64,000 nt of DNA, from assembly GCF_024298765.1 (NCBI RefSeq), contig NZ_CP101210.1. One strand, written 5' to 3'. This DNA comes from Escherichia coli (GTDB lineage Bacteria; Pseudomonadota; Gammaproteobacteria; Enterobacterales; Enterobacteriaceae). How positions within the stretch are numbered: the first letter of the stretch is position 1; each line of letters opens with the position of its first letter. Shown here one piece after another: positions 1-64,000 of this stretch. The notes beneath the pieces were generated by a model. The model was given only the letters and a program-made list of their open reading frames with translations. It did not search any database and was not told the origin of the DNA. Made by a program: the position numbers and the translations under genes.

Positions 1-2
1 CG

Positions 3-512
3 ATACAACGTCTGGAACCGAAAGCAACAACGCAGGTACGGATAGTAAAGCAAGCCTCGACCACAAAATTACCGGGCGATCGCGAAACGCTATTTTTCTA
101 CAATATGCGTGAAATTCCTCCCTCCCCAGAAAAAAACAGCGGCCATGCCGTTCTGCAAGTCGCCATTCAGAGTCGTATCAAGGTATTCTGGCGACCGGCT
201 GCATTACGCAAGAAAGCAGGAGAAAAGGTCGAGCTACAGTTACAAGTCAGCCAGCAGGGCAACCAACTGACACTGAAAAATCCTACCGCGTATTATCTGA
301 CCATTGCCTATCTGGGGAGAAATGAAAAAGGCGTTCTTCCCGGCTTCAAAACCGTGATGGTTGCGCCTTTTAGTACAGTAATTACAAACACCGGAAGTTA
401 TAGCGGCAGTCAGTTTTATCTCGGTTATATGGATGATTACGGCGCGTTACGCATGACGACGCTCAACTGCAGCGGACAATGCCGTTTACAAGCAGTGGAG
501 GCGAAGAAATGA
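3..512 (+). CDS. ybgP: fimbrial periplasmic chaperone, C-terminal part (5' end outside window)
   Basis: Frame is open from window start; C-terminal ...[13 protein letters not shown]... resembles PapD-like chaperones; followed by fimbrial-like gene. Confidence 0.6.
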
Positions 513-1570
513 GTGCTGGCAAGGGAGTGTTGCTCGTCATCTGTCTGGTATTTCTGCCATTGAAGTCTGCGCTAGCGCTGAACTGCTATTTTGGTACTTC
601 CGGCGGAACGGTAGAAAAATCGGAAGCGATTCAACCCTTTGCTGTGCCAGGTAATGCCAAACCCGGCGATAAGATCTGGGAATCTGACGATATTAAAATT
701 CCCGTCTATTGTGACAACAATACCAACGGCAACTTTGAAAGCGAACATGTCTACGCATGGGTAAACCCCTACCCCGGGGTACAGGATCGTTATTATCAAC
801 TCGGCGTGACATACAATGGTGTCGATTACGATGCCAGTCTGGGGAAAAGCCGCATCGACACCAACCAGTGTATCGACAGTAAGAACATTAACATTTATAC
901 CCCTGAGCAGATTATCGCGATGGGCTGGCAGAACAAAATATGCTCGGGTGACCCCGCTAATATTCACATGTCGCGAACCTTTCTCGCTCGTATGCGGTTA
1001 TACGTTAAGATTCGCGAAATGCCGCCGCATGATTATCAAAGTACGCTTAGCGACTATATCGTCGTGCAATTTGACGGTGCCGGTAGCGTTAACGAAGACC
1101 CTACTGCCCAAAACCTGAAATATCATATTACTGGTCTGGAAAACATTCGCGTGCTGGATTGCAGCGTCAATTTTTCCATTTCACCGGAAACACAGGTGAT
1201 TGATTTTGGTAAATTTAATTTGCTGGATATTCGCCGCCACACAATGTCGAAAACATTCAGTATTAAGACGACAAAATCACAAAATGACCAGTGCACCGAC
1301 GGATTTAAGGTCAGCTCTTCGTTTTATACCGAAGAAACATTGATTGAAGAGGATAAAGCACTGCTGATTGGTAATGGACTGAAGCTACGTTTGCTGGATG
1401 AAAATTCTTCACCCTATACTTTCAACAAATACAGCGAATATGCTGATTTCACCAGCGATATGCTGATCTACGAAAAAACCTATACGGCTGAACTTTCGTC
1501 CATTCCCGGCACCCCCATCGAAGCGGGTCCCTTCGATACAGTGGTGCTTTTTAAGATTAACTATAACTAA
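509..1570 (+). CDS. ybgO: fimbrial-like adhesin protein
   Basis: ORF 479..1570; start trimmed to Met followed by signal peptide ([23 protein letters not shown]); 353 aa. Confidence 0.7.
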
Positions 1571-1722
1571 TTTATCATGATGCCCTTTGCAGTCAGTAAA
1601 GGGCCTCTCTTTCAGAAAATTGCTGATTTTCCCCTTTTCCTTGATTGCTGTTATTTTTTCCTGGCCCGGCTTTCTTTATGCTGTATCGATACACCAAAGA
1701 GAAAATAATGAGGGAGCGAAGG

Positions 1723-2769
1723 ATGCCAGTTTTGCAGTGGGGAATGTTATGTGTGCTCTCACTTCTACTTTCTATTGGCTTCCTCGGATTACATCTCCCG
1801 GCGGCGCTATTACTTGGGCCGATGCTCGCCGGGATCATCTTCAGTATGCGCGGGGTTACCCTGCAACTCCCCCGCTCCGCTTTTCTCGCCGCGCAGGCCA
1901 TTCTTGGCTGCATGATTGCGCAAAACCTGACCGGTTCGATCCTGACCACGCTAGCGGTGAACTGGCCGATTGTGTTAGCTATTTTACTGGTGACGTTACT
2001 TTCCAGCGCCATCGTGGGTTGGTTATTGGTGCGCTATAGCTCGCTGCCAGGAAATACCGGGGCCTGGGGTTCTTCTCCTGGCGGCGCGGCGGCAATGGTC
2101 GCAATGGCGCAAGATTACGGCGCAGATATTCGCCTGGTGGCGTTTATGCAATATCTGCGAGTGCTGTTCGTCGCAGGAGCCGCTGTTCTGGTCACCCGCA
2201 TGATGCTGGGCGATAACGCTGAAGCGGTTAACCAGCAGATCGTCTGGTTCCCGCCAGTGAGCATTAATCTCCTGCTTACGATTTTGCTCGCGGTCGTTGC
2301 CGGTACGGCGGGATGCTTGCTACGTCTTCCTTCCGGCACGATGCTCATCCCGATGCTGGCGGGCGCAGTGCTCCAGTCTGGTCAGCTCATCACGATTGAA
2401 CTCCCGGAATGGCTGCTGGCGATGGCATATATGGCAATTGGCTGGCGGATTGGTCTTGGTTTCGATAAGCAAATATTACTGCGGGCATTGCGCCCACTGC
2501 CACAAATCCTGCTGTCGATTTTTGCTCTGCTGGCTATTTGTGCGGGTATGGCGTGGGGGCTGACCCGGTTTATGCATATTGATTTTATGACCGCCTACCT
2601 CGCCACCAGCCCCGGCGGGCTTGATACCGTGGCGGTCATCGCCGCAGGGAGCAATGCCGATATGGCGCTCATCATGGCGATGCAAACCCTGCGCCTGTTC
2701 AGTATTTTGCTGACGGGACCTGCCATTGCGCGGTTTATTTCAACCTATGCGCCGAAGCGTTCTGCCTAA
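1723..2769 (+). CDS. abrB: AbrB-family inner membrane protein
   Basis: ORF 1645..2769, start trimmed to MPVLQWG (348 aa); polytopic hydrophobic protein. Confidence 0.75.
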
Positions 2770-3557
2770 TGCTGGCAGCCAGGGCACCAGTAAAACGGGC
2801 GAGATGACAGCGTGGTTTTCTCAATGATGCCGCCACAGCGTTCGCACAGTTCGCCATCACGATGAAAAACCTTAAAGCGAAACAGCGCCCCATGATGCTT
2901 ATTCTCATCCACCTGCCCCCGCGTAGCGTAGGAAAATCGAGGAATATCCAGTAACGCGTGTGCGAGTGCATCCAGTTGCGCCGCATTGAGATCTTTCGCT
3001 TTATGATTTCCAGTCAACCCAACCTGCCAGAGGATCTCCACCCGCAAATAATTGCCAAGCCCAGCCAGAAACGCCTGATCGAGCAGTAATCCAGCAAACT
3101 GACGGTTACGAAAGCGCGGCGACAATAACCGTTCCTTTACCACCTCCGGCGTCAGATTCGGATCCAGCACATCGGGGCCGACTCGTTGTAAAAACGGATG
3201 CGTGATCAGTTGTTCCGGCGTCAACATCTCAATATCCGAGGCGCTATAAAGCAGAATAGTTTTGTCAACCGTTTGCAGTTTTACCCGCAATACTCGCATA
3301 GTCTGCGGCTCTTCGCCGGTATCAACCACGCGCCAGACGCCGTAAAGCTGATTATGGCTGTAGAGCGTTAAGTCGTTGGAAAAATGAGTTAACAACGCCT
3401 TACCACGCGTTTCCACATGGGTAACGTGTTGACCGATAAGTTGTGATTGATAAGGTTTTAACTGCGGGAAGGCAAACCAGACATCAGTTAGTGGTTTGCC
3501 TTTGATCGCCGCCTCCAGGTTATCCGCTGCACGGCGGATCTCCGGGCCTTCAGGCAT
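2766..3557 (-). CDS. nei: endonuclease VIII (Fpg/Nei family DNA glycosylase)
   Basis: 263 aa, N-terminal MPEGPEIRR and C-terminal zinc-finger CxxC...CxxC. Confidence 0.9.
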
Positions 3558-3592
3558 GGTGATATCCTTTTTTCATTCTTTATTAAACGGGG

Positions 3593-4327
3593 TTATGCTG
3601 CGACAACAATCCCCTTTTCGGCAAATGTAGAGCGTAGTCGGCGGGCGAATGCCAGTGCGTGCTCGCCGTCGCCATGCAGGCAGACCGTTTGCGCCGTGAC
3701 CGTTGCCCATTCGCCGGTGATGCTTTTGACTCTGCCGTGTTGCACCATCTCCAGCGTTTGCGCCAGCGCCTGTTCTTCGTTTTCAATCAACGCGCCTGGC
3801 TGGCTTCGCGGCACCAGCGAACCGTCTGCCTGATAACCGCGATCGGCAAACACTTCCTCGCGCGTTGTCAGGCCATATTGCTTGCCTGCACGAATCAGCT
3901 CGCTTCCTGCCAGCCCGACGAGAATCAATGCCGGATCGCAAGCGTATACCGCTCTGGCGATGGCGTCTGCCAGTTGTGCCTCTTTCGCTGCCTGGTTGTA
4001 TAACATGCCGTGAGGTTTGACATGACGCATAACACCGCCTTGCGCACGGGCAATCGTTGCCAGCGCGCCAATTTGATACAGCGTCTGGGCGTAAACGGTT
4101 TCTGGCGGCAGCTGCATGACGCTGCGCCCAAAATTTTCCCTGTCGGGAAAACTCGGGTGAGCGCCAATCGCAACACCATTTTTTATTGCTTCACGCACGC
4201 AAGCCTGCATGGTTTGCGCATCGCCTGCATGAAATCCACAGGCAATATTGGCAGAGGAAACCAGCGTTAATAGCTCTGCGTCGCTGGCATAGCCTTCGCC
4301 CAGATCGGCGTTCAGGTCAATTTTCAT
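3593..4327 (-). CDS. pxpA: 5-oxoprolinase subunit A (LamB/YcsF family)
   Basis: 244 aa, [13 protein letters not shown]-terminus; in pxpB-pxpC-pxpA cluster. Confidence 0.85.
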
Positions 4328-5249
4328 TGTGCAGCCGCCACGCTAATTGTTCGAAATAACGTTGCTGATCTTGCCGTGCTTTCAGTGCTTCTTCCAGTGA
4401 ACACTGGACAAAATGAATCGGCTGACCGAGCGGAATTTGCGCCAGATGGTACATATCAGCCTCGATGATACAGGCAATACGCGGATAACCACCGGTGGTC
4501 TGTGCGTCGTTCATCAACACAATCGGCTGCCCGTTATGTGGCACCTGCACCACGCCCGGTAACAAACCGTGAGATAACAGTTCGCGATCGGTGGTGCGTT
4601 TTAAAATTTGCCCCTGTAAGCGATAGCCCATTCGGTTACTTTGCGAGCTAAGCTGCCAGGGCGAACGCCAGAATGCATCCTGCGAGGCGCGATCGAACTC
4701 ATGATATTCCGGCCCCGGCAAGGCGCGAATGCGGTTGCCCCACAGCAGCTGTTTAACGCCCTGCGCTTCCATAAAATCACGCTTCGATTTGCCAATCGGG
4801 AGTCGGTCACCATCCTTTAGTAAACGGCCTTCCAGCCCGCCAATCCCCACTTTGAGATCGGTGCTGCATGACCCCATTACCGGCGGAACATCAATACCAC
4901 CCGCGACCGCCAGATAACTGCGCATCCCGTGCTGCGGGCGTTTAAGCGTTAAACGCTGACCTGCTTTCATCGGCAATCGCCAGCCGGTCCAGACGGCGTT
5001 ATCATCCAGCCGCGCTTCGCAACCGGCCCCCGTCAGAGCAAACCACCCATCAGTTTCGAACTCAACCGTTAACTGACCGAGCGTGATCTCCAGCGCGGGG
5101 GCATTGGCGTCATTACCCACCAGTAGGTTAGCAATGCGTAACGCGGGCATATCCAGTGCGCCGCAGTGGCTGATACCCGACTGGCGAAAACCGTGACGAC
5201 CGCCATCCTGCACAGTGGTATACATGCCCGCACGAATAATCTTCAGCAT
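4317..5249 (-). CDS. pxpC: 5-oxoprolinase subunit C
   Basis: 310 aa ORF overlapping neighbours by a few nt (operon). Confidence 0.8.
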
Positions 5250-5899
5250 ACTCCCTCCTTCTGCGGTACAAAGCGCACGCTGTCTCCCGGACGTAATAAG
5301 ATGGGTTCGTCACGCGCCGGATCAAACAGGCTGAGTGAGGTATGACCAATCAACTGCCAGCCACCCGGCGTTGCCAGCGGATAAACACCGGTCTGCGGCC
5401 CGCCGATCCCGACAGAACCTGCCGGAACGAGCAAGCGCGGTTCAGCGCGCCGTGGCGTGTGTAGTTGTTCCGGCAAACTCCCGAGATACGGGAAGCCCGG
5501 TTGAAAACCTAAAAACCAGACCACGTATTCCACGGAGGAGTGCAATTCAACAACCTGTTTTTCGCTCAACCCACAATGCGCCGCGACCACCGCCAAATCC
5601 GGTCCGCCTGCGCCACCGTAAACCACCGGAATTTCAATAAAACGAGACTCCGGCTCCAGCGCCTCACTCTCCTCCCACCAGCGTTGCAAACGCTCTATGG
5701 CATCCAGCGCCAGCGACTCAGGATTACGTAAAATCACCGTGATATTGTTCATGCCAGGAATGGCTTCAACCACATTCGGCATATCCACCAGACGCTGCGC
5801 CAGTCGCCAGATCCGTTTCTGGCTAGCCAGCGTCACCGGCGGTTCCAGCTCCAGCACTACCGCCGTTTCACCTATCAGATAACAACGCGCTCGTTGCAC
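5243..5899 (-). CDS. pxpB: 5-oxoprolinase subunit B
   Basis: 218 aa ORF, first gene of cluster. Confidence 0.8.
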
Positions 5900-5921
5900 T
5901 TTCGATCCCTCTGATTATTCG

Positions 5922-6665
5922 TTATGCAGGATTAGGAATATCAATAAAGGTCACATCAAGATCGGTATTTTCATTCAGCCACTCGCTCAATGCGCGAATA
6001 CCACCGCGTTCAGTGGCATGGTGACCCGCAGCATAAAAATGCAATCCCTGCTCGCGGGCTGAATGAATGGTCTGTTCAGAAACTTCGCCAGTAATAAAAG
6101 CATCCACGCCAAAACGCGCGGCGCTATCGATAAAACTTTGCCCGCCGCCCGTGCACCAGGCGACGCGCTGGACCACCTCAGGTCCGGTATCGCCACACCA
6201 TAACGGCTTACGTCCCAGACGCGCTTCAATCCAGGAGGCCAGTTCCAGTCCCGGCACAGGCATGGTCAGTTCGCCCCACGGCACCAACGGCTCAATTTCG
6301 CCCATGACCGTGATCCCCAGTAACGCCGCCAGCTGTGCGTTATTGCCCAGCTCAGGATGTGCGTCAAGCGGCAAATGCCAGCCATACAGGTTGATATCAT
6401 TCGCCAGCAACGTTTTTAAACGGTTACGCTTCATGCCGCGAATGACCGGGGATTCGCCTTTCCAGAAGTAGCCATGATGCACAATGACCGCATCCGCGCC
6501 CAGACGCACCGCTTCATCGAGCAAAGCCTGGCTGGCAGTGACACCGGTAACAATTTTTTGCACCGTCTCTTTGCCTTCCACCTGCAAACCATTCGGCGCG
6601 TAATCACTAATCGCCGCGCTGTTCAGTTTTTCGTTAATCAGTTGTTCCAGTTCGGTGTTTTTCAT
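5922..6665 (-). CDS. ybgI: Nif3-family metal-binding protein
   Basis: 247 aa, recognised by sequence. Confidence 0.8.
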   Translation of the reverse strand: MKNTELEQLINEKLNSAAISDYAPNGLQVEGKETVQKIVTGVTASQALLDEAVRLGADAVIVHHGYFWKGESPVIRGMKRNRLKTLLANDINLYGWHLPLDAHPELGNNAQLAALLGITVMGEIEPLVPWGELTMPVPGLELASWIEARLGRKPLWCGDTGPEVVQRVAWCTGGGQSFIDSAARFGVDAFITGEVSEQTIHSAREQGLHFYAAGHHATERGGIRALSEWLNENTDLDVTFIDIPNPA

Positions 6666-6752
6666 CTTCGCGCCTTCCGTATTCTGATAGCTACACCGTT
6701 AACATAGCGTTACCTCGCCTGTTCGTCGATAGCCAATCTTTTGACATATTAA

Positions 6753-8417
<1,665 letters not shown>

Positions 8418-8459
8418 TAGACCAGCACCGATGCCTGATAAGACGCTCACTGCGTTTTA

Positions 8460-9878
8460 TCAGGCTCCTTTCCTCGCTTCTTCGTACGCTGCCAGCGTTC
8501 GCAGCCTTGCCTCTTTGTGATCAACTATCGGTTGCGGATAATCCAGCGTCATACCTGCTTTCTGCGCCCACTTCCACGGCTCATGCACCACTTTCCCTGG
8601 CACATCGCGCAGTTCCGGTAGCCACTGGCGGATAAACTCGCCTTCGCGGTCAAATTTCTCGCCCTGGGTTGTCGGGTTAAAAATACGAAAATACGGCGCT
8701 GCATCGGTTCCGGTTGAAGCGGCCCACTGCCAGCCACCGTTATTAGCTGCCAAATCACCATCAATCAGCTGCGACATGAAATATCGCTCGCCTTCGCGCC
8801 AGTCGATCAACAAATCTTTCACCAGAAAACTGGCTGTAATCATCCGTAGCCTGTTATGCATCCAGCCAGTGCTGTTAAGCTGACGCATGGCAGCATCGAC
8901 AATCGGGTATCCCGTTTTGCCTTCCTGCCAGGCCTGTAAATGTGCGGGATTGCTCTGCCACTGCACACGATCCGTCCAGGCAATAAACGGACAATGTTTA
9001 CACAACGAGGGGTAATACGTCATCAGATGACGGTAGAACTCGCGCCAGATCAGCTCACTAAGCCAGACACTACCGGCCCCACCGTCCAGCGCCTGCGGCT
9101 GTTCCGCCAACAAGCGATGCAAACACTGGCGAGGCGATAACCCGCCCGTTGCCAGGCTGGCGGACAAACGACTGGTGCCTTCCACTGCCGGAAAATCTCG
9201 TTGTTGCTCATATTCTCCGGCACCGTTCTGGCAAAACTGGCGTAATTGCGCAATCGCAGCTTTTTCTTCCACCGGGAAATGCGCAGTATCGAAAGACTGA
9301 CGAGGATAATTCAGCGTAATGGATGGCGCGGGCTTTATCGATCCGCTACTACGAACTTTTGGTGCAGCGACGCACTCCGGCATCCCTTCCCGCAGCCGTT
9401 TCAGCCAGGCATTTTGAAAAGGCGTAAAGACTTTGTACATCTCATGATTGTCAGTCATCACCGCGCCAGGCGGCAGGATCACGCTGTCATCAAATCCTTC
9501 ACACACCACGTTACGCAGCGTTCTCTCAACCTGCACATCCCGCGCCCGCTCATTCACCTCATACTGATAGTTATAAAAAAGATGAGTAACGCTGTTTTCC
9601 GCGCACACCTGTTTAACTATTTCGACGCTGGCGGCAAAGTCATCCACTTCACGGAACAATAAAGGAATGCCTTTTTCCGCCAGCGCGATTTGTAGCCCGT
9701 TCAGTTGAGCATTGATAAGTTCAGCCTGACGCGGCGACATGTTATGCGCCGCCCACTGGCGTGGTGTAGCGATATACAACGCCAGCACGCTTGCAGACGA
9801 ATTGCGGCAGGCGGCAGCCAGCGCGAGATTATCGTGCTGACGTAAATCCTGGCGAAACCAGACCAGATGGGTAGTCAT
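8460..9878 (-). CDS. phr: deoxyribodipyrimidine photolyase
   Basis: 472 aa, MTTHLVWFRQDLR N-terminus; overlaps ybgA start. Confidence 0.9.
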   Translation of the reverse strand: MTTHLVWFRQDLRQHDNLALAAACRNSSASVLALYIATPRQWAAHNMSPRQAELINAQLNGLQIALAEKGIPLLFREVDDFAASVEIVKQVCAENSVTHLFYNYQYEVNERARDVQVERTLRNVVCEGFDDSVILPPGAVMTDNHEMYKVFTPFQNAWLKRLREGMPECVAAPKVRSSGSIKPAPSITLNYPRQSFDTAHFPVEEKAAIAQLRQFCQNGAGEYEQQRDFPAVEGTSRLSASLATGGLSPRQCLHRLLAEQPQALDGGAGSVWLSELIWREFYRHLMTYYPSLCKHCPFIAWTDRVQWQSNPAHLQAWQEGKTGYPIVDAAMRQLNSTGWMHNRLRMITASFLVKDLLIDWREGERYFMSQLIDGDLAANNGGWQWAASTGTDAAPYFRIFNPTTQGEKFDREGEFIRQWLPELRDVPGKVVHEPWKWAQKAGMTLDYPQPIVDHKEARLRTLAAYEEARKGA

Positions 9879-10384
9879 AAAACTCCTGAATGGCGCAAGT
9901 TAATCACACACGGCCAAAGTTCGAAATAACGCTGCACTGAAAGCCAGGCGTCAGGATAAAGCGCCATATAGTGTTTGATACGCATCAGCGGCGCAAGAAG
10001 TGGTTGCTCGCCACGGCGATAACTGTCGATAAGCGCCGCCAGCTGCTGGCGTTCTGTGGAATCAATATGTGGGCGAAAATATCCCTGAACGTGCATCAAA
10101 ACGTTAGTATGATCACGCCGGTTGGCAGGGTGAGAAAGCAAAACAATCACGCGTTGGCGGTACTGGTTGTAATAGTCATCCAGACTTTGCCACCGGTGAA
10201 TATCAGCCACAAACGGGCCAAGTTTGCGGTATTCCGGCTGGGAATGCGCCAGAAAGACGAGTTTATAACGGCTGTGATAATCGAGAAGCGCCCCGCGCGT
10301 TAAGCCATGTTCTTTCAGTCGATATAGCTCATAAATCGCGAAGATGCGGATTAGGGTGCTTTCATCAAATCGTTGCTGATTCAT
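9875..10384 (-). CDS. ybgA: DUF1722-family protein
   Basis: 169 aa ORF upstream of and overlapping phr. Confidence 0.8.
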   Translation of the reverse strand: MNQQRFDESTLIRIFAIYELYRLKEHGLTRGALLDYHSRYKLVFLAHSQPEYRKLGPFVADIHRWQSLDDYYNQYRQRVIVLLSHPANRRDHTNVLMHVQGYFRPHIDSTERQQLAALIDSYRRGEQPLLAPLMRIKHYMALYPDAWLSVQRYFELWPCVINLRHSGVL

Positions 10385-10461
10385 TACTGCTCCTGAACGG
10401 TTTACAGGAGTAAGTGTAGACGTTGGGAAATGAAATTTGTGAAGTTAATCCTGTTGTAGCA

Positions 10462-11439
10462 GGGCAAGATTACGAAAGCCCGCTCCCCGTAAGGACTGAC
10501 GCCAGGTAGTTTCTGTCCATAGCTGCCCTTTCTATTCAAACGTGAAATCAATAAGTTCATCAGGGACATCACAAACAATATGAAGACGGGTTTCTTCTCT
10601 GCCGTGACTCTTTTCACTAATTGAGTAACTGTCGTGCTCTGGATTATTTAATTCTTTCAGCGGAAATTTTTCCTCAAAGGCTTTATTAAGCCGCCACCTG
10701 ATTTCCTTTTACAGCGAATAAATAATCACCTCCCTGTTTTTGTATCTTCTCTGCAATATCTTTCTGGCAACTCATCGCATCAGTTGTGATGATTTTTCCT
10801 TTAATATCCAGCATGTTAAGAAGTTCAGGGATAGCTGTAATTTCATTGGATTTCTCATCCGTCCTGATCTGTCCGATGACCAGACTGTGCATTGTTGAGA
10901 ACGCACTAATGACATGAATCGCTCCCCTGCGGCGACTCTTGTCATAAGAATGCCGGAGCGTTTTTCCATCAATTGCAATAACGTCTTTATCATCTGAAGA
11001 ATGGCAGTCACGCATCCAGTTAATAAAGCACTCGTGAAATTTTGAAGGACTGATACAGGATACAACTCTGGCGATGGTATCGTGAACAGGAATACCATTT
11101 TAAAAATCACCATATTGTTTTAAAAAATCGAGATGTGTTTCCCCAAAATCCTCTATATCTTCCCAACCATCTGCACCAGAAATAACGGCACAAATAGTCA
11201 ACAGTAGAATATCCGACAATTTATGTTCCACTTTTCCAGGATTGTCTGTAATCGGGAATAACAGAAATATGTTCCATCAATTTTTTAAGTACCATTTTGT
11301 TCTCCTTAATTATGTAAGGAGTATTTGATCATGTATAAGCAATAAAAAACAGCTTTAGGTAATGAGGAATATCTCAATTTTTAAACATAAAATGCGAATT
11401 GTCTAGTACAAAAAAGCAGCGTTACGTGATCTTTCCCTG
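10462..11439 (-). mobile_element. degenerate ISAs1-family (H-repeat) copy with internal deletion and frameshift
   Basis: Both ends match the ends of the intact copy at 13087..14388 (CAGGGxAAGATTACG... and ...CGTTACGTGATCTTTCCCTG); about 320 bp missing from the 3' part; ORF fragments 10686..11015 and 10772..11113. Confidence 0.7.
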
Positions 11440-11532
11440 AGAGGTACAGGAACTGCGGGAGGAACTTTATCAGGTTAAACAGGGGTTAAGGGGATGCGGA
11501 ACGGGATGTTTAGTGTGCTGAACGAAAGCTAA
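11440..11532 (+). pseudogene. 3' fragment of SymE-family gene, truncated by the ISAs1 copy
   Basis: ...QELREELYQVKQGLRGCGTGCLVC-type tail homologous to the end of 14396..14725; begins exactly at the IS end. Confidence 0.6.
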
Positions 11533-11534
11533 AT

Positions 11535-11572
11535 AATAAAAAAGCCGGGAAGATCTTATCTTTCCCGGCCAT
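11535..11572. terminator. hairpin + T-run between convergent genes
   Basis: aagccgggaagatcttatctttcccggc inverted repeat. Confidence 0.5.
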
Positions 11573-11587
11573 CTTGCCATACATTAA

Positions 11588-12022
11588 TTATTTATGAATA
11601 TAATATAACTGAACATCATATTCATTATCACTTAAAACTATTAGTCGATCGGGAAATGTAAATGCTAATGAAAGATCATATGTTTCATTTATCGAAAACA
11701 AACTCAATATGAAATTTGAAAAATTTTCGACATGAAGAGATATGCAAACATCTCCATTATAGAATATATTGCAAAGAATATCTTTTTTCACATTCAGTGT
11801 ACTTTCAACATCTCTCGCTAGATCATTAATATTTAAAGGTAAATTGAAAACTCTCCTTTCAATAATATTATCGGTTTTATTTATTGCCATTAGCATTTCT
11901 CGATGCCACATGAAGTCATTCTTACGTAAGAATGATACATCAAAGGAAGTGACACCATTTAATTTAGAAGCATAATCTTTTGCTCTAATTAAATTTAATT
12001 TATCTTCAAGGCTAATTTTCAT
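11588..12022 (-). CDS. putative immunity protein of orphan Rhs C-terminal toxin
   Basis: 144 aa ORF starting 11 nt inside the 3' end of the toxin stub; position-based call only. Confidence 0.5.
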   Translation of the reverse strand: MKISLEDKLNLIRAKDYASKLNGVTSFDVSFLRKNDFMWHREMLMAINKTDNIIERRVFNLPLNINDLARDVESTLNVKKDILCNIFYNGDVCISLHVENFSNFILSLFSINETYDLSLAFTFPDRLIVLSDNEYDVQLYYIHK

Positions 12023-12470
12023 AATATATATGATGATCCTTAGTTACAGGGTCATTGATCTTCTGATATCTATCACTTTTGAAATCGTATGTTCTAGGAT
12101 CAGCGCCCGGTTTAGGTTGTCCTGCATGTGCGTGAGGGCCAGGTGCCCTAGGATCTGCCGTGTGCTCGACTACAACTTTCTTACGTCCGTAGGCATCTGT
12201 ATATTCATAATATCGCCCATGAGACCCTAAATCTTCCGAATATTTATAATTTGTTTGTCCCCTTCTTCTAGGATCATTTCCAACGGTCCATTGCCTATTA
12301 GGTTGCTGTGAACGAGGTATGCCCGCAAGATCTTTTGCTTTATTTAGTGCCTGACGACGGTTTCTTAATTCACCACATTTAAGACCAAGCGGATCTATCC
12401 AGCTTACTGGATTAGGCGCGTAAGCATATAAGTTTAGCCCCCCCGCCAGCCCTATCGGGTCGGGTTACGT
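12012..12470 (-). pseudogene. orphan rhs C-terminal stub: last ~25 core codons (..PIGLAGGLNLYAYAPNPVSWIDPLGL) plus ~125-aa toxin tip, no start codon
   Basis: Hand translation of minus strand; in-frame stop immediately upstream of the core remnant; absent from ORF track because it lacks a start. Confidence 0.6.
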
Positions 12471-12634
12471 AAATGTTCCACAGTCCGAGTCGTAGTACCT
12501 CAGAAGGTTGCAGTGCAATCCCGCCTTGCGACATCAAGGCATAGTTTCAGAAAAAGTAAGGAGCAATCACCATACCCCAATTCACTGGGTGCTAAATAAT
12601 ATCTGGTAACATCCCTTACTTCAATTCTATTTCA

Positions 12635-13030
12635 TTACAACTTCTTTACTTTCCATATTCTTTGCGCAGCTAAAAAAGATACTCCTTTGAACCAAGACGC
12701 ACATTCAATAACTTGTTCCCATGAATATATTTTATGTGAGCTAAATTTTATCGATTCATCTTGGTTCATTATCTCAATAAAATAATATCCTTTATTATAA
12801 TCTCTTTTTTCTATTCTATCTTCAGCTCTTGCCGAACGTATAGAAATAACACAATCATCTAATAAACAAAATCTTTTCTTTATAATCGCATCATCTTGGT
12901 TCCATGGATTTGTACTTGCCATTTGTTCTGATTGTTTCAGCTCATTCACTACTGTATACCAAATAGCTTCGGTATCACTTGCCTTTGCATTCTCTCTATC
13001 AGACTCGGATCTAAATATAATTTTGTCCAT
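12635..13030 (-). CDS. putative orphan immunity protein (cognate toxin replaced by ISAs1)
   Basis: 131 aa ORF; about 20 codons of an upstream ORF end in TAA overlapping its ATG (TAAAATG) just before the IS end. Confidence 0.4.
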   Translation of the reverse strand: MDKIIFRSESDRENAKASDTEAIWYTVVNELKQSEQMASTNPWNQDDAIIKKRFCLLDDCVISIRSARAEDRIEKRDYNKGYYFIEIMNQDESIKFSSHKIYSWEQVIECASWFKGVSFLAAQRIWKVKKL

Positions 13031-13086
13031 TTTAATAATCCAAATGTAAATTACTTAAAATACCCTCTGCCTCATTCCAGGCATTG

Positions 13087-14388
13087 ACATGGGAACCCAG
13101 GGAAAGATTACGAAAGCCCGCTCCCAGCAAGGACTGACGCCAGATAGTTTCTGTCCATGGCTGCTTTTCGCATCTTACGTCTTAACCCTGCCTTGAATAC
13201 CTTATCATTCGTCAAAATATTAATAGCGATGTGCCGTATCCCTGAAAATAATTCTGCTGCATTTCCTCTTCTTATTTTGCAGTCGTCTTCATTCATTACC
13301 ACGTCCAGACGCCAGTGCAGCTTATTCTCCACGTGCCAGTGGTTTCGGATTGCTGTGGCGAACTTCTCTGCGGTTAAATCAGCAGAACTGATATAATATC
13401 TGACCGTCATTTCTGGCTCTTTCTTTTGTTCTGCTATTATTGACCGAAAGGAGACTGCCACGCATAATTTCTTCAGACCTTTCCATTCAAACGTGAAATC
13501 AATAAGTTCATCAGGGACATCGCAAACAATATGAAGACGGATTTCTTCTCTGCCGTGACTTTTTTCACTAATTGCGTAACTGTCATGCTCTGGATTATTT
13601 AATTCTTTCAGTGGGAATTTTTCCTCAAAGGCTTTATTAAGCCGCCCCTGATTTCCTTTTACAGCGAATAAATAATCACCGCCCTGTTTTTGTATCTTCT
13701 CTGCGATATCTTTCTGGCACCCCATCGCATCAGTTGTGATAATTTTTCCTTTAATATCCAACATGTTAAGAAGTTCAGGGATAGCTGTGATCTCATTGGA
13801 TTTCTCATCCGTCCTGATCTGTCCGATGACCAGACTGTGCATTGTTGAGAACGCACTAATGACATGAATCGCTCCCCTGCGGCGACTCTTGTCATAAGAA
13901 TGCCGGAGCGTTTTTCCATCAATTGCAATAACGTCTTTATCATCTGAAGAATGGCAGTCACGCATCCAGTTAATAAAGCACTCGTGAAATTTTGCAGGAC
14001 TGATACAGGATACAACTCTGGCAATGGTATCGTGAACAGGAATACCATTTTCAAAATCACCATATTGCTTCAAAAAATCGAGATGTGTTTCCCCAAAATC
14101 CTCTATATCTTCCCAGCCTTCTGCACAAGAAATAACGGCACAAATAGTCAACAGTAGAATATCCGACAATTTATGTTCCACTTTCCAGGCTTGTCTGTAA
14201 TCGGGGATAATAGAAATATGTTCCATCAATTTTTTAAGTTCCATTTTGTTCTCCTTAATTATGTAAGGAGTATTTGACCATGTATACGCAATAAAAAACA
14301 GCTTCAGGTAATGAGGAATATCTCAATTTTTAAACATAAAATGCGAATTATTTAGTACAAAAAAGCAGCGTTACGTGATCTTTCCCTG
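13087..14388 (-). mobile_element. ISAs1-family insertion sequence (H-repeat), apparently intact
   Basis: About 1.3 kb; imperfect terminal inverted repeats; single 378-aa transposase ORF. Confidence 0.8.
13108..14244 (-). CDS. ISAs1-family transposase (H-repeat-associated protein)
   Basis: 378 aa, [32 protein letters not shown]..., matches Rhs-associated H-rpt proteins. Confidence 0.9.
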
Positions 14389-14395
14389 GTTAATC

Positions 14396-14725
14396 ATGGC
14401 TGAACACGATATTACGCCAGAAATCACCATTTCCAAAACACAGCGCCGCTATAAAGTCGGCTATGTCAGAGCCCGCCACATAAACAGCAAAACCTACATG
14501 ACCACGTACTACTCACGACACCCCAGCCTGAACCTCAAGGGCGACTGGCTGAAAGAGGCCGGATTTGATACCGGGCGGGGTGTCACGGTGAAGATTTCGG
14601 AGGGGTGCCTGACCATCATCGCTGACAGTGACGAGGTGCAGGAACTGCGGGAGGAACTTTATCAGGTTAAACAGGTGGTTAAGGGGATGCGGAGCGGGAT
14701 GTTTAGTGTGCTGAACGATAATTAA
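14396..14725 (+). CDS. SymE-family (type I toxin-like, AbrB-fold) protein
   Basis: 109 aa; LKGDWLKEAGFDTGRGVTVKISEGCLTIIA resembles the SymE core [30 protein letters not shown] (from memory); start trimmed from ORF 14375. Confidence 0.7.
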   Translation: MAEHDITPEITISKTQRRYKVGYVRARHINSKTYMTTYYSRHPSLNLKGDWLKEAGFDTGRGVTVKISEGCLTIIADSDEVQELREELYQVKQVVKGMRSGMFSVLNDN

Positions 14726-14727
14726 AT

Positions 14728-14772
14728 AATAAAAAGCCGGGAAGATTTAATTTTCTTTCCGGCTTTGTCTAA
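14728..14772. terminator. bidirectional hairpin terminator
   Basis: aagccgggaagatttaattttctttccggctt between convergent genes. Confidence 0.5.
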
Positions 14773-14776
14773 TTAA

Positions 14777-15145
14777 TTATTCAGGAAATTTTCTATTTTT
14801 ATATGATGACCATAAGTGAGTGATCGACCAAGAGTTTTCCTTTCCGAGTACAAAACTTTTGGAGATTATCTCAATATCATCAGATATACGCGAAGATATT
14901 TCAGAATTATTAATCACCCTGAATGAGTATTTAAATGCCTTTTCTCGCAAGGAATCAATAAACTCAATATCATCATCCTGAAAACTTTCCTTATCTAATG
15001 AATTAAACTCACTCATCCAGCAATCATCAAACTCCGGTTCATCTCTTGAGTCTAATGCACTATCAACATTTAATGATTTAAGAAAATCAAAAAATGACGG
15101 GGTGGATAAACAGTTATCAATTTCAATTAGCTTATTATTAATCAT
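14777..15145 (-). CDS. putative immunity protein of orphan Rhs toxin
   Basis: Acidic ~122 aa protein; ATG overlaps toxin stop in TGATG arrangement. Confidence 0.55.
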   Translation of the reverse strand: MINNKLIEIDNCLSTPSFFDFLKSLNVDSALDSRDEPEFDDCWMSEFNSLDKESFQDDDIEFIDSLREKAFKYSFRVINNSEISSRISDDIEIISKSFVLGKENSWSITHLWSSYKNRKFPE

Positions 15146-15790
15146 CACATTAACCCTTGTCCTTTGAGCCAAACCTCTATTAAATCAACAGCCTTGGATG
15201 GTGTCACATTAGTACCTAGCGTATAAGTTCCATTTGGAGATTTAACATCAACTCTGATGTCATCTAATTTTGAATACGCTTTTCTGTAAGCATCAAATAA
15301 CTCTTTATCCGAACCAAGGAAATCACCTTGTCTTGGACCTATCACATCTCGTTCCGCATGATGTAAACGCCAGTGATTATGTTCTGGATTTTCTCCTCTA
15401 GGGAATAATGTTGGGCGAGTTTTATCAGATCGGGAAACTTCAAACGGACGTCCTTTAGATTTACGAACCGCAGGAACATGATGTCCAGATTCACTCACGC
15501 CCATACACTTCTTCGTTAATCCAAGGGGATCGATCCAGCTTAACGGATTCGGTGCATAAGCATACAGGTTTAACCCGCCTCTTAGCCCTATCGGGTCCGT
15601 TACCATGAACCGCCCGACATCCGGATCATAGTACCTGTGCAGATTGTAATGCAGCCCCGTTTCCCTGTCGAGGTACTGTCCCTGGTAGCGCAGGTTCTGC
15701 TCCACCCCGCCGTGGTCCTTCTCCTGTATCGTGTTACCCCAGACCTGATACCCCGTCTCCCACACGATTTTCCCGTCACTGTCCGTCATC
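15145..15790 (-). pseudogene. orphan rhs C-terminal fragment: ~90 core codons + DPLGL + ~120-aa toxin tip with GHH signature
   Basis: ORF 15145..15825; core part near-identical to main rhs (MTDSDGKIVWETGYQVWGN...DPIGLRGGLNLYAYAPNPLSWIDPLGL); 5' end cut by ISAs1. Confidence 0.65.
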
Positions 15791-15792
15791 TC

Positions 15793-17084
15793 CAGGGCAA
15801 GATTACGAAAGCCCGCACCCCGCAAGGACTGACGCCAGATAGTTTCTGTCCATGGCTGCTTTTCGCATCTTACGTCTTAACCCTGCCTTGAATACCTTAT
15901 CATTCGTCAAAATATTAATAGCGATGTGCCGTATCCCTGAAAATAATTCTGCTGCATTTCCTCTTCTTATTTTGCAGTCGTCTTCATTCATTACCACGTC
16001 CAGACGCCAGTGCAGCTTATTCTCCACGTGCCAGTGATTTCGGATCGCTGTGGCGAACTTTTCTGCGGTTAAATCAGCAGAACTGATATAATATCTGACC
16101 GTCATTTCTGGCTCTTTCTTTTGTTCTGCTATTATGGACCGAAAGGAGACTGCCACGCATAATTTCTTCAGTCCTTTCCATTCAAACGTGAAATCAATAA
16201 GTTCATCAGGGACATCACAAACAATATGAAGACGGGTTTCTTCTCTGCCGTGACTCTTTTCACTAATTGAGTAACTGTCGTGCTCTGGATTATTTAATTC
16301 TTTCAGCGGAAATTTTTCCTCAAAGGCTTTATTAAGCCGCCACCTGATTTCCTTTTACAGCGAATAAATAATCACCTCCCTGTTTTTGTATCTTCTCTGC
16401 AATATCTTTCTGGCAACTCATCGCATCAGTTGTGATGATTTTTCCTTTAATATCCAGCATGTTAAGAAGTTCAGGGATAGCTGTAATTTCATTGGATTTC
16501 TCATCCGTCCTGATCTGTCCGATGACCAGACTGTGCATTGTTGAGAACGCACTAATGACATGAATCGCTCCCCTGCGGCGACTCTTGTCATAAGAATGCC
16601 GGAGCGTTTTTCCATCAATTGCAATAACGTCTTTATCATCTGAAGAATGGCAGTCACGCATCCAGTTAATAAAGCACTCGTGAAATTTTGCAGGACTGAT
16701 ACAGGATACAACTCTGGCAATGGTATCGTGAACAGGAATACCATTTTCAAAATCACCATATTGCTTCAAAAAATCGAGATGTGTTTCCCCAAAATCCTCT
16801 ATATCTTCCCAGCCTTCTGCACCAGAAATAACGGCACAAATAGTCAACAGTAGAATATCCGACAATTTATGTTCCACTTTCCAGGCTTGTCTGTAATCGG
16901 GGACAATAGAAATATGTTCCATCAATTTTTTAAGTTCCATTTTGTTCTCCTTAATTATGTAAGGAGTATTTGATCATGTATAAGCAATAAAAAACAGCTT
17001 TAGGTAATGAGGAATATCTCAAATCTTAAACATAAAATGCCAATTATTTAGTACAAAAAAGTAGCGTTACGTGATCTTTCCCTA
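15793..17084 (-). mobile_element. ISAs1-family copy, transposase frameshifted
   Basis: Same ends as the copy at 13087..14388; ORF split into 16332..16940 and 15803..16156; 1-bp difference (gccgccacctgattt vs gccgcccctgattt). Confidence 0.75.
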
Positions 17085-17089
17085 AAACG

Positions 17090-17555
17090 CAGACCCAGTT
17101 GTGCATAGTACACATGGTACGCAACAGCCTGCGGTTCGTGACGTGGAAAGACTATAAAGCGGTAACCCGTGACCTGAAACAGGTTTACCGCGCGGCCACG
17201 GAAGAAGGCGTGTTGCAGGCGCTGGATGCGTTCGGGAAGGAATGGGATGCACGGTACCCGCAGATAAGTCGCAGCTGGCGGGCAAACTGACCGAATGTTG
17301 CCACCTTCTTCGTGTACCCGGAGGCGATCCGAAAGGTTATCTACACCACTAACGCAATCGAATCGCTGAATAGCGTCATCAGACATGCGATAAAGAAAAG
17401 GAAAGTGTTCCCGACAGATGAATCGGTGAAAAAAGTGGTGTGGCTGGCTATCCAGTCAGCCTCACAGAAATGGACGATGCCACTTCAGGACTAGCGGATA
17501 GCCATGAGTCGCTTTATTATCGAGTTCGGTGACCGCCTTGACGGTCACTTCTGAG
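17090..17555 (+). pseudogene. IS256-family (Mutator-type) transposase, 3' remnant with frameshift
   Basis: ORFs 17099..17290 and 17312..17494 carry ...VHMVRNSLRFVTWKDYKAV... and ...IYTTNAIESLNSVIRHAIKKRKVFPTDESVKKVVWLAIQSASQKWTMP... Confidence 0.6.
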
Positions 17556-17619
17556 AAAGGCATTTACACAGAATGATGGACAGGCTCAACGGGAAGGCTA
17601 CATGCCTTCCCATTTTATA

Positions 17620-17946
17620 TTAATCACCCGGCTTCTCCCAACATTTTATCTTTTCTATTTCTCTCTCAATATCATCCATATCATCATCTCCAAGATCGGT
17701 ATTAAAATTTTCAGTAATAACCCTTCTTATTTCAGCCAACCGATGTGTAATATTTTTATCATCAATAAATTTAGTGGTTTCTTTAAAGTAAGAATTCAAC
17801 AATTTATCATCAATAACGTTCTGCTCTATACCATTGAAATAATACCTTGCAATATTCTTAAGTGATATCAATATGTACTCTACCTCACTTAGAATATAAA
17901 GGGCATCCTTCCCGGGTATATTAATTACATCATTGTTTTTATTCAT
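17620..17946 (-). CDS. putative immunity protein of orphan Rhs toxin
   Basis: 108 aa ORF starting 1 nt after the orphan toxin stop. Confidence 0.55.
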   Translation of the reverse strand: MNKNNDVINIPGKDALYILSEVEYILISLKNIARYYFNGIEQNVIDDKLLNSYFKETTKFIDDKNITHRLAEIRRVITENFNTDLGDDDMDDIEREIEKIKCWEKPGD

Positions 17947-17947
17947 A

Positions 17948-19735
17948 TTATTTACGCCGAGTTATTTTTGCATTATCAGAAAGAACAATATCACCTTTCA
18001 CAGTCAATTCATCTATATGGTATCGAGGGTTTGTTACCCACTCTAATTGCTCGTTAGGTACATCTGTTTCCACATAATCTCTACCTTTCCCACGACCTAT
18101 TTGATATTTCGCCTCTATGTCTACTTGACTGAGTGGTTTTTTATTCGCAGGTTCCAAATATACACGACCGTTATCATGCGCCTTAATTATCCCACTTTCA
18201 GCAATCGCATTTGAACCTTTACGATTAGTATAATGCCGCACACGAGTAGTTCCATTACAGAGCTCTTTTTTTAATCCGAGTGGATCAATATATTTCAGCG
18301 GATTAGGCGCATAAGCATATAAGTTCAACCCACCCGCCAGCCCTATCGGATCCGTTACAATGAACCGCCCGACATCCGGATCATAGTACCTGTGCAGATT
18401 GTAATGCAGCCCTGTTTCCCTGTCGAGGTACTGTCCCTGGTAGCGCAGGTTCTGCTCCACCCTGCCGTGGTCCTTCTCCTGTATCGTGTTACCCCAGACC
18501 TGATACCCCGTCTCCCACACGATTTTCCCGTCACTGTCCGTCATCTCTTCCGGCGCGCCGTTCACATCCGTGTGAAAATACAGTATCCGGTTCGGGCCCT
18601 CTTTGCCCGCCTTATCCACCCGCGCCAGCGGTTCATAACTCCCCGGGTCCCTGTAGATGTACAGGCTGTCTGTTCCCTCCGGCCTGCTCTCCTGCGCCAG
18701 CCGCATTCCGTCCCATAAAAATGCCGTCCGGTTGTACGGTTTACCGTCAGGGCTGATGTGCTGTTTTTCCGTCCGCCTCCCCAGCGCATCGTACACATAC
18801 CGGTACGTTCCCCGCGCTGTCGTCACTTCCACCATCCGGTGTTCCGCATCATAACGGTAACTCTGCGTGCCGCTCCGCCCCTCCTTTTCCACCGCACGGC
18901 CAAATTCGTCGTAACGGTAGTGCACACCACGGTAAGACATCAGCCGGTTGAACGGCACCACGCTGTTTTCTGCCGTGGCCCTTTCCCCCGCGCGCCGCCC
19001 CAGCAGGTTTCCCGCCGCGTCGTACTGCCAGCTCGCCAGATACCCCTCATCCTCCGAGCGGCACGCCGTGATGCGCCCCGTGGGGTCGTAGAAGTAATCC
19101 GTTTCCCCCCGCCGGCTGTGCCGCGTCTTCAGCAGTTCATCCTCGCCACTGTAGCTGTACTGCCGGTCCGTGAACGTCTCCGGTACCACCCCGCGCATCC
19201 CGCTGTATGTCTCCCTGCGCTTCAGCCGCCCGGCGGGGTCGTAAAGCTGCCGCGTGCTCAGTCGCCCCTGACTTCTGAGCACTTCACGGTGCAGGGCGTC
19301 ACGAGTGAACTCGCTGATGACCTCCCGGTCCAGATTTATCTGCTGGAGATGGCCGCTGCCGTAGTACAGATGACGCTGCGTTCTGCCGTCCGGAAAGGTG
19401 GTGGCTGTCCGGTTGCTGAGTTCATCGTACTGATGGGTCAGGACGCCCTGCGCCGTCTCCTCAGTCAGCATCCGCCCCAGTCTGTCGTAACTGAAACGGA
19501 TAATCTCCGGTGCGTCTGTTTCCCCGGCATCCGACCGTCGGCGGCGGATTTCCAGTAACTGGTCTGCCGCATCATGGACGTATTCCGTACGGCTATCGGC
19601 TGTCTCCTTTGCCGTGAGCCGGCCCGCCGCATCACGTGCCAGCCGGTGGCGGATTTCACCGCCCCGGTCCCCGGTGAACACCACTTCCGTGACCGCGTTC
19701 AGCGCGTTGTAGCGGTACGTCTGGCGGCAGCCGTC
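17948..19735 (-). pseudogene. orphan rhs fragment: ~490 core codons + ~105-aa alternative toxin tip, 5'-truncated
   Basis: ORF 17948..19753; homology to main rhs starts at ...CRQTYRYNALNAV; 18392-19735 is near-identical to 20910-22253. Confidence 0.75.
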
Positions 19736-19764
19736 GTGCTGCCAGCGCAGCATCTGCCCAACCG

Positions 19765-19978
19765 CAGCGACACGCCGGTGATCAAAATCAGCGCCAAATG
19801 GCTGAGAGAAGCGGGATTTGAGATCGGCACGGGCGTTACCGTGAAGATCTCGGAAGGCTGCCTGATCCTGCTTGCAGATAACAACGGAGTACAGGAACTG
19901 CGCAGGGAACTTTATCAGGTTAAACAGTCTGTTAAGGGGATGCGGAACGGGATGTTTAGTATGCTGAACGATAATTAA
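19765..19978 (+). pseudogene. SymE-family gene, C-terminal fragment
   Basis: ...IKISAKWLREAGFEIGTGVTVKISEGCLILLADNNGVQELRRELYQVKQSVKGMRNGMFSMLNDN homologous to 14396..14725; N-terminus lost at the orphan rhs junction. Confidence 0.6.
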
Positions 19979-19984
19979 ATAATA

Positions 19985-20020
19985 AAAAGCCGGGAAGATT
20001 TAATTTCTTACCCGGCTTTT
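19985..20020. terminator. bidirectional hairpin terminator
   Basis: aaaagccgggaagatttaatttcttacccggctttt. Confidence 0.5.
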
Positions 20021-20043
20021 GATAACTTAATAATATTATAATC

Positions 20044-20424
20044 CTAAATCAATCTTTTTTTTAATTCCCTTATTTCAGGAGTTAATGCAAAACTGTCTTC
20101 TAAAGATTCGTCATCCAAGGCCCAGTAATTAATAAGATCTATATGATTTTTATAATTATCAAGCAGAGTGTTGAGTGCTTTTACAATAACTTTATCTGAA
20201 GGAGGTACTCCAGAAGATAATAAATCATTACAGACATCAAGGGCTAAAGTCATTAATTCATTCTTCCCTTTTTGTGAGTAGCCATTATTTAAATATGCAG
20301 CAATATATTTACTTAACCACTCTTTAGTTCGATATTTTTCAGGCAGTTCATAAGCCCAATCTTGTGTAAACTTATCACTCACTGGTACACCAAGTTCACT
20401 ACAGATTTTATCTATTTCATTCAT
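20044..20424 (-). CDS. putative immunity protein of the main Rhs toxin
   Basis: 126 aa ORF 18 nt downstream of rhs stop; position-based call. Confidence 0.55.
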   Translation of the reverse strand: MNEIDKICSELGVPVSDKFTQDWAYELPEKYRTKEWLSKYIAAYLNNGYSQKGKNELMTLALDVCNDLLSSGVPPSDKVIVKALNTLLDNYKNHIDLINYWALDDESLEDSFALTPEIRELKKRLI

Positions 20425-20441
20425 ATATATCCTTCATTATT

Positions 20442-23400
20442 TTAGTTGTCGTGTGATGAATTGAATGGGAACGATGTACGTACAGAACCGTCGGGTTTTA
20501 CAACAACCCTTGCCATATCTGGAACTACCTCTGTCCCATCAGGTAAATAACCTCGACTTTTTATATTTGTAGGCAATGGCACATCATGCACACCTGGTCC
20601 TTTTTTGGCAACAGAAGCAATAAAATCAGCAGCAGAATTATCATCGAGATATTGTCCAACTTGATGACCTTTATTTCTGGCACGATCAATTAACTGATTT
20701 GGTTTCATTTTCTGTCCGTGTTCAGAAAAGGTGTGACCGTATGTAGGCTTACTTTTTGGATTTCCCCATTTGAAGTCAGATTTAGGACACAATCCAAGTG
20801 GGTCGATCCATGACAGTGGATTAGGTGCATACTGATATAAGTTTAACCCGCCTCTCAGCCCTATCGGGTCCGTTACCATGAACCGCCCGACATCCGGATC
20901 ATAGTACCTGTGCAGATTGTAATGCAGTCCCGTTTCCCTGTCGAGGTACTGTCCCTGGTAGCGCAGGTTCTGCGCCACCCCGCCGTGGTCCTTCTCCTGT
21001 ATCGTGTTACCCCAGACCTGATACCCCGTCTCCCACACGATTTTCCCGTCACTGTCCGTCATCTCTTCCGGCGCGCCGTTCACATCCGTGTGAAAATACA
21101 GTATCCGGTTCGGGCCCTCTTTGCCCGCCTTATCCACCCGCGCCAGCGGTTCATAACTCCCCGGGTCCCTGTAGATGTACAGGCTGTCTGTTCCCTCCGG
21201 CCTGCTCTCCTGCGCCAGCCGCATTCCGTCCCATAAAAATGCCGTCCGGTTGTACGGTTTACCGTCAGGGCTGATGTGCTGTTTTTCCGTCCGCCTCCCC
21301 AGCGCATCGTACACATACCGGTACGTTCCCCGCGCTGTCGTCACTTCCACCATCCGGTGTTCCGCATCATAACGGTAACTCTGCGTGCCGCTCCGCCCCT
21401 CCTTTTCCACCGCACGGCCAAATTCGTCGTAACGGTAGTGCACACCACGGTAAGACATCAGCCGGTTGAACGGCACCACGCTGTTTTCTGCCGTGGCCCT
21501 TTCCCCCGCGCGCCGCCCCAGCAGGTTTCCCGCCGCGTCGTACTGCCAGCTCGCCAGATACCCCTCATCCTCCGAGCGGCACGCCGTGATGCGCCCCGTG
21601 GGGTCGTAGAAGTAATCCGTTTCCCCCCGCCGGCTGTGCCGCGTCTTCAGCAGTTCATCCTCGCCACTGTAGCTGTACTGCCGGTCCGTGAACGTCTCCG
21701 GTACCACCCCGCGCATCCCGCTGTATGTCTCCCTGCGCTTCAGCCGCCCGGCGGGGTCGTAAAGCTGCCGCGTGCTCAGTCGCCCCTGACTTCTGAGCAC
21801 TTCACGGTGCAGGGCGTCACGAGTGAACTCGCTGATGACCTCCCGGTCCAGATTTATCTGCTGGAGATGGCCGCTGCCGTAGTACAGATGACGCTGCGTT
21901 CTGCCGTCCGGAAAGGTGGTGGCTGTCCGGTTGCTGAGTTCATCGTACTGATGGGTCAGGACGCCCTGCGCCGTCTCCTCAGTCAGCATCCGCCCCAGTC
22001 TGTCGTAACTGAAACGGATAATCTCCGGTGCGTCTGTTTCCCCGGCATCCGACCGTCGGCGGCGGATTTCCAGTAACTGGTCTGCCGCATCATGGACGTA
22101 TTCCGTACGGCTATCGGCTGTCTCCTTTGCCGTGAGCCGGCCCGCCGCATCACGTGCCAGCCGGTGGCGGATTTCACCGCCCCGGTCCCCGGTGAACACC
22201 ACTTCCGTGACCGCGTTCAGCGCGTTGTAGCGGTACGTCTGGCGGCAGCCGTCCGGATTTATCTGCTCCGCCAGACGGTCCAGCACGTCATGGCGGAACC
22301 GGTAGCTTTCTCCGTTCTCGTTTGTCAGCGTGACCAGACGCCCGTAAGCATCGTACCCGAACGCCGTCCTGCGCCCCGTCGCGTCTGTCCGGCTGCGCAC
22401 CCGGCCCTGCCCGTCCCGCTGCCAGCGCGTTATCCTCCCCATCGGGCTGGTGTACTTCACCAGCCTGCCCGCCGCGTCCGACTGGTAATTCACCGTGCGG
22501 CCGTCCGCCAGTATCACCTCCGTCAGGTGGCCGCTGTCGTCATACCCGTAGCGCGTGCTGTGGCTCTGCGCGTCTGTCATCCGTATCAGCCGCGTGCGTT
22601 CGTCGTAGAACCAGGCCGTCTGCGAGCCGGAACAGTCCGTGTGCCGCATGAGCTGCCCGTCTTCGTTCCACTGAAGGTATTTATTCCCCCCGCGCGCATC
22701 GGTTATCTGCACCACCTGGCCGTGGCGGTCATACTGATACCGGGTGTTCTGCTGCAGCGGGTCGGTCACCGCAAGAAGATTGCCGCGTTCATCGTACTCA
22801 CAGCACCAGCTGTTCCCCGCCGCGTCCACCTCCGTTTCCGGCTGGTGCCACACCGGGTGCCACTGTGTCTGTGCCACCCGCCCCAGCGGGTCGTGCGTCT
22901 CCGTGATATGCCCCTGCCGGTCATACACATAGCGCCATTTGCCGCCCTGCGCATCGGTCATTCCCAGTAACAGCCGTTCTTCGTCGCTCCAGCGGAACGT
23001 CGTCACCTGCCCGGCTTCGTCCTGGTACGCCGTCACCTGATTCTGCGCGTCCCACTGATGATAACGCGTGCGCCCCAGCCCGTCCGTCACGCACAGCCTG
23101 CGTGACGCCAGGCTCCACGCCAGCCGGTACTGTTCACCGCTGTCCGTGTGGTGCCCCGTCACCCGCCACGCTGCGTCATCCGGGCCTTCATACCAGCTCC
23201 ACTGGTAATAATACCCTTCGCCGCCCGGCTGGCGGTGCAGGGTCATGCAGTGGTTTTCGTCGTAAGCAAACTCGCGCAGCAGGTGTCCCGTGCTGTCGTA
23301 CACGCCGTTCAGGTCGCCGGCCTCGTCATAGCGGTAACGACGCAGCAGTAAAGGAGCCGTCTCAGGGAAATGCTGATAAATCTGTGTCACCCGCCGGGGA

Positions 23401-34982: not shown

Positions 34983-37181
34983 ATGTCAAAATTAAAAATT
35001 GCGGTTAGTGATTCTTGCCCGGACTGTTTTACCACGCAGCGAGAATGTATCTATATTAATGAAAACAGTAATATCGATGTGGCGGCAATAGTTTTATCGC
35101 TCAACGATGTTACACGCGGAAAACTCGATGAAATCGATGCCACGGGTTATGGCATCCCGGTATTTATTGCTACTGAAAATCAAGAACGTGTACCCGCAGA
35201 GTATTTGCCCCGTATTTCGGGTGTCTTTGAGAATTGCGAATCGCGACGAGAATTTTATGGTCGTCAGTTAGAAACCGCAGCCAGCCATTATGAAACGCAA
35301 CTGCGCCCGCCCTTCTTCCGCGCACTGGTCGATTATGTCAATCAGGGTAACAGCGCGTTTGATTGCCCCGGTCATCAGGGCGGCGAATTTTTCCGTCGCC
35401 ATCCCGCGGGGAATCAGTTTGTGGAATACTTTGGTGAGGCGCTGTTCCGTGCTGACTTGTGCAACGCCGACGTAGCGATGGGCGATCTGCTGATTCACGA
35501 AGGCGCGCCATGCATTGCACAGCAACATGCGGCAAAAGTGTTTAATGCCGATAAAACATACTTCGTTTTAAATGGCACTTCATCTTCTAACAAAGTGGTT
35601 TTAAACGCCCTGCTGACACCGGGTGATCTGGTGCTGTTTGACCGCAATAACCACAAATCTAACCACCACGGAGCGTTGCTACAGGCTGGCGCGACACCGG
35701 TTTATCTGGAAACCGCACGTAACCCGTATGGTTTTATCGGTGGTATTGACGCTCACTGTTTTGAAGAAAGTTACCTGCGTGAACTGATCGCGGAATTCGC
35801 ACCGCAGCGGGCAAAAGAGGCTCGTCCTTTCCGCCTCGCCGTTATTCAGCTAGGCACTTACGACGGTACGATTTATAACGCCCGTCAGGTGGTGGATAAA
35901 ATTGGTCATCTGTGTGACTACATCCTCTTTGACTCCGCATGGGTCGGCTATGAGCAGTTTATCCCGATGATGGCGGACTGTTCACCACTGTTGCTGGATC
36001 TTAATGAGAACGATCCGGGTATTCTGGTTACGCAATCTGTGCATAAACAGCAGGCTGGTTTTTCTCAGACTTCACAAATCCATAAAAAAGACAGCCATAT
36101 CAAAGGGCAACAGCGTTATGTACCGCACAAACGCATGAACAACGCCTTTATGATGCATGCCTCCACCAGCCCGTTCTATCCGCTGTTTGCCGCACTGGAT
36201 ATCAACGCCAAAATGCATGAAGGTGTCAGCGGTCGTAATATGTGGATGGATTGTGTGGTAAATGGCATTAATGCCCGCAAACTGATCCTCGATAACTGTC
36301 AGCATATTCGTCCATTCGTACCTGAACTGGTGGATGGTAAACCCTGGCAGTCGTATGAAACGGCGCAAATTGCGGTTGATCTGCGCTTCTTCCAGTTTGT
36401 ACCAGGTGAGCACTGGCATTCTTTTGAAGGCTATGCAGAGAATCAATACTTTGTCGATCCGTGCAAACTGTTGCTGACAACCCCAGGTATTGATGCACGT
36501 AACGGCGAATATGAAGCGTTCGGTGTACCCGCGACGATTCTTGCTAACTTCCTGCGCGAAAATGGCGTAGTGCCGGAAAAATGCGATCTTAACTCCATCC
36601 TCTTTCTGCTGACTCCGGCAGAAGATATGGCCAAACTTCAGCAACTTGTTGCTCTGCTGGTACGCTTCGAAAAACTGCTTGAGTCCGACGCGCCATTATC
36701 AGAAGTACTGCCTTCCATCTACAAACAGCATGAAGAGCGCTACACCGGTTATACCCTGCGTCAGTTGTGTCAGGAAATGCATGATTTGTATGCCCGTCAC
36801 AACGTGAAACAACTGCAAAAAGAGATGTTCCGTAAGGAACACTTCCCACGCGTAAGCATGAATCCACAAGAAGCCAACTACGCCTATTTACGCGGTGAAG
36901 TGGAGCTGGTTCGTCTGCCGGATGCAGAAGGCCGTATCGCTGCCGAAGGTGCGCTTCCTTATCCTCCGGGTGTGCTGTGTGTTGTTCCGGGTGAAATCTG
37001 GGGTGGTGCTGTTCTGCGTTACTTCAGCGCTCTGGAAGAAGGGATCAACCTGCTGCCAGGTTTTGCACCAGAGCTGCAGGGTGTCTATATCGAAGAACAT
37101 GATGGTCGTAAGCAAGTTTGGTGCTATGTCATCAAGCCTCGTGATGCGCAAAGCACCCTGTTGAAAGGGGAAAAATTATGA
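34983..37181 (+). CDS. speF: inducible ornithine decarboxylase
   Basis: 732 aa from MSKLKIAVSDSCPD within ORF 34905..37181. Confidence 0.95.
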   Translation: MSKLKIAVSDSCPDCFTTQRECIYINENSNIDVAAIVLSLNDVTRGKLDEIDATGYGIPVFIATENQERVPAEYLPRISGVFENCESRREFYGRQLETAASHYETQLRPPFFRALVDYVNQGNSAFDCPGHQGGEFFRRHPAGNQFVEYFGEALFRADLCNADVAMGDLLIHEGAPCIAQQHAAKVFNADKTYFVLNGTSSSNKVVLNALLTPGDLVLFDRNNHKSNHHGALLQAGATPVYLETARNPYGFIGGIDAHCFEESYLRELIAEFAPQRAKEARPFRLAVIQLGTYDGTIYNARQVVDKIGHLCDYILFDSAWVGYEQFIPMMADCSPLLLDLNENDPGILVTQSVHKQQAGFSQTSQIHKKDSHIKGQQRYVPHKRMNNAFMMHASTSPFYPLFAALDINAKMHEGVSGRNMWMDCVVNGINARKLILDNCQHIRPFVPELVDGKPWQSYETAQIAVDLRFFQFVPGEHWHSFEGYAENQYFVDPCKLLLTTPGIDARNGEYEAFGVPATILANFLRENGVVPEKCDLNSILFLLTPAEDMAKLQQLVALLVRFEKLLESDAPLSEVLPSIYKQHEERYTGYTLRQLCQEMHDLYARHNVKQLQKEMFRKEHFPRVSMNPQEANYAYLRGEVELVRLPDAEGRIAAEGALPYPPGVLCVVPGEIWGGAVLRYFSALEEGINLLPGFAPELQGVYIEEHDGRKQVWCYVIKPRDAQSTLLKGEKL

Positions 37182-38497
37182 GTCAGGCTAAATCGAATAA
37201 GATGGGCGTCGTTCAGTTAACCATACTGACGATGGTCAACATGATGGGCTCCGGTATCATCATGCTGCCGACAAAGCTTGCCGAAGTTGGGACAATCTCA
37301 ATTATCTCCTGGCTGGTGACAGCCGTAGGCTCAATGGCACTGGCATGGGCATTCGCAAAATGCGGTATGTTCAGCCGTAAATCAGGCGGTATGGGCGGTT
37401 ATGCGGAGTATGCTTTCGGTAAATCCGGGAACTTTATGGCGAACTACACCTACGGTGTCTCGCTGCTGATTGCTAACGTCGCGATTGCTATTTCGGCGGT
37501 TGGTTACGGCACCGAACTGCTCGGCGCGAGTTTGTCGCCAGTGCAGATTGGTCTTGCGACCATCGGAGTGCTGTGGATTTGTACCGTGGCTAACTTTGGT
37601 GGTGCGCGCATTACCGGGCAAATCAGTAGCATTACTGTGTGGGGGGTCATTATTCCGGTCGTCGGTCTGTGCATTATCGGCTGGTTCTGGTTTAGCCCGA
37701 CGCTATACGCTAACTCATGGAACCCGCACCATGTGCCGTTCTTTAGCGCTGTAGGTTCTTCCATCGCCATGACGTTGTGGGCTTTCCTCGGTCTGGAGTC
37801 AGCCTGTGCCAACGCCGAAGTAGTTGAAAACCCGGAACGTAACGTGCCGATTGCAGTTCTTGGCGGTACTTTAGGTGCGGCGGTGATTTATATCGTCTCC
37901 ACCAACGTGATTGCAGGGATAGTGCCTAATATGGAGCTGGCAAATTCAACGGCACCATTTGGCCTGACTTTCGCACAGATGTTCACGCCAGAAGTGGGTA
38001 AAGTCATTATGGCGCTGATGGTGATGTCCTGCTGCGGTTCACTGCTTGGCTGGCAGTTCACCATTGCCCAGGTGTTTAAATCTTCATCTGATGAAGGCTA
38101 CTTCCCTAAAATTTTCTCCCGTGTAACCAAAGTGGATGCACCGGTTCAGGGAATGTTGACCATTGTGATTATTCAGAGTGGATTGGCACTGATGACCATT
38201 AGCCCGTCACTGAACAGCCAGTTCAACGTGCTGGTTAACCTGGCCGTGGTGACCAATATCATTCCGTATATTCTGTCGATGGCAGCATTAGTCATTATTC
38301 AGCAGGTCGCTAATGTGCCACCATCAAAAGCGAAAGTAGCAAACTTTGTTGCCTTTGTTGGTGCGATGTACAGTTTCTATGCGCTGTACTCATCCGGGGA
38401 AGAAGCCATGCTGTACGGTTCCATCGTGACCTTCCTTGGTTGGACACTGTATGGTCTGGTCTCACCACGCTTTGAACTGAAAAATAAACACGGTTAA
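37178..38497 (+). CDS. potE: putrescine-ornithine antiporter
   Basis: 439 aa APC-family transporter, start overlaps speF stop. Confidence 0.95.
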   Translation: MSQAKSNKMGVVQLTILTMVNMMGSGIIMLPTKLAEVGTISIISWLVTAVGSMALAWAFAKCGMFSRKSGGMGGYAEYAFGKSGNFMANYTYGVSLLIANVAIAISAVGYGTELLGASLSPVQIGLATIGVLWICTVANFGGARITGQISSITVWGVIIPVVGLCIIGWFWFSPTLYANSWNPHHVPFFSAVGSSIAMTLWAFLGLESACANAEVVENPERNVPIAVLGGTLGAAVIYIVSTNVIAGIVPNMELANSTAPFGLTFAQMFTPEVGKVIMALMVMSCCGSLLGWQFTIAQVFKSSSDEGYFPKIFSRVTKVDAPVQGMLTIVIIQSGLALMTISPSLNSQFNVLVNLAVVTNIIPYILSMAALVIIQQVANVPPSKAKVANFVAFVGAMYSFYALYSSGEEAMLYGSIVTFLGWTLYGLVSPRFELKNKHG

Positions 38498-38509
38498 TAA
38501 AGCAAAGTA

Positions 38510-38543
38510 AAAAAGGGCGATTGAATGGTCGCCCTTTCTGTTT
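38510..38543. terminator. rho-independent terminator after potE
   Basis: aaaaagggcgattgaatggtcgccctttctgttt. Confidence 0.6.
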
Positions 38544-38574
38544 GTTGACAAAGAGTTCTTTATTTATGCCGCAT

Positions 38575-38723
38575 CCGGCAGGTGTAGGATCCAAACGCGG
38601 TCGGACACAGCAACTATTTGCGTAATTATATGAGGCATTTGCGACAAAAACTGGAACAGGATCTCGCCCGCCCCGCCATTTCATTACTGAAACCAGTATT
38701 GGGTATCGGTTTATGCTTTGAAA
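38575..38723 (+). pseudogene. duplicated 3' end of kdpE (about 150 bp fragment; resembles what I recall as ybfI in K-12)
   Basis: Strong nucleotide similarity to 34240-34390 including the stop codon context. Confidence 0.7.
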
Positions 38724-38844
38724 AAAGTGGCATTGTATGGATAAAGTCATTTTTTATTCACATATAAGGAACTTAATATTTAAAAAATGTCCCATACAAT
38801 GCCTCATCATAAATGACACCGTAGCATACAAGGAGCAAGTAGCG

Positions 38845-39239
38845 ATGCGTGATTGGACACAACGCCCTGAATTCGCAAGCGTGCGGGCTTTACCCATCGC
38901 CGATGATGTCGCAGGGGGAATTTTCTTAATGGTGGCGATCTTGGGGAAGATACTGGCTGCGTTTATTATTTTGCGCCAGATACGCTGATTTGGGAAAGTC
39001 TGGAGGTTGGATATTCTGAGTTTCTTCAGTGGGCATTATCCGGTGATTTAGATACCTTCAATGAAAATGTACGCTGGCCGCAATGGCAAGAAGACGTAAT
39101 AAAATTATCGGCAACGGAAGCCTTCACTTTCTACCCTTTCTTATGGGTACAAAGTGAAGAAGCAAGAACAAGAAAAGTTATTTCGCTTACTGAACTCTGG
39201 GAAATGCAGTATCAAATGAAAGAAACATTCACGCAATAA
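38845..39239 (+). pseudogene. frameshifted ORF (ybfG-like)
   Basis: Two consecutive frames (MRDWTQRPEFASVRALPIADD... then ...WESLEVGYSEFLQWALSGDLDTF...) with no intact long ORF. Confidence 0.45.
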
Positions 39240-39279
39240 GACATGTTCAGGTCCGGGTTTCATTCCTGGACTCGCTATT

Positions 39280-39774
39280 TTAATGTGTATTTATCGCTTT
39301 CAATTCTTGCTGGCAATTTTCTGACTGGCAGCGTCGCAACTCAATAATCCCGACATGCATCATCGAGCCAATAAAGCCGCTTTCGCTGACATAATCCTCA
39401 TTAACTATCGGTCGAGTGCCGGGCTTGCCCTGGCAAACCTGCATAAAAAATGAGGTGTAGCATTGCCAACCAGGATTTAAACCGGCCTTTTCTTGTGCTG
39501 ACATATCGTGAAGATAAGTAAGTTCTTTTTCGTTCCCGCCTGACAACTGCCAGCGGCGGGTATTATCAGGTAAGTTATCGCCACGGCAATTTGTCTTACA
39601 CCGGGAAAGCGCAATATTTACCGCAATGCTCCCCGTTAATCCTCTGGTTTTATCTTTAGGGGTCAGTAACCAGTCACCAGCTAATGATGATTGTTCAGGT
39701 TGGGCGCATGCTGTCAGCAGTAGTGTGGCGGTAATTAATGTCACTCTGACGACCAGACTCCTTTTGGTCTTCAT
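39280..39774 (-). CDS. ybfP: lipoprotein
   Basis: 164 aa from MKTKRSLVVRVTLITATLLLTAC (lipobox LTAC) within ORF 39280..39825. Confidence 0.75.
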   Translation of the reverse strand: MKTKRSLVVRVTLITATLLLTACAQPEQSSLAGDWLLTPKDKTRGLTGSIAVNIALSRCKTNCRGDNLPDNTRRWQLSGGNEKELTYLHDMSAQEKAGLNPGWQCYTSFFMQVCQGKPGTRPIVNEDYVSESGFIGSMMHVGIIELRRCQSENCQQELKAINTH

Positions 39775-39825
39775 TTTGAATTCCCTTGAGCTATTCAGTT
39801 TGTTGGCAAAGTGCTCGTTGTTCAT

Positions 39826-39990
39826 GCCGGATGCGGCGTGAACGCCTTATCCGGCCTACAAAATCGCGTAAATTCAATATATTGCACCATCTTCCCAGGC
39901 CTGATAAGCGTAGCGCATCAGGCAGTCATAAGTAATAAATATCCTCCGGCATAGCCGGAGGTTTTTCAAATGCGCCTATAAGGCTCTCTT
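39826..39990. repeat. REP (repetitive extragenic palindromic) cluster
   Basis: gccggatgcggcgtgaacgccttatccggcctac and related palindromic units. Confidence 0.6.
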
Positions 39991-40645
39991 ACCAGCCGCG
40001 CCCTAACAGGCGCACACGATCTGACATTTGCATCCAACTTCGTTACTTACGGCCCGTAAACGGGCTGCCCGGATAGGGAATCGATAACTGCTCTCCCATT
40101 TTATCCTCTTCAAGCTGGTGCTTTATGTAATCCTGTATCTTCGCCGTGTTCTTACCCACCGTATCGACGTAGTACCCTCTGCACCAGAACTCTCTGTTCC
40201 TGTATTTGAATTTCAAATCACCAAACTGCTCGTAAAGCATCAGACTGCTTTTCCCTTTCAGATATCCCATAAAGCCGGATACACTCATTTTGGGCGGGAT
40301 CTCCACAAGCATATGGATATGATCTGCACAGCATTCAGCTTCAAGAATCCGTACGCTTTTCCACTCACACAGCTTTCTCAAAATACTGCCTATTGCTCTA
40401 CGCTTCTCTCTGTAGAACACTTGTCTTCGGTATTTTGGCGCAAAAACTATGTGATATTTACAGTTCCATCGGGTGTGCGCTAAGCTCTTTTCGTTCCCCA
40501 TTGGGACCCCCTTTTGATTTCTTGTTTGACACTTGCAGTTGCCAGACCGCAAGGTGTTTTAACAAATCAAAAGGGGTTTTAATAACTGGCTCAAAGCTGA
40601 AAGCTTTCCGGAACCCCCAGCCTAGCTGGGGGTTTTCTGTGCACA
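39990..40645 (-). mobile_element. IS200-family insertion sequence (ends approximate)
   Basis: Contains IS200 tnpA; upstream perfect hairpin aacccccagcctagctgggggtt typical of the IS200 5' region; ends not determined precisely. Confidence 0.65.
40043..40501 (-). CDS. tnpA: IS200 transposase TnpA (HUH/Y1 family)
   Basis: 152 aa from MGNEKSLAHTRWNCKYHIVFAPKYRR..., HIHMLVEIPP HUH motif and ...YYVDTVG... tyrosine region. Confidence 0.9.
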   Translation of the reverse strand: MGNEKSLAHTRWNCKYHIVFAPKYRRQVFYREKRRAIGSILRKLCEWKSVRILEAECCADHIHMLVEIPPKMSVSGFMGYLKGKSSLMLYEQFGDLKFKYRNREFWCRGYYVDTVGKNTAKIQDYIKHQLEEDKMGEQLSIPYPGSPFTGRK

Positions 40646-40649
40646 AAAA

Positions 40650-40683
40650 AGGGCGATCTTCCGACCGCCCTTTTTCTTATTAA
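40650..40683. terminator. rho-independent terminator of pgm
   Basis: aaaaagggcgatcttccgaccgccctttttctt. Confidence 0.6.
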
Positions 40684-40689
40684 ATGTGT

Positions 40690-42330
40690 TTACGCGTTTT
40701 TCAGAACTTCGCTAACAATCTCAACCGCTTCTTTCTCAATTTGCTTGCGATGTTCTTCCCCGAGGAAGCTTTCGCAATAAATCTTGTACGCGTCTTCCGT
40801 GCCTGACGGACGCGCGGCGAACCAGCCGTTGTCAGTCATCACTTTCAGACCGCCAATAGAAGCACCGTTGCCCGGAGCAGCAGTCAGGCGTGCGGTGATC
40901 GGGTCACCTGCCAGGGTGCTGGCGCTCACCATTTCCGGAGACAGTTTAGACAGCGCCGCTTTTTGTGCGGAAGTCGCGGCTGCCTGCAAACGGTTGTAGC
41001 TCGGCGCACCAAAGCGTTTTGCCAGTTCGTTGTAGTGTTCCTGCGGATTCTTACCGGTAACAGCGGTGATTTCCGCCGCCAGCAGACACATAATGATGCC
41101 GTCTTTATCGGTGGACCACGGCGTGCCGTCGAAACGCAGGAAGGAAGCCCCTGCGCTCTCTTCGCCGCCAAAGCCGAAGCTGCCGTCGAACAGACCATCA
41201 ACAAACCATTTGAAACCTACCGGGACTTCTACCAGCTTACGGCCCAAGTCATTGACCACACGGTCGATCATCGCAGATGAAACCAGCGTTTTACCGACAG
41301 CAACATCTTTGCCCCACTGCGGACGGTGCTGGAACAGGTAGTTGATCGCCACCGCCAGGTAGTGGTTCGGATTCATCAAACCTGCCGGAGTGACGATACC
41401 GTGACGGTCATAATCCGGGTCGTTAGCAAACGCCAGATCGAACTTATCACGCAGTGCCAGCAGGCCCGCCATCGCACACTCGGAGGAGCAGTCCATACGG
41501 ATCGCACCGTCTTTATCTAGGTGCATAAAGCGGAAGGTTTGATCGACCTGATCGTTAACGATGGTCAGGTTGAGGTTGTAATACTCGCCAATACGCTTCC
41601 AGTATTCGATACCAGAACCGCCCAGCGGATCGACACCCAGCGTCAGGCCCGCTTTCTGAATCGCTGCCATATCAACGATATCGGCCAGCCCTTCCACGAA
41701 CGGCTGCACCAGATCCTGCTCTTTCACATGACCGGATGCCATCGCTTCGTCGAGGGAGATACGCTTCACGCCTTTCAGGCCATCAGCCATCAGTGCGTTG
41801 GCCCTGTCTTCCACCACTTTAGTGACGTTGGTATCAGCCGGGCCACCATTTGGCGGATTGTACTTGATACCACCATCTTCCGGCGGGTTATGAGACGGTG
41901 TAATCACGATACCGTCTGCCAGCGGGCCACCTTTTTTATTGTGAACCAGAATGGCATTGGAAATGGCAGGTGTCGGAGTGAAGCCATTGTTTTCCTGCAC
42001 AATGATATCAACACCGTTCGCTGCCAGCACTTCCAGTACGGAAATGAACGCAGGCTCGGACAGGGCGTGAGTATCTTTACCCACATAGCAAGGGCCAGTG
42101 ATGCCGTTTTTCGCACGTTCTTCAGCAATTGCCTGAGCGATCGCCAGAATGTGCGGCTCGTTAAAGCTGTGGCGCGCTGCACTGCCACGGTGACCGGAAG
42201 TACCGAATTTCACCGCGTGCTCCGCATTCCCTGCTTCTGGTTTCAGTACATAATATTGCGCCGTCAGTTGGGCGACGTTAATCAAATCACTCTGTTGTGC
42301 AGGTTGGCCTGCACGATTGTGGATTGCCAT
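40690..42330 (-). CDS. pgm: phosphoglucomutase
   Basis: 546 aa from [16 protein letters not shown] within ORF 40690..42381; TSGHRG-type phosphoserine motif present. Confidence 0.95.
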
Positions 42331-42355
42331 TGCTTTGTCCTTTGTCTGCAACGTT

Positions 42356-42901
42356 TTAGATAGTTCCGCAAACCTTCTCAATCAATTCCGCCGGGAATTG
42401 CATCGACTGCATGATGTGTTCGATCATGCTGCATTTACGGCCGGTGTTGGTGTTGGTGATCACCCAATACGGCGTGCCAGGCACATGTTTCGGCTTGGTC
42501 TGATTACCATTTTTCAGCAGCGTTTGTTCATCTGCCGCAAAGTAAACGCGTGTACGACCGTGCAACGATTCCGTTGCCTCGGCAAACGCCTGGGCGTCAA
42601 GAGAATATAGTGTAGACAACAGCAGCATAAAGCGATTGACCGCTCGCTTTTGCTCTGCGTATTCATCCGAAAGCAGAAGTTCACGCATTGCGCGAACCTT
42701 GTCTTTAATCGTTTTGACCGGCTTCGCTTCGACGATAGCAGGTGACGCAACGCGAACCTCTTTCGTCACCGGAGCAGCAGGCTGTGATGCGGCGGAAAAT
42801 TTCAACATACGCCGTAAAATGTCGGATGCGCTCTCGCCGATATGCTTAGTGTGGCTGGCAATATAGCTGTAGAGTTCATCATCAACTTCAATCGTTTTCA
42901 T
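42356..42901 (-). CDS. seqA: replication initiation negative modulator SeqA
   Basis: 181 aa from [17 protein letters not shown] within ORF 42356..43036. Confidence 0.95.
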
Positions 42902-43085
42902 CTTAATCCAGTGCAGTGTCTTAGCTGAATACAAGTCGCCAGGAGTATATGAATAAATCCCGGCAGCGGATAGCGTCAAGCCTAGCTTGCAGAAAAACTC
43001 GGAATAAACCTTATTTGTTGCAGCCCTGTGGCACAATGGTCAACATAATACCCTAACCCGACAACGCGAAAAAAAGAACTTTGCC

Positions 43086-43850
43086 ATGAAATTGAATATC
43101 CGCGCGCAAACTGCACAAAACCAGCACAATAATTCTCCCATCGTTCTTGTCCACGGTCTGTTTGGCAGCCTCGACAACCTTGGCGTACTGGCTCGCGATC
43201 TGGTAAACGATCACAATATCATCCAGGTTGATATGCGTAACCACGGTCTTTCACCGAGAGATCCGGTAATGAATTACCCGGCGATGGCCCAGGATCTTGT
43301 TGATACCCTGGATGCACTGCAGATCGACAAAGCAACATTTATCGGTCACTCCATGGGCGGTAAAGCGGTAATGGCACTTACTGCACTGGCCCCCGATCGG
43401 ATTGACAAGCTGGTGGCAATTGATATTGCGCCGGTCGATTATCACGTTCGCCGGCATGATGAGATTTTCGCGGCCATCAACGCAGTCAGTGAATCGGACG
43501 CACAAACTCGCCAGCAAGCAGCAGCAATAATGCGCCAGCATCTTAATGAAGAAGGGGTGATTCAGTTTCTGCTGAAATCTTTTGTTGACGGGGAGTGGCG
43601 CTTTAACGTGCCGGTATTGTGGGATCAGTATCCGCATATTGTGGGTTGGGAGAAAATCCCGGCATGGGATCACCCTGCCCTGTTTATCCCTGGCGGCAAT
43701 TCTCCGTATGTTAGCGAGCAGTACCGTGATGATTTACTGGCGCAATTTCCACAGGCGCGGGCGCATGTGATTGCTGGCGCGGGTCACTGGGTCCATGCTG
43801 AAAAACCGGATGCGGTATTACGCGCTATCCGTCGCTATCTCAATGATTAA
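43086..43850 (+). CDS. ybfF: alpha/beta-hydrolase esterase
   Basis: 254 aa, GHSMGG nucleophile elbow. Confidence 0.9.
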   Translation: MKLNIRAQTAQNQHNNSPIVLVHGLFGSLDNLGVLARDLVNDHNIIQVDMRNHGLSPRDPVMNYPAMAQDLVDTLDALQIDKATFIGHSMGGKAVMALTALAPDRIDKLVAIDIAPVDYHVRRHDEIFAAINAVSESDAQTRQQAAAIMRQHLNEEGVIQFLLKSFVDGEWRFNVPVLWDQYPHIVGWEKIPAWDHPALFIPGGNSPYVSEQYRDDLLAQFPQARAHVIAGAGHWVHAEKPDAVLRAIRRYLND

Positions 43851-43989
43851 CGCAACTGATTAAAAACCCAGCGTCCGCGTCGCTTTCCGCGCGTGGGCGT
43901 TGGCGTGACTCATCGCGCTGATGTATTATGGCGCGCTATCCATCCGGGCAGAGGCCTGGCTGATTGTTTCCCCCGAAGTCACCAAGATC

Positions 43990-44283
43990 ATGGCCAAAGA
44001 ACAAACGGACCGTACGACATTAGATCTGTTCGCGCACGAGCGTCGACCGGGACGACCGAAAACTAATCCGCTTTCGCGCGATGAACAGCTGCGTATTAAT
44101 AAACGCAACCAGCTAAAACGCGACAAAGTACGTGGCCTTAAGCGTGTCGAACTGAAGCTGAACGCGGAAGCTGTCGAGGCGCTGAACGAGCTGGCGGAAT
44201 CGCGCAATATGAGCCGTAGCGAACTGATCGAAGAGATGTTAATGCAGCAACTGGCGGCGCTGCGTAGTCAGGGCATCGTTTAA
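43990..44283 (+). CDS. ybfE: small DNA-binding-like protein
   Basis: 97 aa from [14 protein letters not shown] within ORF 43921..44283. Confidence 0.7.
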
Positions 44284-44422
44284 ATTTCCACTTTCATGTA
44301 GCACAGTGTGCAGTCCTGCTCGTTTGCTGATTCCGCAAGACTGCCTGTTCTGCTATGATTGCCTTTATCCGTGGGCAATTTTCCACCCCCATTTCAATAA
44401 GTTTCAAGAGGTTATTTCACTC

Positions 44423-44953
44423 ATGGCTATCACTGGCATCTTTTTCGGCAGCGACACCGGTAATACCGAAAATATCGCAAAAATGATTCAAAAACAGCTT
44501 GGTAAAGACGTTGCCGATGTCCATGACATTGCAAAAAGCAGCAAAGAAGATCTGGAAGCTTATGACATTCTGCTGCTGGGCATCCCAACCTGGTATTACG
44601 GCGAAGCGCAGTGTGACTGGGATGACTTCTTCCCGACTCTCGAAGAGATTGATTTCAATGGCAAACTGGTTGCGCTGTTTGGTTGTGGTGACCAGGAAGA
44701 TTACGCCGAATATTTCTGCGACGCATTGGGCACCATCCGCGACATTATTGAACCGCGCGGTGCAACCATCGTTGGTCACTGGCCAACTGCGGGCTACCAT
44801 TTCGAAGCGTCAAAAGGTCTGGCAGATGACGACCACTTTGTCGGTCTGGCTATCGACGAAGACCGTCAGCCGGAACTGACCGCTGAACGTGTAGAAAAAT
44901 GGGTTAAACAGATTTCTGAAGAGTTGCATCTCGACGAAATTCTCAATGCCTGA
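44423..44953 (+). CDS. fldA: flavodoxin 1
   Basis: 176 aa from [20 protein letters not shown]. Confidence 0.95.
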
Positions 44954-45158
44954 TGTGATGCGGCGTAGACTCATGTCTACGCCGTATTAATAGATAATGC
45001 CAATCAAAATAATTGCTACAAATTTGTAACTTTTGCTGTTGTACCTGTACAATGTCCCGGTGTTCAAGTGGCCTTGCCGTTGTAAATGTAAGCTGTGCCA
45101 CGTTTTTATTAACAATATTTGCCAGGGACTTGTGGTTTTCATTTAGGCGTGGCAATTC

Positions 45159-45177
45159 TATAATGATACGCATTATC
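45159..45177. promoter_or_regulatory. Fur box in uof/fur promoter region
   Basis: tataatgatacgcattatc, close to the 19-bp Fur consensus gataatgataatcattatc. Confidence 0.6.
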
Positions 45178-45249
45178 TCAAGAGCAAATTCTGTCACTTC
45201 TCCTAATGAAGTGAACCGCTTAGTAACAGGACAGATTCCGCATGACTGA
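45163..45249 (+). CDS. uof: fur leader peptide
   Basis: 28 codons MIRIISRANSVTSPNEVNRLVTGQIPHD ending 8 nt into fur. Confidence 0.75.
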   Translation: MIRIISRANSVTSPNEVNRLVTGQIPHD

Positions 45250-45688
45250 TAACAATACCGCCCTAAAGAAAGCTGGCCTGAAAGTAACGCTTCCTCGTTT
45301 AAAAATCCTGGAAGTTCTTCAGGAGCCGGACAACCATCACGTCAGTGCGGAAGATTTATACAAACGTCTGATCGATATGGGTGAAGAAATTGGTCTGGCT
45401 ACGGTATATCGCGTACTGAACCAGTTTGACGATGCTGGTATCGTCACCCGCCACAATTTTGAAGGCGGTAAATCCGTATTTGAACTGACACAGCAACATC
45501 ACCACGATCACCTGATCTGCCTCGACTGCGGCAAGGTTATCGAATTTAGTGATGATTCCATCGAAGCGCGTCAGCGTGAAATCGCCGCAAAACATGGCAT
45601 TCGCCTGACTAACCACAGTCTCTATCTTTACGGTCACTGCGCCGAAGGCGATTGCCGCGAAGATGAGCACGCGCACGAAGGCAAATAA
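45242..45688 (+). CDS. fur: ferric uptake regulator
   Basis: 148 aa, MTDNNTALKKAGLKVTLPRLKILEVLQ... Confidence 0.95.
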   Translation: MTDNNTALKKAGLKVTLPRLKILEVLQEPDNHHVSAEDLYKRLIDMGEEIGLATVYRVLNQFDDAGIVTRHNFEGGKSVFELTQQHHHDHLICLDCGKVIEFSDDSIEARQREIAAKHGIRLTNHSLYLYGHCAEGDCREDEHAHEGK

Positions 45689-45703
45689 GCCAGCCTGAAC
45701 GAG

Positions 45704-45731
45704 AAAAGCCAACCTGCAGGTTGGCTTTTTT
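45704..45731. terminator. rho-independent terminator after fur
   Basis: aaaagccaacctgcaggttggctttttt. Confidence 0.6.
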
Positions 45732-45771
45732 ATACAAGGAAAATAAGAAAAGCGAGAGTTACAGCTCTCAC

Positions 45772-46098
45772 TTATTTGTTATTACTGCGAATTTCCTGCC
45801 AGACCTTATCACAATCGGCTTTCACCGCCTGATCATTTCCGGTTTGCGTTGCCTGAATACACTGCTGATAATCCAGTACGCGGACACTTTCCTGCTCGGC
45901 AAACTGCTGATGTTGTTTCTCTTTCTTCAGCACGTTTAACACGCTCTGGCAGGCTTCAATTTTTTCCGGCGAACCTTGCGCGGTGTTGATACAGGCGCTG
46001 TAAGCCTCTTTCAGACGACTGTCTTCCTGCGGTGCGGTTGATTGCGCACAAGCTACCAGCCCCGATGCCATCATGGCGATGAGAATCAGTTTTTTCAT
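45772..46098 (-). CDS. chiQ: chitooligosaccharide-associated lipoprotein
   Basis: 108 aa, lipobox LVAC, downstream of chiP. Confidence 0.8.
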   Translation of the reverse strand: MKKLILIAMMASGLVACAQSTAPQEDSRLKEAYSACINTAQGSPEKIEACQSVLNVLKKEKQHQQFAEQESVRVLDYQQCIQATQTGNDQAVKADCDKVWQEIRSNNK

Positions 46099-46147
46099 AG
46101 CAAATTCCTCAAACGTGCGGCAGGCACAAAACCTGCCGCGTCGGGCA

Positions 46148-47554
46148 TCAGAAGATGGTGAATGGTGCGATTACCATGAATTTCACGTCGCGCTCATCCT
46201 GGAAAATGTTGCCGTAACCACCGCCCCAGCTTGGGATGTCGGAGTGGTTGTCATATTCGGTGAAATGCAGTTTGAACATCGTGCCCTTGGCACGACCGTC
46301 CTGAATGGTGTAAACCGCATCCAGGCTGTAGGCAGACTCTTCAATAGTCCGGTTCTTGTCGTAGTACGCATCCGGATTGCTCTGCCAGGTCGCAGGTTTA
46401 GCATCCCATGCGTAAACGTAGGAAGCGCCGATGGCGAAGCCTGGAAGATTCCAGTTTTTCAGGTCATACATCGCACCGAAGAAGACCGCTTTTTCGCCGT
46501 TGGCGTTGAAGTCGGAACGGTTATCCCACCAGATATCCAGGCGACCGTTCGAGGAAGCGTAGGTTGGAGTCATACGTTGCAGGAAGTATCCTTGCTGACC
46601 GTCAGCCTTAACCCAGGTACCTTCGAGGCGCAAATCCACTACGTCAGCCGCCCGGTAACCAAAGGTCAACGCCTGCAGCCAGGCGGTGCCGTCATAAAGA
46701 TCGTTGATGCTGCGATCGTCAACTTTATCGCGCGTACCATAGAACTGGTAGCTGGTGGTTAACGGGCTACCGGCGATATCAAATTTGTAGCTGGCTTTGG
46801 CAAAATATTGATCGATATACCCTTCGGCCTGACCAAACGCCGCTTCCAGTACGAAGTTATTTTTGAAGTCGTACTTCGCCCCAAGGGAGTGTAGATAATC
46901 AACTTTGGTGGTTTTATCGTTCTGATAAAACTCATCCATTTCCAGATGCCACGGTGCTTTGTATTCGTTGGTCCACATGTAGGAGAAACTCAACGCACCA
47001 GCATCGCCGTAATCAAAATTCGCCCCGGCCTCCGCCCCCTGATAAGTACCCGGCATAAAGCTCCAGTGTGGCGCTAACAGCGTCTGACCGGTTGGCTGAA
47101 TATAACCTGCCCTCGCCCAAACCGGACCGTATTTAAATTTGGCCGCTGCTTTATACAGGCTTATACCGCTTTTATCGCCGGACCAGTCTTCGTCATAGGC
47201 TTTATTACTTTTTGAAAACGCGATTTCGTTCGGGTGAGAGCTGTCGCCGTTTTCCGCCATTTCAATCGCCGTAAACACGGCAATATCAAGGCCGAACATA
47301 TCAGCAGCATAACCAGACTGAAAATCGAGGTTGGCGTTCCAGGTGGAGTGAGAAAGGTTGGTTTTGTATTTATCGCCGTCGGTAACATCTTTACGGTCGC
47401 GTTCACGCTGCCAGTAATAGATACCGCCGGTTAAGGTTGAATCGTCGATGAATCCTTCGGCGCGAGCCTCCGGAATTGCCATAAAGCCCGACATAGCTGT
47501 AACACCGGCGATAGCCAGCGCCAGCGTACTACGTTTGCCACTAAACGTACGCAT
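46148..47554 (-). CDS. chiP: chitoporin (OprD-family outer membrane porin)
   Basis: 468 aa with signal peptide and C-terminal ...APFTIF beta-barrel signature. Confidence 0.9.
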
Positions 47555-48001
47555 GGGTTAATCCTCTTTGACGTATAAATTGCTGCACCAAAGGTGAACA
47601 GCGAAAAAAATAAAAATTAAAAAAATAGCGTTGAGAAAAGTCTCGCTGACTACAGGAACAGACTATTTTTCGCGACGCGAATTATCAATCTCTTTCTGTA
47701 ACCAGAATGTAAGAACATGAGCAACCGCACATATTTTGATGATTTTTGTTACAAGGCTTAAGTTTGCGGTTGAAAGGCTTGCAGAAGAATAAAAGCGTGA
47801 AATTCCAGCAAGATGAAAGCGGTTACATTTTATTTAATTATGTTTTGTGATTTTAAATTTATTTTATGGATAAATTGCGAAGCGGAATTAATTCGCGAAG
47901 AAAAGCAGAAAAAACGCCGCAGAGCGCGGCGTTTGGGATTGTTTGCATGTTTCTTGCCGGATGCGGCGTAAATGCCTCACCCGGCCTGGTAGAACTTAAA
48001 A

Positions 48002-49666
48002 TTACTCGCCTACTTTCGCCCAGGTATCACGCAGCCCAACGGTGCGGTTAAATACCGGTTTTTCCGCCGTAGAATGGCGGCTGTCGAGGCAGAAGTAACC
48101 TTCACGCTCAAACTGGAATGCTTTACCCGCTACCGCGTCTTTCAGCGACGGTTCAGCGAAACCCTGTTTGATCACCAGCGATTCCGGGTTAATCACCGAC
48201 AGGAAATCATCCGCAGCACCTGGGTTAGGCACGCTGAACAGACGGTCATACAAACGGATTTCAACCGGCAGCGCATGTGCCGCGCTCACCCAGTGAATAA
48301 CACCTTTCACTTTACGACCATCTGCCGGATCTTTGCTTAAGGTGTCGGCGTCATAAGTACAGAAGATGGTGGTGATATTGCCTTCGGCATCTTTCTCCAC
48401 GCGTTCAGCCTTAATGACGTAAGCATTACGCAGACGCACTTCTTTACCCAGCACCAGACGTTTGTACTGCTTGTTAGCTTCTTCGCGGAAATCGGCGCGA
48501 TCGATCCAAATCTCACCGCTAAACGGCACCTGACGGCTCCCCATTTCCGGTTTGTTCGGATGGTTCGGCATGGTGACCATTTCGCCTTCGCCCTGATAGT
48601 TTTCGATAACCAGTTTCACCGGATCGATAACCGCCATTGCGCGCGGAGCGTTTTCGTTGAGATCTTCACGGATGCAGGATTCCAGCGACGCCATTTCAAT
48701 GGTGTTGTCCTGCTTGGTCACGCCGATGCGTTTGCAGAACTCACGAATAGAAGCCGCAGTGTAACCACGACGACGCAGACCGGAAATGGTCGGCATACGC
48801 GGGTCATCCCAGCCTTCAACGTGCTTGTCGGTCACCAGCAGGTTCAGCTTACGCTTGGACATCACAGTGTATTCCAGATTCAGGCGCGAGAATTCGTACT
48901 GGCGCGGGTGAACAGGAATGGTGATGTTGTCCAGCACCCAGTCGTACAGGCGACGGTTGTCCTGGAACTCAAGCGTACACAGAGAGTGCGTAATACCTTC
49001 CAGCGCATCGCTGATGCAATGGGTGAAGTCGTACATCGGGTAGATGCACCACTTGTTGCCAGTCTGGTGGTGTTCAGCAAATTTAATGCGGTACAGCACC
49101 GGATCGCGCATTACGATAAATGGCGACGCCATGTCGATTTTCGCACGCAGGCAGGCTTTACCTTCTTCAAAACTACCGGTACGCATTTTTTCGAACAGCG
49201 CCAGGTTCTCTTCAACGCTGCGGTCGCGGTACGGGCTGTTTTTACCCGGCTGCGTCAGGGTGCCGCGGTATTCGCGGATCTGTTCCGGTGTCAGTTCATC
49301 AACGTACGCCAGGCCTTTATTGATCAGTTCGATCGCATAGGCGTGGAGCTGATCAAAATAATCGGAGGAGTAACGGACGTTACCAGACCAGTGAAAACCT
49401 AACCACTCAACGTCGTTTTTGATCGACTCAACATACTCGATATCTTCTTTTACCGGGTTAGTGTCGTCGAAACGCAGGTTGCACTGGCCTTTATAGTCCT
49501 GGGCGATCCCGAAGTTCAGGCAGATAGATTTCGCATGGCCAATATGCAGATAGCCATTCGGCTCCGGCGGGAAACGGGTGTGTACTGTGGTGTGCTTACC
49601 ACTGGCCAGATCTTCATCGATGATCTGACGAATAAAGTTAGTCGGGCGGGCTTCTGCCTCACTCAT
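48002..49666 (-). CDS. glnS: glutaminyl-tRNA synthetase
   Basis: 554 aa, HIGH motif ([11 protein letters not shown]) and VMSKR. Confidence 0.95.
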
Positions 49667-49868
49667 CGTGGATTCCTCAAAGCGTAAACAACGTATAACG
49701 GCGTATGATCTTATAAGCGGGACAGGCTGACAACTGTTAGTTAGTGAAAATCGAAAATCTCACTGAGATTATGGGGATGATTGATGAAAAAAAAAGCGGC
49801 AGAGAAGATCTCCACCGCTTGTCATTGTTGGATGCGACGCTCAAGCGTCGCATCAGGCATAAAGCAGA

Positions 49869-51815
49869 TTACTTTTTGATTTCATACAGCGGTGTTTGAC
49901 CCGCCACAACATGGCCCTGAGCTTTAATGATCAGGCCGCTGAAATCGTCGATATTGCTGCAAACCACCGGGCTAATCATCGAGCGGGCGTTAGCGTTCAG
50001 GTAATCCAGATCCATTTCCAGAATCGGTTGTCCTGCGCTTACCTGCGCGCCCTCTTCCACCAGACGTTTAAAGCCTTTACCTTCCAGCGCTACGGTGTCG
50101 ATACCCATATGGACGACGATCTCCGCGCCTTTTTCGGTTTCCAGACAGAACGCGTGGTTGGTGTTGAAGATTTTCACGATTGTCCCTGCGGCTGGTGATA
50201 CGACGATTTTATCTGTCGGTTTCACCGCCACACCGTCACCCACCGCTTTGCTGGCGAATGCTTCGTCAGGAACCTGATCCAGTGCCACAACATCACCGGT
50301 AATCGGCGATACCAGCTCCGCGATAGACACCGCGTTTGGTACAGCCTGCGGTTTTGCTACAGGCGCGGCAGTTGCAGGCGCAGTTTCAGCTGACGCAGCG
50401 GCTACCGGACCACGGGCAACGACTTTCTTCATCGCATCGCCGATGGATTCTGCTTTCGCGCCCACAATCACCTGAATAGTCTGTTTGTTCAGTTTTACTA
50501 CCCCAGAAGCCCCCAGACGTTTACACATCACATCGTTGACGCGAGCTGAGTCAACCACGGTAAGGCGCAGACGAGTAATACAGGCGTCAATGGCTTTCAG
50601 GTTGTCAGTACCGCCAACCGCAGCAATATAGTTGGTTGCCAGTTGATTGAGACCTTCTTCCGTGTTGCTGTTGGCTTCTTCAGTAACGATCTCGTCTTCT
50701 TTATCTTCACGGCCCGGCGTTTTCAGGTTGAACATGCGGATAACCAAACTGAACACCACGAAGTAGATAGCGAAGAAGACAACACCCATCACCAGCAGCA
50801 TCCAGACGTTCTGGCTGGCGGCCGGCAGGTTATACATCAACGCGTAGTCGATAGCCCCCGCAGAGAAGGAGAAGCCCGCGTGGATACCCAGCAGCGTTGC
50901 CACAAACAGGCTGATACCGGTCAGCAGTGCGTGCAGGAGGTACAGCAGCGGCGCAAGGAACATGAACAGGAATTCCAGCGGCTCAGTCACACCGGTCAGG
51001 AACGCAGTAACAGCAACAGAAAGCAGCATACCGCCAACCATCGGACGACGCTCTTTCGGTGCTGCAAAGTACATCGCCAGCGCCGCACCCGGCAGACCGA
51101 ACATCATGATCGGGAAGAAGCCGGACATGAACATCCCCGCGGTGCCGTCACCGGCATAGAAGCGGTTAATGTCGCCGTGGAAAACCGTACCCGCCGCGTT
51201 GGTGAATTCACCAATCTGGAACCAGGCGATGGTGTTCAGTACCTGATGCAGACCGGTTGGGATCAGCAGACGGTTGATGAAACCAAAGATACCGGAACCC
51301 AGCGCGCCCGCAGAAACGATCCACTCGCCGCCTGCATGGATAGCGTGCTGTACCGGCGGCCAGACGTAACCAAAAATGGCCGCCAGCACCAGGCAGAAGA
51401 AGCCGGTGGCAATCGGCACAAAGCGTTTGCCGCCGAAGAAGCTCAGGAAGTCCGGCAGTTTAATATCGGACCAACGGTTATAGGCTGCACCACCGACCAG
51501 ACCGGTAATGATACCCGCCAGTACACCCATGTTAATTTCCGGGTTGATGGTCACCATCGCTTTGGTTAACACAAAGTAACCTACCGCACCCGCCAGTGCC
51601 GCCGCACCTGCGCTGTCTTTCGACCAGCTGGATGCCACGCCGATGGCGAAGATTAATGCGAGGTTATCAAAAATCGCACCGCCCGCCTGGGCAATAAACG
51701 CAACGTTAAGTAAATCTGGCTGACCGAATCGCAGCAACAGCGCCGCCACCGGCAGCACCGCGATAGGGAGCTGTAACGCCCTACCGAGTCGCTGGAAAAA
51801 ACCTAAAATATTCAT
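49869..51815 (-). CDS. nagE: PTS N-acetylglucosamine-specific EIICBA
   Basis: 648 aa, recognised by sequence. Confidence 0.95.
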   Translation of the reverse strand: MNILGFFQRLGRALQLPIAVLPVAALLLRFGQPDLLNVAFIAQAGGAIFDNLALIFAIGVASSWSKDSAGAAALAGAVGYFVLTKAMVTINPEINMGVLAGIITGLVGGAAYNRWSDIKLPDFLSFFGGKRFVPIATGFFCLVLAAIFGYVWPPVQHAIHAGGEWIVSAGALGSGIFGFINRLLIPTGLHQVLNTIAWFQIGEFTNAAGTVFHGDINRFYAGDGTAGMFMSGFFPIMMFGLPGAALAMYFAAPKERRPMVGGMLLSVAVTAFLTGVTEPLEFLFMFLAPLLYLLHALLTGISLFVATLLGIHAGFSFSAGAIDYALMYNLPAASQNVWMLLVMGVVFFAIYFVVFSLVIRMFNLKTPGREDKEDEIVTEEANSNTEEGLNQLATNYIAAVGGTDNLKAIDACITRLRLTVVDSARVNDVMCKRLGASGVVKLNKQTIQVIVGAKAESIGDAMKKVVARGPVAAASAETAPATAAPVAKPQAVPNAVSIAELVSPITGDVVALDQVPDEAFASKAVGDGVAVKPTDKIVVSPAAGTIVKIFNTNHAFCLETEKGAEIVVHMGIDTVALEGKGFKRLVEEGAQVSAGQPILEMDLDYLNANARSMISPVVCSNIDDFSGLIIKAQGHVVAGQTPLYEIKK

Positions 51816-51938
51816 CTTATTCCCCCTACGAGAACCCTATTTGGCTCGTTTAAAGCCGTATTTTTATTTTGCTGCAAATTGTACTGCCGATGTTCTGTAA
51901 TCAGATTGTTAGATCATCTGCTACAGAGTGTGTGAAAA

Positions 51939-51961
51939 TTTAATTCGTATCGCAAATTAAA
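51939..51961. promoter_or_regulatory. palindromic operator-like site in nagE-nagB divergent intergenic region (candidate NagC site)
   Basis: tttaattcgtatcgcaaattaaa near-palindrome in the 332-bp divergent region. Confidence 0.45.
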
Positions 51962-52147
51962 CGCGTGTCTTTTGTGAGTTTTGTCACCAAATATCGTTAT
52001 CATCACTCCCTTTTACTGGCTAAACCAGAAAACTTATTTTATCATTCAAAAAATCAGGTCGGATTGACGCCTGTCTGCGCAAATCCAGGTTACGCTTAAA
52101 GATGCCTAATCCGCCAACGGCTTACATTTTACTTATTGAGGTGAATA

Positions 52148-54156
<2,009 letters not shown>

Positions 54157-54164
54157 GAGAAAGT

Positions 54165-55385
54165 ATGACACCAGGCGGACAAGCTCAGATAGGTAATGTT
54201 GATCTCGTAAAACAGCTTAACAGCGCGGCGGTTTATCGCCTGATTGACCAGTACGGGCCAATCTCGCGGATTCAGATTGCCGAGCAAAGCCAGCTTGCCC
54301 CCGCCAGCGTAACCAAAATTACGCGTCAGCTTATCGAACGCGGGTTGATCAAAGAAGTTGATCAGCAGGCCTCCACCGGGGGCCGCCGCGCTATCTCTAT
54401 TGTCACCGAAACCCGCAATTTCCACGCAATCGGCGTACGGCTTGGTCGTCACGACGCCACCATCACTTTGTTTGATCTCAGTAGCAAAGTGCTGGCAGAA
54501 GAACATTACCCGCTGCCGGAACGTACCCAGCAGACGCTGGAACATGCCCTGCTGAATGCCATTGCTCAGTTTATTGATAGCTACCAGCGCAAGCTGCGCG
54601 AGCTGATCGCCATTTCCGTGATCCTGCCAGGGCTTGTTGACCCGGACAGCGGCAAAATTCATTACATGCCGCATATTCAGGTAGAAAACTGGGGGCTGGT
54701 AGAAGCACTGGAAGAACGTTTTAAAGTGACCTGTTTCGTCGGTCACGATATCCGTAGTCTGGCGCTAGCGGAGCACTACTTCGGTGCAAGTCAGGATTGC
54801 GAAGACTCCATTCTGGTGCGTGTACATCGCGGAACCGGGGCCGGGATTATCTCTAACGGGCGCATTTTTATTGGCCGCAACGGTAACGTCGGTGAAATTG
54901 GCCATATTCAGGTCGAACCGCTGGGTGAACGCTGCCACTGTGGCAACTTTGGCTGCCTGGAAACTATCGCTGCCAACGCTGCCATTGAACAACGGGTGTT
55001 GAATCTGTTAAAGCAGGGCTACCAGAGCCGCGTGCCGCTGGACGACTGCACCATAAAAACTATCTGCAAAGCTGCGAACAAAGGCGATAGCCTGGCGTCG
55101 GAAGTGATTGAGTATGTCGGTCGTCATCTGGGCAAAACCATCGCCATTGCCATCAACCTGTTTAACCCGCAAAAAATTGTTATTGCCGGAGAAATCACCG
55201 AAGCCGATAAAGTGCTGCTCCCTGCTATTGAAAGCTGCATTAATACCCAGGCGCTGAAGGCGTTTCGCACTAATCTGCCGGTGGTACGTTCTGAGCTGGA
55301 TCACCGCTCGGCAATCGGCGCTTTTGCGCTGGTAAAACGCGCCATGCTCAACGGTATTTTGCTCCAGCATTTGCTGGAAAATTAA
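54165..55385 (+). CDS. nagC: ROK-family transcriptional regulator NagC
   Basis: 406 aa. Confidence 0.95.
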   Translation: MTPGGQAQIGNVDLVKQLNSAAVYRLIDQYGPISRIQIAEQSQLAPASVTKITRQLIERGLIKEVDQQASTGGRRAISIVTETRNFHAIGVRLGRHDATITLFDLSSKVLAEEHYPLPERTQQTLEHALLNAIAQFIDSYQRKLRELIAISVILPGLVDPDSGKIHYMPHIQVENWGLVEALEERFKVTCFVGHDIRSLALAEHYFGASQDCEDSILVRVHRGTGAGIISNGRIFIGRNGNVGEIGHIQVEPLGERCHCGNFGCLETIAANAAIEQRVLNLLKQGYQSRVPLDDCTIKTICKAANKGDSLASEVIEYVGRHLGKTIAIAINLFNPQKIVIAGEITEADKVLLPAIESCINTQALKAFRTNLPVVRSELDHRSAIGAFALVKRAMLNGILLQHLLEN

Positions 55386-55432
55386 TGTGCTTTTATAGTG
55401 GCGCTTATTGTTGTCAATATTCTGGGTAGTCC

Positions 55433-56185
55433 ATGACCATTAAAAATGTAATTTGCGATATCGACGGCGTGCTGATGCACGATAACGTCGCCGTACCGGG
55501 TGCAGCGGAATTTTTGCACGGGATTATGGATAAAGGCCTGCCGCTGGTGTTGCTGACCAACTATCCTTCGCAGACCGGGCAAGATCTGGCGAATCGCTTT
55601 GCCACTGCCGGTGTCGATGTACCGGATAGCGTGTTTTATACCTCCGCGATGGCGACCGCCGATTTCCTGCGTCGCCAGGAAGGCAAGAAAGCATATGTGG
55701 TGGGCGAAGGCGCACTGATTCATGAACTGTACAAAGCCGGTTTCACTATTACCGATGTGAACCCTGATTTTGTGATTGTTGGCGAAACGCGTTCCTACAA
55801 CTGGGACATGATGCATAAAGCAGCCTATTTCGTCGCTAACGGTGCACGCTTTATCGCCACCAACCCGGACACCCACGGGCGCGGTTTTTATCCGGCCTGT
55901 GGCGCGTTGTGTGCAGGGATCGAGAAAATCTCCGGGCGCAAACCGTTCTATGTTGGAAAGCCGAGTCCGTGGATCATCCGCGCGGCATTAAACAAAATGC
56001 AGGCGCATTCGGAAGAAACGGTGATTGTCGGCGATAACTTGCGTACCGATATTCTGGCGGGCTTCCAGGCCGGTCTGGAGACGATTCTGGTGCTTTCTGG
56101 TGTTTCGTCACTCGACGATATCGACAGTATGCCGTTCCGCCCAAGCTGGATTTACCCGTCGGTCGCTGAAATCGACGTTATCTGA
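55433..56185 (+). CDS. nagD: HAD-family UMP phosphatase
   Basis: 250 aa, DIDGVL HAD motif. Confidence 0.9.
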   Translation: MTIKNVICDIDGVLMHDNVAVPGAAEFLHGIMDKGLPLVLLTNYPSQTGQDLANRFATAGVDVPDSVFYTSAMATADFLRRQEGKKAYVVGEGALIHELYKAGFTITDVNPDFVIVGETRSYNWDMMHKAAYFVANGARFIATNPDTHGRGFYPACGALCAGIEKISGRKPFYVGKPSPWIIRAALNKMQAHSEETVIVGDNLRTDILAGFQAGLETILVLSGVSSLDDIDSMPFRPSWIYPSVAEIDVI

Positions 56186-56214
56186 ATAGCAACCACGTCT
56201 GCGGACGTGGTTGG

Positions 56215-56340
56215 CTCTGATGACAAGCGCCAAACTGCCTGATGCGCTACGCTTATCAGGCCTACGCAGCTCCTGCAATATATCGAATTTTCATGCTTTT
56301 GTAGGCCGGATAAGGCGTTCACGCCGCATCCGGCATGAAC
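56215..56340. repeat. REP elements
   Basis: gcctgatgcgctacgcttatcaggcctac and taggccggataaggcgttcacgccgcatccggc. Confidence 0.55.
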
Positions 56341-56581
56341 AAATCGCACTTTGTCAGCAATTTGGCTCCCGTAAAATACAACCATTCAATAAAACCCGCT
56401 AAAAATTATCGATTCATCAATAATTACATCCTCACACCAGACCTTTTTTCATCAATCGACAATCACCATTACGTTTTTTATTTTTTCACCGCCAAATCGC
56501 TTGCGCACAGTGCTGCTTTGCGGCATTTTTTTAAACAAGCAAACACAACAAGCAACAAATACCAGGTTAACGGAGAAGGTT

Positions 56582-58246
56582 ATGTGTTCAATTTTTGGCG
56601 TATTCGATATCAAAACAGACGCAGTTGAGCTGCGCAAGAAAGCACTCGAGCTGTCACGCCTGATGCGTCATCGTGGCCCGGACTGGTCCGGTATTTATGC
56701 CAGCGATAACGCCATTCTCGCCCACGAACGTCTGTCCATTGTTGACGTTAACGCGGGGGCGCAACCTCTCTACAACCAACAAAAAACCCACGTGCTGGCA
56801 GTAAACGGTGAAATCTACAACCACCAGGCATTGCGCGCTGAATATGGCGATCGTTACCAGTTCCAGACCGGGTCTGACTGTGAAGTGATCCTCGCGCTGT
56901 ATCAGGAAAAAGGGCCGGAATTTCTCGACGACTTGCAGGGCATGTTTGCCTTTGCCCTGTACGACAGCGAAAAAGATGCCTACCTGATTGGTCGCGACCA
57001 TCTGGGGATCATCCCACTGTATATGGGCTATGACGAACATGGTCAGCTGTATGTGGCCTCAGAAATGAAAGCCCTGGTGCCGGTATGCCGCACGATTAAA
57101 GAGTTCCCGGCGGGGAGCTATTTGTGGAGTCAGGACGGCGAGATCCGTTCTTATTATCACCGCGACTGGTTCGACTACGATGCGGTGAAAGATAACGTGA
57201 CCGACAAAAACGAGCTGCGTCAGGCACTGGAAGAATCCGTTAAAAGCCATCTGATGTCTGATGTGCCTTACGGTGTGCTGCTATCTGGTGGCCTGGATTC
57301 CTCAATTATTTCCGCTATCACCAAGAAATACGCAGCCCGTCGCGTGGAAGATCAGGAACGCTCTGAAGCCTGGTGGCCGCAGCTGCACTCCTTTGCTGTA
57401 GGTCTGCCGGGTTCACCGGATCTGAAGGCAGCCCAGGAAGTGGCAAACCATCTGGGCACTGTGCATCATGAAATTCACTTCACTGTACAGGAAGGTCTGG
57501 ACGCCATCCGCGACGTGATTTACCACATCGAAACCTATGACGTGACGACAATCCGCGCTTCAACACCGATGTATTTAATGTCGCGTAAGATCAAGGCGAT
57601 GGGCATTAAAATGGTGCTGTCCGGTGAAGGATCTGATGAAGTGTTTGGCGGTTATCTATACTTCCACAAAGCGCCGAATGCCAAAGAACTGCATGAAGAG
57701 ACGGTGCGTAAACTGCTGGCCCTGCATATGTATGACTGCGCGCGTGCCAACAAAGCGATGTCAGCCTGGGGCGTGGAAGCACGCGTTCCGTTCCTCGACA
57801 AAAAATTCCTCGACGTGGCGATGCGCATTAACCCACAGGATAAAATGTGCGGTAACGGCAAAATGGAAAAACACATCCTGCGTGAATGTTTTGAAGCGTA
57901 TCTGCCCGCAAGCGTGGCCTGGCGGCAGAAAGAGCAGTTCTCCGATGGCGTCGGTTACAGTTGGATCGACACCCTGAAAGAAGTGGCGGCGCAGCAGGTT
58001 TCTGATCAACAGCTGGAAACTGCCCGCTTCCGCTTCCCGTACAACACGCCGACGTCCAAAGAAGCGTATCTGTACCGCGAGATCTTTGAAGAACTGTTCC
58101 CGCTTCCGAGCGCCGCTGAGTGCGTGCCGGGCGGTCCTTCCGTCGCGTGTTCTTCCGCTAAAGCGATCGAATGGGATGAAGCGTTCAAAAAAATGGACGA
58201 TCCATCTGGTCGTGCGGTTGGTGTTCACCAGTCGGCGTATAAGTAA
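56582..58246 (+). CDS. asnB: asparagine synthetase B (glutamine-hydrolysing)
   Basis: 554 aa from MCSIFGVFDIK within ORF 56501..58246. Confidence 0.95.
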   Translation: MCSIFGVFDIKTDAVELRKKALELSRLMRHRGPDWSGIYASDNAILAHERLSIVDVNAGAQPLYNQQKTHVLAVNGEIYNHQALRAEYGDRYQFQTGSDCEVILALYQEKGPEFLDDLQGMFAFALYDSEKDAYLIGRDHLGIIPLYMGYDEHGQLYVASEMKALVPVCRTIKEFPAGSYLWSQDGEIRSYYHRDWFDYDAVKDNVTDKNELRQALEESVKSHLMSDVPYGVLLSGGLDSSIISAITKKYAARRVEDQERSEAWWPQLHSFAVGLPGSPDLKAAQEVANHLGTVHHEIHFTVQEGLDAIRDVIYHIETYDVTTIRASTPMYLMSRKIKAMGIKMVLSGEGSDEVFGGYLYFHKAPNAKELHEETVRKLLALHMYDCARANKAMSAWGVEARVPFLDKKFLDVAMRINPQDKMCGNGKMEKHILRECFEAYLPASVAWRQKEQFSDGVGYSWIDTLKEVAAQQVSDQQLETARFRFPYNTPTSKEAYLYREIFEELFPLPSAAECVPGGPSVACSSAKAIEWDEAFKKMDDPSGRAVGVHQSAYK

Positions 58247-58255
58247 GAAATGCGA

Positions 58256-58286
58256 AACAGCCCCGGTAAAATCCGGGGCTGTTTCA
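58256..58286. terminator. bidirectional hairpin terminator
   Basis: aaacagccccggtaaaatccggggctgttt between convergent asnB and 58288..58725. Confidence 0.6.
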
Positions 58287-58287
58287 G

Positions 58288-58725
58288 TTATTGAGGTGCT
58301 TGTTGATTCTGATATGCAGTAAGGAAATGTTCCGGGTTTGCCACATCACTGTTTGACAACTCATCACTGTAGGCCACCGACCAGGTCGCCTGCTCATTCG
58401 GAATATGCAGGCTGCCATTCCCCTCTTTCAGGCGTAATAACTCAAAAGATTTGCCCTTAATTACGGCGGTATAGGATTTTTCACCTTCCTGTAATGCTTT
58501 CACTTTACAGCGAAAAATCTGGCCATCGATGTCATTATCAACATGCGATACCTGAATGAGGGCTTCATTAGAGGCTTTCGGCCCTATCCGCATCATCCAC
58601 ACCACAGCGCCTTCCTGCCCACGATAGCCAAAAACATATTTACCGATTTCCGGTTTGACCGTATCGGCAAACGCAGATTGCATAAGTAATAACGCACCCA
58701 TCAGCGCCGTCATAAAACGCAGCAT
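58288..58725 (-). CDS. small secreted protein of unknown function
   Basis: 145 aa, signal peptide MLRFMTALMGALLLMQSAFA, GAGGG Shine-Dalgarno about 7 nt upstream. Confidence 0.55.
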   Translation of the reverse strand: MLRFMTALMGALLLMQSAFADTVKPEIGKYVFGYRGQEGAVVWMMRIGPKASNEALIQVSHVDNDIDGQIFRCKVKALQEGEKSYTAVIKGKSFELLRLKEGNGSLHIPNEQATWSVAYSDELSNSDVANPEHFLTAYQNQQAPQ

Positions 58726-58988
58726 AGTATTCCCTCAATAAATCGCCTGAAGTGGTAGCAGAGATGCAGGCGTAGCGATCCCTGCCCTGTCCTGTTGCAA
58801 CGGGCCAGTATTTCATAGATTAATTTCCCACCACTATTGTAGAATTCCGAATTTCATCCTGTATGACAAAAGAATGGCTGTAGGGTGGGGAAAAAACACA
58901 AAGTAAACAATAATTGACGAATATAGCGCCATGCTGTTCGCAACCTAACCAAACAGTCACTTTCGAGCAATTTTCCTTGAAAAAGAGG

Positions 58989-59017
58989 TTGACGCTGCAA
59001 GGCTCTATACGCATAAT
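58989..59017 (+). promoter_or_regulatory. sigma70 promoter of tRNA operon
   Basis: TTGACG, 17-bp spacer, CATAAT, then GC-rich discriminator gcgccccgc. Confidence 0.5.
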
Positions 59018-59056
59018 GCGCCCCGCAACGCCGATAAGGTATCGCGAAAAAAAGAT

Positions 59057-59133
59057 GGCTACGTAGCTCAGTTGGTTAGAGCACATCACTCATAATGATG
59101 GGGTCACAGGTTCGAATCCCGTCGTAGCCACCA
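59057..59133 (+). tRNA. metT: tRNA-Met (CAU, elongator)
   Basis: ggctacgtagctcagttggttagagc...cca, anticodon loop ctCATaa. Confidence 0.9.
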
Positions 59134-59142
59134 TCTTTTTTT

Positions 59143-59227
59143 GCGGGAGTGGCGAAATTGGTAGACGCACCAGATTTAGGTTCTGGCGCCGCAAGGTGTG
59201 CGAGTTCAAGTCTCGCCTCCCGCACCA
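59143..59227 (+). tRNA. leuW: tRNA-Leu (UAG)
   Basis: 85 nt with long variable arm, anticodon TAG. Confidence 0.85.
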
Positions 59228-59250
59228 TTCACCAGAAAGCGTTGTACGGA

Positions 59251-59325
59251 TGGGGTATCGCCAAGCGGTAAGGCACCGGTTTTTGATACCGGCATTCCCT
59301 GGTTCAAATCCAGGTACCCCAGCCA
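59251..59325 (+). tRNA. glnU: tRNA-Gln (UUG)
   Basis: tggggtatcgccaagcggtaagg..., anticodon TTG. Confidence 0.9.
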
Positions 59326-59359
59326 TCTTCTTCGAGTAAGCGGTTCACCGCCCGGTTAT

Positions 59360-59434
59360 TGGGGTATCGCCAAGCGGTAAGGCACCGGTTTTTGATACCG
59401 GCATTCCCTGGTTCGAATCCAGGTACCCCAGCCA
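59360..59434 (+). tRNA. glnW: tRNA-Gln (UUG)
   Basis: Second copy, one T-arm difference. Confidence 0.9.
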
Positions 59435-59449
59435 TCGAAGAAACAATCT

Positions 59450-59526
59450 GGCTACGTAGCTCAGTTGGTTAGAGCACATCACTCATAATGATGGGGTCAC
59501 AGGTTCGAATCCCGTCGTAGCCACCA
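59450..59526 (+). tRNA. metU: tRNA-Met (CAU, elongator)
   Basis: Same sequence as metT. Confidence 0.9.
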
Positions 59527-59574
59527 AATTCTGAATGTGTCGAATATGTTCGGCAAATTCAAAAACCAATTTGT

Positions 59575-59649
59575 TGGGGTATCGCCAAGCGGTAAGGCAC
59601 CGGATTCTGATTCCGGCATTCCGAGGTTCGAATCCTCGTACCCCAGCCA
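59575..59649 (+). tRNA. glnV: tRNA-Gln (CUG)
   Basis: Anticodon CTG. Confidence 0.9.
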
Positions 59650-59686
59650 CTTTATTCAAGACGCTTACATCGTAAGTGCACCCAGT

Positions 59687-59761
59687 TGGGGTATCGCCAA
59701 GCGGTAAGGCACCGGATTCTGATTCCGGCATTCCGAGGTTCGAATCCTCGTACCCCAGCCA
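59687..59761 (+). tRNA. glnX: tRNA-Gln (CUG)
   Basis: Same sequence as glnV. Confidence 0.9.
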
Positions 59762-59765
59762 CATT

Positions 59766-59792
59766 AAAAAAGCTCGCTTCGGCGAGCTTTTT
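59766..59792 (+). terminator. rho-independent terminator of tRNA operon
   Basis: aaaaagctcgcttcggcgagcttttt. Confidence 0.7.
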
Positions 59793-59809
59793 GCTTTTCT
59801 GCGTATATT

Positions 59810-59905
59810 CAATGCCGAATGTGATGCTGACACGTCTTATCCTTCAAAGTCGGATGCGACGCTGGCGCGTCTTATCCGACCTACGGTTGGCATGCTTCCG
59901 GCAAT
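59810..59905. repeat. REP elements
   Basis: gacgctggcgcgtcttatccgacctacg-type units. Confidence 0.5.
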
Positions 59906-59914
59906 GTTGTAAGG

Positions 59915-61090
59915 CTACAACCCTAACGCATACTTCAGCGCCTGACGTTTCAACACGCCAGCACGCTCCGCCGCCATCAAACCAAGATTACGCACAAAAC
60001 GCAGCGGCGGCAGATTATTACTGAATCCGGCATAAAACAGATCCATACCACTTTGCATAATGAAGTTATCCGCCATGCGCCGCATCTGGTAACGCTTGAG
60101 GATCGGATAACTGGCCCACGCTTCGCCGTAGCTGCGGGCGTTGACCAGAACATCAATTAGGGCATCGACATCACGATAACCAAGATTCACCCCCTGCCCC
60201 GCCAGCGGATGGATGGTATGCGCGGCATCGCCCACCAGCGCAAGCCCCGGCTGCACATACTGCAACGCATGTCGGCGCGTCAGCGGAAACGCACCAGCGG
60301 CAAGCGGTGTCACGTAACCCAGACACGACGGGAAATGCTTCGCGATTTCCGTCTGGAGCTGCGTCATATTCATATTCTGCAACTGGCGAATACGCGCCGG
60401 AGAGTCATACCACACCAGCGATGCCCAGTTATCAAACAACGGCAGAAACGCACGCGGTCCGTCCGGAGTAAATTGCTGCCAGGTGCTATCGCCGGGATCG
60501 TTCTCGCACTGGACGCTAATCAACATGCACGACTGCGCATACTGCCAGGCATGAACGCCAATTCCCGCTATCTGCCGCACCTGCGAATTTGCGCCATCGG
60601 CACCAATCACCAGCTTCGCGCGGATCGTTTCACCGCCCTTCAGTTCCAGCTCCTGAAGATCATTATGGCGATGCAGCGCAATCAGCGAGCCTGGCACACG
60701 TAACGTTACTTTCGGATGCGCTTCCAGCGCCTGCCACAGCGCCTGTTGCAGGACAGTGTTTTCCACCATGTAGCCAAGCAACGGTAGCTTAAGTTCAGCG
60801 GCGTCAAACACCACATGCGCCGTTTCCCACTCCCACGTTTCCAGTCTGCGGTAAGGATGGCAACGCATAGCCTGTACTGCATCCCAGACCCCTAACCCTT
60901 TAAGCAATGATACCGAAGCCGCACTAATCGCCGAGATCCGCACGTCCGGCTGGCTGTCAGCGACAAACGGTGCAGGTTGGGCATGTTCGATAACCATTAC
61001 CGAAAATCCGTGCTGAGCCAGTCCCAGCGCCAGTGCGCCGCCGACCATTCCTCCGCCGACAATGGCAATTTCCGTTGGTTGATTTGTCAT
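59915..61090 (-). CDS. ubiF: FAD-dependent ubiquinone biosynthesis hydroxylase
   Basis: 391 aa from MTNQPTEIAIVGGGMVGGALALG (FAD-binding GxGxxG). Confidence 0.9.
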   Translation of the reverse strand: MTNQPTEIAIVGGGMVGGALALGLAQHGFSVMVIEHAQPAPFVADSQPDVRISAISAASVSLLKGLGVWDAVQAMRCHPYRRLETWEWETAHVVFDAAELKLPLLGYMVENTVLQQALWQALEAHPKVTLRVPGSLIALHRHNDLQELELKGGETIRAKLVIGADGANSQVRQIAGIGVHAWQYAQSCMLISVQCENDPGDSTWQQFTPDGPRAFLPLFDNWASLVWYDSPARIRQLQNMNMTQLQTEIAKHFPSCLGYVTPLAAGAFPLTRRHALQYVQPGLALVGDAAHTIHPLAGQGVNLGYRDVDALIDVLVNARSYGEAWASYPILKRYQMRRMADNFIMQSGMDLFYAGFSNNLPPLRFVRNLGLMAAERAGVLKRQALKYALGL

Positions 61091-61235
61091 GGTCAATCAT
61101 CCTGTTAGCAATATGCTTTAAGTTTACAGGATTTTTACCCCCAAGGGCTGATAACGCTCATACTGGTCACAACGGCAGCAAAGCATTACACTATGCGCCC
61201 TGCATTCCTGGCTACTATTTCGCAAGAGCAAGTCG

Positions 61236-62660
61236 ATGACCAAAAAACTCCATATTAAAACCTGGGGCTGTCAGATGAACGAGTACGATTCATCGAAGAT
61301 GGCCGATCTGCTGGATGCCACCCACGGCTATCAACTGACCGATGTGGCGGAAGAAGCGGATGTGCTGCTGCTGAACACCTGCTCAATCCGCGAGAAGGCT
61401 CAGGAAAAAGTCTTCCATCAGTTGGGTCGCTGGAAACTGTTAAAAGAGAAGAATCCAGACCTGATTATCGGCGTCGGCGGCTGCGTGGCATCGCAAGAAG
61501 GCGAGCACATTCGCCAGCGCGCCCACTATGTCGATATTATTTTTGGGCCGCAAACGCTGCACCGTCTGCCGGAGATGATCAACTCCGTGCGCGGCGACCG
61601 CAGCCCGGTTGTAGATATCAGCTTCCCGGAAATCGAGAAGTTTGACCGTCTGCCGGAACCGCGCGCCGAAGGGCCGACCGCGTTTGTCTCCATCATGGAA
61701 GGCTGCAATAAATATTGCACCTACTGCGTAGTGCCTTACACCCGTGGTGAAGAGGTAAGCCGTCCGTCCGACGATATTCTGTTTGAAATTGCCCAGCTTG
61801 CGGCTCAGGGCGTGCGTGAAGTCAACCTGCTCGGTCAGAACGTGAACGCCTGGCGTGGTGAGAACTACGACGGCACCACCGGATCGTTTGCCGACCTGCT
61901 GCGTCTGGTTGCGGCGATCGACGGGATCGATCGTATTCGCTTTACCACCAGCCATCCGATCGAATTCACCGACGATATCATCGAAGTGTACCGCGACACG
62001 CCGGAGCTGGTGAGTTTCCTGCATCTGCCGGTACAGAGCGGTTCCGATCGCATTCTGAACCTGATGGGACGTACCCATACAGCGCTGGAGTACAAAGCGA
62101 TCATCCGTAAACTGCGTGCGGCGCGTCCGGATATTCAGATCAGTTCTGACTTCATCGTTGGCTTCCCTGGCGAAACCACCGAAGACTTCGAGAAAACGAT
62201 GAAGCTGATTGCCGACGTCAATTTCGACATGAGCTACAGCTTTATCTTCTCCGCTCGTCCAGGTACACCAGCCGCCGATATGGTTGATGATGTTCCGGAA
62301 GAAGAGAAGAAGCAGCGCCTGTATATTCTACAAGAACGTATCAATCAGCAAGCAATGGCATGGAGCCGCCGGATGCTCGGTACCACCCAGCGTATTCTGG
62401 TAGAAGGTACATCGCGTAAGAGCATCATGGAGCTTTCCGGCCGTACTGAAAATAACCGCGTCGTCAACTTCGAAGGTACGCCGGATATGATCGGTAAATT
62501 CGTCGATGTAGAAATTACCGACGTCTACCCGAACTCTCTGCGCGGTAAAGTGGTGCGAACTGAAGATGAAATGGGTCTGCGCGTGGCAGAAACACCGGAA
62601 TCGGTGATTGCCCGTACCCGCAAAGAAAACGACCTTGGCGTGGGTTATTATCAGCCGTAA
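61236..62660 (+). CDS. miaB: tRNA-i6A37 methylthiotransferase
   Basis: 474 aa, radical-SAM CxxxCxxC (CNKYCTYC). Confidence 0.95.
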
Positions 62661-62812
62661 TACTCAGGCCCGCCGTTCCGGTGGGCCTTGTTTTTTCTCT
62701 CTTTATCCCCATCTTTATCGCAATGCTTGCGCCTTTTTCCTGTGGCGTGAATAATTTCCTTATAGGCCGGTGAATGTTCAGCTTCCGGCGGCATACAGAT
62801 AAGAGGAACGGT

Positions 62813-63853
62813 TTGAACATAGACACTCGCGAAATCACCCTGGAGCCAGCAGACAACGCGCGTCTGTTGAGCCTGTGCGGCCCGTTTGATGACAACATCA
62901 AACAACTCGAACGCCGTCTCGGCATCGAGATCAATCGCCGCGATAACCACTTTAAACTGACCGGCCGTCCGATTTGCGTCACCGCTGCGGCAGACATTCT
63001 GCGTAGCCTGTATGTCGATACCGCCCCGATGCGCGGTCAGATTCAGGATATCGAACCGGAACAGATCCACCTTGCGATTAAAGAAGCGCGGGTACTGGAG
63101 CAAAGCGCGGAGAGCGTGCCGGAGTACGGCAAAGCGGTCAATATCAAAACCAAACGCGGCGTAATTAAGCCGCGCACGCCAAACCAGGCGCAGTACATCG
63201 CCAATATTCTCGACCATGACATTACCTTCGGCGTTGGCCCGGCGGGTACGGGTAAAACCTACCTGGCAGTGGCTGCGGCAGTTGATGCCCTGGAGCGTCA
63301 GGAAATTCGCCGTATTCTGCTGACTCGTCCGGCAGTAGAAGCCGGTGAGAAACTGGGCTTCCTGCCTGGCGATTTAAGCCAGAAAGTAGACCCGTATCTG
63401 CGCCCGCTGTACGACGCGCTGTTTGAAATGCTGGGCTTTGAGAAAGTCGAGAAACTGATTGAGCGCAACGTTATTGAAGTCGCACCGCTGGCCTATATGC
63501 GTGGTCGTACGCTGAACGACGCGTTTATCATTCTTGATGAGAGCCAGAACACCACCATCGAACAGATGAAGATGTTCCTGACCCGTATCGGTTTTAACTC
63601 AAAAGCGGTTATCACCGGCGACGTCACACAGATCGACCTGCCGCGTAATACCAAGTCTGGTTTGCGTCATGCCATCGAAGTACTGGCTGATGTCGAAGAG
63701 ATCAGCTTTAACTTCTTCCACAGCGAAGACGTGGTTCGTCACCCGGTGGTGGCGCGTATCGTTAACGCCTATGAAGCCTGGGAAGAAGCCGAACAAAAAC
63801 GTAAAGCGGCGCTGGCAGCAGAACGCAAGCGCGAAGAACAGGAACAAAAATGA
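62813..63853 (+). CDS. ybeZ: PhoH-like ATPase
   Basis: Walker A GPAGTGKT; start uncertain (TTG at 62813 with upstream aagagga, or ATG at 62774). Confidence 0.85.
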
Positions 63854-64000
63854 GTCAGGTGATCCTCGATTTACAACTGGCATGTGAAGATAATTCCGGG
63901 TTACCGGAAGAGAGCCAGTTTCAGACATGGCTGAATGCGGTGATCCCGCAGTTTCAGGAAGAATCGGAAGTGACTATTCGCGTGGTCGATACCGCCGAAA
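63850..64000 (+). CDS. ybeY: endoribonuclease YbeY, N-terminal part (continues past window end)
   Basis: [21 protein letters not shown]..., ATG overlaps ybeZ stop. Confidence 0.85.

Follow-up and report, generated by a model that had tools for sequence, protein, structure and literature searches.

Three copies of the insertion sequence ISEc1 in an rhs locus of Escherichia coli very probably lie at the boundaries of displaced Rhs cassettes, at rearrangement joints, and have since recombined and exchanged tracts by gene conversion with one another. The evidence comes from the identity and state of the copies, the absence of target-site duplications, the mosaic pattern of the copies, and genomes of one clonal background in which cassettes are missing and a hybrid IS is left. 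The copies would mark the edges of an orphan Rhs toxin/immunity cassette array downstream of the main rhs gene and would not be fresh independent insertions; each joins two unrelated sequences without a target-site duplication and would therefore mark a secondary rearrangement.

RESULTS

Three homologous ISEc1 copies in different states

The window (the whole 64,000-nucleotide stretch of DNA analyzed) covers the rhs locus that in E. coli lies between ybgA and ybfA and holds three ISEc1/H-rpt elements of the ISAs1 family in one orientation (Table 1), annotated in RefSeq as “ISAs1-like element ISEc1 family transposase.” That all three are homologous, as an earlier, sequence-only reading had proposed, was borne out by multiple alignment and by repeat families (D1 to D4 and D8); pairwise identity is 95.9 to 97.4% overall, far above chance. 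That reading had placed copy C exactly, but its starts for copy A (10462) and copy B (13087, which took in 11 flanking bases) required correction. The array recurs at 99.3 to 99.9% identity in 56 of the 5,426 complete E. coli genomes surveyed and is therefore not an assembly artefact.

Table 1. Positions of the ISEc1 copies, neighboring genes, and other features in the window
Feature	Position	Strand	Basis and remarks
ISEc1/H-rpt copy A (ybfD ortholog)	10460..11439	-	Alignment, ends, flanks; 980 bp
Tract shared by A and C, read as gene conversion	10534..11044	.	511 bp; identical to copy C 16180-16690
symE-like 3' fragment	11440..11532	+	~93 bp, joined straight to copy A right end; families D9, D10
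Putative HNH-toxin immunity gene, module 3	11588..12022	-	ORF, 144 aa; position in strain O169:H41
Orphan rhs remnant and HNH/EndoVII (Tox-HNH-EHHH) toxin domain	12012..12535	-	Translation; PF15657, 9e-10
131-aa ORF, in immunity position in other strains	12635..13030	-	Comparison with strain JNE151685
RHS toxin gene 3' end	13032..13097	-	66 bp; cut at copy B left end (IS from 13098)
ISEc1/H-rpt copy B	13098..14388	-	1291 bp; transposase CDS 13108-14244, 378 aa, intact
symE-like gene, full length	14396..14725	+	109 aa; PF08845 SymE_toxin, 1.6e-20
Putative immunity gene of orphan 2, module 2	14777..15145	-	ORF and PGAP CDS, 122 aa
Orphan rhs fragment (277-bp core and uncharacterised C-terminal toxin domain)	15145..15792	-	Pfam RHS
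ISEc1/H-rpt copy C	15793..17084	-	Alignment, ends, flanks; 1292 bp
IS256/Mutator-family transposase fragment	17090..17494	+	PF00872, profile positions 253-313 of 379; PGAP
Orphan 1: rhs core fragment with ART-HYD1 toxin domain, and putative immunity gene	17620..19753	-	RHS_repeat, RHS, PF15633
Empty-site homolog GGATTTCCCC, uninterrupted	20758..20767	.	Once in window; matches the insertion site in strain 06-00048

Copy B runs from CAGGGAAAGAT to ATCTTTCCCTG, with terminal inverted repeats starting CAGGGAAAGAT (inverted repeat I1), and encodes the single-ORF DDE transposase of about 378 aa typical of ISAs1/ISEc1 elements (PF13808 DDE_Tnp_1_assoc, 3e-32; PF01609 DDE_Tnp_1, 2e-30). Its length and ends agree with those of the ISAs1 family, which Siguier et al. 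in 2015 are said to have given as ~1.2 to 1.5 kb with imperfect terminal inverted repeats starting CAGGG. The transposase is identical to K-12 YhhI, the H-rptB transposase, at 374 of 378 residues (99%), and copy B has 96.5% nucleotide identity to H-rptB. ISfinder practice for isoforms is >95% nucleotide or >98% amino acid identity, and copy B is similar to H-rptB at the isoform level.

The other two copies are damaged. Copy C has one extra A at 16342, which causes a frameshift, and a terminal G-to-A change; when the extra A is removed, the full-length 378-aa ORF is restored, and PGAP labels this copy only “frameshifted.” Copy A is a remnant that lacks a net 313 bp internally (13165-13477 of copy B); it is further damaged by one additional A at 10696, another 1-bp insertion, and a stop codon in frame (PGAP, “frameshifted; internal stop; incomplete”); it is thus more decayed than an internal deletion alone implies. 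The three states described earlier (intact, frameshifted, and deleted) hold, but they are not independent of each other (see below).

Rhs cassettes beside the copies

The orphan array lies 3' of a full-length RHS gene, that gene being upstream, and shows partial cores, the PxxxxDPxGL boundary (DPIGL or DPLGL in the translations), toxin domains predicted by Pfam (Tox-HNH-EHHH and Tox-ART-HYD1), and small putative immunity ORFs. Orphan immunity genes protect a cell against Rhs toxins that its relatives deliver; orphan toxin domains form a stock that can be brought into use. Pfam searches with the 144-, 131-, and 122-aa ORFs gave no match.

In the orphan of module 3, the toxin domain follows ~150 bp of core that contain the DPxGL boundary motif and an in-frame stop. 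This remnant matches the 3' end of a full-length RHS gene of strain O169:H41 (L007) at 98% identity; in that strain, a homolog of the 144-aa ORF comes immediately downstream of the HNH C-terminal toxin domain. The same HNH module in that strain has a full-length symE beside the IS; in the window, the fragment at copy A corresponds to the 3'-terminal part (14633-14735) of the full symE. The HNH toxin itself (12012-12455) is not truncated at any IS end, contrary to the earlier claim of a toxin gene cut by insertion. The stretch from 12442 to 13097 is 98.8% identical to positions 6001-6656 of strain JNE151685 (L006), in which the 131-aa ORF lies directly after a 3879-nt RHS gene whose CDS (6591-10469) overlaps the matched stretch.

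To the right of copy B, the ATG of the symE-like gene is only 7 bp from the IS end, and the junction IS-R|GTTAATCATG is also found in O169:H41 and in 85 of 5,426 genomes. The protein has the SymE_toxin domain and is a candidate member of the SymE type I toxin family; SymE_toxin proteins have ~110 aa, and the K-12 SymE system is defined by an antisense SymR-like RNA and SOS control. The 5' end of the orphan rhs fragment in module 2 (PGAP, “missing N-terminus”) meets the left end of copy C directly, and its core (15516-15792) matches 18271-18547 at 92% (repeat family D5). On the other side of copy C lies the IS256-family fragment, which the earlier reading had missed; it lacks its N terminus and is joined directly to the IS right end, a junction that the divergent strain 06-00048 shares. 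Orphan 1 comprises a 601-aa core/toxin ORF (17948-19753) and a putative immunity gene (17620-17946); in strains E5 and 200177 its C-terminal toxin domain is carried on a full-length RHS gene.

The IS ends as probable rearrangement joints

Gene remnants adjoin four IS ends (A right, B left, C left, and C right), and to this extent the earlier view that insertions had truncated genes was well founded. A simple ISAs1/ISEc1 insertion is flanked by an 8- to 10-bp target-site duplication. We found no such duplication at copies A, B, and C, where the earlier reading had suggested looking, nor at five further ISEc1 copies. At copies A, B, and C, moreover, the part that each truncated gene has lost was never present across the IS. 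Strain 06-00048, in contrast, has an ISEc1 insertion with a perfect 10-bp duplication (GGATTTCCCC) in an RHS C-terminal toxin region, for which the window has the uninterrupted site. The lack of duplications and of far-side gene halves, together with this genuine case elsewhere, therefore places the window copies at secondary rearrangement joints; the absence of duplications reflects later rearrangement of the copies, not nonmembership in ISAs1/ISEc1. In O169:H41, the window, and JNE151685, the HNH module adjoins an IS right end, at a depth that differs in each. Such joints may have originated by IS-end-anchored deletion or by exchange between IS copies with different flanks, and the truncated flanks may have been made by transposase-mediated adjacent deletion.

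Tracts shared between copies

The longest exact match between copies is the 511-bp tract of A and C, which includes their common frameshift (+1 A). A and C differ at 1 of 486 positions inside the tract and at 28 of 490 outside it (Fisher P = 8e-8, with boundaries picked after inspection). Copy B has 16 differing sites across this tract and is identical to C over 334 bp further on. Moreover, the three window copies have derived bases in common that are absent from copy C of the sister strain CT30 and, in the E5 and 200177 hybrids, from the parts that derive from C. As judged from these alignments, the decay states of the copies are not independent, and the tract with the frameshift common to A and C indicates gene conversion. 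Host homologous recombination would convert tracts between copies and thereby spread the frameshift.

Hybrid IS copies in reduced arrays

The predicted single-IS products A/B, B/C, and A/C occur in 3, 4, and 8 genomes, respectively, so the earlier expectation that direct repeats of the IS could delete the modules between them was realized in all three possible forms, and the population comparison it called for yielded reduced arrays in 15 of 5,426 genomes. We inspected the IS sequence in five variant genomes (one A/B, one B/C, and three A/C), and four of the five are clean hybrids. CT30 has ybgA, a single IS, and a full symE, with module 2 present and module 3 absent; its IS has all A-diagnostic bases in alignment columns 6-696 and all B-diagnostic bases in columns 899-1257. 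The IS of 200177 is a B-left/C-right hybrid, and module 2 is absent and module 3 present. In E5 and 2014C-3338 the IS is an A-left/C-right hybrid, the crossover point differing between the two strains, and neither module is present. Clean hybrids made of parental blocks point to homologous crossover inside the IS.

CT30, 200177, and E5 differ from genomes with three copies (the window, D10, and 64.1) by 0 to 2 SNPs along 6.8 kb on the left and by 0 to 2 along as much as 4.1 kb on the right; by these flanks, the three strains, one per type, share the clonal background of the window. A second difference from the window is seen in E5 and 200177, where the main C-terminal toxin domain is missing together with its immunity gene and the symE beside it. 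The fifth genome, 06-00048, has the A/C arrangement at only 95% identity to a synthetic query in which copy A stands between 300 bp of ybgA-side flank and 300 bp of IS256-fragment flank, and its single IS is not a clean A/C hybrid, having many B-type and private bases. The single-IS state may consequently be old.

DISCUSSION

We propose that the copies now act mainly as portable direct-repeat homology of ~1 to 1.3 kb. A crossover between two copies would excise one IS with the intervening cassette or cassettes and leave a single hybrid IS; RecA is probably involved, and change probably runs mostly toward loss. Polarity carries a caveat: if an incoming circle bearing an IS and a cassette crossed over with a resident IS, identical hybrid patterns would arise from the opposite change.

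One competing account, in which three independent ISAs1 transpositions truncated symE, a toxin gene, and an orphan rhs core and the copies then decayed separately, is very improbable. It would explain why remnants adjoin the IS at 11439/11440, 13097/13098, and 15792/15793, and ISEc1 did truly insert into an Rhs toxin region in 06-00048, but it predicts the duplications and far-side gene halves that the window copies lack. The junction of the copy B right end with symE recurs unchanged in O169:H41 at another chromosomal locus, within a continuous alignment of 91% identity, and was therefore inherited as a block and not made here; the frameshift common to A and C sits inside an identical tract; and the deletion and left junction of copy A are older than the split from K-12. 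Independent insertion is thus already largely refuted. Growth of the array is also unlikely. In that account the single-IS A/C state would be ancestral, DNA that carried an IS (such as that of a ydcC/pptA-type vgrG-DcrB-RHS locus) would have added cassettes stepwise by homologous recombination within the resident IS, and the reduced arrays would be intermediates. Module 3 and the main RHS gene are indeed 96 to 98.8% identical to ydcC/pptA-locus sequences of other strains, IS-adjacent junctions included, the A/C arrangement occurs in the divergent 06-00048, and hybrid SNP patterns are symmetric as to direction. However, CT30 (module 2 only) and 200177 (module 3 only) cannot both be intermediates on one path, and therefore at least one is a deletion. 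All three reduced types, moreover, are within 0 to 2 SNPs per 6.8 kb of three-copy genomes, reduced arrays are in the minority (15 versus 56 genomes), and two A/C crossover points imply recurrent events.

That the transposase itself, rather than host recombination, made the truncated flanks and the head-to-tail joints of K-12, by intramolecular transposition or adjacent deletion, is a real possibility, though we put it at below an even chance. The transposase of copy B is intact, natural transposition is documented by the duplication in 06-00048, and several joints are anchored at exact IS ends: the HNH module meets the right end at its three nested depths; the IS of K-12 ybfL has its left end fused exactly 21 bp inside the right inverted repeat of ybfD and its right end fused to a point within ybfQ; and the left flank of the O157 copy differs starting exactly at the IS end. 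Nevertheless, transposition gives no account of the clean hybrids in CT30, 200177, E5, and 2014C-3338; end-anchored joints could also stem from independent ancient insertions followed by loss; and H-rpt transposition has reportedly never been observed in experiments (PMC3032704). Recombination between copies already at rearrangement joints remains our preferred reading. An extension of it, possible but doubtful, is that ISEc1 copies serve as a downstream homology handle for Rhs cassette exchange between ydcC/pptA- and ybfA/ybgA-type loci and between strains, adding as well as deleting cassettes. If so, this would be a second route of Rhs repertoire turnover beside core-mediated C-terminal displacement, and an intact copy like B could supply occasional end-anchored deletions.

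Shedding of cassettes by direct IS repeats would change which neighbors a strain kills or resists, and it has been repeated within one largely poultry-associated E. coli lineage. The locus is also a useful worked example for annotation, as “IS insertion truncated gene X” often describes a secondary joint.

Comparison with known systems

Zhao, Hill, and co-workers reportedly described H-rptC1, C2, and C3 of the K-12 RhsC element in the Journal of Bacteriology in 1993; these are ybfQ, ybfL, and ybfD, listed as ISEc1 in ISfinder. The K-12 cluster occupies the same ybfA-ybgA locus, with three copies in the same orientation at 92 to 96% nucleotide identity, and K-12 ybfD, like strain AF40, has the internal deletion and the ybgA-side (left) junction of copy A. 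The K-12 relics, however, adjoin one another head to tail, lack intervening cassettes, and include no intact copy, whereas the window copies are 1.4 to 1.7 kb apart, separated by toxin/immunity modules, and the middle copy is intact. The main rhs gene of the window is of the vgrG/DcrB-linked type and has no BLAST match to K-12 rhsC. The window array is a longer version of the classical H-rptC1-C3 cluster, a feature already known.

Orphan rhs-CT/rhsI arrays and C-terminal displacement have been described by Jackson et al. in 2009 (PMC2935791), who nowhere discuss IS elements, and by Poole et al. in 2011 (PMC3150448), and the window likewise has core-fragment/toxin/immunity cassettes downstream of a main rhs gene. 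Activation of orphans by recombination between rhs core repeats was reported by Koskiniemi et al. in 2014 (PMC3967940); here too, repeat recombination remodels the array, and E5 and 200177 have the orphan-1 toxin domain fused to a full-length gene. In the published accounts it is the rhs core repeats that recombine, whereas in this array recombining IS copies remove cassettes. Deletion by homologous recombination between IS copies is known in general; in Aeromonas salmonicida, ISAS-mediated loss of a type III secretion region has been reported (PMC3661141), in which, as in our reduced arrays, direct IS repeats recombine, the genes between them are deleted, and one hybrid copy is left, although the IS, host, and cargo are different. 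Set beside these systems, the array represents no new kind of element or mechanism and is ordinary, well-understood biology.

The ISEc1 copies and their locus

The array lies in the E. coli chromosome between a dtpD-phr-ybgA left flank and a ybfA-kdp right flank. This is the rhsC position on the K-12 map, where K-12 bears three H-repeat relics (ybfQ, ybfL, and ybfD). The window region is 99.9% identical to that of strain D10 and of many mostly avian isolates. Three-way alignment and a repeat finder applied to the window bore out the sequence-only reading of three homologous copies in one orientation; these ISEc1/H-rpt elements (ISAs1 family, minus strand), called A, B, and C, show overall pairwise identities of 95.9 to 97.4%. 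IS ends were fixed by reading the sequence and by BLAST against copy B. The coordinates first proposed for copy C were kept, but the starts of A and B had been wrong by 2 and 11 bases, respectively.

Copy B holds a single open frame of 378 amino acids with DDE_Tnp_1_assoc and DDE_Tnp_1 domains. RefSeq labels it an "ISAs1-like element ISEc1 family transposase," and 374 of its 378 residues are identical to those of K-12 YhhI, the H-rptB transposase. Copy C departs from the open frame solely by an extra A at 16342. Copy A is missing a net 313 bp and has further defects, namely, the extra A common to C, a second 1-bp insertion, and a stop codon. The full array was found in 56 of 5,426 complete genomes, which indicates that it is real; D10 and APEC O2-211 are examples of three-copy strains.

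Features of the rhs locus, ordered in the direction of the rhs genes (minus strand)
Order	Feature	Coordinates	Length	Basis of ends
1	Full-length RHS gene and its own immunity gene
2	symE-like gene	19736-19978
3	Orphan 1: core fragment with ART-HYD1 toxin domain, and immunity gene
4	IS256-family transposase fragment	17090-17494
5	Copy C, ISEc1	15793-17084	1292 bp	Sequence and BLAST
6	Orphan 2: 277 bp of core, toxin domain, immunity gene	15145-15792 (rhs fragment); 14777-15145 (putative immunity gene)
7	Full-length symE-like gene	14396-14725
8	Copy B, ISEc1	13098-14388	1291 bp	Sequence and BLAST
9	Final 66 bp of another RHS toxin gene, and 131-aa immunity-position ORF	12635-13030 (ORF)
10	~150-bp core remnant fused to HNH-EHHH toxin domain, and immunity gene	12012-12455 (toxin); 11588-12022 (immunity gene)
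11	Final ~93 bp of a symE-like gene	11440-11532
12	Copy A, ISEc1, then ybgA	10460-11439	980 bp	Sequence and BLAST
	Core repeats	18273-19735; 20791-22253	1463 bp each

A symE-like gene or fragment (type I toxin family) lies antisense after every Rhs toxin/immunity cassette, and the three are 81 to 93% identical. An intact version of the HNH toxin is found in Res13 (O169:H41): at its pptA/ydcC locus, the domain belongs to a full-length, vgrG-DcrB-linked RHS gene, after which come the immunity gene, a full symE, and an IS. In JNE151685, the 131-aa ORF lies immediately 3' of a full-length RHS gene. Neither the main RHS gene of the window nor the truncated, DcrB-related gene preceding it (20794-25315) gave a BLAST match to K-12 rhsC; they are 96 to 98.6% identical to the vgrG-DcrB-RHS gene that other strains carry at pptA/ydcC. 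From this it seems that the rhsC locus was refilled with a different Rhs clade; it has no vgrG.

Predicted deletion products in other genomes

It had been proposed that the repeated IS could delete the intervening toxin/immunity modules. We built the three predicted recombination products (left flank, one IS, and right flank) and searched for them in the 5,426 complete genomes. The proposal was upheld: the A/B, B/C, and A/C products were found in 3, 4, and 8 genomes, respectively. Complete module 3 (the cassettes between A and B) was present in 61 genomes and complete module 2 (orphan 2, between B and C) in 60; roughly 75 genomes have one of these modules or a hybrid IS. Sequence checks covered CT30 for the A/B product, 200177 for the B/C product, and E5, 2014C-3338, and 06-00048 for the A/C product. 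The other 10 genomes with a product are EC31, EC12, GPEC1352, GPEC1354, GPEC1356, 21F61, 14EC020, JNE120442, Jnd12, and CT282. The IS of CT30 carries every A-diagnostic base in columns 6 to 696 and every B-diagnostic base in columns 899 to 1257; module 3 is absent, and the remaining locus is like the window. Strain 200177 has a B-left/C-right hybrid and lacks module 2. Both modules are absent from E5 and 2014C-3338, which have A-left/C-right hybrids with different crossover intervals (columns 389 to 804 and 1146 to 1232, respectively). The IS of 06-00048 is not a clean hybrid and has many B-type and private bases. Compared with three-copy genomes (the window, D10, and 64.1), CT30, 200177, and E5 show 0 to 2 SNPs on each side (left flank, 6.8 kb; right flank, up to 4.1 kb), which places four array states in one clonal background.

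The same hybrid patterns could reflect the reverse reaction, in which an IS-bearing circle integrates and adds cassettes. The SNP patterns are symmetric for integration and deletion, and the divergent A/C-type strain 06-00048 hints that the single-IS state may be old. However, CT30 (module 2 only) and 200177 (module 3 only) cannot both be intermediates of one path, so that at least one deletion is required, and with 56 full versus 15 reduced arrays, loss is the parsimonious reading for most of the reduced arrays. The idea that ISEc1 is a homology handle through which cassettes pass in either direction among rhs loci and strains is one that we regard as rather unlikely.

Two further arrangements were observed. 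Ec-U9-1 (locus L012, 12226-14390) has no rhs gene between ybgA and ybfA; a symE fragment and a single intact ISEc1 are all that this interval contains. The locus represents either complete IS-associated loss or a primitive state. The main toxin domain of the window, its immunity gene, and the adjacent symE (window 19736-20790) are missing from strains 2014C-3338, 200177, and E5, in which the full-length RHS gene (frameshifted in 2014C-3338) bears the ART-HYD1 domain, found on orphan 1 in the window. The ART-HYD1 arrangement fits recombination between the two 1463-bp core repeats or a state before displacement.

Identical tracts shared by the copies

Copies A and C match over 511 bp (10534-11044 and 16180-16690), extra A included, a stretch in which copy B has 16 differences. 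Beyond this tract, B equals C over 334 bp and A is unlike both. Differences between A and C number 1/486 inside the tract versus 28/490 outside it (Fisher P = 8e-8, with boundaries chosen after inspection). Two derived bases are common to all three copies of the window; at those sites, G is the base of most other ISEc1 copies and is retained by copy C of the sister strain CT30 and by the E5 and 200177 hybrids in their C-derived parts. Sharing of this kind is the pattern of gene conversion, with the frameshift most likely having a single origin and then being copied. The copies are indeed in different states of decay, as first described, but their decay is not independent, since the frameshift of A and C lies in an identical tract.

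Truncated neighbors and the origin of the joints

The sequence-only reading had also held that the insertions truncated neighboring genes. Of the six IS ends, four (A-right, B-left, C-left, and C-right) do adjoin truncated features, but no target-site duplication was found at any of the six, and the missing part of each truncated gene was never found across the IS. The HNH toxin was rejected as the IS-truncated toxin gene because its core remnant stops ~560 bp from the nearest IS end; the toxin gene really cut by the IS is the different RHS toxin of which 66 bp are left. Five other ISEc1 copies (K-12 H-rptB, the ydcC copies of M45 and JNE151685, and the ybgA-proximal copies of O157:H7 and AF40) likewise lacked a target-site duplication.

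We considered whether ISEc1 never makes duplications and ruled this out with 06-00048, whose ISEc1 (locus L014, 17210-18500) lies inside an RHS C-terminal toxin region between perfect 10-bp repeats, GGATTTCCCC. With the IS and one repeat removed, the sequence aligns unbroken over the junction to window 20359-20870. This 10-mer occurs once in the window, at 20758-20767, an uninterrupted site in the main RHS gene. Missing duplications are thus not a property of ISEc1. H-rpt is listed as an IS although its transposition had not been observed (genome paper, PMC3032704); the duplication in 06-00048 is natural evidence that H-rpt/ISEc1 transposes.

Given the lack of duplications and of far-side gene halves, the window copies sit at secondary joints, and three further findings suggest deletions anchored at an IS end. 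The HNH module meets an exact IS right end at three depths, one nested in the next (ahead of symE in Res13, within symE in the window, and within the core remnant in JNE151685), the O157:H7 copy has ~80 bp of different left flank beginning exactly at the IS end, and the K-12 relics meet exactly at IS termini. Such joints may have been made by transposase or by illegitimate recombination.

Two other explanations were rejected. The K-12 tandem relics do not represent one copy inserted in another, as the flanking relics overlap by ~360 bp of IS sequence rather than 8 to 10 bp. ISEc1 plus symE was suspected of being an obligate unit because 7 bp separate the symE ATG from the IS right end in both the window and Res13. 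As a general rule this does not hold: the junction occurs in only 85 of 5,426 genomes, and strain 200164 has a xerC/primase island at the same symE boundary.

Other features of these joints were also seen. In O157:H7 FRIK2069, a full-length, intact ISEc1 without the 313-bp deletion lies beside ybgA, with the ~80 bp of different sequence (locus L003, 14643-14723) between ybgA and the IS left end. The IS256/Mutator-family transposase fragment lacks its N terminus and has an internal stop; its fusion joint with the copy C right end is also present in the divergent 06-00048 and is therefore old. An island with a XerC-like recombinase and a primase recurs in rhs orphan arrays at the ybgA and pptA loci (L008, 9023-14817; L014, ~20.8 to 23.1 kb; L016 and L017, ~7 to 10.6 kb). 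The L008 island, whose far end is visible, includes an HTH gene, and its end adjoins exactly the symE start GTTAATCATG, the boundary held by the copy B right end in the window.

Relation to known Rhs and IS biology

Overall, the observation of three ISEc1 copies is confirmed and its earlier interpretation is partly supported. Neither the element nor the mechanism is new. Work of the early 1990s reportedly described the H-rpt elements associated with Rhs loci, three defective RhsC copies among them, and the K-12 RefSeq annotation agrees with this. That directly repeated IS copies can delete what lies between them is textbook knowledge. Orphan cassettes and remodeling via rhs core repeat recombination are established (PMC2935791, PMC3150448, PMC3967940); IS elements are not discussed by Jackson et al. 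2009 (PMC2935791). To this our analysis adds only a documented case in which IS-IS crossover prunes Rhs cassettes inside a single lineage, together with natural evidence, marked by a 10-bp duplication, that ISEc1 transposes.

Follow-up and report, generated by a model that had tools for sequence, protein, structure and literature searches.

The antisense RNA SymR of Escherichia coli K-12 is 77 nt long, starts beside the start codon of symE and has its promoter inside the first codons of that gene. Toxicity and DNA binding have been reported for K-12 SymE (Thompson 2022, as summarized in PMC11894785). It has also been reported that SymE-family genes adjoin haemagglutinin and RHS genes: this neighbourhood is drawn in Fig. 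7A of Kawano, Aravind and Storz (2007; figure legend, PMC1891008), where its meaning is never explained. Genome papers mention symE in CDI or Rhs/T6SS clusters in passing, and symE lies in CDI clusters of Proteus and Dickeya (PMC11278526, PMC8386352). In Salmonella, IsrA is a cis-antisense RNA of STM0294.1n, and the expression of the two is inverse (Padalon-Brauch et al. 2008, PMC2330248); Shigella Ssr1 (RF02627) is flanked by a gene of the Rhs family and a hypothetical one (PMC4782007). In the relevant passages of these papers the overlapped gene is not called SymE-family. A first-pass annotation of the locus analyzed here had taken SymE-like genes to be undescribed as standard components of Rhs elements, which agrees with the relevant passages of Jackson et al. 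(2009, PMC2935791), where no SymE-like gene is named, but not with the 2007 figure, in which the association is shown.

SymE-family copies at an E. coli RhsC locus

The window, a 64 kb stretch of DNA, is the E. coli RhsC locus, and its SymE-family ORFs comprise one intact gene and two 3' fragments (Table 1). The first-pass annotation had placed these at 14396..14725, 11440..11532 and 19765..19978, each convergent to an immunity gene and followed by a shared hairpin. We found all three copies at these positions, each followed after 52-66 bp by a convergent minus-strand ORF, and the window contains three instances of the motif AAAGCCGGGAAGAT, one behind each copy (0.02 expected; 0 of 100 shuffles reach three). 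The proposed SymE-family identity was confirmed by a profile search, in which copy 2 matched Pfam SymE_toxin PF08845 (E 2.5e-20, model positions 1-53 of 54), and the existing PGAP name for these genes is SymE-family too; against the NCBIfam SymE equivalog NF010128 copy 2 scored 50.3 bits, under the cut-off of 132. Intact copies of different genera gave dN/dS values of 0.13-0.48, demonstrating purifying selection. All three convergent ORFs sit immediately downstream of an Rhs C-terminal (CT) region, and from this position they are presumed to be immunity genes; an NCBIfam search of the three returned no family match.

Table 1. Coordinates of SymE-like copies and neighbouring features in the window
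Feature	Position	Strand	Basis or remark
SymE-like 3' fragment, copy 1 (residues 80-109, 1-nt frameshift)	11440..11532	+	tblastn, alignment
Hairpin after copy 1, variant travelling with the 144-aa immunity gene	11544..11569	.	fold
Presumed immunity gene, 144 aa, of HNH/EndoVII Rhs-CT fragment 12012..12455	11588..12022	-	PGAP annotation
H-rpt/ISEc1 #2, intact 378-aa transposase	13098..14388	-	sequence and annotation
SymE-like ORF, copy 2, intact, 109 aa, 109-aa allele type	14396..14725	+	translation, Pfam match
Candidate SymR-like antisense promoter, codons 5-14 (TTGGAA, 16 nt, TAATAT)	14409..14436	-	prediction
Rfam isrA (RF01385) match, antisense inside the SymE-like ORF	14467..14595	-	117.6 bits vs gathering score 51
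Shared hairpin behind copy 2, terminator-like in both directions, between symE and rhsI	14733..14766	.	fold, motif count
Presumed rhsI immunity gene, convergent to copy 2 (GC 30.9%)	14777..15145	-	directly downstream of orphan Rhs core-CT 15145..15825
Orphan Rhs core fragment and CT, 5' end joined to copy 3	17948..19753	-	
SymE-like 3' fragment, copy 3 (residues 40-109), 97-aa allele type	19752..19978	+	tblastn, alignment with full 97-aa L003 allele
Hairpin after copy 3	19985..20020	.	folds -19.5 and -18.4 kcal/mol
Presumed rhsI of main Rhs gene 20442..25100 (GC 31.2%)	20044..20424	-	position

Folding energies of the hairpins range from -15.4 to -20.8 kcal/mol (z -4 to -6, both strands), and on the minus strand UUUUUAUUAUUU follows. 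Behind copy 2 the plus strand folds at -20.8 kcal/mol (z -6.1) and the minus strand, which carries a U-run, at -15.4 kcal/mol (z -5.0). The variant behind copy 1 also stands behind the 144-aa immunity gene at two other loci (L003 and L004), where that gene is 97-100% identical; in the window a core-end motif precedes the CT of its partner fragment. A consensus terminator scan did not flag the hairpin of window copy 2 or that of E. coli M8, the two regions with an intact copy that it covered, whereas a Salmonella hairpin (L008) was flagged on the plus strand. We infer that the hairpin acts as a terminator that would end the rhs-rhsI transcript, for which its U-tract is good, and would also end the symE transcript in a less canonical way, thereby insulating the two convergent units.

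The three copies share the hairpin but are not equivalent as genes: only copy 2 is intact, and copy 3 represents a second allele type, also seen in L003 and L024. When copies and flanks were aligned, copies 1 and 2 proved near-identical across their last 90 bp, and copy 3 showed 67% amino-acid identity to residues 40-109 of copy 2 (aligned 19766..19975, stop at 19978). Because copy 3 is this divergent and belongs to the 97-aa allele type, the copies are not recent, local duplicates of one another.

The two fragments are truncated in different ways. Copy 1 is truncated by a first H-rpt element (ISEc1), whose IRL, gatctttccctg, ends at 11439, and the fragment begins at the next base. Copy 3 is fused to the antisense 5' end of an orphan Rhs core, and the 8 bp at this junction (19752-19759, ATCTGCCC) are common to both parents. 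This microhomology suggests illegitimate joining, at least at the first formation of such a unit; an independent junction was found in L006. At copy 2, the IRL of H-rpt #2 stops 7 bp upstream of the ATG and the native leader has been removed; lacking it, the sole intact copy in the window may be silent.

The proximity of H-rpt suggests a rival account, in which transposition or H-rpt recombination moved pieces of symE and their repetition is a by-product of H-rpt/ISAs1 spread. Two of the three copies directly adjoin an H-rpt end (11439 and 14388), the H-rpt/symE junction of copy 2 recurs identically in L004 at another, RhsE-type locus, 34 nt of the H-rpt IRR end persist as a remnant in the symE leaders of Escherichia, and in L005, L007 and L021 remnants of symE are flanked by elements of the ISAs1 family. 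We nevertheless consider this account improbable: copy 3 has no H-rpt and is joined straight to the Rhs core, E. coli M8 and L003 have no intact H-rpt, and imm-symE repeats occur without H-rpt in Pectobacterium, Salmonella and many other genera. Moreover, most surveyed loci lack a regular pattern of symE fragments lying between IS ends that show target duplications. The window copies are better read as one intact gene, cut from its leader by H-rpt, and two dead fragments, copies 1 and 3, which are scars of earlier, serial cassette insertions rather than working arms.

Association with Rhs cores across the Enterobacterales

Matches were found in 836 of 5426 complete E. coli genomes, at 1335 places, all of them chromosomal. 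The sampled E. coli contexts were Rhs-linked without exception (8/8) and occupied four chromosomal sites, ybgA, ydcC/pptA, nfrA and yafV; E. coli M8 carries the minimal unit, DcrB - Rhs - RhsI - symE - ybgA. In Salmonella SPI-6 the order is VgrG - DcrB - Rhs - imm - symE, and Pectobacterium has a repeating imm-symE array. Extending the survey to species-representative genomes, we examined 44 close symE copies (at least 55% identity, with adequate flank) and found the end of an Rhs core within 2.5 kb downstream in 35. All 35 were convergent, with a median gap of 818 bp. The other nine lay away from a core, beside CdiA, in cHTH-SymE islands, or alone; symE stands beside CdiA fragments in L047 and L086.

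Most copies in the species survey are truncated pseudogenes (24 of 115 are full length), with 5' breakpoints spread over residues 1 to 89 and 3' ends mostly intact. An antisense core fragment directly abuts 13 of 44 truncated copies, versus none of 14 intact ones.

Taken together, these data indicate that the association of SymE-like genes with Rhs elements is general and extends beyond this locus. Chance local duplication, with no wider link between the two, was accordingly rejected as extremely improbable: the near-identity of copies 1 and 2 over their last 90 bp is the sole point in its favour, whereas copies 2 and 3 are different alleles and the same arrangement occurs at four loci in E. 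coli and widely in the Enterobacterales.

A probable distal flank of the toxin/immunity cassette

More than 100 genomes have symE and the hairpin in common (query nt 1-367) and diverge after it. Base composition changes across the same region: symE has a GC content of 48-52%, the immunity genes one of 27-31% and the core one of 62%. One immunity gene was found with different symE bodies and one symE body with unrelated immunity genes. Furthermore, in two strains with the same ybgA site, identity drops from 93-100% to 20-70% at about symE codon 17. These allele comparisons place apparent crossover points inside symE, which may simply be the sole conserved DNA distal to the cassette and not a selected arm.

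The first-pass annotation had suggested that the conserved flank may be a downstream homology arm. The halt of homology at the hairpin, the mosaic alleles and the switch at codon 17 speak for this suggestion; it fares less well in the window itself, where two of the copies are dead scars. Our preferred reading, to which we assign a probability of roughly 0.65, is that symE and the hairpin form the distal flank of the CT/immunity cassette and serve as a recombination arm, that serial insertion produces the truncated copies, and that the gene is a selfish TA-like module. This distal-flank role would cover one widespread class of Rhs elements and some CDI loci in the Enterobacterales.

According to this reading, the AT-rich cassette sits between the GC-rich Rhs core and the hairpin plus symE, and homologous crossovers in core and symE would swap it cleanly, leaving mosaic symE alleles. 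Alternatively, an incoming segment might insert and leave the resident cassette unreplaced, either by a core crossover combined with illegitimate joining at its other end, mediated by microhomology, or by way of circular intermediates, as Jackson et al. (2009) have proposed. By either insertion route the old tip would move downstream as an orphan, and a 5'-truncated symE would stay between the units.

Antisense features and comparison with known systems

The predicted start of the candidate antisense promoter (Table 1) falls about at the ATG. Fifteen intact copies keep its hexamers and their spacing, including where they encode different residues, and synonymous divergence is lowest across the first 20 symE codons. 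For the leader, the folding energy is -40 kcal/mol on the antisense strand and -19 on the sense strand. In relatives, 10 of 14 pairs in the second helix of the antisense hairpin show compensatory changes, a value reached by 0 of 500 shuffles (from only 5-7 sequences). Because the H-rpt end remnant replaces this second hairpin in Escherichia, the antisense RNA may not work there. The isrA match has the same placement in E. coli M8, L004, Salmonella, Citrobacter and Pectobacterium, and the model may score mainly as the reverse complement of conserved coding sequence.

It is possible, although unlikely in our judgement, that the Rhs system makes use of the SymE-like gene, whether as an addiction module for the immunity array, as a regulator or insulator of rhsI by convergent transcription, or through an IsrA-type promoter borne on the fragments and driving the next orphan unit. 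Strict convergence, purifying selection on intact copies and the retention of the 3' end beside the immunity gene in fragments would all fit, antisense transcripts are known at Rhs-adjacent loci (Salmonella IsrA, Shigella Ssr1), and the Salmonella isrA match runs toward an orphan Rhs core. However, scans and inspection by eye detected no sigma-70-like promoter, either ahead of the isrA match or within the conserved 3' portion of symE, few copies are full length, and the module is absent from 85% of the E. coli genomes with Rhs elements. The module also accompanies unrelated toxins (HNH, papain-fold, RNase, CdiA) and so is not toxin-specific. The sole match in E. coli K-12 is its H-rpt sequence, and since traces of the module are present in only about 15% of complete E. 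coli genomes, it is dispensable for Rhs elements in general. The SymE-like gene is probably not needed for Rhs toxin delivery; it is most likely a selfish type I TA-like module, in which an AbrB-type DNA-binding toxin would be curbed by a cis-antisense RNA.

Like K-12 symE/SymR, the gene belongs to Pfam PF08845 and encodes a small protein (about 100-113 aa), and its relatives have a predicted cis-antisense RNA of ~75-80 nt starting beside the start codon, with the predicted promoter inside the first codons. Unlike K-12 symE, the window copy scores below the equivalog cut-off (50 bits vs 132), is convergent to rhsI or, in other loci, cdiI instead of lying in the hsd/mrr region, and has a second antisense family (isrA) mapping to mid-ORF; Rfam SymR gave no match at E up to 1, and no LexA box was seen by eye, a weak test. 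As with Salmonella IsrA, the isrA match exceeds the gathering score and lies antisense inside the ORF, whereas the Ssr1 matches are partial and fall far short of the gathering score (53-193 bits vs 820).

The locus also resembles C-terminal displacement as set out in the relevant passages of Jackson et al. (2009, PMC2935791), with a full rhs followed by orphans of core fragment, CT and immunity gene, variable in core length, in which incoming tips push older ones downstream. That model, in the same passages, has no conserved distal gene; here a SymE-like gene and hairpin mark the distal cassette boundary, and truncated symE separates the orphan units, with one junction at 8 bp of microhomology. 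In other polymorphic-toxin arrays (cdiA-CT/cdiI orphans and Neisseria mafB, as cited in PMC2935791), conserved sequence likewise brackets exchangeable toxin/immunity modules; unlike in those arrays, the distal flank here is an opposite-strand, coding, TA-like gene rather than a non-coding repeat or the beginning of a following toxin gene.

The RhsC locus and its orphan units

The window holds the E. coli RhsC locus, with ybfA/kdp on one side and ybgA/phrB on the other, and near-identical loci were found in 59 complete genomes, mostly of avian and human isolates. Its rhs genes lie on the minus strand. PGAP annotates three RHS core proteins. The C-terminal toxin regions (CTs) of both the main gene and the first orphan are immediately preceded by matches to Rhs_assc_core (TIGR03696); the match that precedes the HNH CT is below threshold. 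With its core-end motif, variable CT, small downstream ORF and core-fragment orphans, the locus fits an Rhs element carrying an orphan CT/immunity array. A family search with the five immunity ORFs found no family name; the ORFs convergent to the SymE-like copies are called immunity genes from position only.

Several remnants accompany the array. No CT or core fragment precedes the immunity-like ORF of 131 aa, which abuts H-rpt #2 at the IRR; it presumably lost its toxin partner on arrival of the IS. The IS256-like sequence, a mutator-type transposase fragment with an internal stop, has H-rpt #3 on one side and an orphan immunity gene on the other. The DcrB-related (Eag-type chaperone-like) gene that precedes the main Rhs gene is a truncated pseudogene; it is intact in E. 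coli M8 and at comparison loci L003 and L004.

Features of the RhsC locus, with RNA-family and H-rpt matches at comparison loci
Feature	Coordinates	Strand	Remark
DcrB-related pseudogene	25119-25322	-
Main Rhs gene	25100..20442	-
Presumed immunity gene of main Rhs	20424..20044	-	from position
Hairpin after copy 3	20020..19985
SymE fragment, copy 3	19978..19752	+	fused to orphan Rhs core
Orphan Rhs core + CT (first orphan)	19753..17948	-
Its immunity gene	17946..17620	-	from position
IS256-like fragment	about 17086-17600
H-rpt #3	15793-17083		frameshifted
Second orphan core-CT	15825..15145	-
Its immunity gene	15145..14777	-	from position
Hairpin after copy 2	14733-14766
SymE-like gene, copy 2	14396..14725	+	intact
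isrA match (RF01385)	14467..14595	-
H-rpt #2 (H-rpt/ISEc1)	13098-14388		intact; coordinates are its ends
Lone immunity-like ORF	13030..12635	-
HNH/EndoVII CT fragment	12455..12012	-
Its immunity gene	12022..11588	-	from position
Hairpin after copy 1	11544-11569
SymE fragment, copy 1	11440..11532	+
Partial H-rpt	up to 11439		ybgA lies beyond
Ssr1 partial matches	11402-11575, 14426-14818, 19714-20075	-	below gathering score
isrA matches, L008 (Salmonella SPI-6)	8099-8227, 4551-4667
isrA match, comparison locus L012	8072-8200
isrA match, comparison locus L017	10072-10200
H-rpt IRR remnant in leader, L002 (E. coli M8)	6949-6982		equivalents in L003 and L024; compare window 13098-13131

A SymE-family gene beside presumed Rhs immunity genes

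Copy 2 encodes a 109-aa product that matched Pfam PF08845 (SymE_toxin) over nearly the whole domain (E 2.5e-20, 72.7 bits, model 1-53 of 54, residues 16-75), which bears out the first-pass assignment to the SymE family. Against the NCBIfam equivalog NF010128 (endoribonuclease SymE) it scored 50.3 bits, and the 97-aa allele and a Pectobacterium homologue scored 44-59 bits. Because the copy 2 score falls under the curated cut-off of 132, copy 2 is a member of a paralogous subfamily rather than an orthologue of the K-12 gene: it belongs to the SymE family but lies outside SymE proper. Between intact copies of different genera dN/dS was 0.13-0.48, which indicates that selection maintains the protein. 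An AlphaFold2 model built from a 12-sequence alignment (mean pLDDT 51.3, pTM 0.32) was too poor for a search for the AbrB/MazE-like swapped-hairpin beta-barrel fold, and a PDB profile search returned nothing at E up to 1.

The first-pass annotation had described a SymE-like ORF occurring three times, convergent to immunity genes and with a hairpin in common. This arrangement proved genuine and is most unlikely to be a chance one. In the 64-kb window the motif AAAGCCGGGAAGAT has exactly 3 occurrences, versus 0.02 expected. Copy 1 carries a frameshift and is truncated by an H-rpt end. The ORF of copy 2 is intact, but its native leader has been removed by an H-rpt that ends 7 bp before the ATG; the same junction recurs at the RhsE-type locus of strain HCP5S3_I2 (L004). 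Copy 3, with 67% protein identity to copy 2, is of the second allele type, the 97-aa form, which is intact at comparison loci L003 and L024. Its 5' end runs into the orphan core, in antisense, through ATCTGCCC, 8 bp present in both parents, and E. coli A25 has an independent symE|core junction with a different break in each partner. Chance duplication confined to this locus does not account for the copies, since copies 2 and 3 are different alleles and the association recurs elsewhere; comparison of their sequences identifies one intact gene and two scars, of which local duplication is not the origin.

A survey of other Rhs elements for the same flank found it at four chromosomal sites in E. 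coli, in Salmonella, in Pectobacterium and in 35 of 44 survey copies. E. coli matches were present in 836 of 5426 complete genomes (1335 places, chromosomal without exception), and the contexts inspected were Rhs-linked in 8/8 cases. In E. coli M8 the minimal unit consists of a DcrB-related gene, Rhs, RhsI, convergent symE and ybgA; the order in Salmonella SPI-6 is VgrG - DcrB - Rhs - imm - symE, and in a Pectobacterium parmentieri array symE pieces follow successive immunity genes. A scan of species-representative genomes gave 78 loci, and the 44 copies are those among them with an identity of 55% or more and a flank of no less than 2.5 kb; the Rhs core end lay no more than 2.5 kb downstream in the 35, all convergent, at a median gap of 818 bp. 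Full-length copies numbered 24 of 115 in the species-representative survey. Breakpoints at the 5' side were spread over residues 1 to 89, with 3' ends intact in most, and an antisense core fragment was directly abutted by 13/44 truncated copies versus 0/14 with an intact 5' end. The longest imm-symE repeat in the survey, in Enterobacteriaceae bacterium UBA5654 (L034, 2000-16000), alternates nine SymE-like fragments with seven Rhs core ends over ~10 kb and is preceded by a single full Rhs gene. Comparison loci L018 and L019 show that an array need not end with its intact copy.

The exceptions to Rhs linkage in the survey lay beside CdiA genes or fragments, in cHTH-SymE/primase-helicase islands, or were solitary. 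The SymE-like gene of Xenorhabdus doucetiae neighbours CdiI and ICE transfer genes; its conserved leader is deleted, and the upstream gene runs directly into TAATCATG (L014, 7990-8001). The SymE-like genes of Budvicia (L040, 8044-8738 and 14500-15194) are preceded by a cHTH gene and a primase-helicase (991 aa), an arrangement like the cHTH-SymE islands described in 2007.

The distal flank and its proposed part in cassette exchange

Rhs and CDI loci diversify through toxin/immunity cassette swaps. Homology on the core side is well known; to our knowledge, the distal boundary has so far lacked a definition. More than 100 E. coli genomes match L004 through symE and the hairpin and diverge right after the hairpin. 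Identity between L004 and L003 is 87-100% for the CT, the immunity gene (144 aa), the hairpin and the final ~70 bp of symE, and only 23-70% for the symE bodies. Conversely, the symE body is common to L004 and M8, L003 and L024, and L003 and window copy 3, each pair having unrelated immunity genes. M8 and L003, both at the ybgA site, are 93-100% identical in the flank, leader and first ~50 bp of symE, and identity falls sharply at about codon 17. GC content, 62% in the core, falls to about 40% in the CT and 27-31% in immunity genes and recovers to 48-52% in symE. Taken together, the homology stops, mosaic alleles and GC steps argue strongly that symE and its hairpin are the distal conserved flank of the CT/immunity cassette, and that crossovers fall within it. 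The mosaic alleles thereby support the earlier suggestion that this flank serves as the downstream homology arm for cassette exchange; as for such arms at all three copies, the arm idea stands, but the copies in the window are mostly scars.

We infer the recombination mechanism from these sequence patterns. Clean cassette exchange would use the Rhs core and symE as two arms. Insertion without replacement would leave the resident tip downstream as an orphan, with a 5'-truncated symE trapped between units, and could proceed by a core crossover plus an illegitimate join at the far end, or via circular intermediates of the kind proposed by Jackson et al. 2009 (PMC2935791). The window array, with two scars and one intact gene, is consistent with this insertion scheme.

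Folding energies of the hairpins are -15 to -21 kcal/mol (z -4 to -6). On the minus strand the hairpins are followed by UUUUUAUUAUUU, and the plus-strand tails are weaker, so the element resembles a canonical terminator more for rhs-rhsI than for symE. Of the hairpins covered by a consensus terminator scan, that of Salmonella L008 was flagged, on the + strand, and those of window copy 2 and M8 were not.

Predicted antisense RNAs, H-rpt ends and known SymE systems

The isrA match within copy 2 scored 117.6 bits (gathering threshold 51), and the copy 3 fragment scored 34.2 bits, below that threshold. In all loci scanned, including those of Salmonella, Citrobacter and Pectobacterium, isrA ('Hfq binding RNA') matched exclusively the antisense of the middle of the SymE-like ORF. 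The isrA model may be scoring conserved coding sequence. By scan and inspection we found no convincing isrA promoter upstream of the Rfam match, nor any within the conserved 3' part of symE from which orphan units might be driven. Ssr1 matched all three copies partially (53-193 bits versus a gathering score of 820). PMC4782007 describes Ssr1 as a Shigella sRNA with an Rhs-family gene on one side and a hypothetical gene on the other; an unannotated gene of the SymE-like kind probably overlaps the published sRNA.

Several patterns predict a further antisense RNA, of SymR type and separate from isrA. The antisense motif TTGGAA-N16-TAnnAT lies in codons 5-14 of 15/15 intact copies, even where the encoded residues differ, and synonymous divergence reaches its minimum within codons 1-20. 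On its antisense strand the leader is predicted to fold into two hairpins (-40 kcal/mol versus -19 for the sense strand), the second with compensatory changes in 10/14 pairs (0/500 shuffles as high; 5-7 sequences, 5 genera). Rfam SymR gave no hit in our scans. In window copy 2 the body of this RNA is replaced by H-rpt sequence. At Salmonella enterica L008 (7990-8050), fusion with an antisense orphan Rhs core has deprived a near-full SymE-like gene of its start codon and leader; the 118-aa ORF as called begins within Rhs antisense sequence, and the predicted antisense promoter no longer has its -10 element.

H-rpt elements have long been noted as associated with Rhs loci. H-rpt/ISEc1 belongs to the ISAs1 family, with terminal inverted repeats CAGGGAAAGAT... 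and a transposase, in the window a 378-aa ORF (13108..14244, PGAP ISEc1 transposase). In the Escherichia symE leader, 34 nt match the IRR end at 31/34 positions (0/1000 shuffles), which we read as an H-rpt end remnant; in five non-Escherichia genera the similarity was not significant (148-415/1000 shuffles score as well). Derivation of the H-rpt right end from a generic symE leader, suggested by a colinear-looking alignment, was rejected because local-alignment shuffles were significant only for Escherichia leaders. The 34 nt occupy the place of the second antisense hairpin of other genera, so the antisense system may be altered or decaying in E. coli. Three H-rpt/symE junction types occur (leader remnant, end at -8, end at codon 79; the last two in the window), which may be relevant to the H-rpt-Rhs association.

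The SymE-Rhs association, which the first-pass annotation did not treat as standard, is not new but has stood unexplained: it is visible in databases and in the Fig. 7A legend of Kawano et al. 2007 (PMC1891008), which places SymE genes beside RHS genes, and the same paper notes a conserved sequence upstream of some SymE genes, suggesting sRNA control. Genome papers report symE in or beside CDI or T6SS/Rhs clusters of Erwinia, Pantoea, Proteus and Dickeya, called unrelated or briefly speculated on. The literature found, of incomplete coverage, contained nothing defining the SymE-like gene as a cassette boundary, analysing the fragments, or tying IsrA or Ssr1 to SymE-family genes. For genome annotation, the gene and hairpin offer a sequence landmark by which cassettes and orphan units can be delimited; they also offer a testable recombination arm, and the SymE-like genes would give a common genomic identity to IsrA and Ssr1, two published sRNAs for which the overlapped gene had no annotation. 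Practical impact is moderate; the association was visible already, and the function is a predicted one. In a broader and unlikely reading (roughly one chance in eight), SymE-like modules would be a selected 'cassette end' of Rhs and CDI across Enterobacterales, providing an arm, a toxin-antitoxin penalty on loss of the immunity array, and antisense reading (by IsrA and Ssr1, sRNAs published but so far without explanation) into the next orphan unit that keeps orphan immunity expressed. The H-rpt association would then stem partly from ISAs1-family insertions in or beside the module.

In the symE/SymR type I toxin-antitoxin system a cis-antisense RNA overlaps the toxin start, and the counterpart here is a candidate promoter and a covarying fold predicted from sequence. 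That system is under SOS (LexA) control, whereas the SymE-like genes have no visible box: inspection by eye, a weak test with the sense promoter not located, found no CTG-N10-CAG in the native upstream regions of M8 (L002), L012, L032, L043 and L025. K-12 SymE itself is now seen as a nucleoid-condensing DNA-binding protein (Thompson 2022, as cited in PMC11894785). The K-12 paradigm is SOS-linked, and the SymE-like genes at Rhs flanks widen the family beyond it.

Follow-up and report, generated by a model that had tools for sequence, protein, structure and literature searches.

The window analysed in this study, a stretch of 64,000 nucleotides, carries the rhsC-type locus of E. coli, which is flanked by ybfA/kdp and ybgA/phrB, and its sequence is 100% identical in E. 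coli strain 104 and many further genomes. At this locus, a gene for a full-length PAAR-containing Rhs protein is followed, in the same orientation, by several tip/immunity modules, one of which is the HNH-family cassette that is the subject of the present analysis (Table 1). The label 'fourth orphan', which the first-pass annotation had given to this cassette, is a fair one, since two orphans and the remnant of a third precede the tip. The toxin of the third orphan (…GSHVNAWNEAEGILSNLHLDY and a stop codon) has been cut to 21 codons by an ISEc1 end at 13098, and the 131-aa immunity gene that follows it has no family assignment. Strain D6 (L004) and a metagenome contig (L006) encode the third-orphan toxin in complete form; in the latter, the third-orphan and HNH modules occur in the same order as in the window, and about 1 kb more of the core is kept. 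For the tail of the main Rhs (20442..20800) and that of orphan 2 (…GHHVPAVRK…HNHWRLHH…), no Pfam toxin family was found at the thresholds used (E<0.1, E<0.01). The degenerate ISEc1 copy beyond the cassette is described by PGAP as 'frameshifted; internal stop; incomplete', and a self-blast showed it to be 96-98% identical to the remaining ISEc1 copies. In front of the main rhs gene, a DcrB/Eag-like chaperone gene is represented only by a C-terminal fragment (25119..25319, minus strand), and the rhsC locus of the window contains no vgrG; the Rhs encoded by this main gene may be without dedicated loading partners. Elsewhere in the window, and unrelated to the tip, are a cluster of seven tRNA genes (59057..59758, plus strand) and the STnc490 sRNA (40511..40634, minus strand).

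Table 1. The fourth orphan cassette, its parts and its neighbours in the window (positions are those of the window).
Feature	Position	Strand	Remarks
Main Rhs, 1552 aa (PAAR, DUF6531, YD repeats)	25100..20442	minus	own immunity gene downstream
Orphan 1, 601 aa, ADP-ribosyltransferase tip, with immunity gene	19753..	minus	followed by IS debris
Orphan 2, 226 aa, with immunity gene	15825.. (15145..15825)	minus	followed by intact ISEc1
Third-orphan remnant: last 21 toxin codons and intact 131-aa immunity gene	13097..12635	minus	
HNH-family tip/immunity cassette	12464..11588	minus	most distal module, after the 131-aa gene and before the broken ISEc1
Degenerate Rhs core stub, about 27 codons, …LD/RKAGLHCNLLRYYDSDCGTFT and stop	12465..12545	minus	in-frame TGA, TAA 12467..12465, 2-nt insertion
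P2 promoter remnant	12507..12537	minus	-35 TTGATG 12537..12532, 19-nt spacer, -10 TGCAAC 12512..12507
Rhs core 3' end, 28 codons, PDPIGLAGGLNLYAYAPNPVSWIDPLGL	12381..12464	minus	includes PxxxxDPxGL self-cleavage motif and CTG 12449
Toxin domain, 122 codons and TAG	12012..12380	minus	Pfam Tox-HNH-EHHH, PF15657
Immunity gene, 144 codons and TAA	11588..12022	minus	ATG overlaps toxin stop by 11 nt (ATGAAAATTAG)
Intrinsic terminator, GCCGGGAAAGAU…AUCUUCCCGGC and U6	11538..11570	minus	17 nt past immunity stop
SymE-family 3' remnant, frameshifted, …EVQELREELYQVKQ / GMRNGMFSVLNES and stop	11441..11532	plus	convergent; downstream edge of cassette
Degenerate ISEc1 (ISAs1-family, 'H-repeat')	10460..11439	minus	context, outside the cassette

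The minus strand contains an open frame of 150 codons (12464..12012), which is composed of 28 codons of the Rhs core end (PDPIGL…DPLGL) and a tail of 122 amino acids. It starts after an in-frame TAA (12467..12465), continues past the core end with KCGELRNRRQALNKAKDLAGIPRSQQP…VVVEHTADPRAPGPHAHAG…DHHIYYEN, and is closed by a TAG at 12014..12012. The first-pass annotation had read this frame by hand, and translation recovered exactly the same minus-strand sequence, as well as the overlapping 144-aa ORF, which is real. The tail, which had been put at about 125 aa, measures 122 aa, and the figure of about 25 core codons comes close to the 28 codons of the preserved end but does not include about 27 more degenerate core codons upstream of it. 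It had also been claimed that the tip has no start codon, and this holds for ATG, GTG and TTG, none of which is found among the 150 codons; the only rare starts in the frame are an ATA at 12455 and a CTG at 12449, the latter being the counterpart of the Salmonella ORF1 start. The frame is missing from the program-made list of open reading frames. In RefSeq, PGAP has placed a CDS with an ATA start at 12455..12012 (WP_264123853.1, 'HNH/endonuclease VII fold putative polymorphic toxin').

Residues 1-28 of the frame correspond to positions 48-76 of the 76 positions in the NCBIfam profile TIGR03696 (Rhs-associated core; E=2.4e-8), and this core end also matches the solved Rhs cores 8qjc and 7q97. 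At the junction between core and tail, PNPVSWIDPLGL is followed by KCGE…, with the PxxxxDPxGL motif directly before the variable tail. The delivery part of an Rhs protein, comprising PAAR and the YD-repeat cage, is absent from the tip, and stop codons are located at 12467..12465 and further upstream. The previous description of the cassette as an orphan Rhs tip with its own immunity ORF is supported by the core profile, the Pfam match of the tail and the existence of full-length Rhs carriers. This signal is not a matter of chance, because the match to TIGR03696 is accompanied by a match to PF15657 with an E-value of 9.8e-10 and by an identity of 121/122 residues to the tip of a full-length Rhs.

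The match of the tail to PF15657 reached 39.1-39.9 bits (E ~1e-9), as compared to a cut-off of 25, and covered profile positions 2-69 of 69. The residues E59, E72-H73, H83-x-H85 and H116-H117 are intact, and in an alignment of 33 homologues E59, H73, H83, H85 and H117 are invariant, all of which are kept in the tail. The earlier guess of an HNH-like nuclease was therefore right at the level of the family, to which the tail belongs with a score above the cut-off and with all invariant E and H residues present. In vitro, plasmid DNA is degraded by TseI of Aeromonas dhakensis, a member of the same Pfam family; activity is abolished in the mutants H1497A and HFH-AAA, and toxicity is lost upon exchange of the equivalent histidines (Pei 2020, PMC7170923). 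By analogy with this one family member, DNase activity is the best-supported prediction for the tip. Several other relationships were considered and rejected. A weak Pfam match (E=0.044) suggestive of an Ntox47 hybrid toxin vanished once the DPLGL part had been removed, and it was seen in 3 of the 33 homologues. A kinship with the Ntox47 toxin Rhs2, proposed on the basis of similarity by eye, received an hhalign probability of 2%. Lastly, the C-terminal part of the toxin profile (YDFKxxRYxKI…HHIYY) gave a weak match to the influenza PA endonuclease among PDB sequences (E 0.06-0.4), which is probably due to chance.

The AF2 model of the toxin has a pLDDT of 94.6, and the HNH ββα motif is not recognisable in it. 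A weak match of this model was to one chain of the CdiA-CT/CdiI complex of E. coli A0 34/86 (PDB 5T86; pair unpublished), and the best match of the immunity protein model was the other chain of the same complex, a likeness between structure models that is weak on the toxin side. Because two independent models pick different chains of one PDB complex, and because the confident toxin model is without the ββα helix, Tox-HNH-EHHH might be a helix-plus-β-sheet (BECR-like) nuclease rather than a His-Me finger, and the toxin and its 144-aa immunity protein might be remote kin of the 5T86 pair and of Salmonella Rhs2/SciX. We regard this reading of the models as doubtful.

For the immunity protein, no family or match was found in sequence searches of Pfam, NCBIfam and PDB, and a large protein collection yielded only 13 relatives. 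One of these is encoded directly after a Tox-HNH-EHHH toxin on a 382-aa DUF8093 protein of Pantoea alhagi, where the same 11-nt overlap is found, and another directly after a Tox-HNH-EHHH toxin on an orphan Rhs of 452 aa encoded by a metagenome contig. The pairing of toxin and immunity gene is kept on other carriers, as would be expected of a cognate pair.

The DNA of the tail was searched in 5426 complete E. coli genomes and was found in 71 of them, with at least 99% identity to the window in 63 of the 71. Among these nearly identical carriers, all 35 records listed are annotated with a short CDS, and the CDSs that NCBI annotates for the tips start with CTG or ATA. Eight copies are more divergent and include those of strains Res13-Lact-PER13-34 and VCSW5, in which the tip ends an intact Rhs of 1559 aa with PAAR, DUF6531, YD repeats and Tox-HNH-EHHH that is encoded at the yddH-ansP site. 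The genes for these 1559-aa proteins sit behind an intact vgrG and a DcrB-like chaperone gene, and the same immunity gene and an undamaged symE lie downstream of them. The tail in the window is identical to the tip of one of these full-length proteins (WP_195714911.1) at 121 of its 122 residues, and the immunity protein differs by 1-2 residues. A full-length rhs gene with this tip was thus found in two E. coli strains, which answers the refuting condition named in the first-pass annotation, namely that the tip should have no homologue in any full-length polymorphic toxin, in favour of the orphan reading. The view that the tip exists solely as an orphan, which was in line with 45 homologues of the tail that are all of 214 aa or less, was rejected on the basis of this DNA search; the full-length Rhs proteins were missed in the homologue search because clustering at 90% identity hides them.

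Other genomes carry the cassette in broken form or have lost it. ETEC1738, whose copy is another of the eight more divergent ones, has the full-length gene with a nonsense codon, the toxin of NZ_OZ197100 contains two nonsense codons and its cassette lies behind a different gene, and the coding part of the cassette is frameshifted in strain P0012. The HNH cassette is absent from D6 (NZ_CP010148), where ISEc1 abuts the core-end codons (L004 6975..7000; …GGGCTGGCGGGTG joined to CAGGGAAAGATCA) and ISEc1 comes directly after GGGCTGGCGGG, behind the 131-aa gene and the stub. In about 50 genomes, the stub and the 131-aa gene are present but the tip is absent.

On the downstream side, the terminator hairpin is predicted to fold with -18.9 kcal/mol (z -3.1). 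The symE remnant shares 86-88% identity with the 3' flanks of the two other modules (14633..14787 and 19889..20016), and the same degree of likeness (86-88%) applies to the 130-160 nt, consisting of the terminator and the 3' end of symE, that follow each of the three immunity genes at this locus. In the window, symE is truncated by an ISEc1 end that abuts it at 11440; an intact symE is located at the same position in L002, L003 and L009. Every tip/immunity module at this locus ends in a convergent SymE-family type I toxin gene, the two further ones being located at 14375..14725 and 19574..19978 on the plus strand. An isrA-type sRNA (Rfam, 117.6 bits) lies antisense to one symE at 14467..14595 on the minus strand, and no Rfam RNA family was found within the tip/immunity cassette. 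The SymE-RHS neighbourhood was reportedly noted by Kawano in 2007. It seems that symE represents the downstream homology arm of the cassettes.

When the window was compared to the other E. coli copies, the identity amounted to 97.6-98.7% from GACCCGATAGGG (12461) down to 11441, and over the 80 nt preceding 12461 it was only about 68-70%. The cassette occurs in three contexts: in the window it follows the 131-aa gene, in NZ_OZ197100 it follows another gene, and in the full-length genes it is fused to a native core. Because near-identical sequence is found in three contexts, with sharp breaks at the DPIGLAGG codons and at symE, the alignments show what is probably the spread of the cassette as a unit of about 1 kb by recombination at these two conserved flanks.

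The stub upstream of the break reads …GLHCNLLRYYDSDCGTFT and a stop codon where the resident cores have GLHYNLHRYYDPDVGRFMVT, and its DNA is about 70% identical to theirs. The possibility that it arose by decay of a resident core in place was rejected, the jump in identity being located exactly at GACCCGATAGGG. A better-preserved counterpart of the stub in NZ_OZ197100 represents a different core type (DPDCGxFTQ), and the identity of the stub to L006, a related orphan from a metagenome, is as low as 61%.

In Salmonella, transcription from P2, an internal promoter of rhs, starts 89 nt upstream of the PxxxxDPxGL codons, followed by a CTG start (Starsta 2020, PMC7043789, S2 Fig). An alignment with the Salmonella P2A/P2B promoters revealed TCGACA-17-TACAAT in the same columns of the three resident cores, which is a near-consensus sigma-70 promoter inside the YLDRETGLHYN codons. 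Its minus-strand positions are 20944..20916 in the main gene, approximately 18426..18398 in orphan 1 and 15671..15643 in orphan 2, and in each resident-core region scanned P2 was the sole promoter-like match. As the resident cores have P2 where it is located in Salmonella, internal transcription would be possible for their tips, in contrast to the fourth orphan. In the latter, both critical bases of the -10 equivalent (A in position 2, T in position 6) are missing, the -35 equivalent fits at 4/6 positions only, and a promoter scan of 11300..13200 gave nothing at the P2 position, of which the transcription-start equivalent is at about 12500. Likewise, the Shine-Dalgarno equivalent has changed from CAGGAT to CCCGAC. 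At the sequence level, the features of an internally expressed Rhs-CT (Starsta 2020) are therefore reduced in the fourth orphan to the CTG codon, without an intact P2 or Shine-Dalgarno sequence. As judged from these substitutions, P2 is broken in the fourth orphan, and the cassette has its 5' edge in the P2 region, specifically at the -35 element.

Altogether, we consider it very probable that this most distal module of the E. coli rhsC locus represents an orphan rhs-CT/rhsI cassette and is silent. In its full-length form, as judged from the family, the Rhs would be delivered by the T6SS, the tip would be released between DPLGL and K, and, unless bound by the immunity protein, it would kill through DNA degradation. 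The copy in the window would be without the means to make or deliver the toxin, as there is no cage or PAAR, no ATG, GTG or TTG start, no intact P2 and no Shine-Dalgarno sequence, and stop codons lie upstream. The silence of the toxin is what we infer from these features, and the toxin and immunity frames are free of disabling mutations. It should be noted that two observations run counter to silence. The CTG at 12449 is the counterpart of a weak start codon at work in Salmonella orphans, and a trace of product could result from upstream read-through; moreover, PGAP calls the tip a CDS with an ATA start. The sole plausible present function would be that of the immunity gene, provided that read-through transcription arrives there. 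Its product would guard against E. coli that deploy the same toxin; otherwise, the cassette would be a relic.

It is indeed possible, though on balance we think it is not the case, that the whole cassette, including the immunity gene, is an unexpressed and functionless relic that is too young to have gathered mutations. No convincing promoter was found before either gene: the sole minus-strand candidate (12624..12596) scores 9/12 and is followed by a hairpin, and the scan that yielded it found 9 sites where 6.8 were expected. The ATG of the immunity gene is preceded at 14 nt by an AGGA, which is a poorly spaced Shine-Dalgarno sequence. In addition, the losses and disruptions of the cassette in sister lineages would suit a relic, and the identity of at least 99% in most carriers is consistent with recent common descent. 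However, the immunity ORF is intact in 5/5 copies examined, even beside toxins that bear nonsense codons. Strains that deploy the toxin exist in the species, which makes a benefit of immunity plausible, and read-through could come from the upstream 131-aa ORF or from ISEc1.

A second alternative is intracellular production of the tip, driven by an internal promoter and a start codon other than ATG, in which case tip and immunity protein would act together in the manner of a type II toxin-antitoxin system, as do the main and orphan Rhs-CTs of Salmonella Typhimurium. The location of the 5' edge of the cassette at the -35 element of P2, the CTG of the Salmonella type at 12449, the intact toxin frame and the CTG- or ATA-started CDSs in the NCBI annotation would all fit this view. 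The promoter and ribosome-binding elements do not, given the TGCAAC at -10, the 19-nt spacer, the -35 element with only 4/6 matches and the CCCGAC in place of CAGGAT, and the scan that detected P2 in the resident cores failed to detect it in the fourth orphan. We therefore judge expression of this kind to be very unlikely. Finally, it is highly improbable that the short ORF is a stand-alone T6SS effector without an Rhs cage, like the 147-aa Rhs-HNHc OD436_002541 of Salmonella Tennessee, for although that Rhs nuclease fragment is of similar size and was reported to cause effector/immunity-dependent killing between strains with T6SS-dependent antibacterial activity, the tip has no canonical start, promoter or Shine-Dalgarno sequence, the PAAR, VgrG-binding and Hcp-loading parts are all absent, the rhsC locus of the window has no vgrG and only a fragment of the DcrB-like gene, and OD436_002541 belongs to another toxin family (WHH/ColE7-like, with a DUF7716 immunity protein).

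A silent orphan could in principle regain activity through exchange with a resident core. In E. coli, perfect identity over at least about 25 bp is required for RecA-dependent exchange to be efficient. The longest exact match between the fourth orphan and any resident core is 15-17 nt, and an alignment of about 140 bp is 71-76% identical; for orphan 1, the homology to the main core extends over 1463 bp at 98.4% identity, and for orphan 2 over 275 bp at 93.8%. The hundreds of bp of near-identical core that mark a recombination-competent orphan are thus not present in the fourth orphan. Given so short an exact match, rescue of this orphan by recombination is unlikely.

The first-pass annotation had proposed that the cassette is decaying, which is true of the cage, the start codon, the 5' stub, P2, the Shine-Dalgarno sequence, symE and the recombination homology, but not of the toxin and immunity frames, which are intact. 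Decay of the coding part was seen in sister strains only, in the form of nonsense mutations (NZ_OZ197100 and ETEC1738), a deletion (D6) and a frameshift (P0012). The toxin and immunity genes are about 1.5% divergent from functional copies, with too few synonymous and non-synonymous changes to be informative, and intact frames would fit purifying selection or recency alike.

The closest known parallel in genetic organization is the orphan of Salmonella Typhimurium LT2 (STM0292 = Rhs2, with the immunity protein SciX), which is likewise a tip with an immunity gene downstream of a full-length PAAR-Rhs gene in the same orientation. Both orphans keep the 3' end of the core with the PxxxxDPxGL motif, have no delivery domain, and contain upstream a region that corresponds to P2. 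However, the LT2 orphan possesses an active P2, a Shine-Dalgarno sequence and the CTG and is expressed, and it recombines by means of 522 bp of core homology at 95% (Koskiniemi 2014, PMC3967940), whereas the fourth orphan has an exact match of 15-17 nt and a mutated P2 and Shine-Dalgarno sequence. The toxins also differ in family, being Ntox47 in the LT2 orphan and PF15657 here. TseI-TsiI resembles the present pair in that a Tox-HNH-EHHH domain with [ED]H and HxH histidines forms the C-terminus of an Rhs, and in the overlap between immunity gene and toxin stop codon. With TseI, for which DNase activity has been shown, the Rhs is complete and secreted, whereas the window contains the tip only, and the two are likened by Pfam family and motifs. 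The closest counterparts in sequence are WP_195714911.1 (Res13-Lact-PER13-34) and WP_223040110.1 (VCSW5), which have the last 28 core residues identical to those in the window, a tail with 121/122 identical residues, the same 11-nt overlap and the same symE downstream, and which represent the deployable form of the toxin at another chromosomal site (yddH-ansP).

The fourth orphan is therefore an ordinary orphan rhs-CT/rhsI module: it is annotated in RefSeq, its toxin family has a characterised member, and the type of locus is known. Orphan rhs tips are a well-described reservoir of toxin/immunity diversity, and the present case has little import beyond correct annotation. The mismatch between the structure model and the 'HNH' label raises a small, checkable question about the classification of a Pfam toxin family. 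Within this one locus, core homology follows a gradient from 1463 bp in orphan 1 over 275 bp in orphan 2 to an exact match of at most 17 bp in the fourth orphan, along which P2 is intact in orphans 1 and 2 and mutated in the fourth. Since the same cassette is also found elsewhere in E. coli on a deployable, VgrG-linked Rhs, the idea that the immunity gene of an orphan may serve as protection is readily testable.

Follow-up and report, generated by a model that had tools for sequence, protein, structure and literature searches.

An Rhs immunity gene probably orphaned by ISEc1-associated loss of its toxin in Escherichia coli

The 131-aa ORF at 12635..13030 on the minus strand of the window, the 64,000-nt stretch of Escherichia coli chromosome analyzed here, is identified by its sequence associations as the cognate immunity gene (RhsI-type) of one Rhs C-terminal (CT) toxin domain. 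Only the tail of that toxin survives, wedged between the immunity gene and a complete ISEc1 element, and we hold with considerable confidence that the locus represents a cognate Rhs immunity gene orphaned by the ISEc1-associated loss of a probable nuclease toxin. The assignment draws on the ORF list, the PGAP annotation of an identical locus, and the toxin that neighbors the gene in other loci. The ORF opens with ATG and is complete in the ORF list, bearing out a preliminary description, made from the sequence alone, that had called the immunity gene intact.

Array architecture and the immunity gene family

The window covers an rhsC-type Rhs locus between ybfA and ybgA/phrB, annotated by PGAP on a 100%-identical genome, that of strain D10 (identical locus L007). 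The locus is composed of one full-length rhs gene followed by an orphan toxin/immunity array with interspersed ISEc1 (H-rpt) copies. The main rhs gene (20442..25100), encoding a 1552-aa Rhs protein, lies upstream, with ybfA and the kdp genes farther out; ybgA (9875..10384) and phrB (8460..9878) lie just downstream of the array. Along the minus strand, the PGAP order in D10 runs from the main rhs gene through a 126-aa ORF, symE, an orphan Rhs, a 108-aa ORF, and IS remnants to a frameshifted ISEc1, and continues through a truncated Rhs-CT (15792..15145, minus strand), a 122-aa ORF, symE, and an intact ISEc1 to the 131-aa ORF. Beyond it, an orphan HNH/EndoVII toxin, a 144-aa ORF, and an ISAs1 fragment (ybfD) precede ybgA.

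The next orphan module downstream (12012..12540, minus strand), defined from sequence and annotation, is composed of an Rhs core-end fragment (...GLAGGLNLYAYAPNPVSW) running into a CT of the HNH/EndoVII toxin fold. PGAP places the toxin CDS of this module at 12455..12012 on the minus strand, and blastn reveals homology limits at 12442 and 12409. The ORF list and annotation give its putative immunity gene, of 144 aa, at 11588..12022 on the minus strand, with no family match for the product in Pfam and NCBIfam scans.

The 131-aa protein is identical to WP_000357803.1. Family scans found no Pfam or NCBIfam family for it or for the neighboring small ORFs, and PDB sequences searched with a profile of the immunity family yielded nothing meaningful, with no immunity chain matched. 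The AF2 monomer, built on a 15-sequence alignment, is poor (pLDDT 51). The ORF is AT-rich, with a GC content of 0.32 compared with 0.51 for the window. Full-length homologues sharing 43-66% identity are present in several bacterial families, and the family comprises 18 clusters in a single-sequence search and 52 clusters in a profile search. Pairwise Nei-Gojobori omega (dN/dS) values within it are ~0.13-0.35, with dS mostly saturated. Full-length homologues in several families, together with these dN/dS values, indicate that the ORF is not a chance ORF.

Recurrent pairing with one toxin domain

Elsewhere, the gene is preceded, at a distance of 1-2 nt, by a toxin CT that is intact; such loci come from 51 other E. 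coli genomes, a Pantoea-like scaffold, Pseudomonas sp. RC10, and a Snodgrassella-like contig. The Rhs C-terminus of E. coli MEI003 and A34 reads ...GHPEFGAGSHVNAWNEAEGILSNLHLDY up to the stop codon, and the immunity gene starts 1 nt later; the CT following DPLGL measures 118 residues and ends in ...GWRDDILGHPEFGAGSHVNAWNEAEGILSNLHLDY before the same stop. The Pantoea-like scaffold (L004) encodes a 1538-aa PAAR-DUF6531-Rhs protein with a 79%-identical CT and a 66%-identical immunity homologue 1 nt later, while the VgrG-DcrB-PAAR-Rhs locus of Pseudomonas sp. RC10 (L017) carries a 67%-identical CT, also with an immunity homologue 1 nt later. The same pair makes up short orphan modules at two other loci, L016 and the Snodgrassella-like L010, and a further toxin/immunity pair lies at the contig edge of L012.

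Six paired contexts share one CT family, with 61-93% identity to the E. coli CT, on carriers that differ (full-length PAAR-Rhs proteins and short orphans). The gene is located directly 3' of, and co-oriented with, the CT-encoding end in MEI003, A34, L004, L017, L016, and L010, and the gene family tracks this one CT family whatever the N-terminal carrier. Members of the immunity family also occur in arrays with the known immunity families SMI1_KNR4 and Imm8. Polymorphic-toxin immunity genes are defined in genomes by their position directly after the toxin CT (PMC3150448), and by this signature the recurrent pairing marks the 131-aa ORF as a cognate immunity gene. Both searches suggested in the preliminary description were productive: far from standing beside no toxin elsewhere, the gene is conserved next to one CT family in several taxa, and the remnant upstream of it corresponds to the last 21 codons of the paired Rhs toxin.

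A different role for the ORF, as a regulator, a secretion accessory factor, or the antitoxin of a different system that lies near Rhs genes by chance, would be in keeping with a protein for which Pfam, NCBIfam, and PDB sequence searches gave no match and AF2 gave no confident structure. Such a role would leave unexplained the strict 1-2 nt position after one CT family across Enterobacteriaceae, Erwiniaceae-like, Pseudomonas, and Snodgrassella-like loci, the carrier-independent pairing, and the occurrence in arrays with SMI1_KNR4 and Imm8, and we regard it as very improbable.

Five of the seven toxin-positive E. coli loci inspected carry the CT as a minimal, start-less orphan behind an HTH-primase-XerC island at the rhsE/pptA locus. 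A34 alone among the seven carries it on a vgrG-linked main rhs gene, annotated in three pieces. Full-length, T6SS-linked carriers of the CT occur in the Pantoea-like and Pseudomonas loci. Since the CT is an unloaded orphan in five of these seven E. coli loci, the within-species threat looks rare.

The toxin remnant and the ISEc1 junction

The toxin remnant (13032..13097, minus strand), delimited by alignment to intact loci, translations, and invariant columns, comprises the last 21 codons (GSHVNAWNEAEGILSNLHLDY) and the TAA of the Rhs C-terminal toxin domain. The sense codons, at 13097..13035, align exactly with the tail of the toxin paired with the gene in MEI003/A34, and the TAA occupies 13034..13032. 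Of about 118 CT codons, these 21 are left, with no DPxGL region. The remnant keeps the family residues H101, N103, and H116 and is devoid of residues 1-98, including the WRDD and GH motifs; it therefore cannot be a functional toxin. A single spacer base, 13031, separates the toxin stop from the immunity start (TAA-A-ATG), and this 1-nt spacing is also present in the intact loci. A 32-codon hybrid ORF (13032..13130, minus strand; ORF list and translation) starts at a TTG inside the IS end, crosses over into the toxin tail, and terminates with a single base left before the immunity ATG. We infer that this ORF could matter only as a vehicle for translational coupling.

Upstream of the remnant lies a complete ISEc1 (H-rpt, ISAs1 family) of 1291 bp (13098..14388, minus strand), defined by Pfam, its inverted repeat, end alignments, and blastn to other copies. 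The transposase ORF (13108..14244, 378 aa), directly upstream of the remnant, is intact and contains DDE_Tnp_1_assoc (E 3e-32) and DDE_Tnp_1 (E 2e-30) domains in Pfam. The terminal inverted repeats read CAGGGAAAGATCACGTAACGCT... and ...AGCGGGCTTTCGTAATCTTTCCCTG, with the right end ...TAATCTTTCCCTG facing its inverted-repeat partner CAGGGAAAGATCA.... A length of ~1.3 kb, terminal inverted repeats, and one DDE_Tnp_1 transposase place the element in ISEc1, and blastn gives 96-97% identity to ISEc1 copies annotated ydcC. The ISAs1 element described beside the ORF is thus confirmed, as is the short upstream-gene remnant between them, for which ~20 codons had been claimed and 21 sense codons plus TAA are present. 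Two details of the earlier description required correction: the supposed TAA/ATG overlap is in fact a one-base separation, and the right end of the ISAs1 element, placed at 13087, lies 11 nt away at 13098 according to alignment with other ISEc1 copies and to homology with IS-free genomes, which begins at 13097.

Comparison of the IS flanks (left, ...CATGATTAAC; right, GGTTCCCATG...) revealed no target-site duplication. On its left, the element borders the start region of a symE-family gene (14396..14725, plus strand, opposite to the element; PGAP of L007 and blastn mosaic), followed by another immunity gene, and not toxin sequence. An extended similarity of the two flanks (CATG..AAC) was considered as a target-site signature; a second IS copy is without it, and it was taken as chance. 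Hybrid flanks without a target-site duplication indicate deletion or recombination, and the absent duplication together with the symE left flank means that the toxin loss was not a simple insertion. The toxin was lost via an ISEc1-associated event, which could be an adjacent deletion mediated by the IS or a recombination of two ISEc1 copies in the same orientation. The earlier reading of an orphaned immunity gene is supported; what it described as replacement of the toxin by an IS is better termed an IS-associated deletion or recombination.

Distribution among complete E. coli genomes

When 12400..13110 was compared by megablast with 5,426 complete E. coli genomes, 111 proved to carry the 131-aa gene. 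The toxin 5' part is present in 51 genomes and the IS junction in 60, two counts whose sum equals that of the carriers. Among the matches listed, each of the 40 genomes with the toxin 5' part carries the gene in an IS-free context. The exact IS junction is present in 60 of the 5,426 genomes, 59 of which are 100% identical over the 211-nt junction query; the IS portion of this query was matched in 4,990 of the 5,426. Among the junction genomes are APEC O78:H4, APEC O2-211, and many isolates from poultry. The distribution points to one event, clonally inherited, as read from the aligned junctions. At the nucleotide level, the 131-aa ORF itself shows 100% identity to its toxin-paired counterpart in MEI003.

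The census also bears on the possibility of a simple ISEc1 insertion, in which the toxin 5' part would lie across the element and be restorable by precise excision. An IS that adjoins toxin coding sequence and is itself complete would fit such an insertion. The left flank, however, leads into the symE start region and another immunity gene, no target-site duplication is present, and tblastn on the window returns the tail alone. In addition, the toxin 5' part matches at full length (at least 94% of the query) in all 51 genomes, whereas a reciprocal left-end junction would match partially, and these 51 and the 60 junction genomes sum to the 111 carriers. Simple insertion is rejected by flanks and census, and we assign it next to no probability.

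Three observations indicate that the cognate toxin is absent from the same genome as the orphan gene. The window holds no further toxin copy beyond the 21-codon tail (tblastn), the 51 and 60 genomes of the census sum to the 111 carriers, and no second copy of the toxin tail is found in any of the 15 junction-lineage genomes listed (of 60), where the query, which included the tail, matched in a single place each.

The lost toxin as a probable nuclease

The lost toxin is a 118-residue C-terminal domain of an unnamed polymorphic-toxin family, with no Pfam or NCBIfam match in scans of the CT. A phmmer search of 1.84 billion representatives yielded 94 clusters, in which the domain without exception occupies the C-terminus of proteins that reach 3,807 aa. 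Seven residues are invariant (A38, G76, G92, H93, H101, N103, and H116). The AF2 model of the CT is confident (pLDDT 96), and its nearest solved structure is the CdiA-CT 5T86, a member to which the lost toxin is similar in both fold and sequence profile. This nearest structure suggests a nuclease, and the lost toxin is probably one. Together with Salmonella Rhs2 (Ntox47), 5T86 is placed among the BECR-fold putative RNases in a 2026 preprint, according to which no mechanism has been published for 5T86 (bioRxiv 10.64898/2026.05.10.723254).

No Pfam Ntox47 match at E <= 1 was obtained for the CT and 60 family members, and a Pfam scan of the 60 members gave sub-threshold matches only, to Tox-HNH-EHHH and DUF6894. 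Tox-HNH-EHHH appears below threshold in five of the 60 members, with a best E of 0.0045. The invariant G-H...H-x-N...H pattern fits an HNH-like signature, with the last His placed by the AF2 model in a strand, not a helix. HNH/EndoVII was considered as the toxin fold on account of this GH...HxN...H motif and is not clearly supported by the model topology or the best structural match. Given the weak Tox-HNH-EHHH matches in sequence, the lost toxin may instead be a DNase.

Retention and expression of toxin-less copies

Several other loci carry the immunity ORF beside a decayed toxin or none. Chromobacterium haemolyticum (L018) combines a full-length immunity ORF with a 5'-truncated, frameshifted toxin remnant of ~60 codons, in which WRDD has become WHDY. 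The Snodgrassella-like contig L006 retains a full-length immunity ORF (131 aa) next to a toxin decayed in situ by stops, and in L009 ~5 tail codons of the toxin precede a full-length ORF. No toxin is present in L011, where the immunity ORF reaches full length with the upstream GTG at 706 as its start (109 aa in the gene call), or in Salmonella SPI-6 (L005), where the ORF is truncated to 112 aa. Judged by these sequences, copies without a toxin, or with a truncated one, have arisen independently in Chromobacterium, Snodgrassella-like contigs, and Salmonella, and across the immunity family the pattern favors retention. Truncated E. coli homologues of 86-104 aa, together with the Salmonella copy, reveal that decay also happens.

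In the stretch that separates the IS from the ATG, a promoter/terminator consensus scan of the minus strand found no convincing sigma-70 promoter, with counts not above those of shuffles, and a weak Shine-Dalgarno sequence (GGA at -12..-10) precedes the ATG. The 1-nt spacing of the native loci suggests that translation of the immunity ORF is coupled to that of the toxin ORF. Read-through from the transposase gene, which is co-oriented, or from farther upstream is a plausible source of transcription for the immunity gene.

The gene could instead be a neutral leftover, an immunity gene by descent that travels as a passenger of a recent IS-mediated deletion, is unexpressed or unselected, and would decay. 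The nucleotide identity with the toxin-paired MEI003 copy means that this lineage has had no time for decay, and the junction, identical in 59 of 60 genomes, speaks for one recent event, so that the intactness of the ORF here may be only a trace of a recent, clonally inherited event. The lack of a detected promoter, the truncated homologues in Salmonella and E. coli, and the rarity of the toxin on full-length Rhs proteins in E. coli point the same way. Against this stand L006, L009, L011, and L018, which independently keep a full-length immunity ORF with the toxin decayed or truncated, and a family omega well below 1. Orphan immunity genes can also be expressed and may confer broad immunity (PMC3150448), and such genes are reported as expressed or protective in other systems. 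On balance, we treat the neutral leftover as a real possibility that falls short of even chances. The opposite extreme seems unlikely to us, namely that the immunity-only state is adaptive, with the IS driving or coupling expression (read-through, hybrid ORF) and a "shield without sword" helping the poultry-rich lineage to resist Rhs attack by other gut Proteobacteria. On that reading, the short toxin tails that independent lineages keep ahead of the gene (21 codons in the window, ~60 in Chromobacterium, 5 in L009) might be retained as a translation-coupling signal.

Discussion

These observations support the following history. In an ancestor of a lineage with many poultry-associated strains, an ISEc1-associated event probably removed the toxin except for its last 21 codons and left the immunity gene intact and toxin-less. 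The gene would be transcribed by read-through from the transposase gene or from farther upstream, and its product, by analogy with other Rhs and CDI immunity proteins, would bind the toxin and occlude its active site. If expressed, the immunity protein would protect the cell from neighbors that deliver the toxin via a type VI secretion system (T6SS).

The case provides one concrete route from an Rhs array to an immunity-only store, in which an IS-associated deletion leaves the antidote behind. It also pairs two unannotated families for annotation: a 118-residue toxin domain (94 clusters) and its 131-residue immunity partner (52 clusters). Expression of the gene, if it occurs, would render ~1% of sequenced E. 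coli immune to a toxin that is not their own. The junction genomes belong mainly to one lineage with many poultry-associated strains, which bears on strain competition in the gut. Current concepts are unchanged by the window case.

Among the closest known systems are CdiA-CT/CdiI of E. coli A0 34/86 (PDB 5T86) and Salmonella Rhs2/SciX (Ntox47), with an identity of only 25-28%. In contrast to 5T86 and Rhs2, the lost toxin family possesses an extra LGH...FG insertion with an invariant His and has no Pfam Ntox47 match, and the window immunity protein is without sequence similarity to any PDB chain, which sets it apart from the immunity partners in these systems.

Like orphan rhs-CT/rhsI and cdiA-CT/cdiI modules (PMC3150448; PMC3967940), the window gene is located in an array downstream of a full-length rhs gene, as a small AT-rich immunity ORF directly after CT sequence. 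Classical orphan modules comprise a whole CT and a piece of Rhs core with DPxGL, reloadable onto the main gene by recombination, whereas the window locus keeps 21 CT codons and is immunity-only, with no toxin supply. The core end PxxxxDPxGL and complete CT that define an orphan module in Poole et al. 2011 are accordingly missing here; the idea that arrays stock immunity genes is stated in the same work (PMC3150448).

The element resembles the H-rpt/ISEc1 copies of E. coli Rhs loci (K-12 ybfD, ybfL, ydcC) in being an ISAs1-family element of 1291 bp that encodes a 378-aa DDE transposase and occupies the distal end of an Rhs array, an arrangement annotated in many genomes. Unlike the usual H-rpt/ISEc1, the window copy has its right end inside a toxin CT and no target-site duplication, pointing to secondary rearrangement.

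A further parallel is offered by T6SS orphan immunity genes and arrays, which are described in Vibrio cholerae (PMC5361080) and human gut Bacteroidales (PMC12247911, PMC10470768) as immunity genes without effector near remnants of displaced effectors; the role proposed for them is defense against non-kin attackers. In V. cholerae, effectors are displaced by incoming modules (PMC5361080), whereas here an ISEc1-associated deletion inside an Rhs array is involved. Toxin-less orphan immunity genes are thus already known from Rhs/CDI orphan modules and from Vibrio and Bacteroidales arrays, and the window case is a clear but ordinary one; what is new is limited to the pair of unannotated families, toxin and immunity, and to disarmament by way of an IS in a single E. 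coli lineage.

A polymorphic-toxin family represented by the lost domain

The lost Rhs toxin belongs to a family of polymorphic-toxin C-terminal domains (L001, an rhsE-type locus, 6710..7066; alignment A3), for which neither Pfam nor NCBIfam holds a model. The family comprises 94 clusters at 50% identity, is carried by both Rhs and much larger proteins, and is marked by the conserved motifs RRAARQAASEIAGDLGS, FRGGP, GWRDDxLGH, PHVNxW, and HLxY. The AF2 model of the toxin domain is very confident (pLDDT 96). This family is a candidate for formal definition and naming.

Organization of the surrounding modules

A second ISEc1 copy (15793..17083), whose transposase gene is split by a frameshift into ORFs 16332..16940 and 15803..16156, interrupts an Rhs core with its right end at ...EMTDSDGK. 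What remains of this Rhs past the junction (15145..15792) lacks its N-terminal part but has its whole C-terminal domain, and is accompanied by a putative 122-aa immunity gene (15145..14777). The toxin is spared at this junction, whereas it is lost beside the ISEc1 copy at 13098..14388.

The symE family, a type I toxin family, is represented in the window by two plus-strand genes (14396..14725 and 19736..19978) and a remnant (~11444..11575). One of the symE start codons is just 7 nt away from position 14388, where ISEc1 has its left end. In the array, a symE-family gene in convergent orientation follows almost all of the Rhs immunity genes, and the same convergent placement past immunity genes is seen at rhsE-type loci of other strains (L001, L002, and L008). 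symE looks like a component of the repeating orphan-module unit.

In the annotation of the identical strain D10, the main rhs gene is preceded by only a partial DcrB-related gene (25119..25322) and by no vgrG, so this full-length Rhs may have no spike and adaptor genes of its own linked to it.

Toxin-positive loci in E. coli and beyond

In most toxin-positive E. coli (L003, L008, L013, L014, and L015), toxin and immunity gene form a minimal orphan module at the rhsE/pptA locus, immediately following an inserted HTH-primase-XerC integrase island. At this locus, the core-end of the next orphan is interrupted by ISEc1 (ydcC) at a position equivalent to 12442 in the window.

Across its 46 C-terminal residues, the toxin of a contig-edge pair (L012, 1..543) shares 93% identity with its E. 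coli counterpart, but its adjoining immunity protein is only 66% identical to the window homologue (12635..13097 compared). Either the toxin tail seems to be changing far more slowly than the immunity protein, or recombination has assembled this module. On a Pantoea-like scaffold (L004), a second copy of the toxin domain, decayed by stops and a frameshift (9888..10055), lies ~1.5 kb downstream of an intact Rhs/immunity pair. Chromobacterium haemolyticum (L018) carries an independent toxin remnant (5818..5996), 5'-truncated and frameshifted with the conserved WRDD altered to WHDY, followed 3' by an intact immunity homologue and, just downstream, by an unrelated DDE transposase gene; it is a second case of a disarmed module with a mobile element as its neighbour.

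Follow-up and report, generated by a model that had tools for sequence, protein, structure and literature searches.

The SymE-like gene of the window (the whole 64-kb stretch of DNA that was analysed, an E. coli RhsC-type locus with ybgA adjoining, which matches RefSeq genomes at 100%) is probably a decapitated, untranslated toxin-family ORF with an internal antisense promoter pointing into the neighbouring ISEc1 element, a reading of the sequence to which we assign a probability of about 0.62. The junction between the element and the gene reflects the decay of a cHTH-SymR-SymE module, which stands at the distal end of Rhs cassettes and converges on rhs-rhsI. The features that make up the junction are:

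13098-14388, minus strand: ISEc1 (ISAs1 family), 1291 bp, with ends CAGGGAAAGAT...ATCTTTCCCTG, delimited by sequence, alignment of the copies in the window and RefSeq annotation
13108-14244, minus strand: intact ORF of the ISEc1 transposase, 378 aa, start ATG at 14244, divergent from the SymE-like gene
14320-14401, minus strand: former place of the SymR-like RNA body, occupied at present by IS sequence that neither matches Rfam symR nor folds stably
14389-14395, plus strand: GTTAATC, the sole surviving bases (7) of the native SymE leader, by alignment with relatives
14396-14725, plus strand: intact SymE-family ORF, 109 aa plus stop, PF08845, homologous to K-12 SymE
14409-14436, minus strand: predicted SymR-like antisense promoter, TTGGAA-N16-TAATAT, inside codons 5-14, with a predicted +1 near 14401

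A preliminary description of this DNA had placed an ISAs1 end about 7 bp before the SymE-like start codon, and this is borne out: the last base of ISEc1 is 14388 (the letters of its terminus before the junction being ...CTTTCCCTG), the spacer at 14389-14395 is exactly seven bases long, and the ATG of the SymE-family ORF stands at 14396. Positions 14370-14400 read gttacgtgatctttccctg/gttaatc/ATGG, and the junction itself ...aaaaagcagcgttacgtgatctttccctg/gttaatc/ATGGCTGAACAC. The boundary of the element was fixed in three ways, by the 1291-bp length with CAGGG terminal inverted repeats, by alignment to the two other copies in the window and by other E. coli ISEc1 copies; in thousands of the latter, from complete E. 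coli genomes, similarity to a query that spans the junction ends at query position 60-61, i.e. at 14388/14389. In the alignment of leaders the ISEc1 end falls between -8 and -7, the native sequence reading ...GAGGTA/GTTAATCATG and the window ...CCCTG/GTTAATCATG.

The element has the hallmarks of the ISAs1 family, namely a DDE transposase with a DDE_Tnp_1_assoc N-terminal domain, a length of ~1.3 kb and CAGGG... terminal inverted repeats at its termini. The 378-aa transposase matches the DDE_Tnp_1_assoc (3.1e-32) and DDE_Tnp_1 (2e-30) profiles and is named in RefSeq 'ISAs1-like element ISEc1 family transposase'; the end of the element that faces the junction is the transposase-proximal one. No target-site duplication is present around 13098-14388 (flanks catgggaacc / gttaatcatg), and none accompanies any of the three ISAs1 copies in the window. 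A simple insertion with target-site duplication is thus ruled out, and the junction is one of deletion or recombination. The reciprocal junction, searched for in 5426 genomes with a constructed query (native leader joined to the IS left end), was not found, the top matches being unrelated flanks or two-piece matches.

Membership of the 109-aa ORF in the SymE family is supported by its match to Pfam SymE_toxin (PF08845; 1.6e-20, 73.3 bits at a cut-off of 29) and by 45% identity to K-12 SymE over aa 27-91 (E 7.6e-13), in which it resembles the K-12 symE/symR system (PMC1891008). RefSeq calls the gene from the same ATG (14396) as 'SymE family type I addiction module toxin', and K-12 SymE now carries the annotation nucleoid-associated protein. 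An in-frame GTG at 14375, inside the IS, was considered as an alternative start and ruled out, its anti-Shine-Dalgarno duplex being -1.6 kcal/mol and all homologues beginning MAEHDITPE. The ORF is also, as the preliminary description had it, the only intact SymE-like copy: it is the single full-length one in the window, and the others are fragments. Its relatives and neighbours there are:

10460-11439: deleted ISAs1 copy, abutting a SymE-like fragment
about 11440-11592, plus strand: SymE-like 3' fragment, directly against the same end of the deleted ISAs1 copy
14467-14595, minus strand: Rfam isrA (RF01385) match, antisense within the SymE-like CDS, 117.6 bits at a gathering score of 51
14733-14766, both directions: terminator-like bidirectional hairpin, -21.8 and -16.8 kcal/mol, z -6.0 and -4.3
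14777-15172, minus strand: convergent immunity gene
19766-19975, plus strand: SymE-like fragment, aa 40-109, 67% identity, abutting the truncated 5' end of an orphan Rhs gene

The hairpin at 14733-14766 separates the SymE-like gene from the convergent immunity gene. Each Rhs-CT/immunity cassette, in the window as well as at other loci, has a SymE-like gene or fragment at its distal end.

The extent of what is missing before the ATG can be seen by comparison with relatives, i.e. loci in other E. coli genomes and in other Enterobacteriaceae (given below by L numbers) that keep differing lengths of native upstream sequence. Their conserved upstream sequence spans 22 to >300 bp and carries the Shine-Dalgarno GAGGT, a gene for a SymR-like RNA and a cHTH gene, which encodes a Cro/cI-type HTH (HTH_3 match 2.9e-14). 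Two of the loci (L002 and L009) keep 90 bp of the native upstream sequence; in four others (L006b, L008, L034 and L035) the cHTH gene or its remnant is followed by a spacer of ~75 bp. The least decayed copies are those of E. coli MP1 (L008), strain 200164 (L035) and an Erwinia MAG (L022), with the cHTH gene present in all three, and remnants of this gene are seen at L006b, L021 and L034. The layout of the ~75-bp spacer is TGATwwwTAACGC, a long hairpin, GCTCACCACAAGCAACTAATCGAGGTAGTTAATC and the ATG, in this order. Its opposite strand matches Rfam symR over the full 77 positions, ending 5-6 nt inside the CDS (L008, L002 and L006), with scores (49.9 bits for L008, E 6.5e-9 in a local search; 48.3 bits for L002 and L006) that all lie below the Rfam gathering score of 61 bits. 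The predicted antisense RNAs of the relatives form two hairpins (-35 to -37 kcal/mol, z about -5.4 to -6.1), and the sequence of hairpin 2 is wholly different in L008, L002 and L006b. Formal pair counting on a MAFFT alignment of these RNAs was dropped because indels shift the stems out of register, and individual folds were used instead. Judging from this comparison, the Rhs-associated SymE subfamily natively has both a SymR-type antisense RNA and a cHTH gene.

Relatives with an intact upstream region thus resemble K-12 symE/symR in having a 77-nt two-hairpin antisense RNA that starts 5-6 nt inside the CDS. They differ from it in that their symR matches, at 48-50 bits, fall short of the gathering score, and the Rhs-associated subfamily is set at Rhs loci with an upstream cHTH gene rather than in the hsd/mcr context. 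Operons of cHTH and SymE, their Prim-Hel and RHS neighbourhoods and a conserved upstream sequence suggesting sRNAs were described earlier (Kawano et al. 2007, PMC1891008), and the loci with a primase, cHTH (HTH_3) and SymE beside Rhs cassettes (L008 and L035) are like those drawn in Fig. 7A of that paper. On the other hand, its proposal that sRNA control displaced the transcription-factor gene (PMC1891008) is unlike what is seen here, where the least decayed copies hold both the cHTH gene and the SymR-like RNA gene and the window holds neither.

In keeping with the earlier statement that the native 5' region had been replaced by the ISAs1 terminus, the conserved upstream sequence of the relatives is absent from the whole window: across the 64 kb, blastn with the native upstream regions gave chance matches only, and tblastn with the cHTH of L008 gave no match. 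From this absence and the lack of a target-site duplication it follows that the native sequence was lost by deletion or recombination and not simply shifted elsewhere. The ATG at 14396 lacks a Shine-Dalgarno, the best anti-Shine-Dalgarno duplex (-2.2 kcal/mol, also in L003) being equal to the median of random 20-mers; elsewhere it is -4.4 to -8.4 kcal/mol (11 other variants), and -6.4 for K-12 symE. Of the SymR-like RNA gene all but 13 nt is lost. No match to Rfam symR was obtained in 14280-14480 at E<=10, and the 82 nt equivalent to the SymR-like RNA fold at -5.7 kcal/mol (z +1.95). No LexA box (CTG-N10-CAG) occurs in 13050-14800, the K-12 box being recovered by the same scan at 15/20; LexA control of the window copy is ruled out on this ground, and a weak box at L002 is not conserved in L008 or L006b. 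The window therefore offers neither a cis-encoded SymR over 5' UTR, Shine-Dalgarno and start codon nor an SOS (LexA-box) promoter, by which symER is defined, nor the HTH gene directly upstream on the same strand that defines the cHTH-SymE two-gene module. Unlike in K-12, the SymR-like body, the 5' UTR, the Shine-Dalgarno and any LexA site have given way to the ISEc1 terminus.

We propose that the transposase-proximal end of the IS came to lie at -7 of the SymE-like gene through a deletion or recombination associated with ISEc1, an event that would have removed the sense promoter region (with any LexA-like site), the cHTH gene, the Shine-Dalgarno and the SymR-like gene bar 13 nt. What would remain is an intact ORF that represents a disarmed toxin gene rather than an IS-activated one, and since neither a promoter nor a ribosome-binding site can be recognised before it, it is most likely not translated.

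The frequency of the junction and of related states was assessed among 5426 complete E. coli genomes, where the SymE-like 5' region was found in 201 genomes at 470 places. Among the carriers of the -7 junction are E. coli strain 104 (NZ_CP029164, 4152404-4152800) and APEC O2-211. States were counted at the best place per genome, and the counts are hence lower bounds and overlap:

ISEc1 end at -7 (the window junction): at least 85 genomes of 5426
ISAs1 end at -90: at least 73 genomes of 5426
ybgA and a 34-bp IS left-end remnant fused at -22: at least 115 genomes of 5426
cHTH 3' end with a complete SymR-like gene: at least 13 genomes of 5426

Further states are an IS end within the cHTH gene (L006b), an IS interior joined to the cHTH 3' end (L034) and, at 11439 of the window, an IS end against codon ~80. 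In every decay state an ISAs1 element stands upstream of SymE with its transposase divergent. This pattern would be expected if one or a few old insertions had later undergone nested deletions and recombination, and repeated IS targeting may be an alternative origin. The -7 junction was found at two different Rhs loci, those of the window and of L003, with SymE alleles that are 16% apart in protein; a single junction at two loci with diverged alleles means that it has moved by recombination.

Across the family, dN/dS among SymE-like alleles is 0.15-0.8, and the values among Shine-Dalgarno-bearing alleles, mostly 0.15-0.5, indicate protein-level constraint. The alleles are mosaic: their 5' end and 3' third are invariant, and the centre is hypervariable. 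As to selection after the junction was formed, the comparison of the window and L003 alleles (84% amino-acid identity, both ORFs intact, dN/dS 0.79) is uninformative, because the two resemble different Shine-Dalgarno-bearing alleles and the junction was probably moved by recombination. The intactness of both ORFs could mean that selection on the protein persists; recombination inside the invariant 5' end would account for it equally well.

One regulatory part appears to have been spared by the junction. The minus strand from 14436 onward reads TTGGAA-N16-TAATAT-cgtgttc-AGCCAT, with the -10 at codons 5-6 and the A of AGCCAT at 14401. K-12 symE carries the promoter of symR within its own reading frame: SymR begins 6 nt into the CDS, the symR -10 is the CATTCT of codons 5-6, and mutating CATTCT abolishes SymR (PMC1891008). 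The K-12 sequence at the matching codons is ...TAGAAT-gcgtgtc-AGTCAT, and its -10 and +1 line up with the window motif. The predicted promoter scores 8/12 against the sigma-70 consensus, about equal to the functional K-12 symR promoter. Of 13 variants compared, which come from several genera including Citrobacter, Yersinia and Erwinia, 12 have the motif unchanged; in the exception (L011) the -10 TAATAT is changed to TAGAAT, which is the K-12 symR hexamer. Third codon positions are variable in 4/19 of codons 2-20 vs 56/89 of codons 21-109 (Fisher p=0.0017), and this extra conservation of codons 1-20 could, instead of the promoter, reflect gene conversion or a translation-initiation constraint.

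Most probably, then, the antisense promoter survived in the window copy, and it is the RNA body, not the promoter, that was lost. Because symER-type loci have this promoter within the ORF, an IS that arrives upstream takes away the RNA body and spares the promoter. The view put forward in the preliminary description, that any equivalent antisense control would be lost, does not agree with the predicted promoter being intact at 14409-14436 while the RNA body is gone; an antisense promoter inside the coding region, which that description had named beforehand as evidence against itself, is in place at the sequence level. We infer that this promoter may be active, in which case it would give a chimeric, unstructured transcript running through the IS end toward the transposase start at 14244, with no terminator predicted in between. 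Such a transcript would retain perfect complementarity to any sense RNA across the SymE start.

The IS could, on the contrary, have activated the gene: ISEc1 read-out combined with the loss of SymR and LexA control would lead to unregulated toxin expression. In other IS families outward or hybrid promoters are known, and the arrangement in the window is like that of promoter delivery by an IS in that a terminus stands directly before an intact ORF, with its end 7 bp from the ATG. The resemblance goes no further, for there is no outward -35/-10, the ribosome-binding site has been destroyed and the transposase is divergent. A consensus scan of 14100-14850 found 2 sites vs 1.6 expected by chance, neither of them directed out of the IS terminus. 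No plus-strand promoter-like site is present in the terminal ~175 nt of the IS, 14212-14395 being empty at >=8/12, and no -35/-10 pair stands at a workable distance as in an outward or hybrid IS promoter. With a lower threshold, one plus-strand candidate (TTTCCA-18-GATAAT) appeared at 14182-14211; it can be cited in favour of activation but lies within the transposase gene, ~185 nt upstream, and is at chance level. The genes left of the junction are on the minus strand.

The suggestion that transcription may read out of the IS into the SymE-like gene is therefore without support, given the missing outward promoter, Shine-Dalgarno and LexA box and the divergent transposase. The stability of the junction in at least 85 complete genomes is likewise hard to square with an unregulated harmful protein, and with anti-Shine-Dalgarno duplexes as weak as those at the ATG and the GTG we consider IS-driven activation quite improbable. 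The absence of a Shine-Dalgarno at either start makes a silent ORF the simplest reading; we infer this silence from the sequence, and translation independent of a Shine-Dalgarno, or weak or non-sigma-70 promoters of the IS, may run counter to it.

Low-level expression under antisense control, exerted by the chimeric cis RNA, by a longer IsrA/Ssr1-like RNA or in trans by the SymR-like RNA of a second Rhs locus, is possible but rather unlikely. It would be consistent with the intact antisense promoter motif, with the intact ORF and with dN/dS below 1 among alleles. In addition, genomes with the window locus possess one more intact SymE-like gene, located outside the window at a different Rhs locus (L009) and accompanied by a complete SymR-like RNA, and this RNA has 13 nt of perfect complementarity to the start region of the window copy, across -7 to +6. 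The isrA match at 14467-14595 (117.6 bits) points in the same direction, as Salmonella IsrA is reported to be cis-antisense to STM0294.1n and shows expression inverse to that of the overlapping gene (PMC2330248). However, this match reflects CDS-derived homology to the Salmonella locus and is silent on any promoter in the window. The chimeric antisense RNA would have no stabilising structure or terminator, and a sense promoter and a ribosome-binding site, neither of which is evident, would still be required.

At Rhs loci, Rfam isrA and Ssr1 both have matches antisense to SymE-like genes, and the window shares this feature with Salmonella IsrA/STM0294.1n and Shigella Ssr1 (PMC2330248, PMC4782007), from which it differs in that the matches in the window follow from homology of the CDS.

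It is very improbable that the ORF has been kept for reasons other than its protein, either because it provides homology for the exchange of Rhs cassettes or because it serves as a template for antisense or 3'-UTR transcripts of the immunity operon, with the junction being neutral. SymE-like genes and fragments do mark the distal ends of Rhs-CT/immunity cassettes, the mosaic of invariant 5' end and 3' third around a hypervariable centre would suit such exchange, and Ssr1 and isrA RNAs lie on the opposite strand (PMC4782007). These points are opposed by the low dN/dS among most Shine-Dalgarno-bearing alleles and by the strong bidirectional terminator that stands between the SymE-like gene and the immunity gene.

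Overall, the sequence of the window argues for the decapitated ORF, and if a promoter has been captured at all, capture in the reverse direction (of the host antisense promoter by the IS) is likelier than outward delivery by the IS. In its full form, in which a constitutive SymR-type antisense promoter would feed the ISEc1 transposase and the cHTH-SymR-SymE unit would be the terminal addiction module of Rhs islands, this idea is doubtful. If true, it would mean that a host toxin-antitoxin promoter drives the IS, not the IS the toxin; the transposase is on the same strand, ~157 nt off.

The literature on SymE together with Rhs, ISAs1 or H-repeat, and on IsrA together with SymE, yielded the 2007 neighbourhood figure and passing annotations and nothing on the -7 junction, which is a new example of a known event, the IS-associated decay of a toxin-antitoxin locus. 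The junction itself is of minor weight, being one of several decay routes of a toxin-antitoxin module at the ends of Rhs cassettes. Its consequence for annotation is that, as the antisense RNA body can be removed while the ORF stays intact, the label 'SymE family type I toxin' is no proof of a functional toxin-antitoxin pair. The published 'sRNAs' IsrA and Ssr1, antisense to SymE-like genes, could be reinterpreted with the help of these observations. Of more interest than the junction are the dual control by cHTH and SymR, the integrase/primase islands with Rhs cassettes and the position of isrA/Ssr1 antisense to SymE-like genes. On the doubtful reading given above, the cHTH-SymR-SymE unit would be the terminal addiction module of the integrase/primase islands that deliver Rhs-CT/immunity cassettes. 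H-repeat/ISAs1 elements have long been associated with Rhs loci, and on this reading docking and decay would recur at the 5' region of the module and so account for the association.

In the least decayed relatives, SymE is preceded by two genes, one for a Cro/cI-type HTH protein and one for a SymR-like antisense RNA; the RNA gene occupies the 78-bp spacer upstream of SymE. This region lies as follows:

2585-3364, locus L008 (E. coli MP1)
595-4463, locus L035 (strain 200164)
about 3685-4330, locus L022 (Erwinia MAG)

Displacement of a transcription factor by an sRNA has been proposed (Kawano et al. 2007, PMC1891008), and these three loci could be a dual-control intermediate. A weak LexA-like CTG-N10-CAG motif (10/20 vs the LexA consensus) adjoins the SymR-like gene at its 3' end in L035 (4054-4073) and in another relative, L002 (3927-3946), in a relative position matching that of the LexA box of K-12 symE; its conservation is absent in L008 and L006b.

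Antisense RNA families were also matched in the window, all on the strand opposite SymE-like genes or fragments:

14467-14595, minus strand, Rfam isrA match (117.6 bits, above gathering)
14426-14818, 19714-20075 and 11402-11575, all minus strand, partial Ssr1 matches

Because of this opposite-strand placement, the published "sRNAs" IsrA (Salmonella) and Ssr1 (Shigella) appear to lie antisense to SymE-like genes associated with Rhs.

The SymE-like protein itself carries a hypervariable patch at residues 25-41 (14468-14518; e.g. RARHINSKTYMTTYYSR vs GISHTNRKTKVPTGYSR), flanked by an N-terminus that is invariant and by the C-terminal two-thirds, which are conserved, and its alleles look mosaic. 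A strong, bidirectional terminator-like hairpin (14733-14766; 13-bp stem, U-runs on both strands) separates the gene from the convergent immunity gene.

Each ISAs1/ISEc1 copy in the window sits at a boundary of an orphan Rhs-CT/immunity cassette, and none of the three has a target-site duplication:

10460-11439, 13098-14388 and 15793-17084, common orientation, ISAs1/ISEc1 copies

At 11430-11470 the junction of a deleted ISAs1 copy reads CCCTG/AGAGGTACAGGAACTG, in which AGAGGTA is the native Shine-Dalgarno region (-14 to -8) and CAGGAACTG is SymE from codon ~82 on; this composition suggests an older junction at -14, which would have been followed by deletion between two GAGGT repeats. The deletion typified by the relatives L004 and L016 was probably microhomology-mediated, since its junction falls where the left end of the IS (GCCCGCTCCCAGCAAG) resembles the native leader of SymE (ACCGCTCACCACAAG) over ~15 nt:

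3974-4007 in L004, about 3950-4000 in L016 and 13116-13131 in the window, IS left end/SymE leader similarity

IS256-family transposase fragments with an internal stop (17099-17494) are flanked on one side by an ISAs1 copy and on the other by an orphan immunity gene. Further along, a SymE-like fragment starting at residue 40 (19753-19975), annotated by RefSeq in the equivalent genome as a 243-nt "SymE family" CDS, directly abuts the 5' end of the gene listed below, and their junction at 19753 is a cassette-displacement scar:

17948-19753, minus strand, orphan Rhs gene truncated at its 5' end

In L035 (1-8195) and L008 (1-6133), genes for a XerC-like integrase and a DNA primase occur together with the Cro/cI-type HTH gene and SymE, and this block directly adjoins orphan Rhs-CT/immunity cassettes in convergent orientation. 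The SymE module may form one end of a mobile island by which Rhs cassettes are delivered.

What the first reader, a model, noticed from the sequence alone, without database searches (positions are those of the whole stretch)
14777..15515. Orphan toxin tip 3 carries a GHH-type HNH-nuclease signature; immunity gene is translationally coupled
The tail contains ...SESGHHVPAV... followed by ...NPEHNHWRLHH..., resembling the [A/G/S]HH-x-P signature of AHH/GHH/SHH-type HNH/EndoVII-fold nuclease toxins. Its stop overlaps the ATG of the next ORF (TGATG), consistent with a nuclease/immunity pair. The 5' core was cut by an ISAs1 insertion, so it cannot be recruited without further rearrangement.
Basis: inference. 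Interest (0 to 1): 0.5.

Follow-up and report, generated by a model that had tools for sequence, protein, structure and literature searches.

The report
Orphan PT1 DNase toxin with immunity

Summary
On the minus strand, a 123-codon Rhs C-terminal tip (15516..15148) carries SESGHHVPAV and NPEHNHWRLHH. Its TGA shares one base with the ATG of a 122-codon ORF (15145..14777). An ISEc1/ISAs1 copy abuts the last 275 bp of Rhs core.

The pair is already known. The tip is 97% identical to PT1(Em) and the downstream ORF 96% identical to PIM1(Em), crystallised together as PDB 8OWS. The preprint that describes this pair (Nachmias et al.) reports a metal-dependent, non-specific endo-DNase that PIM1 blocks by covering the active site. 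It also reports that H44A and H48A, the HxxxH pair here, abolish toxicity.

The proposed GHH/AHH/SHH membership is not supported:
- Pfam and NCBIfam give no HNH-family hit, although they detect the neighbouring tip 4 as Tox-HNH-EHHH.
- A profile-profile comparison with an AHH-type family is no better than shuffled controls.

A cryptic His-Me finger stays plausible, at about 0.5. The conserved His, long basic loop, strand and HxxxH helix come in the right order. A truncated model weakly matches a phage HNH endonuclease.

In E. coli the module is rare: 60 of 5426 genomes, always as this truncated orphan. It could still be re-armed by recombination.

The parts
15148..15516 (-). PT1-family DNase toxin tip. 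It has 123 codons, starting after DPLGL, and its stop codon is at 15147..15145. pI is 9.5 and GC is 41%.
15478..15486 (-). Codons GGA CAT CAT, encoding G11-H12-H13, the 'GHH' motif (H8/H9 in the PT1 paper numbering). H13 is the candidate general base.
   Evidence: Read from the sequence. G11 and H13 are at least 90% conserved across the superfamily, while H12 is Ala in subfamily C. Both models place a strand or bridge at these residues.
15361..15375 (-). Codons for H48-W-R-L-H52, the HxxxH motif on the helix (H44 and H48 in the paper numbering).
   Evidence: Invariant in 35 diverse relatives. The preprint reports that H44A and H48A abolish toxicity in vivo. They lie on helix 44-58 of the model.
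14777..15145 (-). PIM1-family immunity gene of 122 codons (pI 4.5, GC 31%). Its ATG shares one base with the toxin's TGA.
   Evidence: 96% identical to PDB 8OWS chain A 'PIM1', E = 1.5e-73. Newer RefSeq records name it 'immunity protein PIM1 family protein'. The same toxin/immunity synteny is seen in L003 (1-nt overlap) and L002 (Flavobacterium, 32% identity).
15517..15791 (-). Remnant of the Rhs core (92 codons, ending DPLGL, GC 55%). It is the homology arm for recombination with the main rhs gene.
   Evidence: TIGR03696 Rhs_assc_core E = 7e-30. It is 93.9% identical to the main rhs core at 20791..21065 and 91.7% identical to orphan 2 at 18271..18547. Exact runs of 90, 71 and 45 bp are shared with the main rhs.
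15792..17083 (-). ISEc1 (ISAs1 family) copy with a 1-nt indel that frameshifts the transposase. Its end abuts the core remnant and supplies the first 11 codons of the 226-aa ORF.
   Evidence: 97.4% identical over 1292 bp to the intact copy at 13097..14387. The junction was read. RefSeq annotates 'ISAs1 family transposase, frameshifted'.
14723..14766 (-). Hairpin (14766..14733) plus U-run (14732..14723) immediately after the immunity stop codon. It is a probable intrinsic terminator, shared with the convergent SymE gene.
   Evidence: RNA fold gives -15.7 kcal/mol, z = -4.5, and 0 of 200 shuffles fold as well. The consensus scanner missed it because the stem has one mismatch.

Best explanation
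**What it is.** The region is an orphan PT1/PIM1 toxin-immunity cassette in the E. coli rhsC locus, which is headed by a T6SS PAAR-Rhs effector gene.

**The toxin.** The tip encodes a small basic domain. In the near-identical E. marmotae protein this domain is reported to be a divalent-metal-dependent, sequence-non-specific endo-DNase (from the preprint, not tested here). I infer that the active site is built from H13 of the GHH strand and H48/H52 on the following helix. The 22-residue loop between them is rich in Arg and Lys (R18, K19, R23, R29 and R34 are invariant within the PT1 subfamily) and probably grips DNA.

**The immunity protein.** The overlapping downstream gene encodes acidic PIM1. 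In the crystal structure PIM1 sits over the catalytic pocket with a negatively charged face.

**State in this genome.** Only 92 codons of Rhs core remain upstream, and an ISEc1 copy abuts them. The toxin therefore has no PAAR domain or Rhs shell and cannot be loaded on the T6SS (inferred). It is stored cargo. The immunity gene is intact and ends in its own terminator. It probably protects against PT1-armed competitors (inferred).

**Re-arming.** One RecA-type deletion between the main rhs core and the 275-bp remnant would re-arm the toxin (inferred).

**Fold.** At the fold level, the catalytic core is most economically read as a very divergent His-Me finger (beta-beta-alpha-metal). This part is unproven, at about 0.5.
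For: **Identity**
- phmmer against PDB: 8OWS_C at E = 1.3e-76 and 8OWS_A 'PIM1' at E = 1.5e-73.

**Function (bioRxiv 10.1101/2021.10.19.465003)**
- DNase activity on plasmid and genomic DNA that is abolished by EDTA, with no activity on tRNA.
- PIM1 blocks the activity in vitro and occludes the pocket.
- H44A and H48A are non-toxic in vivo.

**Conservation**
- H48 and H52 are invariant, and G11, H13, P35 and A54 are at least 90% conserved, across three subfamilies drawn from 114 cluster representatives.
- All residues invariant in the A1 alignment are intact here. The only natural differences from PT1(Em) are S30F, N47S and L67P, all at positions that vary among relatives.

**Orphan status**
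- IS junction at 15791/15792. RefSeq marks the toxin ORF as a pseudogene lacking its N-terminus.
- The main rhs carries PAAR and DUF6531 domains.
- The homology arm has exact runs of 90, 71 and 45 bp.
- A terminator follows the immunity gene.

**His-Me reading**
- A strand at HH, a strand at 36-39 and a helix at 44-58 occur in both models.
- The motif equals the 's[AGP]HH, HxxxH' signature that Zhang et al. 2012 give for Tox-GHH2.
- It also fits the His-Me rules in Jablonska et al. 2017: a His at the end of beta-1, a ligand just before it, and ligands on the helix at +4.
Against: **Against the His-Me reading**
- No Pfam or NCBIfam HNH-clan hit.
- hhalign against an AHH-type family scores 15.1, and 207 of 249 block-shuffled templates score as high.
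- The authors of the crystal structure state that the topology resembles no known protein.
- No conserved Asn lies in the loop.

**Against functional relevance in E. coli**
- The toxin ORF is a pseudogene.
- All 60 carriers are at least 99% identical, so conservation says nothing about selection.
- Expression of the immunity gene was not tested, and promoter-like sites are no more frequent than in shuffles.

**A caveat on the biochemistry**
- H44A and H48A kept DNase activity in vitro. Neither His alone is therefore indispensable for catalysis.
Confidence: 0.88

Rival explanations
1. The tip is a bona fide member of one of the described HNH/EndoVII toxin families (Tox-GHH, Tox-GHH2, AHH or Tox-SHH).
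For: - The motif looks alike: sGHH-x-P and HxxxH match the Tox-GHH2 signature 's[AGP]HH, HxxxH'. That family is also Rhs-borne and has the same phyletic spread.
- One distant relative (the C-terminus of P0139) gives a sub-threshold AHH hit, E = 0.11, spanning GHH through HxxxH.
- The activity is metal-dependent DNase.
Against: - No hit to PF15636, PF15635, PF14412, PF15652 or any other HNH model at E <= 1-10. This holds for the tip, for three subfamily consensus sequences, and for all but that one of about 50 relatives.
- NCBIfam is also negative.
- The same library detects tip 4 at E = 8.9e-10.
- An exhaustive profile search of 1.84 billion proteins recovered only 114 cluster representatives with E <= 0.001. 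Those examined fall into the three PT1-type subfamilies, and the weakest and truncated hits were not classified. No bridge to the large AHH family was seen.
- The Tox-GHH signature (WxxE, W, NIxF) is absent.
Confidence: 0.07
2. PT1 is a nuclease with a new fold, unrelated to His-Me fingers, as its discoverers state. On this view the GHH/HxxxH resemblance is convergent use of histidines around a metal.
For: - Foldseek finds only 8ows_C.
- The profile-profile comparison is no better than shuffles.
- The authors state that the topology is new.
- The N-terminal 30 residues are poorly ordered in the full model.
Against: - His-Me fingers are about 35-residue motifs set in unrelated scaffolds. Their families are often not linked by sequence models; seven Pfam toxin families were not assigned to the His-Me Pfam clan when Jablonska et al. 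2017 classified the superfamily.
- The order of elements and the position of every conserved His fit the finger.
- The truncated model picks up an HNH endonuclease among only 9 non-self hits.
Confidence: 0.45
3. The cassette is inert debris. On this view neither gene is expressed or useful, and it persists only because one E. coli lineage inherited it recently.
For: - It is present in 60 of 5426 complete genomes, all at least 99% identical and all with the same IS junction.
- The toxin ORF is annotated as a pseudogene.
- There is no excess of promoter-like sites.
Against: - Both reading frames are intact, with every residue invariant in the A1 alignment present.
- The overlap, an SD-like AAGGG upstream of the ATG, and a strong terminator are all preserved.
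- The IS transposase gene reads in the same direction and could supply read-through transcription (inferred).
Confidence: 0.25

Closest known systems
PT1(Em)-PIM1(Em) from Escherichia marmotae (PDB 8OWS; Nachmias et al., bioRxiv 10.1101/2021.10.19.465003)
   Different: Here the tip is still joined to a 92-codon Rhs core remnant that is truncated by ISEc1, rather than standing as a free 119-aa ORF. There are three natural substitutions (S30F, N47S, L67P), all at positions that vary among relatives.
Tox-GHH2 (PF15635; for example P. aeruginosa Tse7)
   Same: The published signature 's[AGP]HH, HxxxH' matches. It is also Rhs-associated and T6SS-delivered, occurs in beta- and gamma-proteobacteria, Bacteroidetes and Firmicutes, and has DNase function.
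   Different: The Pfam model gives no hit at all to this tip or its relatives. I could not obtain a Tox-GHH2 sequence for a direct profile comparison.
AHH / Tox-SHH His-Me finger toxins (for example Agrobacterium V2a and V2c)
   Same: [AGS]HH-x-P sits on the first strand, a long loop follows, and His ligands lie on the next helix. V2a also has AHH...HxxxH.
   Different: Sequence profiles are not significantly related: hhalign scores 15, within the shuffled range. The PT1 loop is basic and lacks the conserved Asn.
Colicin E9/E7 DNase (classical H-N-H)
   Same: An HH pair on beta-1 is followed by P-x-x-H-x3-H on the helix. Both are metal-dependent, non-specific DNases blocked by an acidic immunity protein. 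The colicin details come from my own knowledge.
   Different: There is no detectable sequence or whole-domain structural similarity. The PT1 loop is 22 residues, against about 20 with a conserved Asn in colicins. The immunity proteins are unrelated.
Orphan rhs toxin/immunity modules (Salmonella and E. coli rhs loci)
   Same: It has a 3' core fragment plus a low-GC tip plus an immunity gene, lies downstream of a main rhs gene, and is flanked by H-rpt/ISAs1 elements.
   Different: The core fragment is unusually short (275 bp) because the IS abuts it.

Membership tests
PT1 toxin domain (Nachmias et al.) | Sequence homology to the validated PT1 representative | tested here: met
   97% identity to 8OWS_C, E = 1.3e-76. 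Also 97% to the E. marmotae protein P0001.
PT1 toxin domain (Nachmias et al.) | Same three-dimensional structure | tested here: met
PT1 toxin domain (Nachmias et al.) | Conserved catalytic histidines H44 and H48 (paper numbering) | tested here: met
   Present as H48 and H52 of the tip, and invariant in alignment A2.
PT1 toxin domain (Nachmias et al.) | Cognate PIM1 immunity gene immediately downstream | tested here: met
   96% identity to 8OWS_A. There is a 1-nt stop/start overlap.
PT1 toxin domain (Nachmias et al.) | Metal-dependent DNase activity neutralised by PIM1 | not testable with these tools
   Reported for PT1(Em) mutants in the preprint.
Tox-GHH (PF15636) | Signature WxxE, W, G[HQ]H, NIxF, [DE]H (Zhang et al. 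2012) and a Pfam HMM match | tested here: not met
   Only GHH is present. There is no WxxE or NIxF and no Pfam hit at E <= 1.
Tox-GHH2 (PF15635) | Motif s[AGP]HH ... HxxxH | tested here: met
   S-G-H-H at residues 10-13 and H48-WRL-H52.
Tox-GHH2 (PF15635) | Match to the family HMM | tested here: not met
   No hit at E <= 10 for the tip, the consensus sequences or the roughly 50 relatives scanned.
AHH (PF14412) | Match to the family HMM, or to a profile of an AHH-type family | tested here: not met
   One of about 50 relatives hits at E = 0.11, below the cut-off. hhalign against the V2a family scores 15.1, and 207 of 249 shuffles score as high.
Tox-SHH (PF15652) | Match to the family HMM | tested here: not met
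   No hit. The motif [SG]HH...H is trivially present.
His-Me finger (beta-beta-alpha-metal) superfamily | Near-invariant His at the C-terminal end of beta-1, an omega loop, beta-2, then an alpha-helix | tested here: inconclusive
   DSSP shows a bridge or strand at H12-H13, a strand at 36-39 and a helix at 44-58 in two models. Strand pairing and geometry could not be inspected because no coordinates were available.
His-Me finger (beta-beta-alpha-metal) superfamily | A metal ligand (N/H) early in the helix, plus ligands at +4/+8 and just before the catalytic His | tested here: inconclusive
   H48, H52 (+4) and H12 sit at the expected sequence positions. No metal was seen in the PT1 crystal.
His-Me finger (beta-beta-alpha-metal) superfamily | Structural similarity to solved His-Me nucleases | tested here: inconclusive
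Orphan Rhs toxin module | A 3' core fragment ending DPxGL, a drop in GC at the tip, an immunity gene downstream, and homology to the main rhs core | tested here: met
   TIGR03696 E = 7e-30. GC falls from 55% to 41% to 31%. The remnant is 93.9% identical to the main rhs core.

The most novel reading that the evidence does not exclude
The PT1 family, published as a DNase with a fold unlike any known protein, would be a cryptic and extremely divergent His-Me finger. In this reading the catalytic His is H13, at the end of a minimal first strand. A 22-residue Arg/Lys-rich omega loop replaces the usual Asn-bearing loop, and the HxxxH metal ligands sit on the helix. Its closest relative by signature would be Tox-GHH2. 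The superfamily also has a subfamily in which the first His of the dyad is Ala (GAHLVE) and one whose helix reads HExxH.
Probability: 0.5. Interest if true: 0.35.

Novelty: already known. Interest (0 to 1): 0.22.

Why it matters
For this genome it settles the annotation. The 'hypothetical protein' and the 'RHS core pseudogene' are a PIM1 immunity gene and a PT1 DNase tip, stored as an orphan in a four-tip rhsC array.

If the His-Me reading holds, PT1 joins the largest superfamily of interbacterial DNase toxins, and its mechanism can be borrowed from colicins rather than worked out afresh.

Tried and rejected
- **Single-sequence HMM scans.** Pfam and NCBIfam scans of the tip for HNH families returned only Rhs core hits.
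- **Relatives and consensus sequences.** Pfam scans of 35 relatives, then 10 subfamily-B relatives, then 3 subfamily consensus sequences plus an overall consensus and 6 outliers, gave one sub-threshold AHH hit at E = 0.11. I treat that as a hint only.
- **PDB sequence searches.** Profiles of the whole domain and of the core found only 8OWS.
- **Getting HNH-toxin sequences.**
  - The Zhang 2012 and Jablonska 2017 supplements hold no alignments.
  - The P. aeruginosa effector supplements hold no Tse7 sequence.
  - V2a and V2c of Agrobacterium were recovered from a supplement. Pfam itself barely recognises them, and V2a has only 10 homologues in the database.
- **Profile-profile comparison.** hhalign of PT1 against the V2a family at first looked encouraging, because it aligned GHH with AHH and HxxxH with HxxxH. 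It is rejected as evidence because block-shuffled templates score as well.
- **Zincin reading.** I considered a metallopeptidase reading because subfamily B has HExxH. I rejected it for this tip because it has HWRLH and the near-identical protein is reported to be a DNase.
- **Simple IS insertion.** Rejected: there is no target duplication and no rhs core on the far side of the IS.

Full report
**1. What is in the sequence**

The window is the E. coli rhsC locus, between kdp/ybfA and ybgA/phrB, read on the minus strand. A 226-codon ORF at 15825..15145 has three parts:

| Codons | Origin |
|---|---|
| First 11 | Read-through from an IS end |
| Next 92 | 3' end of an Rhs core (TIGR03696, E = 7e-30), ending DPLGL |
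| Last 123 | The tip, TKKCMGVSESGHHVPAV...NPEHNHWRLHH...GQGLM |

- The toxin's TGA (15147..15145) shares its A with the ATG (15145..15143) of a 122-codon ORF that ends at 14777.
- GC falls from 55% in the core remnant to 41% in the tip and 31% in the immunity gene, as expected for an Rhs tip.
- Immediately after the immunity stop codon there is a hairpin at 14766..14733 followed by a U-run. It folds at -15.7 kcal/mol with z = -4.5, so it is a probable terminator.

**2. The IS junction**

- BLAST between the IS copies puts an ISEc1 (ISAs1-family) element at 15792..17083. It is 1292 bp and 97.4% identical to the intact 1291-bp copy at 13097..14387, with one indel that frameshifts the transposase.
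- Its end touches the core remnant at 15791/15792.
- There is no target-site duplication, and the other flank (from 17084) is not rhs core. The IS marks a truncation or rearrangement, not a clean insertion.
- The remaining 275 bp is 93.9% identical to the 3' core of the main rhs gene (20791..21065) and 91.7% identical to orphan 2. Exact runs of 90, 71 and 45 bp are shared with the main gene.
- From my own knowledge, that is well above the roughly 25-30 bp needed for RecA recombination. One deletion event could fuse the PAAR-Rhs gene (PAAR and DUF6531 domains) to this tip.

**3. What it is**

- A phmmer search of PDB sequences gave one strong hit for each protein. The tip matches 8OWS chain C (E = 1.3e-76, 97% identity) and the downstream ORF matches 8OWS chain A, named PIM1 (E = 1.5e-73, 96% identity).
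- 8OWS is 'polymorphic toxin PT1(Em) H44A mutant and its cognate immunity PIM1(Em)'.
- The preprint that describes this pair is bioRxiv 10.1101/2021.10.19.465003. It reports the following:
  - PT1 is toxic in E. coli.
  - The H44A and H48A mutants are non-toxic in vivo.
  - The purified mutants still degrade plasmid and genomic DNA but not tRNA.
  - EDTA abolishes the activity.
  - PIM1 blocks it in vitro.
  - In the crystal, PIM1 covers the catalytic pocket with a negatively charged face.
- In my numbering of the 123-residue tip, paper H44 and H48 are H48 and H52, the HxxxH of 'HWRLH'. The GHH dyad is H12/H13 (paper H8/H9). No mutation of the dyad is reported in the preprint sections read.
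- The only natural differences from PT1(Em) are S30F, N47S and L67P, all at positions that vary among relatives.
- The tip has pI 9.5 and the immunity protein pI 4.5.
- Some newer RefSeq records already name the downstream gene 'immunity protein PIM1 family protein'.

**4. The family**

- A word-indexed search found 73 close relatives (58-97% identity) in Proteobacteria, Bacteroidetes, Firmicutes and Acidobacteria.
- An exhaustive profile search of 1.84 billion representatives found 114.
- They fall into three subfamilies:
  - A, PT1 proper: sGHHVPAVRKS...RPT...HWRLH.
  - B: GMGHHLVPRGKANS...TPTFFP...HExxH, at the C-termini of long Rhs-type proteins.
  - C: GAHLVER...TPRFYP...AHxRLH.
- Across all three, H48, H52 and L73 are invariant. 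G11, H13, P35 and A54 are at least 90% conserved. H12 is Ala in subfamily C.
- The conserved catalytic set is therefore one His on the N-terminal strand plus HxxxH on the helix.
- Toxin/immunity synteny holds elsewhere. An enterobacterial-type metagenome locus has the same 1-nt overlap (L003 4001-4360 and 4360-4728). A Flavobacterium covae locus has a 32%-identical PIM1 homologue 18 nt downstream.

**5. Is it an HNH/EndoVII (GHH-type) nuclease?**

*Tests that failed*

- Pfam and NCBIfam give no HNH-clan hit for the tip at E <= 1.
- Of 35 diverse relatives, one (subfamily B, P0139) gives AHH at E = 0.11, covering GHH through HxxxH but below threshold.
- Consensus sequences of the three subfamilies give nothing.
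- The scan itself works: tip 4 of this same locus hits Tox-HNH-EHHH at E = 8.9e-10, and tip 2 hits Tox-ART-HYD1.
- PDB sequence profiles find only 8OWS.
- I recovered the Agrobacterium AHH-type effector V2a from a supplement, collected its small family and ran hhalign. The first alignment put GHH on AHH and HxxxH on HxxxH, but the score (15.1) is matched by 207 of 249 block-shuffled templates. It is not evidence.

*Points in favour of a cryptic His-Me finger*

- Zhang et al. 2012 define Tox-GHH2 by 's[AGP]HH, HxxxH', on Rhs proteins of beta- and gamma-proteobacteria, Bacteroidetes and Firmicutes. That is exactly this pattern and distribution.
- Jablonska et al. 2017 define the finger as follows:
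  - a near-invariant His at the end of beta-1, often preceded by a D/E/H ligand;
  - a variable omega loop, then beta-2;
  - a helix with an N/H ligand near its start and another ligand at +4 or +8.
- Both models place a strand at H12-H13, a strand at 36-39 and a helix at 44-58 that carries H48 and H52.
- If His-Me chains make up about 0.2% of that library (my rough estimate, not computed), one such hit among nine non-self hits has a chance probability of about 0.01-0.02.
- His-Me toxin families are hard to link by sequence. Pfam barely recognises V2a, which its authors call an AHH nuclease (E = 0.18).

*Verdict on this point*

Membership of GHH, AHH, SHH or GHH2 as defined by their models is not met. 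'Works like a His-Me finger' stays plausible at about 0.5. The alternative, a truly new fold as its discoverers state, is about equally likely.

**6. Status in E. coli**

- The tip-plus-immunity DNA occurs in 60 of 5426 complete genomes, always on the chromosome and at least 99% identical. No diverged alleles appear even with sensitive blastn.
- The 1201-bp query that includes the IS junction and the SymE flank is also fully covered in exactly 60 genomes. In this collection, the junction query and the cassette query are each fully covered in exactly 60 genomes, so PT1 most likely exists in E. coli only as this truncated orphan. Many carriers are avian isolates.
- RefSeq marks the toxin ORF as a pseudogene lacking its N-terminus.
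- Without the PAAR domain and Rhs shell it cannot be delivered (inference).
- The immunity gene is intact, has an SD-like AAGGG 9-13 nt upstream of its ATG, and has its own terminator. Its expression is untested. Promoter-like sites are not enriched, but the IS transposase gene reads in the same direction.

**7. Verdict**

It is unproven about GHH-type HNH membership and misleading about recruitability.
- The object is already known and structurally characterised, so novelty is low.
- The residual interest is the possibility that the 'novel fold' PT1 is a hidden His-Me finger. A residue-level superposition of 8OWS on a colicin or phage HNH core would decide this in minutes.

Noticed in passing
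window 14375..14725 (+) and 19574..19978 (+): A SymE-family (type I toxin, AbrB-like fold) gene lies convergent to, and immediately downstream of, each of two rhs tip/immunity modules. The two copies share the C-terminal ...GVTVKISEGCL...VQELR.ELYQVKQ.VKGMR.GMFS.LNDN. The second overlaps the 5' end of orphan 2. I do not know of a described recurrent pairing of SymE with rhs orphan modules.
   Followed up: partly
window 12012..12449 (-) with immunity at 11588..12022 (-): A fourth tip, with no standard start codon, begins inside a short core remnant (LAGGLNLYAYAPNP...DPLGL). It is a Tox-HNH-EHHH nuclease (Pfam E = 8.9e-10) and overlaps its putative immunity gene by 11 nt. It served as a positive control for the HNH scans.
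   Followed up: partly
window 17948..19753 (-) with 17620..17946 (-): Orphan 2 keeps about 500 codons of core. Its tip is a Tox-ART-HYD1 ADP-ribosyltransferase (Pfam E = 7e-15), and a 108-aa putative immunity gene follows.
   Followed up: partly
window 20442..20790 (-) and 20044..20424 (-): The tip of the main PAAR-Rhs protein (CPKSDFKWGNPKSKPTYGHTF...) and its 126-aa downstream ORF have no Pfam match at E <= 0.01. This toxin/immunity pair is unclassified.
   Followed up: partly
window 12635..13030 (-): A 131-aa ORF lies directly downstream of the intact ISEc1 copy (13097..14387), with no toxin tip in front of it and no Pfam match. It may be an orphan immunity gene whose toxin was removed by the IS.
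   Followed up: no
proteins P0108-P0173 (subfamily B of the PT1 superfamily): In subfamily B the invariant HxxxH reads HExxH (HEELH, HELIH, HEALH and others), the zincin metalloprotease motif. It is HWRLH in PT1 and AHxRLH in subfamily C. No peptidase family hit was seen. Whether subfamily B has a different activity is open.
   Followed up: no
window 10500..11450 (-) and 17048..17500: A third, truncated ISAs1/ISEc1 copy (96% identical over 913 bp) sits next to ybgA. Fragments of another transposase lie upstream of IS copy b. The locus has been repeatedly reworked by IS elements.
   Followed up: partly
window 15502..15504 (-): The tip has an internal Met (M5, in MGVSESGHH...), preceded by the purine-rich GAAGAAG. 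Many relatives, including the crystallised PT1(Em), are annotated as free-standing 119-aa ORFs that start exactly at this Met. A free toxin could therefore be translated internally.
   Followed up: no

Follow-up and report, generated by a model that had tools for sequence, protein, structure and literature searches.

A truncated IS256-family relic between an ISEc1 copy and a putative Rhs immunity gene at the RhsC locus of Escherichia coli

At the RhsC locus of Escherichia coli, a transposase-like fragment is found between an ISAs1-family insertion sequence and a small gene that follows an Rhs toxin tip, which raises the question of what element the fragment derives from, where that element ends, whether any part of it still functions and how the remainder was lost. 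The DNA analyzed was a stretch of 64,000 nucleotides (contig NZ_CP101210.1 of assembly GCF_024298765.1), referred to here as the window. A first-pass annotation made from the sequence alone had described positions 17090–17610 as a frameshifted IS256-family remnant, with its 5′ part replaced by ISAs1 and with its end possibly marked by a hairpin. Judging by the annotated genes, the neighborhood is the RhsC locus, with kdpA and ybfA followed by a large RHS core gene, then partial RHS genes with small downstream ORFs, then SymE-family genes and three ISAs1-family copies, and finally ybgA and phrB. A 601-bp query (window 17040–17640) was found in E. coli chromosomes at 100% identity, for example in strain 104 (NZ_CP029164). 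It is textbook knowledge for this locus that H-repeats occur within Rhs elements and that orphan "C-terminal tips" lie downstream (PMC3032704).

Both neighbors of the fragment named in the first-pass annotation were recovered, namely an ISAs1-family element at 15793–17083 on the left and a 108-aa ORF at 17620–17946 on the right. The latter (minus strand, stop codon at 17620–17622) lies outside the IS and directly downstream of the Rhs orphan at 17948–19753 (minus strand), which carries a Tox-ART-HYD1 domain (PF15633, E 1.3e-13). It is the putative immunity gene of this tip, and neither Pfam nor NCBIfam gave a match for its product. Two further orphan Rhs tips are present on the minus strand, one with a Tox-HNH-EHHH domain (12012–12455) and one without a toxin match in Pfam (15145–15825). 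The toxin domains differ between the tips, and a short, unannotated ORF with a putative immunity function follows each of the three. It should also be noted that two ORFs of the SymE family (type I toxin, PF08845) lie antisense between the Rhs modules at 14375–14725 and 19574–19978 (both plus strand), the second of which overlaps orphan Rhs ORF 17948–19753 at its 5′ end.

The translation of the fragment matched the Pfam family Transposase_mut (PF00872) with an E value of 7.9e-33 over profile positions 248–377 of 379, scoring 114 bits where the cut-off is 21. It also matched the NCBIfam model "IS256 family transposase" (NF033543, E 9.4e-41) with 139.9 bits, less than the cut-off of 150 set for whole proteins, as no more than 155 of the 402 residues remain. 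The assignment to the IS256 family was therefore borne out, where the lack of any such match had been named beforehand as grounds to abandon it, and the right inverted repeat of the element was located as well. The relic spans 17087–17587 (plus strand), and its 501 bp correspond to nt 814–1314 of a 1314-bp element; the fragment reported earlier is thus real, well past what chance would give, with its bounds moved from 17090–17610. Within it, the transposase pseudogene (17087–17554, plus strand) retains codons 248–402 of 402 and the natural stop codon at 17552–17554, close to the estimate of about 150 surviving 3′ codons. The single frame 17078–17554 reads KTQTQLCIVHMVRNSLRF...YTTNAIESLNSVIRHAIKKRKVFPTDESVKK...GDRLDGHF and is interrupted only by two stop codons, and the peptide quoted in the first-pass annotation, YTTNAIESLNSVIRHAIKKRKVFPTDESVKK, is present in this frame. 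When the intact 402-aa transposase was used in tblastn, its residues 245–402 aligned to the relic. This was the only real match within the window, the second match to the intact IS being 26 bp at chance level (E 0.049).

The closest intact relative used as reference was the element of strain EA7 (L010:1188–2501), which belongs to an IS type of E. coli and Enterobacteriaceae, is 1314 bp in length and encodes an uninterrupted protein of 402 aa (WP_204147954.1). With its size and single transposase ORF it falls within the range of the IS256 family (~1.3–1.5 kb, one transposase ORF), and in RefSeq and in protein cluster names its type is called only "IS256 family transposase". The relic is alike in sequence and ends in the same right inverted repeat, differing in the absence of nt 1–813 and in two nonsense substitutions. 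Identity to this reference is 96.8% over all 501 bp with no indels, and identity to the copies in loci L002, L004 and L005 is 96–97.6% at the nucleotide level; across these four copies in other contexts a single-base gap is the most that was seen, with none against the intact reference. BLAST of E. coli genomes and plasmids returned many copies of the same type at 96–100% identity, with ISEc39 at ~72–76%. IS1414 shares the length class, inverted-repeat type and gene layout of this IS type; its identity is ~80% to the relic and 83% across the whole element (80–83% overall), a divergence too great for it to be the parent type itself. Part of the pseudogene was already flagged by RefSeq, in which 17090–17494 is annotated as "transposase; internal stop; incomplete; missing N-terminus". 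The relic is in this sense already known, an ordinary IS relic which shows no departure from known IS biology, and what the present analysis adds is base-pair boundaries for that pseudogene.

The relic had been described as frameshifted. This was ruled out by the alignment to the intact copy, which is free of gaps over the 501 bp; the frame is broken instead by two in-frame nonsense substitutions, TGG to TGA at 17288–17290 and TGG to TAG at 17492–17494, both being G-to-A changes of a tryptophan codon. These divide the frame into pieces of at most 60 aa. The CxxH motif (QLCIVH) and the glutamate of the DDE triad (AIES, E339 in the reference) are retained, and both catalytic aspartates (D166 and D232 in reference numbering) fall upstream of the break, so that the complete triad with CxxH that is present in the intact reference is missing from the relic. 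The DDE residues of the intact protein are predicted from motif position by analogy with ISCth4, for which a triad of D175/D241/E348 and a CxxH motif have been described (PMC7780238). The break at codon 248 lies within the family signature (residues 232–256 of the intact protein), and the left inverted repeat and the DNA-binding N-terminus were lost with nt 1–813. Eight substitutions are specific to the relic and are distributed 2/3/3 among codon positions, as would be expected under neutral decay, the number being small. Given the truncation, the lost aspartates and the two nonsense codons, no transposase can be made from the relic; with a single inverted repeat and no transposase, it is able neither to transpose nor to be mobilized. 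It is a member of the IS256 family by descent and not a functional one. The whole of 17087–17587 can with high confidence be taken as what is left of an IS256-family insertion sequence, a relic now dead and immobile, whose parent was a relative of IS1414.

The right end of the element is intact. Its terminal inverted repeat (IRR) lies at 17558–17587 (plus strand; reverse complement GAGCCTGTCCATCATTCTGTGTAAATGCCT); when it is compared with the left end (IRL) of complete copies, GAGCCTGTACATAGATTTGTGTAATTGCCT, 25 of the 30 positions agree. The repeat has a TGTAAA motif in subterminal position, a known feature of the IS256 family (PMC7780238), and in its length and imperfect match it agrees with the repeats of this family (~25–30 bp, imperfect, with TGTAAA). 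The homology of the copies in L002, L004, L005 and L010 and of IS1414 (L006) stops at the equivalent of 17587 (17588 for L004), with unrelated flanks beyond.

The hairpin reported near 17575–17600 is real, and its position was corrected to 17591–17611 (plus strand). It consists of GGGAAGGC-TACAT-GCCTTCCC, in which a perfect stem of 8 bp encloses a 5-nt loop, followed by ATTTTATATT. It begins 3 bp past the end of the IRR, and 8 nt separate its other end from the immunity ORF's stop codon. Folding gave −16.6 and −22.9 kcal/mol, which none of 200 shuffles equaled, with z-scores of −3.2 on the plus strand and −4.6 on the minus strand. The hairpin is unique within the window, where none would be expected by chance. 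An Rfam search of 16900–18000 returned only chance-level snoRNA matches (E ≥ 0.11).

With no more than 4 bp between it and the last transposase-homologous DNA, the hairpin could at first sight be a terminal structure of the IS256-family element, as had been proposed. This reading is very improbable, since the four copies and IS1414 all end before it in unrelated flanks without a hairpin, the IS in fact ends in the 30-bp inverted repeat corresponding to the left terminus of complete copies, and the exact hairpin 21-mer has no match in 100,044 species-representative genomes, though the IS type is widespread. Comparison of the flanks found no such hairpin beside the right end of the other IS copies. 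On these alignments the hairpin is 3′ flank DNA of the toxin/immunity module rather than the end of the IS. In the terminator scan of the plus strand, the 8-bp stem with six GC pairs followed by ATTTTATATT gave a score like that of an intrinsic terminator; in the sense of the immunity gene (minus strand) GTT and then IS DNA come after the stem, with no U-tract. By consensus scan and fold only, the hairpin looks like a terminator on the plus strand. In its present setting it would stop plus-strand transcripts leaving the relic before they enter the immunity gene in antisense. Should a module lacking the IS256 end be found to carry a T-run after GCCTTCCCGTT, the hairpin would be the module's own bidirectional terminator.

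In three separate searches of 5426 complete E. coli genomes, the ISEc1–IS256 junction, the junction of the IS256 end with the hairpin, and the hairpin together with the immunity gene were each found in 72 genomes, and the IS end adjoins the hairpin in all 72 of the genomes that carry the immunity gene. Ten other assemblies with an identical immunity protein likewise showed the order hairpin, relic, ISEc1 junction. The block from ISEc1 end through relic and hairpin to immunity gene, carried for instance by strain 104 and APEC O2-211, is of modest value as a stable marker of one lineage of RhsC ART-HYD1 modules. Invariance of the block in 72 genomes might also be read as a sign of selection on a domesticated gene or regulatory element, such as a truncated transposase acting as regulator or an outward −35-like sequence, given that outward-directed −35 elements can occur at the right ends of IS256-family members (PMC7780238) and that the relic has TTTACA at 17563–17568. 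Such a function is highly unlikely. The invariance is explained by recent common descent, the copies being at least 99% identical; the relic-specific substitutions are without codon-position bias, and the two nonsense codons leave no piece longer than 60 aa. An outward hybrid promoter from the IRR was also rejected as a candidate, as the promoter scan found no suitable −10 element after TTTACA on that strand and the terminator-like hairpin comes next.

The left neighbor (copy B; 15793–17083, minus strand) is a full-length ISEc1/H-repeat element of 1291 bp belonging to the ISAs1 family, and its transposase-proximal end abuts the relic. Its transposase is frameshifted, with ORFs at 16332–16940 and 15803–16156 which matched NCBIfam NF033564 (E 6e-77 and 1.7e-29), and RefSeq names it "ISAs1 family transposase, frameshifted". 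Over 1292 bp it shares 97.4% identity with copy A, which is intact (13097–14387). A third, internally deleted copy is located at 10460–11438 (copy C), and all three share the same orientation and are 97–98% identical. Copy B has the ISAs1-type transposase, the full length and the CAGGG...CCCTG ends of its family, with the terminus at the junction reading ...CCCTA versus the canonical ...CCCTG. Other ISEc1 copies across E. coli align exactly up to 17083 and IS256 homology starts at 17087, leaving an AAA (17084–17086) that separates the two; the junction is resolved no better than 17084–17087. As a side observation, copy B ends in ...CTTTCCCT-A and every other copy examined in ...CTTTCCCT-G (17083–17084); the terminal A may be either a mutated base or a sign that the junction falls 1 bp short of the canonical terminus.

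Since ISEc1 is of full length with its terminus at the break and the IS256 element is cut internally, IS256 arrived first and ISAs1 second, in agreement with the first-pass annotation, which had seen successive IS invasions here. The coincidence of the break with the ISEc1 terminus also suggests that the junction was made by ISEc1 transposition rather than by random deletion. It is nevertheless not a simple insertion, because 813 bp of the IS256 element are missing (this 5′ part was not found anywhere within the window), the far flank of copy B is an unrelated orphan Rhs core fragment (15145–15792), no target duplication flanking copy B was found, and the terminal base is A instead of G. With its terminal A in place of the canonical G, the junction is not a textbook clean transposition product. 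The earlier statement that the 5′ part was replaced by ISAs1 holds insofar as the ISEc1 terminus stands at the break; the missing 813 bp and the absent target duplication call for a deletion or recombination in addition.

In the history proposed here, an IS256-family element would first have inserted 3 bp from the terminator-like hairpin, just downstream of the ART-HYD1 immunity gene. An ISEc1 end would later have been joined to IS256 nt 813/814 through ISEc1 transposition, the break matching the ISEc1 terminus within 1–3 bp. The first 813 bp of IS256 would then have been lost by homologous recombination between ISEc1 copies, or by an ISEc1-mediated adjacent deletion simultaneous with the joining. 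The order and number of these steps are inferred and were not observed. A full IS256 element at this site would be expected to show a target duplication of 8 bp (AACGGGAA), those of the family being 8–9 bp long; in the window the left end is gone together with its flank. The genome searches found neither the state preceding ISEc1, with a full IS256 element beside the immunity gene, nor an empty site; a chimeric query, joining the 500 bp that precede the break in IS256 to the relic and its flank, reached a coverage of at least 80% in none of the 5426 genomes.

The variation between strains bears on how the 5′ part may have been lost. In two loci (L016 and L019) the ART-HYD1 tip is carried by the main Rhs protein of 1544 aa and the ISEc1–IS256 junction is unchanged, and a single internally deleted ISEc1 joins the relic directly to ybgA. 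The counterpart of this single ISEc1 in the window is copy C, ~4.4 kb of orphan toxin/immunity modules that include copy A, and copy B. Such variation of the ISEc1 array is consistent with the pattern that homologous ISEc1 recombination would produce, with the gain or loss of modules, and the comparison illustrates how ISEc1 copies can serve as portable homology by which orphan Rhs toxin modules are added or removed. Under the first of two possible routes, ISEc1 inserted simply at IS256 nt 813/814 and then recombined with a directly oriented ISEc1 copy of RhsC, so that the IS256 5′ part and the intervening DNA were deleted and a hybrid ISEc1 without target duplications was left. In its favor, the window has three ISEc1 copies of the same orientation that are 97–98% identical, and copy B has no target duplication and stands between unrelated flanks; L016 and L019 depart from the window in just the way predicted for recombination between ISEc1 copies. 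Against it, an intermediate with both IS256 halves around ISEc1 was found in no genome, and we would put the prospect of this route being correct at about even.

The second route is a single step, in which the ISEc1 copy at the distal RhsC boundary (ybfD-type, next to ybgA) transposed intramolecularly into the neighboring IS256 element with an adjacent deletion up to nt 813. An adjacent deletion yields an exact IS terminus and no target duplication, as seen here. In L016 and L019, which have the simplest architecture, nothing lies between the relic and the boundary ISEc1 next to ybgA, and K-12 likewise has an ISEc1 copy at that position. However, H-repeats have not been seen to transpose, according to PMC3032704; the boundary copy, which carries an internal deletion, would depend on transposase provided in trans; and the terminal base at the junction is non-canonical. 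The single step is thus a tenable possibility of lower standing, and insertion followed by recombination between ISEc1 copies is somewhat favored over it.

The relic itself has been entered again in one strain. In L015 (GCA_052936215.1; L015:3665–6202) an IS21-family element, encoding an IstA with rve and Mu-transposase C domains together with IstB, lies inside the relic at the equivalent of 17282 and so represents a third IS layer.

A truncation of the same kind was found at the yafV/ivy Rhs locus. In strains C1 (L011:4457–6140) and 266917_2 (L012:4711–6400) a full ISEc1 terminus abuts IS256 nt 961, leaving a 354-bp 3′ relic with its right end intact. This relic is of the same IS type as that of RhsC (95.5% identity) and has ISEc1 likewise at the distal Rhs edge, whereas it differs in its breakpoint (nt 961 versus nt 814), in the opposite ISEc1 end, in the opposite relative orientation and in its yafV flank. 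As breakpoint, ISEc1 end and orientation all differ, the truncation at yafV was an independent event. Unlike at RhsC, the untruncated IS256 state is still extant at this locus: strain LHM10-1 (L008; 1189–2540) carries a full-length but frameshifted copy of the relic's IS type. Short ISAs1-terminal fragments were also seen to the right of the IS256 end at yafV, 38 bp in L008 and 23 bp in L011, and these suggest repeated nesting of ISEc1/ISAs1 and IS256-type elements. One could go further and regard the relic as one of several natural footprints of a transpositionally active ISEc1, perhaps one that repeatedly hit or deleted beside this particular IS256-type element at distal Rhs edges, but this is improbable. 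If it were true, the two junctions of an ISEc1 terminus with internal IS256 DNA (RhsC and yafV) and the ISAs1 fragments would hint at mutual targeting or at a shared preferred region.

IS1414 has been described as an IS256-family element of E. coli that carries astA, the EAST1 gene, overlapping its transposase gene in the −1 frame (McVeigh et al., 2000, as cited in PMC12585946). The 5′ edge of the relic (17078–17170, in the frame of 17037) is homologous to the astA region of IS1414 (L006:1467–1583), in which the astA frame encodes MPSTQYIRRPASSYASCIWCATACASCHGRTTRPSLAT. EAST1 coding in the relic was considered and rejected, since the astA-equivalent frame is truncated, has lost its start codon and contains stops, which are also present in the intact reference (L010, 1981–2019).

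The RhsC locus of K-12 contains the ISEc1/H-repeat copies ybfL, ybfD and ybfQ, of which ybfL is 96% identical to copy B and occupies the same locus between rhsC and ybgA. The K-12 locus differs from the window in having no IS256 relic; ybfQ ("inactive transposase") was considered as a PF00872 relic and shown by alignment to be an ISAs1 fragment. Remnants of the relic's IS type are very common, and a search for it gave some match in 4416 of the 5426 genomes, most of which, K-12 included, have a 102-bp left-end piece at 99% identity, and a place covering at least 80% of the element was found in 840 genomes, a number that includes IS1414 and other relatives down to ~76% identity. K-12 (NC_000913.3) also has, around 58217–58281, a 62-bp right-end piece of the IS type at 86% identity. 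The position of these tiny relics (62 bp of the right end and 102 bp of the left) at conserved chromosomal sites indicates that this IS lineage is old in the species.
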